From Octopus bimaculoides (Eukaryota): DNA of 37,421 bases. Where the stretch lies: contig NC_068983.1 in assembly GCF_001194135.2 (NCBI RefSeq), positions 108,477,338 to 108,514,758 of the forward strand. The letters are read 5' to 3'. This document shows positions 1 to 37,421 of this stretch, one piece after another; within the stretch, counting starts at the first letter, position 1; each line of letters opens with the position of its first letter. Both the position numbers and the translations under genes were made by a program. The notes under the pieces are model-generated. The model searched no databases. It had not been told where the DNA came from and saw nothing but the letters and a program-made list of their open reading frames with translations.

Positions 1-61
<61 letters not shown>

Positions 62-62
62 G

Positions 63-102
<40 letters not shown>

Positions 103-126
103 CATACACGTGTATATATACATATA

Positions 127-474
127 TATATGGCAAGAAGAAAATGGAGATAATCCAGAGGTAGTATTCATCAGCTGTTAGACATTATATTATGTCTATT
201 TATTAATTTAAAACAATTCTAATAATATATTTATACACGTGTAAAGTACTAGTAATTTCTAGAATAGAAAAAGAAAAGCAGTTTCTTTCAGCTGTTTCTG
301 CCAAAAGGTCACAGTACCACACATGTTATTACATTTTTTCAGTGTACTGTAGTGATCTGTAGATAAAATTAGGATACTTGGGTGTGTCTCTAGGCTTCGT
401 CAGATAGTTTATACGATAAACCAAGAAGTTCAGAGGGTTAATTTATGCATATATATGAATATATATACACACAC

Positions 475-518
<44 letters not shown>

Positions 519-1583
519 NNNNNNNNNNNNNNNNNNNNNNNNNNNNNNNNNNNNNNNNNNNNNNNNNNNNNNNNNNNNNNNNNNNNNNNNNNNNNNNNNN
601 NNNNNNNNNNNNNNNNNNNNNNNNNNNNNNNNNNNNNNNNNNNNNNNNNNNNNNNNNNNNNNNNNNNNNNNNNNNNNNNNNNNNNNNNNNNNNNNNNNNN
701 NNNNNNNNNNNNNNNNNNNNNNNNNNNNNNNNNNNNNNNNNNNNNNNNNNNNNNNNNNNNNNNNNNNNNNNNNNNNNNNNNNNNNNNNNNNNNNNNNNNN
801 NNNNNNNNNNNNNNNNNNNNNNNNNNNNNNNNNNNNNNNNNNNNNNNNNNNNNNNNNNNNNNNNNNNNNNNNNNNNNNNNNNNNNNNNNNNNNNNNNNNN
901 NNNNNNNNNNNNNNNNNNNNNNNNNNNNNNNNNNNNNNNNNNNNNNNNNNNNNNNNNNNNNNNNNNNNNNNNNNNNNNNNNNNNNNNNNNNNNNNNNNNN
1001 NNNNNNNNNNNNNNNNNNNNNNNNNNNNNNNNNNNNNNNNNNNNNNNNNTATATATATATATATATATATATACATACATACATACATATATATATTTCC
1101 TGTGTTAGGAAGGGTGTATTCCTGCAGTGGTTTGTATTTTCCTTGCATATAGATATACACATATGCATAAACATACGATGTGTTTATGGTTGAGGGTCTT
1201 TCACCCCCATCAGGGGGTGAAAGTTTATATTAATAGTTATGATAGCAGCTGGTACTAAAGGTAGTAAAGGTACTAATTCTCCAGGCAGTTACCAAGATAC
1301 TACATTAGGTTCTGTTAAAAAATAACAGAAGAAATAACAGCAGCTAATATAGTATCTTGGTAAACGCCCAGAGAATTACTACCTTTACTACCTTTAGTAC
1401 CAACTGCTATCATAACTATTAATATAAACTTTCACCCCCTTAATGAAGACATTGATTTCAGGCCCTCAACCATAGACACATTGCATGTTTATGTATATGT
1501 GTATATTTATATGCAAGGAGAATACGAACCACTACAGGAATACACCCTTCCTAACACATGAAATATGTGTGTGTATATGTGTG

Positions 1584-1626
<43 letters not shown>

Positions 1627-1841
1627 ATACGTATGTATATATATGTATTTCTCCTTTTATGTGCCTTTTCATTTCTATAAAAACTGTACCCCTCTCAAAC
1701 TCCAATATTTACTTCGATTATACTATCATTTCTCTTTCTCTTTTTATGCATTCTCTAATAAGAATATTCTACTACACCTACTAATAACTGATTCTGTTAT
1801 AAGTGTGTACATGCATATATGTATGTATGTATGTAAGGGTT

Positions 1842-1885
<44 letters not shown>

Positions 1886-2202
1886 TATATTAGCCCTCTG
1901 AACTTCTTGGACTATCTTATAAACTTTCTAACAAATCCTAGAGACACACCCAAGTACCCTAATTTTATCTACAGATCACTACAGTACATTGAAAAGATGG
2001 AAATAACATGTGAGGTACTGTGACGTCTTGGCAGAAACAGCTGTAAGTAAGTGCTTTTCTTTCTCTAGTCTAGAAATTACTAGTACTTTACACATGTATA
2101 TATATATTATCAGAACTGTTTTAAATAAATAAATAGACATAATATGTTTAACAGCTGATGATTACTACCTCTGGATTCCCTCCACTTTCTTTTTGCCATA
2201 TA
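127..2202. repeat. Giant diverged inverted repeat (fold-back) centred near 1310-1342
   Basis: 127-455 is the reverse complement of 1878-2202 (tatggcaagaagaaaatggagataatccagaggtagta vs tactacctctggattccctccactttctttttgccata). About 1093-1308 is the reverse complement of about 1343-1566. (TA)n tracts sit at mirror positions. Roughly 85-90% identity by eye. Confidence 0.93.
519..1049. other. Assembly gap (N run) in the left arm of the palindrome
   Basis: Run of N flanked by (TA)n. Confidence 0.99.
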
Positions 2203-2367
2203 AATTAAGGGTAAAACCACTTATTATTCTTTCCTAGTTATACTCAGTAGTGTAACTGCCATGCAATAACCAACACTTGTGTATTAATTGTGTATTCTAC
2301 CAGCAGTATATTGGATAGATACTATCTCTTAGTTGGTTGGATTCACAACCTCTAACACTCTTTGAAA

Positions 2368-2406
<39 letters not shown>

Positions 2407-2416
2407 NNNNNNNNNN
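2407..2416. other. Assembly gap within a (TA)n tract
   Basis: Run of N. Confidence 0.99.
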
Positions 2417-2449
<33 letters not shown>

Positions 2450-2451
<2 letters not shown>

Positions 2452-2710
2452 GTTATAATTTAGAAGAAGTAATAAACGGTTGTCAATACAGTAGTCAGAG
2501 CTTCAAATGTTGGAGTGAAGAACTACAATACATTCTTGTCAGCTATTTGTTTTCCACCTATTAGAGTTACTTCTCTTTCGTTCAATGGTTTTTCATAGCA
2601 TTTGTTGCTATTAATAGCCAATGAGAATGTATTGTAGCTCTTCGCTCTGACATTTGAAACTCTGAGTACTATAACGACAGCCTTTTACTGTGTGTTCTAA
2701 ATTATAACAT
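2450..2710. repeat. Diverged inverted repeat, arms about 95 bp, spacer about 65 bp
   Basis: atgttataatttagaa (2450-2465) matches ttctaaattataacat (2695-2710) exactly. 2477-2547 pairs with 2613-2682 at about 80% identity. Confidence 0.9.
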
Positions 2711-2774
2711 ATATAATCTTCTATTTCTCTAATATCGAGGTCTCATTCTTTTGTTACTTTTTATTATTATTATT

Positions 2775-2864
2775 ATATATGTATACATGTAAATATATAT
2801 ATATGTGTGTGTGTATGTGTGTGCGTATATATATATATATGCGTATATATATGCACATATATGC

Positions 2865-2935
<71 letters not shown>

Positions 2936-3005
2936 TGTATATATGTATATATATATATATATGTATGTATGTAAATATACATATATGTATACAATATATA
3001 TATAC
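2775..3005. repeat. Compound (TA)n/(TG)n microsatellite
   Basis: Directly visible; source of several spurious YIYI ORFs. Confidence 0.97.
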
Positions 3006-3027
3006 TATAATACGCCTATACTTTATA

Positions 3028-3188
3028 GGCGTAGGAGTGGCTGTGTGGTAAGTAGCTTGCTTACCAACCACATGGTCCCGGGTTCAGTCCCACTGCGTGG
3101 CATCTTGGGCAAGTGTCTTATACTATAGCCTCGGACCGACCAAAGCCTTGAGTGGATTTGGTAGACGGAAACTGAAAGAAGCCCGTCG

Positions 3189-3233
<45 letters not shown>

Positions 3234-3444
3234 TTGTGTGCCTGTGTTTGTCCCCCCAACATCGCTTGACAACCGATGCTGGTGTGTTTATGTCCCCGTA
3301 ACTTAGCAGTTTGGCATAAGAGGCCGATAGAATAAGTACTAGGCTTCCAAAGAATAAGTCCTGGGGTCGATTTGCTCGACTAAAGGTGGTGCTCCAGCAT
3401 GGCTGCAGTCAAATGGCTGAAACAAGTAAAAGAGTAAAAGAGTA
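3028..3444 (+). mobile_element. tRNA-derived SINE (family A), full length, with internal microsatellite
   Basis: A-box-like tggctgtgtggta, B-box-like ggttcagtccc, internal (TA)n/(TG)n, 3' tail gtaaaagagtaaaagagta. Same family at 3445, 13927, 34421 and 36470. Confidence 0.9.
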
Positions 3445-3725
3445 TAGTCTTAGTCCTATCAAAGCCTTGTGATTGGATTTCATAAGCAGAATCTGAAAGA
3501 AGACTGTCGTATATATATGTATATTTCTGTGTGTATGTGTTTGTACCCCACCATCACTTGAAAACTGATGTGTCTGTGCTTACATCCCCATAAATTAGCA
3601 GTTTGGCAAAAGACACCGATAGAATAAGTACTAAGCTTACAAAGAATAAATCTTGGGGTCAATTCGTTCAACTAAACACTGTGCTCAGTCACAGTCACAG
3701 GATTGAAACAGGTAAAACAATAGAA
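3445..3725 (+). mobile_element. Older 5'-truncated family A SINE directly in tandem
   Basis: Colinear with 3125-3440 (gatagaataagtact...aaagaataa...ggggtc) but more diverged. Confidence 0.8.
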
Positions 3726-4046
3726 AACTATGCCATGTTAATTCTGAGAAACTCCGAGTATCTCTGCTAGTTACAAATATTTATAGAGTAAAAATGCTAA
3801 AATTTTTGTATTTCATAGAAAAGGGATTCCTTAAGTGTCTATTTAAATATTCCGTTTGTGTATGAAACAAAGTTATTTTATTTAATTCTTAAGTAAGTAT
3901 ATACGGCTTTCCTCTCTATGTATTTAGAACTGTAGACTATCATGATGCAAAAGCCTTTATTTATAATAGATTTTTAAAAATGTATAAGGGAAATTAACTT
4001 AAAAATAGCATTTTAAAGGTGAAATCAATCCTAGTTTAGCCAAAAT

Positions 4047-4174
4047 TAAGTAAAAACAAATGCACATACACACTCATACTGGAAGAAGTAGAATTTTTAA
4101 AATGAAACTTTTAGTTGGTTTGCATCTTCAAGCTGATTTGAGATATTTTATGAAATCCCTATGTCATTAATAAA
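4047..4174 (+). repeat. About 130 bp direct repeat, copy 1 (copy 2 at 8541-8668)
   Basis: Shared agaagtagaattttt...gctgattt(g/a)agatattttatgaaatccct..gtcattaataaa. Confidence 0.8.
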
Positions 4175-5068
4175 ATAACTTGATTTAAAATTACCAGGTG
4201 CATATATAACAATTGACAATTGAAATTACAGTTCTAAATCACATATGTACTTACACAAAAATAAAGAAAGTAACATGTTTAAAGAAACTTTCCAGGTTGC
4301 TGCAAGACCTGTGAACAAATGTTCAGGTATGGTAACTCTTAGGTCCTTTTTATGATAAATGTAAGCTATTACATATAATATTGGACACTGCTATATTGCA
4401 GATAATAACAATGAGTAAGCTTCTCTTTTTTTTTTAATATTGATCTTGATAGATAATTTTGTAGCTGAATAGTTCTATGTCTCTTTCTGACATTAGGAAG
4501 ACCAAAATGTATTGACTGTCTACCTGTACAAGGCATATCAATGTAAAGTGGCTCCTGAAAATGCTAGGGTATGAAATTGCTCAAAATACGACATCAATAA
4601 TTTAAGAGGGGTAGTCTGCTTCCTTTGTTATATTTTAGTACAGCATAAATAAGCATATTGGCATGAAATCGCTTTTGTATGCTTTTTCAGGACAATTATA
4701 TAACTTGCATTCAAAGATTGAAATGATAGAATAACATGGTACAATTCTTGCATACATACTTCTGTACTAATAAATAAATAAATTTTCTTCCAACATCATC
4801 ATCATTGCTACTATCATCATTACCAATTTAAAACATATTTTTCTATGCTGGCAAGGGTTGGATTGGCATGAAAATAAATATTCATCAAAGTATATTGAAA
4901 GATATTGGAATAAAATTCAAATTTACATTGAAAGAAAGAAATTGGTATTTTGAATATTTTAATGTTAATAGGAATTGAAAATCAGTTCAAAATTCACTTA
5001 TTTGCTTTATGTCTATGCTTGTCAGCTAGTGTAAAAGGTGAAAAAATGCAAAGAGAGAGTGAGAGGAG

Positions 5069-5078
<10 letters not shown>

Positions 5079-5132
<54 letters not shown>
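5079..5132. repeat. (GA)n microsatellite
   Basis: Directly visible. Confidence 0.97.
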
Positions 5133-5139
<7 letters not shown>

Positions 5140-5367
5140 TAGAGAAAGATGAAGGAAGGGTTAAAGTTAGAGACAAAATACAGAAGCAGACAGAAAAGTG
5201 GACAAACTGTAACAGTGAACTATGTGTATGTTTGTATGTATGTGTGTGTGTGTGAGAGAGAGAGAGAGAAACCTTACATATCAAAAATAAAACAAAATTA
5301 TATTCCACAGCAAATTAATAACAGACATATTAAGTTTATATAATGAATTCAAGATTCTTTCACTTAC

Positions 5368-5446
5368 AGAGATGCTGTCATCATAATTCTAATTAAGAGC
5401 ACAACAGTGTCAAATGCCTCATTTTAGAAGAACTGAGACATGTACT
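5368..5446 (-). other. Possible exon of the minus-strand transcript (a stop codon in every frame)
   Basis: Acceptor tgtgtttacttcag and donor gtaagtg. In the phase-2 frame it reads (S)VHVSVLLK*. Confidence 0.25.
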
Positions 5447-5512
5447 CTGAAGTAAACACATATCTATCATCCACATGCTCACATACACACCCACACTCTT
5501 ATACAGTAGTAT

Positions 5513-5575
<63 letters not shown>
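5513..5575. repeat. (GT)n microsatellite
   Basis: Directly visible. Confidence 0.97.
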
Positions 5576-5578
<3 letters not shown>

Positions 5579-6125
5579 GGGGATGAAAGAAAGATACAAG
5601 CAGAAAGGGTAAAGGAAGTTGAATGTTTAGAATCAAACAAAAACACAGAAAATTGATTTACAGCTCAAATGGAGTATTAGATTTTAACTTCCAAGTATCA
5701 AGGAGGAGAACTGATACCATGGATTCCTATTGGGGTTTTCTTTAACTTTATGCATAGATGGTGCTAGTTGTGGAAAGTTATCATGGAAAATAATTAAATC
5801 TCAAAGAATTGCTGAACCATTATTGTAACTTAATTGATATTTCATAATTGATTAGAATGTATACAGGAAAGGATTCACAATATAAGCAATGCAAGAAGGC
5901 ATAAGGAGACCAGTGTTCAATATTTTCCAACATTTCTCCCTTGCCATCCACTAGGACAATACCTTTTCTGTTTTGTCTGCTGGAGCCATGAGAAATGCTT
6001 CGATATCATGAAAGGCAAGATATTCCATTATTCAAATAAAGTGGAATAAGTGATATCATAAGTTAGATTTGTGTTATTTCATATACATTTGCTTACACCA
6101 ATTTAATTCATGTTTATGTACTCAC

Positions 6126-6190
6126 GAAGTACAATACTGCACTTGGTGATCACCGAACCCACAAAAGCTGTAAAGGACTGCCTGTGTTAT
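6126..6190 (-). CDS. Putative 65-nt coding exon ITQAVLYSFCGFGDHQVQYCT, product unknown
   Basis: Long pyrimidine tract then ctgttag acceptor, gtgagtac donor, open in phase 0 to 2, phase-compatible with 7319-7343. Confidence 0.35.
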
Positions 6191-7318
6191 CTAACAGGCT
6201 TAGAAGATTGAGTACATCCAAATAAGGAATAAATAGCATGACAAAAATAAGATGAAGCAAAAGAAGGGGCAAGAAAGACAAACATTGATGACAGTTGACT
6301 TTTTCAATAATGTGAATAATATTGTAAGGTATATCAAAATTATAATTCATTTGCAGATAATATTTTAATCAACAGTTTTCTAATAGCTAAAGGTGCCATG
6401 CATATCAGCTCTGCAAAAAGAAATCAATTTTCTAAAAGTTAACTAAATTTACAATGCATTATAATGCCATGATTTAACATAAAGACAGTTCTAATTGAGC
6501 AATTAACTATTCAGCAACATACCAACTATGACCATTTAATCTTCTATAACATGGATTACGATGTGTCCTTTCCATTTTAATATGGCAGTTTTTTATCTGC
6601 AGAAATTTGGCTGCTATTTCTACGAGGTCAAGTACTTGCACAGATGTGTTATCTTTAGCTTATTTAGAATATGTTCTTTGCAGTAGAGACGATCAGATAT
6701 ATAGAAGTTAGACCACAAAACAGTTATGATGTCTTTAGCTATGGAGAAAATTCTGATTTCTGAAAGGGAATAGTAAAAGATTATTGAATCAGCTAATAAA
6801 AATTTCTAAGTTTATAAGATGGTGGTGATGATAGAAAAATGAATAAGGAATAGAAAATGGCTAGAACAGTTATGAAGGGTGAATATTTGGAAGCCATAAA
6901 TAGATAAGATATTAATGAAGAACATTAAAAAGAGGTATGCAAATGACAATTCTGAAATTATATACAGAGATCAAGAAGGTCTTTCATTGCGTGTATCATC
7001 TATATATTAACTGATTATCCTTTTCAATTACAGTCATCATATTATGGTCTCTTTTTTACTATCTACTCAAATGTCAGTTTTGATGTGAAATTCGCAGAAC
7101 TTTTATTATAATTGCATGCAGTCTGTATTCACAAATGATAAAGCAATAGTGGAAAAAATGTTTGTAAATGTAGCATTACAATGATATTTAGTGGAATTTT
7201 AAATTGCTGTTCATTTTAATGTAGAAAAATAAAGATTAAACAATGTGTAGTGTGTAGTCTCTGGAGATACAAGGGGTCAAGGCGCAATACATTAAAGTTA
7301 TCAAGGAGGTAAACTTAC

Positions 7319-7343
7319 CACTAATATAATTCTACTGTCAACT
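7319..7343 (-). CDS. Putative 25-nt microexon (VDSRIILV)
   Basis: T-rich tract, branch-like tgactaac, acceptor ttttacaag, donor gtaagttt; open in phase 2 to 0. Confidence 0.3.
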
Positions 7344-7491
7344 CTTGTAAAAGTTAGTCAAGAAGCGTATCAAAAAAAGAAAAGAAAAAAAAAAGAAAAA
7401 AAAAGAAAAAAAAAAGAAATCATTCCTCTGAAGATCTTTATCATAGGATATAATCTGGTCATCAGAGACATTTATTTGAATATTCAGCATA

Positions 7492-7650
7492 TCACCATCA
7501 TCAACATTGATTTAATATCCACTTTTCCATGCTTGCATGGGTGAGTTGGAATTTACTGAGGCAGATTTTCTATTGTGGATTCCCTTCCTGTCCCCAACCT
7601 GTTTCCAATTAAGATAATACGTCCCCATGAATAGATATGTCTTTCAAAGC
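7492..7650 (-). mobile_element. Degenerate 3'-end fragment of an RTE-type LINE/SINE
   Basis: catcatcaacattgatttaatatccacttttccatgcttgcatggg resembles the reverse complement of RTE-type (GAT)n-tailed 3' ends. A short plus-strand relative lies near 7695-7730. Confidence 0.45.
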
Positions 7651-7997
7651 AGATATTAGAGCTTAATTCAGTCTCTGGTTCATTGGATACTGTCAACCAT
7701 CCAACCTATGCCAAAATAGAAGATGAGCTAACATATACACACATGATGGGTTTCAATGCGCGCGCGCGCGTGTGTGTGTTAAACAATGCTTTAAACAACA
7801 TGTTAAACAATACATTGTTAAATGTATGTATGAATTAAATGTTTGAGACAAGTTGTTAATAAGATTATAATTTTTCAAACTTAAAAGTTAAAAGTATTCT
7901 CATTTCACGTGCCAAAATTTAATGTGGAAGCAGAGAAAATCAACTTTGAATTTACAGAGATGTATAAACGTAAAGATATACACACATACATATATAT

Positions 7998-8036
<39 letters not shown>

Positions 8037-8484
8037 TACACACGCACGAACACACACACACACACAATCATGAGTACATTTATGCACTTATAACTCTACG
8101 ATATCCAATAAAAATTCGCATATATATATACCATAAATCCTTGAGTATAATCAGCATTTTTTCCCAAAAATATATATACATATATATACACACATACATA
8201 CATTCATTCGTTGAACACTCAATATATATACATTTTCTGTACTTATAGAATGAACTATATCTGAAATTTAAGTTTTTCTGCTTTTATTCTAAACATGTTG
8301 TTCATAGAGATAATTTTAACCAACTACGTACATACATACATGTCAATCCTACATAGATTTACTGCAATATTTTGGAGTTTAACGATCTATTATTAATTGA
8401 TCTCTTAATTACTGTGGGTGTATTCTATGGTATTTATACATCAATTCTCTATATGCATGTAAACACATGCATATATATTAAGTA

Positions 8485-8540
<56 letters not shown>

Positions 8541-8668
8541 TAAATAAAAATAAATCCACATACACATATGTGTAAATACTAGAAGTAGAATTTTTTTATG
8601 AAACTCTTAATTGGTTAACATCTGTAAGCTGATTTAAGATATTTTATGAAATCCCTGTCATTAATAAA
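8541..8668 (+). repeat. About 130 bp direct repeat, copy 2 of 4047-4174
   Basis: See copy 1; starts directly after a (TA)n tract. Confidence 0.8.
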
Positions 8669-8737
8669 CACTCATATATATTCATCTATACATATGCACA
8701 CACACACACACAGATACACAAATGCACACACACAAAT

Positions 8738-8780
<43 letters not shown>

Positions 8781-9392
8781 CATGTACACACACACATATC
8801 TGTAATTCATTTTCGATGATAATCTTCATTTTCTCCTTCACTACTCAGAGTTGCTAAGGCTCAGCTTCTAATAATTATCAGGTATTTTTCTCCTTTTGTA
8901 AACCAAAAGCATGTCTGTGTGTGTATGTGTGCATGTCTGCATGCTTATGTGTATGTGTGTATCAGAAAATTCTTGTAGATTAACTCTTCCAATTATTATC
9001 TTTCATGTACAGTTAAATATATCAATGAGCTTTATATGTTATATGATCTCAGGGATTTCATAATTGAAACAAGAGATCACCATAAAAAAAAAGAAAAAAA
9101 GATTGTAGAGATATCAGGTTAAAATTCTTGAAAGTTTTCAGTAAAATATATGAAGAATAGTTGAATAGTTTCTACACTTACAACTTGAATGTATACTTAT
9201 ACAAAGACAAATAAATGCTTCTACCAGAAGCTTCTTCTTGCAGAAGAAAATGCAATCTAATAATAAAAAAAAGCCTTTGTAAAAGAAGAAAAACCTGCGT
9301 AAGTATGCAAGAATGAAATACACAATTACTCACTTGAATATATATACACATTCTAATATGCATAGGAAAACACACACACACATACACACAGT

Positions 9393-9625
9393 TGAATGTA
9401 TGCAATTGTAAATATATAACAACCAACTTATATACATACATGCTCATATTCATGTAAGAATACAAATACACATACAAAGGAAATAAATATATTCAATTGT
9501 AAATTTACATCAACTAACCCCATGTATATATGCAAGTTATATATATTACTCACACACACTGAAACACACACATACACATATACAAAGCAGATGAATATAC
9601 ACAATTGTAAATATACATCAACTGA
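9393..9625 (+). repeat. Degenerate minisatellite, 3 copies, period about 100 bp
   Basis: caattgtaaat(a/t)ta(c/t)a core near 9404, 9494 and 9602, separated by CA-rich spacers. Confidence 0.6.
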
Positions 9626-10795
9626 CTCTTTCATTCAATTATTTTTGTCATAAGAAAAGAATCTGATGAAGTAGATAACTTCAATGGAAGCAGAAGACAT
9701 CTTTTGAAATAAAACTTATCAAGGTTTTCTAAATTCTTAAAAATTAGAATGGAAATAACAATGTCTGTTAATATTTTCCTGAATGAGTGTCAATTCTTCT
9801 GATAATTTTCTGAAATAAACAAATTGCATAGGAAATCAAATAAATGAAGAAATAAAGCACTTCAGCTTTTATTTCACAAAAGCAATTAGAAAGAAAATGT
9901 AAAAAGCTATTCCAACTGATCATTTTTTTTTTCTCTCAAAGAATCAATAGAAATTGGTTCGGTAAACCCAATTCCATAGAGGAATGTCTTAAAGTAATTA
10001 AAGATAGCCTGATATGTGTTCAGAAGAATAAAAGAAAATTACACTACATTTCTTAACATTTAAAATATTGATCAAACATCAAGAACATTGAATTGTTTAC
10101 TTCACAGAGAATATTCTTCATTTAAACTTGAACATTTTAAGTGACATTAAAAATTACAGTTAAACTCGCATGTTAAAAACATTCAATATTATTCACTTAT
10201 TATCTCATTTCAGATGGATAGATCTCTGGATTTATAAATGTAAAATAGTAAGGAAGAAGATAGAAAAACTAAATGAATGACTAACAATGAATAAATACAT
10301 GTAGATTTAACTCTTAATTGCATAACCCTGAGTAAGTTTGCTTAACTATTGAGAATGGGCAGTAGGTTTTCTGAGAATATCTTACAGTTTAGACTGTATT
10401 TTAAATCAAGTGGTGCTTTAACTCTTGTTGTCTTAATTCTGTAACATTAGTGTTAAATATTTGCTTTTATAGGTAGAGCATCCAATGATTGTACAAAAGT
10501 TTTGAAACTGGAGACATGAGATCCTATCAATTTACATACACATACATGCATACATACATAATACAAACATATATGCATATATATATATATACATACATAC
10601 ACAGCATAAGACGGTGCCATCAACATCAGATGTGCTGGTATAGAGGACTGTTTAAAATTTCCCTTTGCTTCAAAATTGCTGCTCTTGTACCTAAATTAGA
10701 AATACTTGTATTTTAATTTTTTCTGGTACTGCTATACAAAAGCTATAACATGCTAATTTAATTAGCAGAGACATCATCTTGAGGTTTGGTGACAA

Positions 10796-11065
10796 TTAGC
10801 TCTGGATCTCAAAAGTCTTTCTTATGATTCTTGCAGAGCACAGGATGATACATTTCTGCAGGACAACAGTATGTTACTTGATTCTAATATCTTTCAGCCT
10901 CTTAAGTTGCAGCTTGGGGGTTGTGCTAAGTGAACCAATTACCACAGTAACAGTTTTCATTTTTGTGTTTCACAATCTCTTCCTTTCTTAGATAATATCC
11001 TGATATTTCTCATGTCTTTTTCCAGTTTCATATGATAGTAAAATGGATTTGAAAGCCATTGTTAT
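10796..11065 (-). mobile_element. Decayed 3' end of an R4/Dong-like non-LTR retrotransposon (restriction-like endonuclease)
   Basis: Translation ...HEKYQDII*ERKRL*NTKMKTVTVVIGSLS...LQKCIILCSARIIRKTFEIQS* fits the K..KY.DL...V.G.LG...SARI.RK C-terminal REL pattern. Confidence 0.75.
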
Positions 11066-11246
11066 CTAAGTGACTGAAGGATATTTGAAATGAGGTATGT
11101 ACCGTCAACCTGTATAGCAATGCATTCCTGTATTTTGCAAAGATCTTAAGAAAGATTCTTGAGAACTCAGGTGACTTGTTTTTATCAAACTGCAAAACAA
11201 CATCCCTGCTAGCTAATATAACATGTAATAGCTACACAAAGCCTGA
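11066..11246 (+). mobile_element. Short R4/Dong-like 3' fragment, inverted relative to 11712-11892
   Basis: About 88% identical to the reverse complement of 11712-11892; encodes FAKILRKILENS. Confidence 0.85.
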
Positions 11247-11483
11247 TCTTATGCTGTTTTTTTTTACTCTCCTCCTGGATTCAACACATTCTTATGGAGA
11301 AATCCCATAAAATTTTACATTTATTGTTCACCATGGATTTACACCAGTGAAGTTTCTATTCAAGAAAGAGGCTTAGGTAAAGATTTATTTATGGAAGGCA
11401 AGCAATCATCTATGAATGCCAGTCTCCTCATACTACTGATGTGCTACAAGAAAAAGTAAGCTTGGTACAGGTGTCATTGCAGA

Positions 11484-11485
<2 letters not shown>

Positions 11486-11521
<36 letters not shown>
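11486..11521. repeat. (ATT)n microsatellite
   Basis: Directly visible. Confidence 0.97.
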
Positions 11522-11527
11522 GTTCTT

Positions 11528-11720
11528 AGTCAAGCTGGTAGAATTGTTAGCATGCTGGGAAAAATGCTAAGTGGCATTTCACCCATCCCTACGTTCTGAG
11601 TTCACATTCCACCAAGGTCAACTTTACCTTTCATCCTGTTAGCGGTCGATAAAATAAGTATCAGTTGAGCACTGAACTTGGTGTAATTAACAAGCCCCAG
11701 TTCCAAAATTTTCAAGCCTT
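11528..11720 (+). mobile_element. tRNA-derived SINE (family B)
   Basis: agctggtagaattgttagc head, gttctgagttcacattcc B-box-like, core actttacctttcatcct...gtcgataaaataagta. Same family at 16075 and 28604. Confidence 0.75.
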
Positions 11721-13085
11721 GTGTAGCTACTACATGTTACATTAGTTAGCAGGGATGCTGTCTTGCAGTTTGGTAAAAACAAGTCACTTGAATTCTCAAG
11801 AATCTTTCTTAGGATTCTTGCAAAATACAGGAATGCACTGTTATGCAGGTTGACAGTGCATGCCTCATTTCTAATATTCTTCAGCCACTTAGCAGTTTGG
11901 GTACTGTCATTTTCCTCTCTGTTCTTGAAGTTTTCCACTTTCCTGTAACATTTCTGTTATTTCTATCTGCCAGTAGTATTCTTTCTTCACTACATACAAT
12001 ATAGTTTTCAACCCAATATTGCAGTACTAATGGTGTCTTTGGGGTTTAACAATCCTCTTCCTCCTTCCTTTCTTGGTAAGTAAAGCTGTTGATATTACTT
12101 TTAAGGTGGTGTGCATTGTGAGCAGCTTCCTAGTTCTATCATAATTCCAGCAACAATGTCCATTCTAGAAAGAGAGCAGAGTATCTTAATACTAGCATAG
12201 TTCATGTGTTCATTGCTTTTATAATATTCCTTCTAATCTTTTAAAAAATAACTTCCTAATTTTTCTCCTGTATACTTTGGAGATTTTTCACTCTCATTTT
12301 CCTTTCCCTTATCCTATCATCCTGCAGCACACCTAGTCACTCGTATCTCTCATTATTTTTCAGAAATCTAATGATTCTCCCATAGTTTTCATTATGTCCT
12401 TACTTACCTTAAACTGTATTCCAATACAGTATCCAGGTCTTTTTCGTTTTTGACATGCAATTCAAGGCTACCCCATATATAACAAGTGCTTTATTTTCAC
12501 CCTGGTTTGTCAAACACATCTGCAGGCCTGGATTTTGTCAGTATGCTTATCAGAGGGATTAATGCAATGATGAAACGTAATGGAGAGAGCAAGTTTCCTT
12601 TGAATATCACTGGGCATATTTTCTCATTTTCTAACAAATCATTTGTGCATGTTAATTCTACCTCCCATGATCTCATTACTTTTTCTGAAAAACTGTTTAT
12701 CCTCTCATTGACCTCTCCCCACCAGCTGTTGTGAGCCACTTCAAAAGCCAACAATGCAGAACATTATCTTAAGCTTTCTTGTAGTCTTTCCAGTTAATAG
12801 CTAAGCTCTTTTTATTTGTACCTCATGCCATAAATATACAACAGATCAACAATTCCCCTTGACTTCTTTGTGCATCCCTTTACTGCTCTCATAATAGTTT
12901 CTTCTTCAGAAAGCTAAATACTTCATCAGCTACGAGGCCAGTTAATTTCAAGAGTAATGGTAAGCATGTAATAGGCCTATAAGTATTGACTTTACCTCCC
13001 TTTTCTGTATCCTTCTGTATTTGCAGTCTTTATTTTATGTCATCCACATGGGTGTTCCATTTTCTATATAATCAGTAAGAAATGG
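11712..13085 (-). mobile_element. Decayed, internally deleted R4/Dong-like LINE (RT plus C-terminus)
   Basis: YRPITCLP, IFKGNLLSPL (canonical IFQGDSLSPL), KIKHLLYMG (canonical NHLLYMDD), LYLPRKEGGRGLL, FARILRKILEN; many stops and frameshifts. Confidence 0.9.
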
Positions 13086-13101
13086 CTGTGCATGCATGAG
13101 A

Positions 13102-13104
<3 letters not shown>

Positions 13105-13139
<35 letters not shown>

Positions 13140-13170
13140 AATAATAATAATAATAATAATGATGATGATA
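13105..13170. repeat. (ATT)n immediately followed by (AAT)n(GAT)n
   Basis: 13113-13160 is a perfect 48-bp palindrome. Confidence 0.95.
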
Positions 13171-13465
13171 ATAAGAATATTTTGAGTATCATAGTTTGTA
13201 CACTATATTTTACACTTTAGATAAAAGAAGACAATTGCAGAGGGAATAATGTTACCTAATCAATATATTGATTTAATAACTCCTTGATAGAAATATTTTT
13301 GTGGGTAATGGAGAAAAATGTTATTTCCACTCTTAAATTTCTGACTTTGAAATATTTTCAAAGATGCAGTACATATAAAAAAAAACAGGAATGATATACT
13401 AGTAAATATGAAATAGATATGAACAAAATATTAAATTTATTCTAGCTGAACAGTTAAATACTTAC

Positions 13466-13504
13466 ACATGAATAGTTTCATATCTAATTCTTTTCAGAAA
13501 ATGA
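13466..13504 (-). CDS. Possible 39-nt exon (HFLKRIRYETIH)
   Basis: Acceptor ttgtattccttag, donor gtaagtat, open in phase 2 to 2, phase-compatible with 7319-7343. Confidence 0.25.
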
Positions 13505-13926
13505 CTAAGGAATACAATAGTTTGACTTTTAAAATATAATTTCGTTGGCTAGCATAGCACTAAAATAATTTTGATAATTTTTTTTTTTTTTCAAGGATTT
13601 AATATGTAATATAAATAATCTGTGTTTGAACATCTGATAAGTCTAGCGTGACCATGGATTTACATCAAGAAATACTTTCCTAAGGTGCAGGCTGGGACAA
13701 GGATTTTTATGGAAAACAAATATTTACCCACATATGCAAGTCTAACCTTTTTTTTCCACCAGTACAAGGGATAGGACATTTGGCACAGGTGTCATTGTAG
13801 GCATCACTGTCAGAACACATTGAGTTGCATCCTAACATTCTAATGGTTCTGCCAATCCACTGCCTTGGTTTAGGATTTTGTTAATCAATTTCCAAAAGAG
13901 CGAAGGGCAAAGCTAATTTATGATAT

Positions 13927-14288
13927 TCTTCTTTTACTTGTTTCAGTCATTTTGACTGCATCCATGCTGGAGCACCACCTTTTAGTCGAAGAAATTGACC
14001 CCAGGACTTATTCTTTATAAGCCTGCACTTATTCCAATGGACTCTTTTGCAGAACTGCTAAGTTACGGGGATGTAAATGCACCAACATCAATTGTCAAGT
14101 GATGGTGGTGGGGACAAACACACGCCCACGCACACATGACAGGTTTCTTTCAGTTTCTGTCTCCAAAATTCACTCACGAGGCTTTGGTCAGCCCAAGGCT
14201 ATAGTAGAAGATACTTGGCCAAGGTATCACACAGTGAGACTGAAACTGGAACCATGTGGTTGAGAAGCAAGCTTCTTACCACACAGCC
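13927..14288 (-). mobile_element. Family A SINE, near full length, internal microsatellite almost absent
   Basis: Reverse complement colinear with 3036-3440. Confidence 0.88.
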
Positions 14289-16074
14289 AAAGATACATTT
14301 TAGCTTATTTTACATGAGAGCATGAAAAATCACTAGCAATAAGTTCATCTGATCCAAGAAAACATTTTGGAAGAATAGAACTATAACTTTGTGTATAGCC
14401 ATGATGAATAAATAGGTAGCAAAAAGCTATTTCGGGTGCAAAATCAGCAAGAGGTTTACTTTCTCATGATGAACTGCTAAAGAACCAAAATATGAATATC
14501 TTGCACACTTTTTATATTTTATTTTGTCTATTGAATGAAAATTGTGTGCAAGACAAACTTTTGATGTCGTAAACTAATGCTGTGAGTCACTAAGTTGTAG
14601 GTTCTTAGAGAAAATCTACAGGATAGCATGTTTTATATACACATAAATATCTCTTATATTGTCCTTTCAAGAGGACCTGCTTTTAACTAGTAATGCTAAT
14701 CAAAATAGAACAAAATTTAGAAAACATTGATGGACCAAAGAATAACACTTACAAGTGCTACCCCTACTATACCCAGCATCTATCATCTTAAGGCAAACAT
14801 ATAAAATATGGAGAATTAAAAAAATGATGTCAGACTACATCTTAACTGAAATAAATTAGCAAATAAAAACAACTTTATAATATAGAAACAGAAAACTCCT
14901 AAAAGAATATGCATTAGAAATATAACAAAAGGACCATCCATACACAAAAATATTAGCTCTCATAATCCAATGAAAGAAGTATAACAGAATTAAACATTCA
15001 CTGAACCAACCATACACAGAACAGATGACCCTAACATCACAATGAAAATATGACAACAGAATCAACCATACATATAATGGATCATTCCTCTCAACATAGT
15101 GAAAATAACACATCAGATTTGACAACATACAAAAGAACAAGCCATCATAGCAAAACAAAAGCAGACACAAAAATAAATATAAAAGACCAAAAATAAAATA
15201 ATGAACACACATGAACACATGTGTATTCAACCATTTGAATACCTAACCTCAGGGAAACATAGTTACAACCCACACATTTTGCAACAAACAGAATTATCCC
15301 ACTTATAAGAATAGAATAAACAGAGAAAACCATGAAGAACATCTAACAGAAATAGTAAACAAAAAAATAAAACTGATCATGACAAAAGCAGTTCTCATAA
15401 ATCAATGGAAACACCTTCCAAAGTTAATAGTAAACAAATAATGCCAGCTAATAATAGCTAAATATAACCAGATCTCTAAGAAATCCCTTCCATAGAAACA
15501 AATCTGAACATCAATGGGTTAAATAACCTAATAGACACAGAACCATTGCTCTATCATGGGAAACTCTATTCAATACTAAAAGGGAAAATTACTTCTCAAC
15601 TAACCCTGCTGAAATATAGCAGATAGTAGGAGAAAGTACAAATAACAATGTAAAGAAAGGGTCGACATATCTATCCTTACTGAGAAAACTAGAATGGTGG
15701 GAATGAGGATAACATAATAAAATAGTAAGTGTAAAAATTGAAAAAAAAAATCATAATTTTGAGTAAAAGGAAGGTACCTTGGAAATGAAAGAAAAAGTTT
15801 TTAAAATATGATTCTAGTGAACACATGCCTGATAAAACTAACTGAAAAAAACTTGTTTTTTTTTTTCCAACAGAATCACCTATTTGAAAACTCAGAAAAC
15901 ACTTCGGGTACATCAATGAAAAAATTTATTACATTAGGAAATGTATCAATAAAAATATATTAAAGTATAATCAAGAGAAAATACTAAGGCTAAATATAGA
16001 ACACAATAAAGATGAACAAGGAGTTAAAGAAGTTACAACTTTTTAGACAAGAGTTTATGTGCTTTCTTTGACTC

Positions 16075-16130
16075 AATACTTGGCTGGTACTTATTCTATC
16101 AACATTGAAAGGATGAAAGGCAAAACGAAA
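16075..16130 (-). mobile_element. Family B SINE core fragment
   Basis: ggtacttattctatcaacattgaaaggatgaaaggcaaa matches the 28680-28720 core. Confidence 0.65.
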
Positions 16131-16389
16131 TCTGGTTCCATTGGCCAAATAGTTTTCATCTACTCATAACAACTCATTGAATAGTCCTTATTCATCTTAA
16201 GTACACCATACAAAACAAAGTTTACAAATGGGGATGCATAAAATACTATATGTATTATAGAAACATAGTATAACCATAAAAGTCACATGTATGTGAGTGC
16301 ATGAGTATGCGTGTTTGTGTGTATAGCTGGTAAGTGTCAGTCTTACAGAAAATGAATGCACCTATGAAAGAAGATTAAGTACACCTTTT

Positions 16390-17690
16390 GAAGTTCAATG
16401 CTTGGCCTGCAGCTGTAGATTTGGTTGTGGATGCTGCATGTGGATGTAACTGCTTTCCAGGTGATTAATGTTGGTTACTTTCACGTCATACTTCCACATA
16501 TTTCTGTAGTTTAGATGTGAGGAACCTTTATGTATTGGGTCGGGTACCAGTCTACCATATAACAGTTCTTTTGGAATATGACCACCATATATGCATTAAA
16601 CATTCCTTAACCATCAAAGTCATGATTGGTGTGGGAAAATAAACTGCCCTGCTAAGTAAATTTGTTTCATTTCTTCTCCAGCCATTTGATCCTCAGTGTT
16701 CTGTTGTTACATCAAATGAAACAAATGAAGCATGTGTTCTTGTGAAAAGTACTTTGTCAATGTTTCACTGCTATACAGAAGTGGACAGAGAACACAGACC
16801 TCAGACACTAGAGCCTTGATAGATAATCCAAGCTTTTATTCCCTCATACTTTCATAGTAAGTCTTGAGAGAGTAGTAGCTGCTTTGTCAATACATTTATT
16901 GATTTTTACATCTTAGGCATCCACTTCATTACCTTTGATCTTAATGCAAGGAAGTGGTGGTGTGTCTTATTTCATGATTTGGGCCTTTTTGCAACTGACT
17001 ATGTAATAAAATAGGCCTCAAACTTCTGAGAGTTTGTGTGTTAGATTTTGTAACCATTCTTCAGAGTTTAAAGTGTTAGCTGCATCATTAGGAAGTAAAA
17101 TGCATTTGATGATTACTTATCTTATGTTTGACCTCTTGTGTAACAATAAGGAAAAGCCAGGCATCAAAGCTTAAGTGAATATGTGTAGGCACTACCATTT
17201 GAGGACATGAATATGTGTTTCAGGAGCAGTGTGAAAGCTAACAAAACATATCATGCAAAAACACATCCTCACTTGCTTCTTTCCTTCACTCTAAATTATT
17301 TGAACATAAATCTTTTACAGCACTCATCACAGCATTGCGAAAAGATCTTATAATGTTTAGCAGCTTTGGTAGATGATCAATGAGTGGTAACATTTTCACT
17401 ATGCCTCCTCTACTGACGAGGTTAAAAGTTTTGTTGGGACAATGAAGGCCAAATATAATGAAGGCTAAAGTTGACACTTTTTTTAAGCTAACACAGTGGA
17501 AAAATATACCATATCTAAGCTGGGATTCTTGGTGCAGGAACAACATAGCGATTCTGAATATACTTGGTGTATGAGTTTCTGAAACTTTTGCATGAGACTA
17601 CATATTTATAGTAATACTCTTCTGATAAAGGATCGATGGAACAATTGTAAAATTATGTAATAAAATGAATTGCTCACACTGTTTTCCTCG
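16390..17690 (-). mobile_element. Decayed RTE-clade LINE (RT through C-terminal region)
   Basis: TFNLVSRGGIVKMLPLIDHLPKLLNIIRSF (cf. AFDLVSREGLFKIL...PPKLLSIIRSF), ATTLSRLT, PLLYSSET, IPKELLYG; many disablements. Confidence 0.85.
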
Positions 17691-17769
17691 TTAATATTTA
17701 CATAGACTCTATGGATATTTACAGATTATCAGACATATCTTCAGTAAAACTATCCATTTCTGAAATCAT

Positions 17770-19185
17770 TTCTACTGAAATCATTTCTAAATACCTCAAC
17801 CTTATCCTCATAACTCTAGTGAATTCCCTCCCCTCACATATTCATGACACCAGCTGTGCTCTTCATCTCTTCAATACTTTTTCCTTTTCTCCCTCACAAT
17901 GAAGGCCTCTATTTCCTCAATCTTCATCCTGATCCTCAACCTGACACCTCTACCCTCCTCCATTTGGCTGAACTTGTCCTCTCTCTAAATTGTTTCTTGT
18001 TTGCAGGTAAAATTTACCATCAGGTCTGGGAGTGACCATGGAAATGAGAATGGACCCCAATTATGTGAACCTGTTCAACAGATATGTTGAGGCCCAAATG
18101 TTCTCTCAGTTCAGCGCTCTCATGCCTGAGCTAGATGGTCGTTACATCAATGGCTGTATCAGTTCAACCTCACTTTCCTGTAAACATCTCAGCTCACCTC
18201 TCTTTCATCCAGTCCTTCCATCCTGCCCCCATATTCTTCTGTTCTGGCTTCAACAACTCTATCAACATTCTTAACATTTCTGATACTATGTATCACTCCT
18301 CTCTTACCACCTCCATGCACTATAAGACCACAGACTTAGATTCTTGCCTCAACTTCTTCTCCCACCAAACTGTCCATTCCTTACTCTTAGTTCCTCCATC
18401 TTCACCAGCTCTGTAGGGAAGACCATGACTTCAAGACAGTCTGAACTCATGGCTCACCATTTCAGCCAACAGAAGTACCCCAACCATTATCCCAACCACA
18501 TTCACATTCACATGTGCCTGATCTGTTGACTGTGCATTTGCTCTCTCTCTCCCTATATCTATCTCACCTTTACTATATCTATCTCCCTATATCTATCTCT
18601 CTTTCCTGCTCACCCACAGCCCCTCCGTCCTATTCCTCCAATGCACCATTCTTCAGGATTTCTGCCCATTCCAACCTGACACTTACACTTCCCATCTATT
18701 CTTCAACTGACCCCTCCTTCAAATGTACCCATAACATTTGTGACCTTCTGGTCCATAGCTTCTTCCCCATTCCTGGCACCCAACCTGGCTCCTTACTTGC
18801 TCCCATCCTTCCTTGCACTTCCACACTTACCCCCACCTCTCTGGCATCTACCATTGCCCCATCTGCATCACTGATTCATAAACCTGCATCTCCAGCAGTG
18901 TAATCTATCCTCTGCTCTCTATGTAATATTCTATACATTGATCAAACTGGCTGGCAATTAGCTGATCCATTTGCTGAACATCTCTGGGACATCAGACTTG
19001 CCAATGACATCTCAGTCTTGTGTCACTTCAGCTCCTCCAGTCATTTGCAACAACATCAATTTGCATTTGGACTGGCCTTGTACAGAGGCCACCCAGACTC
19101 CCACCTCCATTGAGAACAGGAATTTAATTTCTCTCTGCATTCCTCAGTCCCACATGGTCTCAATTCATTGCTCCCCTTCATCTAA
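17770..19185 (+). mobile_element. Decayed Penelope-like element (RT plus GIY-YIG endonuclease)
   Basis: LPSHIHDTSCALHLF, LLHLAELVLSLNCF, TMEMRMDPNYVNLF (cf. GVAMG.RMGPSYANLF), HYKTTD, then CSLCNILYIDQTGWQLADPFAEHL and HFSSSSH (GIY-YIG); frameshifted. Confidence 0.88.
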
Positions 19186-19189
19186 ACCT

Positions 19190-19803
19190 GCTTCCACATG
19201 CATTTACACAGACCACACAAACCTCACCTTCCACTCCTCCTTTTCTTCTACACTCCTCACATTCTTTACACTATTATACTTAGTACTCACTCCATGCCAC
19301 TACAGCATATACTTGCACCTATACACATGGACACACACACACACACACACTCACACACACTCCTTCCCACTACACACATACCAGCATCAGTACTCTCCCA
19401 CATATTGTAACATGTATATAGTCACATGCTCACACTCCCAGTTCCTACCTCCTGTCACTCCTATTTCACCTCATGCCTCTATCCTGGTAGACTACCATAG
19501 ATTCCCCTACAACACATATATGTCAGATAGCCTCACATACACAAGCACTCTTACACGTACTTACATATGCACAAACACAGAATATACATATACATATCAA
19601 CTCCATACATAAACACTTTATCCCATAGTCCCATTTAAGAACACCATCTAAACACACTCTCACATACATAGATGCACACAAACACAATAAACACACATAA
19701 TAAACAAGCACACAACAGTGTCACACACACACATTTTATGCACGAACACACATATGTTCCAGTGCCTTTTACACACACACATCTGATAGCTTCACACACT
19801 CCT

Positions 19804-19843
<40 letters not shown>

Positions 19844-19845
19844 TA
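19190..19845. repeat. Degenerate CA-rich low-complexity tract
   Basis: Eroded (CA)n blocks; source of HT/CV-rich ORFs. Confidence 0.85.
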
Positions 19846-20135
19846 GCAAGGCTACTGTTATCTCTCTTACCATTCTTCTCTTCAATCCTTTCCTTCCAGT
19901 CAATTCAACATGTGCACCCATTAATCCAGACATGTTTTTCTCTCTCTCTCTCTCTCTCCATTTCATTTTTCCATCTCACCATCTCCTTTCTCACTTCGTT
20001 GCTTTCTGTAAAAAAGCATATGCTTGAAACATCAAAGACTCTTCCATTTTGCCTGAGCGTCAAACTAATACATCTTGCTTGTTGCTCCCTCACCTGTCTC
20101 TGCTTTTTGCTTTTTATACAATTTTGAACCATATA

Positions 20136-20381
20136 AATATTTTTTTTCATGGTGAAGGCTGGTATATGGGGCTACCCTGGTTTTCTTATCCATAAAGGGT
20201 TTAACTTTATGGCTTATCGTCAGATCTCAAGACCTGTTGGCCTATGACCACTTTAAAATATTTTAAAGAGGTCATAGGCCAACAAGCTTTGGGCTCTGAC
20301 AATACATCATAAAGTTAAACCGTTTATGGACGGGAAACTCAGGGTAACCGCATAAACTGGCTTCCAACAGGAAAAAATATA
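20136..20381. repeat. Zero-spacer palindrome, arms about 120 bp (MITE- or hairpin-like)
   Basis: Centre ctttaaaa-ta-ttttaaag (20251-20268); tgttggcctatgacc pairs with ggtcataggccaaca; gtttaactttatg pairs with cataaagttaaac; about 78% arm identity. Confidence 0.9.
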
Positions 20382-20458
20382 GACTGCTCTACTTCTTAGA
20401 GTGTGCTTCTTCTCTGGGTTTATTCTTTTCTATAAACAATATATATATATTCGAATAT

Positions 20459-20655
20459 TGGGCCTCACCAAGGTGATGACTTCTGACCAAGACCTTTGGA
20501 AATATGCTGTGCATGAGAAGACCTGGCAAGCCAAGTGAGACCTAAATCCAAGGCCTCTGCCAGGGGTGTAGCCAGCCCATTTATGCGTACCTTTCCTTCA
20601 TTGGACACTAAACTCCACTTGCGAAGACCTGTTGAGGCAAGTGAAATCGAAATCC
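20459..20655 (+). mobile_element. 3' fragment of an RTE-type LINE
   Basis: gacctttggaaatatgctgtgcatgagaagacc (DLWKYAVHEKT, ORF-end-like) followed by a UTR-like stretch. Confidence 0.55.
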
Positions 20656-21609
20656 AACTGGGAAGTGGTCAGTGCTAGTGTGTGCATGGTGGTGTGATGT
20701 GATATAGTGTTGTGTGATGTGGTGGTGTATGGTGTGGTGGTTATGTATATAAGCTATTAAATGATCAATGTGAACTGATGGCAGGAAATTACTAGGGAAA
20801 AAGAGCTATATTACTTGAAAGAGAAGACTGGAGATCCTCAACACTGTCAGTCAAATTCAGTTATAGGTAAGATATTGCTATAAGATAAATTCATGGATAG
20901 TTTAAATAAATGAGGTTTGGAAAATTTAGAGTCCAGCGAGATAGTTAATGCTAAAGGATAAGATGAGGGAAAAGGGAATGCTGAGATTCTTATGTATTTA
21001 GACATTTAAATTTTAGGGTTCTAGATGCAGAGAAGAAAACTGTAGATATCATATAGTAAACTGTGCATTTGTAAACAGAATTTAGCATTATGTTACAATG
21101 TTATGTTAATGGTTATAATCCAATATTGTGTTGTGATTTATGTATATAGGTTAAATATGTACATAAAAAACTAGAAGTTGTTATAAGAAATATAGACAAT
21201 ATTTGCATAGTTTTATTAGCAGATAAATATGTAAAATAATATGAAAAAAATGCAATTTTTACAAAATTCCACATATAGAATTAATGAGGAGAAATAAGTA
21301 TGTATATATGTACAAGTAATGTATGAACAATATGAATATAGAAAGTAAAAAAATAATGCAAAGGGCTTATCATGGAATATGATAGCCACTCAACTAGAAA
21401 GGATGTGGGTAAGAAAAACCATCTGCAGGAAGTTCACAGACATAGGATAAGATAAAATGAAATAAAGTAACATATATGCAAACTTATTCAGTAAAAAGAA
21501 AAAAGAAAAGAAAAAGGAAAAAGAAAAGCAATGTCTTGGTTTTGATTGTGCTGATTCAATACTATGGATTAGTTGCTAGAAAAATGAAATTAATAAATAA
21601 CTAATAATA

Positions 21610-21806
21610 TAGCAAGTACACACATACATATGTGCACACACACAAATAAAAAGAACTATTATATACCAGTAGATGGACACATATATATATACATAAATAC
21701 ACTCACATTTACATATGTACATACATATATGTCTGTGTGTATGAGTATGTACATAATATATACATACATACATATATATATATATATAGATGTACTTACA
21801 TCTGTA

Positions 21807-21860
<54 letters not shown>

Positions 21861-22045
21861 CATACATTTGTGCATGTCCATATAAATATACACATGAACA
21901 CAGTCATACATACATACATACATACATGCATACATACCCACACACGTATGCTTGCACTCAGACACACACACACATACATATATGCATGCATGCATGCATG
22001 CATGCATGCATACATACATACATACATACATACATACATAGTACC
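21610..22045. repeat. Compound microsatellite (TA, TG, TACA, CATG)
   Basis: Directly visible. Confidence 0.95.
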
Positions 22046-22311
22046 TCAAATACTAGCATACATTTCAGGAAGGGTAGTTTAATTCCACAGGAAATTGAAA
22101 ACTCAGGAAATGTCAATAAATGTCACTGATTGCAGCCAATCCACAAATGGTTATGTCACTAATTGTAACATTGGTTACCATAGGTTGTAAACATCCACAC
22201 AATTTGACAGCATCTATTTATTTCAAGGAGTGCATCAGGCCTACCGTCTTCCCCATTCGATAGTGCCTCTCACACTCACAGAGATGTATATGTTGTGTGT
22301 ATATATATATA

Positions 22312-23186
22312 NNNNNNNNNNNNNNNNNNNNNNNNNNNNNNNNNNNNNNNNNNNNNNNNNNNNNNNNNNNNNNNNNNNNNNNNNNNNNNNNNNNNNNNNN
22401 NNNNNNNNNNNNNNNNNNNNNNNNNNNNNNNNNNNNNNNNNNNNNNNNNNNNNNNNNNNNNNNNNNNNNNNNNNNNNNNNNNNNNNNNNNNNNNNNNNNN
22501 NNNNNNNNNNNNNNNNNNNNNNNNNNNNNNNNNNNNNNNNNNNNNNNNNNNNNNNNNNNNNNNNNNNNNNNNNNNNNNNNNNNNNNNNNNNNNNNNNNNN
22601 NNNNNNNNNNNNNNNNNNNNNNNNNNNNNNNNNNNNNNNNNNNNNNNNNNNNNNNNNNNNNNNNNNNNNNNNNNNNNNNNNNNNNNNNNNNNNNNNNNNN
22701 NNNNNNNNNNNNNNNNNNNNNNNNNNNNNNNNNNNNNNNNNNNNNNNNNNNNNNNNNNNNNNNNNNNNNNNNNNNNNNNNNNNNNNNNNNNNNNNNNNNN
22801 NNNNNNNNNNNNNNNNNNNNNNNNNNNNNNNNNNNNNNNNNNNNNNNNNNNNNNNNNNNNNNNNNNNNNNNNNNNNNNNNNNNNNNNNNNNNNNNNNNNN
22901 NNNNNNNNNNNNNNNNNNNNNNNNNNNNNNNNNNNNNNNNNNNNNNNNNNNNNNNNNNNNNNNNNNNNNNNNNNNNNNNNNNNNNNNNNNNNNNNNNNNN
23001 NNNNNNNNNNNNNNNNNNNNNNNNNNNNNNNNNNNNNNNNNNNNNNNNNNNNNNNNNNNNNNNNNNNNNNNNNNNNNNNNNNNNNNNNNNNNNNNNNNNN
23101 NNNNNNNNNNNNNNNNNNNNNNNNNNNNNNNNNNNNNNNNNNNNNNNNNNNNNNNNNNNNNNNNNNNNNNNNNNNNNNNNNNNNNN
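22312..23186. other. Assembly gap (N run)
   Basis: Run of N; could hide exons. Confidence 0.99.
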
Positions 23187-23344
23187 GGTGAGGGGGGAGT
23201 TTCCATGGGACCACCCTACTCCACCCTCTCCGATTTCTGTGGAAAAAATCACTTGCAGGATATTAGATGAGATTAGTTGATAGCACAAGAGTAAAAAAAA
23301 AAGGGTAAAAACATTATTTCCCACCAAAATCGAGTTGGCTGTTA

Positions 23345-23668
23345 AACTGTCAAAGGCTTCCTCCAAGTCAACAAAAGCCAAGTACAGAGATTTATCTTTG
23401 GTTAGGTATTTCTCCTGCAGTTGCCTTACCAGAAATATAGCATCAGTGGTACTTCTGTTTTGCACAAAACCAAACTGCATCTCATCTAGGCTAACTCCCT
23501 CCCTAATTAGTTGGGCTATGATCCTCTCTGTAACTTGCATCACCTAATTCAATAATTTGATACTCTGTAGTTACTTCTATCTAAAGCATCACCTTTCCCC
23601 TTGTAGCAGTTGACTATGGTGCTGCTACACCAATCATCCGGTATGACTCCTTCATGAACAACCTGATT
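23345..23668 (-). mobile_element. Internal RT fragment of a younger RTE-clade LINE
   Basis: NQVVHEGVIPDDWCSSTIVNCYKGKGDALDRSNYR, then a frameshift, then DEMQFGFVQNRSTTDAIFLVRQLQEKYLTKDKSLYLAFVDLEEAFD. Confidence 0.93.
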
Positions 23669-23909
23669 TATGATGTGGGTGACAAGACCATAACCCACAC
23701 CGCCCGATATTTTAAGCATCCCAGTGATTCCTGATAGGCCAGGTGCTTTCCCTGTCTTTGGTATTGTCGATTTGGATAGTTAGTCCCTGTTTATAGATAG
23801 ATAGATAAGTTGATAGATAGTTAAGTTGATAGATAGATAGCATATATAAATACATATAACATAGATATTGTGTGTATACATATATATATATAAATATATA
23901 TATATGTAT

Positions 23910-24807
23910 AAAACTTACGTGGTGTTCAATCATATAATAATATAAATAATATATATGTATATGCATATATACATACGTATATGTACATACTTACATCTAT
24001 ACACATATATATATATATATATATATATANNNNNNNNNNNNNNNNNNNNNNNNNNNNNNNNNNNNNNNNNNNNNNNNNNNNNNNNNNNNNNNNNNNNNNN
24101 NNNNNNNNNNNNNNNNNNNNNNNNNNNNNNNNNNNNNNNNNNNNNNNNNNNNNNTATATATATGCATATGTGGGCACAGGACGTGATGAAACGTGTACGA
24201 CAAATAAGTATGAAGCACGAGTACATGGAACATGAACTATTCCTTCGAATAATGAAAGACACAAATGGAAAGCAAAACAAACAACATAAAGAATGACCCC
24301 ACATCAGTTGTTGGCTGTTTTTCTAGTCTCATATTTCAAGCATTTAACAACAATATATGCTTTCGATAAAACAGTTGCTCCTGCAAAGCAAATTAAATAA
24401 AATTTTGGATTTTTTGGAGGGTCAAAATTGGTAACATAAACAGGACAGTGTAAACAAACAGGAAGGGTTGCTAAGCCTAAACGAGGTTATGGTGGCAAAT
24501 GCATAAATCAAAATTGGACAAGAGACAAACAAGAACACGTCTTCTTTGTTCCAGCTACAAGTGAGACAAAGAAAGAATGATGGCTGATGGTTACGTGATA
24601 GTCATGTGAGCAAAGGAGGAGGAGTGAGACGGAGAGAGTGACAAAGTAATAGGATAGACTAGTGGGAGAAGAGGAGGTAAAAGAATAAGGGAGAGAAAAA
24701 GAGAGTATAATGAAAGAGTAAAAAGATTGTATAGAGTGCGCATCAGAATTATTAAGATAAAACTTACTTGGAAGAGGATGCGTGGTGTTCAATCACAATA
24801 TAATAAA

Positions 24808-24862
<55 letters not shown>

Positions 24863-37107: not shown

Positions 37108-37193
37108 CCAACAATTTCTGGATTGCTTTGAAATTGTGTTTTTTAAAATTAGATTCCGTTAGTAAAGCTTCAAATCTATTCTTGCTTATTTGT
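37108..37193 (-). CDS. Putative 86-nt coding exon QISKNRFEALLTESNFKKHNFKAIQKLL, product unknown
   Basis: Acceptor tacactaatag, donor gtatgg, phase 2 to 1, splices in frame to 33241; upstream exons would lie beyond the window end. Confidence 0.45.
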
Positions 37194-37384
37194 CTATTAG
37201 TGTACAGGTGGATGATTGTGAAAATGAGATAAAAACTTGTCAACAGTTTCTACTAAATTAAACTTCCCAAAATAAACTCTCAAAGATGAAATGAAAGAAA
37301 GATGAAAGAAACGAAGAGTCTATGTCAAATATATGAGTTTTATAATATATATAAATATACACCCACATGTGCATATATATATAT

Positions 37385-37421
<37 letters not shown>

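What the first reader, a model, noticed from the sequence alone, without database searches (positions are those of the whole stretch)
127..2202. About 2.1 kb nested fold-back palindrome with mirrored microsatellites
Seen: unique blocks and the (TA)n tracts between them are mirrored around 1310-1342, at about 85-90% identity. The centre has its own hairpin (ttctgtta-aaaaa-taacagaa) and a duplicated aaataacag. Divergence argues against an assembly duplication. Inference: one inverted duplication of already-mosaic DNA, not a simple MITE. It predicts that the N gap (519-1049) holds the reverse complement of about 1640-1810, and that DNA upstream of the window may mirror 2200-2370.
Basis: partly seen in the sequence, partly recalled or inferred. 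Interest (0 to 1): 0.7.

Follow-up and report, generated by a model that had tools for sequence, protein, structure and literature searches.

The report
Two-tier inverted repeat among TA microsatellites
A real but old and non-coding double inverted repeat sits in a cluster of TA microsatellites in a gap-ridden animal scaffold. It is most likely decayed foldback or MITE-type transposon DNA, and an assembly gap hides the one stretch that would show whether it is a single 2-kb palindrome.

Summary
Positions 131-448 and 1891-2198 are inverted copies (blastn E 1e-132, 10.1% mismatches). Positions 1097-1563 form an almost spacerless 467-bp palindrome (E 1e-168, 10.4% mismatches, DNA fold -181 kcal/mol, z = -33.6). 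TA-type microsatellites sit at matching places on both sides.

Both tiers have the same divergence (K2P 0.109 and 0.114). That fits a single origin but does not prove it.

The 195-bp block 1649-1843 has no visible partner, because its predicted mirror would fall in the N gap at 519-1049. Both gap edges are pure TA repeat, so continuity across the gap rests on scaffolding alone. As drawn, the two tiers are not concentric: the left spacer is 648 bp and the right is 327 bp.

The window starts and ends in TA repeats, so it is probably a whole scaffold with no "upstream" to inspect.

Four more palindromes or inverted repeats lie in the same 37 kb, several of them next to TA tracts. I therefore favour foldback/MITE-like mobile DNA (about 0.5). 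This could be a palindromic element nested in the TA-rich core of a long-armed element, or one long foldback element. Independent copies or a scaffolding error get about 0.1 each.

No known RNA family, no coding capacity, no matches in public collections. Interest is low to moderate.

The parts
1..130 (.). Imperfect (TA)65 tract. It abuts the left end of the outer arm and is the start of the window, probably the scaffold end.
   Evidence: TRF 1-131, period 2; sequence
131..448 (+). Outer left arm. It begins TGGCAAGAAG and ends ...CAGAGGGTTAATTTATGCATA at the TA tract.
   Evidence: blastn with 1815-2205, E 1e-132; alignment; 31/307 mismatches
449..518 (.). TA microsatellite running into the gap
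   Evidence: TRF 449-518; gap edges
519..1049 (.). Assembly gap of 531 N (estimated length) with TA repeat on both edges. Content unknown.
1050..1096 (.). (TA)12 followed by (CATA)n, on the left of the inner palindrome
   Evidence: TRF 1050-1096
1097..1308 (+). Inner left arm. It begins TTCCTGTGTTAGGAAGGG.
1309..1343 (.). Centre: an 8-bp stem with a 5-nt A loop (1310-1330), plus a 12-bp tandem duplication (1320-1331 and 1332-1343)
   Evidence: read directly; fold
1344..1563 (-). Inner right arm. It carries an indel patch at about 1448-1468 relative to the left arm.
1564..1648 (.). TG/TA microsatellite on the right of the inner palindrome
   Evidence: TRF 1572-1648
1649..1843 (.). Unpaired unique block X. 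It has no inverted or direct partner in the window and no terminal inverted repeats of its own.
   Evidence: read
1844..1890 (.). TA microsatellite on the inner side of the outer right arm
   Evidence: TRF 1844-1890
1891..2198 (-). Outer right arm. It ends ...CTTTTTGCCA and is followed by TATA and then unique sequence.

Best explanation
This is decayed, non-coding foldback/MITE-type mobile-element DNA lodged in a TA-microsatellite cluster of an AT-rich, repeat-rich animal genome. I see two forms of this reading.

(i) Nested elements, about 0.3. An element of roughly 0.9-1 kb has arms of about 310 bp (131-448 and 1891-2198) and a TA-bordered core that includes block X. A 467-bp palindromic element (1097-1563) later landed in one of its internal TA tracts.

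(ii) One element, about 0.2. The whole stretch 131-2198 is a single copy of a foldback element with arms of about 1 kb, and the missing mirror of X lies in the gap.

Either way the proposed mechanism is cut-and-paste insertion at TA within (TA)n. The tract then ends up split on both sides of the insert and can be hit again, so blocks come to be separated by TA tracts. The copy is old (about 11% arm divergence) and has no coding capacity. It probably does nothing now, apart from being cruciform-prone DNA that breaks short-read assemblies.

Shown: the two inverted-repeat tiers, their equal divergence, the TA tracts, and the other palindromes in the window. Inferred: mobility, TA targeting, and the order of events.
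For: 1. Palindromes are common here. Besides the two tiers, the 37-kb window holds 2449-2710, 20138-20381, 35600-36092 and the inverted repeat 11066-11246/11712-11892. The inner palindrome matches them in size (244-493 bp) and in being spacerless. That density is expected of dispersed element families rather than one-off rearrangements.

2. The arm unit of the inverted repeat at 11 kb has a third, older copy at 10741-10918 (68-70% identity). At least one such arm therefore belongs to a repeat family.

3. Four of the 12 palindrome termini abut an imperfect TA tract, against 5.8% expected (binomial P about 0.004). This test is post hoc and two of the four termini belong to this locus. TA tracts are about four times denser in 1-3.2 kb than in the rest of the window.

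4. There are precedents for the mechanism. SaTar/Micron elements are 380-1900 bp with inverted terminal repeats up to 250 bp. They are flanked by TA microsatellites and stacked in arrays (PMC5907723). MuTAnT elements are foldback Mutator-like elements that insert into (TA)n (PMC4486113). Sleeping Beauty transposase prefers ATATATAT, and some of its variants are 24- to 43-fold enriched in TA-rich simple repeats (PMC8934666).

5. Reading (i) explains the unpaired block X and the unequal spacers (648 vs 327 bp) without assuming anything about the gap.
Against: - No second copy of either arm or of X exists in the window.
- No unambiguous target-site duplication can be called. TATA on both sides is trivial next to a TA tract.
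- No transposase or autonomous partner was found.
- The equal divergence of the two tiers (K2P 0.109 vs 0.114) is a coincidence under nesting. A nested insert should if anything be younger. I estimate it favours a single origin by roughly 3- to 4-fold.
- The outer element has a long TA tract on its left only; on the right there are just 4 bp. That is awkward for insertion into the middle of a tract.
- The association with TA tracts rests on 12 termini chosen after looking.
- The known TA-microsatellite-targeting families are all from plants.
Confidence: 0.5

Rival explanations
1. One local fold-back (inverted) duplication. A roughly 1-kb stretch that already held TA tracts (outer unit, TA, X, TA, inner unit) was copied back on itself by hairpin priming or a replicative template switch near 1318-1322. 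Synthesis returned to the original template after copying a few bases of the flanking TA tract. The arms have drifted about 10% since, and a 12-bp tandem duplication arose at the centre.
For: - The two tiers have identical divergence (31/307 vs 22/212 mismatches, Fisher P = 1.0), whereas the other palindromes range from K2P 0.14 to 0.33.
- The blocks and TA tracts are in collinear order on both sides.
- The palindrome runs to a 5-nt loop.
- The flanks are asymmetric: 130 bp of TA on the left but only TATA on the right. This is what a copy that stops just inside the TA tract would leave.
- The gap lies exactly where the mirror of X would be. A 195-bp block between two long TA tracts would be dropped by a short-read assembler.
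Against: - The mirror of X is unseen.
- The spacers are 648 vs 327 bp as drawn, so the left TA tracts must have gained about 320 bp or the gap estimate is wrong.
- Four other palindromes or inverted repeats in 37 kb argue for element families rather than repeated one-off events.
- Copy number in the genome is unknown.
Confidence: 0.28
2. The arrangement is a coincidence. The two outer arms are separate copies of a roughly 310-bp dispersed repeat that happen to lie in opposite orientation, with an unrelated palindromic element between them. All of them were collected by a TA-microsatellite-rich region.
For: - The 11-kb locus shows three copies of one unit in alternating orientation within 1.2 kb.
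- TA tracts are dense across 1-3.2 kb, and further unrelated blocks continue to the right: 2203-2370 and 2449-2710.
- Arrays of unrelated elements separated by TA tracts are known in plants (PMC5907723).
Against: - A single outer arm has no terminal inverted repeats of its own.
- No further copy lies in the other 35 kb.
- The equal divergence of both tiers would be a coincidence.
Confidence: 0.1
3. Scaffolding artefact. The 518-bp first contig (TA tract, arm, TA tract) was placed or oriented wrongly by read pairs. The outer 'palindrome' would then not be contiguous in the real chromosome. The inner palindrome is still real.
For: - The left arm is joined to the rest only across an N gap whose edges are TA repeat.
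- The contig is short, repeat-bounded, and lies at the probable scaffold end.
Against: - The arms differ by 10% plus indels, so read pairs should place them uniquely.
- The inner palindrome and the right arm lie in one gap-free contig, 1050-2406.
Confidence: 0.1

Closest known systems
TA-microsatellite-targeted non-autonomous Mutator-like elements of plants: SaTar, Micron, MuTAnT, TAFT (PMC5907723, PMC4486113)
   Same: - Small non-coding elements of 380-1900 bp with long inverted terminal repeats, up to 250 bp and sometimes nearly the whole element.
- Flanked by (TA)n, with target-site duplications unreadable in the repeat.
- Several unrelated blocks strung together with TA tracts between them.
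- The inner palindrome (467 bp, arms about 215 bp, TA-type tracts on both sides) has this anatomy.
   Different: - All described families are from plants, and their membership rests on terminal-repeat similarity to a Mutator-like transposase-bearing element. None is seen here.
- SaTar arrays are described as strictly non-nested, whereas here one inverted repeat encloses another.
- Blocks X (1649-1843) and 2203-2370 have no inverted terminal repeats.
- Copy number is unknown.
Palindromic MITEs and foldback elements of animals, for example zebrafish Angel, Drosophila FB and Galileo (FB/Galileo context: PMC3573991 abstract; the rest from my own knowledge, not tested)
   Same: Non-coding elements that are inverted repeats over most of their length, form long hairpins, and occur at high density.
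   Different: - FB and Galileo arms are built of tandem sub-repeats. TRF finds none in these arms apart from the TA tracts.
- No family consensus, target-site duplication or transposase link could be tested.
Fold-back inverted duplications and template-switch mutations
   Same: Arms meet at a very short spacer, divergence is equal along the arms, no target-site duplication is needed, and the junction may show microhomology (here TATA).
   Different: - The described cases are either tens of bases long (template-switch mutation clusters) or many kilobases at chromosome ends.
- A 2-kb interstitial case carrying internal microsatellites would be unusual.
- It requires single-copy arms, which could not be checked.

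Membership tests
MITE / foldback non-autonomous DNA transposon | Terminal inverted repeats that bound the element | tested here: met
   Outer 131-448 vs 1891-2198 and inner 1097-1308 vs 1344-1563
MITE / foldback non-autonomous DNA transposon | Target-site duplication of a fixed length | tested here: inconclusive
   TATA on both sides of the outer pair and TA-type repeat on both sides of the inner one. Both are trivial in TA-repeat context, and an 8-bp match is only 6/8.
MITE / foldback non-autonomous DNA transposon | Many dispersed copies in the genome | not testable with these tools
   No further copy in the 37-kb window. The source genome is not in any searchable collection: exact ORF look-ups failed and all DNA scans returned 0 hits.
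MITE / foldback non-autonomous DNA transposon | Small size and no coding capacity | tested here: met
   The only ORFs are low-complexity read-through of microsatellites.
TA-microsatellite-targeted Mutator-like elements (SaTar/Micron/MuTAnT) | TA microsatellite on both flanks | tested here: inconclusive
   Inner palindrome: yes (1050-1096 and 1572-1648). Outer pair: a 130-bp tract on the left but only TATA on the right.
TA-microsatellite-targeted Mutator-like elements (SaTar/Micron/MuTAnT) | Terminal repeats similar to an autonomous Mutator-like element; 9-10 bp duplications in copies that lie outside microsatellites | not testable with these tools
   No autonomous element and no other copies are available.
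TA-microsatellite-targeted Mutator-like elements (SaTar/Micron/MuTAnT) | Linear arrays in which no element interrupts another | tested here: not met
   The outer arms enclose the inner palindrome and block X, so the arrangement is nested or a single palindrome.
Drosophila FB / Galileo-type foldback | Arms made of internal tandem sub-repeats | tested here: not met
   TRF reports only the dinucleotide tracts in 1-4000.
Local fold-back inverted duplication | Arms meet at a short spacer or none | tested here: met
   5-nt loop at 1318-1322 once the 12-bp tandem duplication is discounted.
Local fold-back inverted duplication | Uniform divergence along the whole arm | tested here: met
   K2P 0.109 (outer) and 0.114 (inner); Fisher P = 1.0.
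Local fold-back inverted duplication | Unbroken collinearity of both arms, including the mirror of 1649-1843 | not testable with these tools
   The expected position is inside the N gap 519-1049.
Known structured RNA gene (miRNA or other hairpin RNA) | Match to an Rfam family at its gathering score | tested here: not met
   No match at gathering score. The sub-threshold hits are all microsatellite-type miRNA models (mir-297, mir-466 and the like) lying on the TA/TG tracts, not on the arms.

The most novel reading that the evidence does not exclude
TA microsatellites in this animal genome (possibly a cephalopod) may act as landing pads for foldback-type transposons, building nested or modular arrays. 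That behaviour has so far been described only for plant Mutator-like elements. Alternatively, TA tracts may seed local fold-back duplications, producing the many long hairpins seen here. Either reading would link the genome's microsatellite load mechanistically to its stock of palindromes.
Probability: 0.2. Interest if true: 0.5.

Novelty: new member of a known kind. Interest (0 to 1): 0.25.

Why it matters
As a single locus it matters little. It is old, non-coding repeat DNA, and its main practical effect is to break short-read assemblies.

It would matter more if the pattern held across the genome. Long palindromes sitting against TA microsatellites would then indicate one of two things: microsatellite-targeted transposition in an animal, or a microsatellite-driven route to new hairpins. 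Both bear on how repeat-rich genomes generate inverted repeats, fragile sites and possibly hairpin-RNA precursors. Testing this needs the whole genome, not this window.

Tried and rejected
1. Recovering the source contig or a second assembly.
- Exact look-ups of 11 window ORFs found nothing.
- The best relatives of the reverse-transcriptase fragment are only 61-70% identical.
- The one contig I fetched (L001) shares only that reverse-transcriptase gene with the window, at 71% DNA identity.

2. Exact-pattern scans with conserved 20- to 25-mers from both arms. Metagenome contigs, prokaryote genome contigs and viral contigs all gave 0 hits. A SINE 23-mer in viral contigs also gave 0. These collections are not expected to hold animal DNA, so the result is uninformative.

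3. Structured RNA.
- Rfam at gathering score found nothing.
- The permissive run hit only microsatellite-type miRNA models on the TA/TG tracts.
- No tRNA genes were found.

4. Assembly duplication or allelic contig. Rejected because the arms differ by about 10% plus indels.

5. Target-site duplications. These cannot be called in TA-repeat context.

6. A shared terminal motif among the palindromes. I saw only a purine-rich CAAGAAGAAA shared by 131-148 and 35600-35620, which is too weak to use.

7. Phase across the gap. T falls on even coordinates on both edges, so a pure TA run would fit 531 N. The length is only an estimate, so this means nothing.

8. Organism. The SINE at 3024-3447 resembles, from memory only, an abundant octopus SINE. 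I did not test this.

Full report
**What the window is**

The 37,421-base window is AT-rich (GC mostly 0.27-0.36). It contains eight runs of N. It has 28 perfect (TA)>=6 tracts, plus GT, GA, GATA and ATT microsatellites. It also carries several copies of a SINE-like repeat and a decayed non-LTR reverse-transcriptase fragment. No tRNA gene and no Rfam family reaches threshold. This is non-coding DNA of an animal genome assembled from short reads. From memory the SINE resembles an octopus SINE, but I did not test that.

The window begins in a 131-bp TA tract and ends in a TA tract. Seven of the eight gaps have a microsatellite on at least one edge, and four have TA repeat on both. I infer that the assembly breaks at microsatellites and that the window is probably a complete scaffold. 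If so, there is no "DNA upstream of the window" in this record.

**Checking the observation**

blastn of 1-2500 against the window gives two strong minus-strand matches and nothing else of note:
- 124-518 with 1815-2205, at 86% over 400 columns, E 1e-132.
- 1050-1607 with itself, at 83% over 567 columns, E 1e-168 (repeat finder agrees).

Global alignments put the ends of the outer pair at 131 (TGGCAAG...) and 2198 (...CTTGCCA), with TATA on either side. The inner arms are 1097-1308 and 1344-1563.

With microsatellites trimmed off, the outer arms differ at 31 of 307 aligned bases (K2P 0.109). The inner arms differ at 22 of 212 (K2P 0.114). These are indistinguishable (Fisher P = 1.0).

As single-stranded DNA the inner unit folds into one hairpin of -181 kcal/mol, against -40.8 +/- 4.2 for shuffles (z = -33.6).

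There is an 8-bp stem, TTCTGTTA and TAACAGAA, around AAAAA at 1318-1322. There is also a 12-bp tandem duplication, with AAATAACAG at 1320-1328 and 1332-1340. Without that duplication the palindrome runs right up to the 5-nt loop.

TA-type tracts sit at 449-518, 1050-1096, 1572-1648 and 1844-1890.

**Qualifications to the observation**

- (TA)n is self-complementary, so mirrored TA tracts only mean tracts at corresponding places.
- The two tiers are not concentric as drawn. The left spacer (449-1096) is 648 bp, of which 531 are N of estimated length. The right spacer (1564-1890) is 327 bp.
- The outer pair's midpoint therefore falls near 1165-1170, not 1326. Exact mirroring would need a gap of about 210 bp, or about 320 bp of extra TA repeat on the left.
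- Block 1649-1843 (X) has no partner anywhere in the window. Its predicted mirror would lie in the gap.
- Both gap edges are pure TA repeat. The left arm, which sits in a 518-bp contig bounded by repeats, is joined to the rest by scaffolding evidence that I cannot see.

**Surroundings**

The locus is not unique in kind. The same 37 kb holds these others:

| Coordinates | Type | Arm divergence |
|---|---|---|
| 2449-2710 | spacerless palindrome | 25% |
| 20138-20381 | spacerless palindrome | 22% |
| 35600-36092 | spacerless palindrome | 26% |
| 11066-11246 / 11712-11892 | inverted repeat around a SINE-like insert | 12% |

The arm unit of the last one has a third, older copy at 10741-10918.

Four of the 12 termini of these structures abut an imperfect TA tract, where 5.8% would be expected (P about 0.004). 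All four are left termini. The test is post hoc and two of the four belong to this locus.

TA tracts are about four times denser in 1-3.2 kb than elsewhere. Unrelated blocks separated by TA tracts continue to the right of the finding, at 2203-2370 and 2449-2710.

**What it most likely is**

I weigh four readings.

1. Mobile-element DNA of the foldback/MITE type (about 0.5 in total). This has two forms:
   - a 467-bp palindromic element nested in an internal TA tract of a long-armed element of about 0.9-1 kb whose core includes X (about 0.3);
   - or one long foldback element with arms of about 1 kb (about 0.2).
3. Two independent copies of a dispersed repeat in opposite orientation around an unrelated palindrome (about 0.1).
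4. A scaffolding error in the placement of the first contig (about 0.1).

For the mobile-element reading:
- The density of similar palindromes in the window.
- The repeat-family behaviour of the 11-kb unit.
- The association with TA tracts.
- Clear precedents. SaTar/Micron elements of guayule and rice are 380-1900 bp, have inverted terminal repeats up to 250 bp, are flanked by TA microsatellites and are stacked in arrays (PMC5907723).
- MuTAnT elements of Medicago are foldback Mutator-like elements that insert into (TA)n, where target-site duplications cannot be read (PMC4486113).
- Sleeping Beauty transposase prefers ATATATAT, and single substitutions make it 24- to 43-fold enriched in TA-rich simple repeats (PMC8934666).
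- Nesting also explains the unpaired X and the unequal spacers without any assumption about the gap.

For the single-duplication reading:
- The two tiers have the same divergence, while the other palindromes spread from K2P 0.14 to 0.33. I estimate this favours a single origin by about 3- to 4-fold.
- The order of blocks is collinear.
- The centre is spacerless.
- The flanks are asymmetric: 130 bp of TA on the left and only TATA on the right. That is what a copy ending just inside the TA tract would leave.
- The gap lies exactly where a short block between two long TA tracts would be lost by an assembler.

The long-foldback-element form shares these structural predictions with the single duplication. 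Only copy number can separate them.

**What could not be done**

The source genome is not in any collection I could reach.
- Exact ORF look-ups failed.
- The reverse-transcriptase fragment's best relatives are 61-70% identical, and the contig I fetched is unrelated.
- Scans of metagenome, prokaryote and viral contigs with conserved arm 20- to 25-mers returned nothing.

Copy number, gap content and orthologous sites therefore remain open. They are the decisive tests.

**Function**

There is no coding capacity. No known RNA family matches. The only sub-threshold Rfam hits are microsatellite-like miRNA models on the TA/TG tracts, all far below their gathering scores. The arms have drifted about 10% and the centre has picked up a tandem duplication, so there is no sign of constraint. 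I regard the structure as inert repeat DNA. It remains capable of cruciform or hairpin formation and is responsible, with its TA tracts, for the assembly breaks.

**Verdict**

The kind of structure is known. Interest is low to moderate. It would be higher only if a genome-wide survey showed a systematic link between TA microsatellites and long palindromes in this animal.

Noticed in passing
window 1-131 and 37373-37421; gaps at 519, 2407, 22312, 24030, 25499, 27149, 29578, 36375: The window starts and ends in TA repeat. Seven of the eight N gaps have a microsatellite on at least one edge, and four have TA on both edges. The assembly breaks at microsatellites, so the window is probably a whole scaffold.
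   Followed up: partly
window 2449-2710, 20138-20381, 35600-36092: Three further spacerless palindromes of 244-493 bp, with arms 22-26% diverged. Two of them have a TA tract directly on their left end. They are unrelated in sequence to each other and to the finding.
   Followed up: partly
window 10741-10918, 11066-11246, 11712-11892: Three copies of one unit of about 180 bp in alternating orientation within 1.2 kb. The younger inverted pair is 88% identical, and the third copy is 68-70% identical to either member of that pair. A SINE-like segment and an (ATT)12 tract lie between the younger pair.
   Followed up: partly
window 3024-3447, 3443-3731, 13930-14289, 34425-34834, 36434-36622: A SINE-like family of about 420 bp with a tRNA-like head and an internal TA/TG microsatellite. 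Copies are 75-87% identical, and one pair is in partial tandem. ARAGORN and Rfam do not call the head. From memory it resembles an octopus SINE; I did not test this.
   Followed up: no
window 23187-23650 (minus strand): A decayed non-LTR reverse-transcriptase fragment (RVT_1 relatives) with a frameshift and stop codons, cut off by the gap at 22312-23186. The best database identity is 70%.
   Followed up: partly
window 18000-20100: About 2 kb that is G-poor and C-rich on the plus strand (GC 0.42-0.45, GC skew -0.45 to -0.62). It stands out from the rest of the window, has no obvious repeats and no convincing coding frame. Unexplained.
   Followed up: no
window 23918-24317 and 24781-25105: A direct duplication with a period of about 0.8 kb (81-90% identity). 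It straddles the gap at 24030-24154 and includes TA and GATA microsatellites.
   Followed up: no
window 446-517, 1566-1645, 1811-1899, 2366-2454: The TA/TG microsatellites give sub-threshold Rfam hits to mir-297, mir-466, mir-3149 and mir-1277 (up to 57 bits against gathering scores of 81-100). These are low-complexity artefacts, not miRNA genes.
   Followed up: yes
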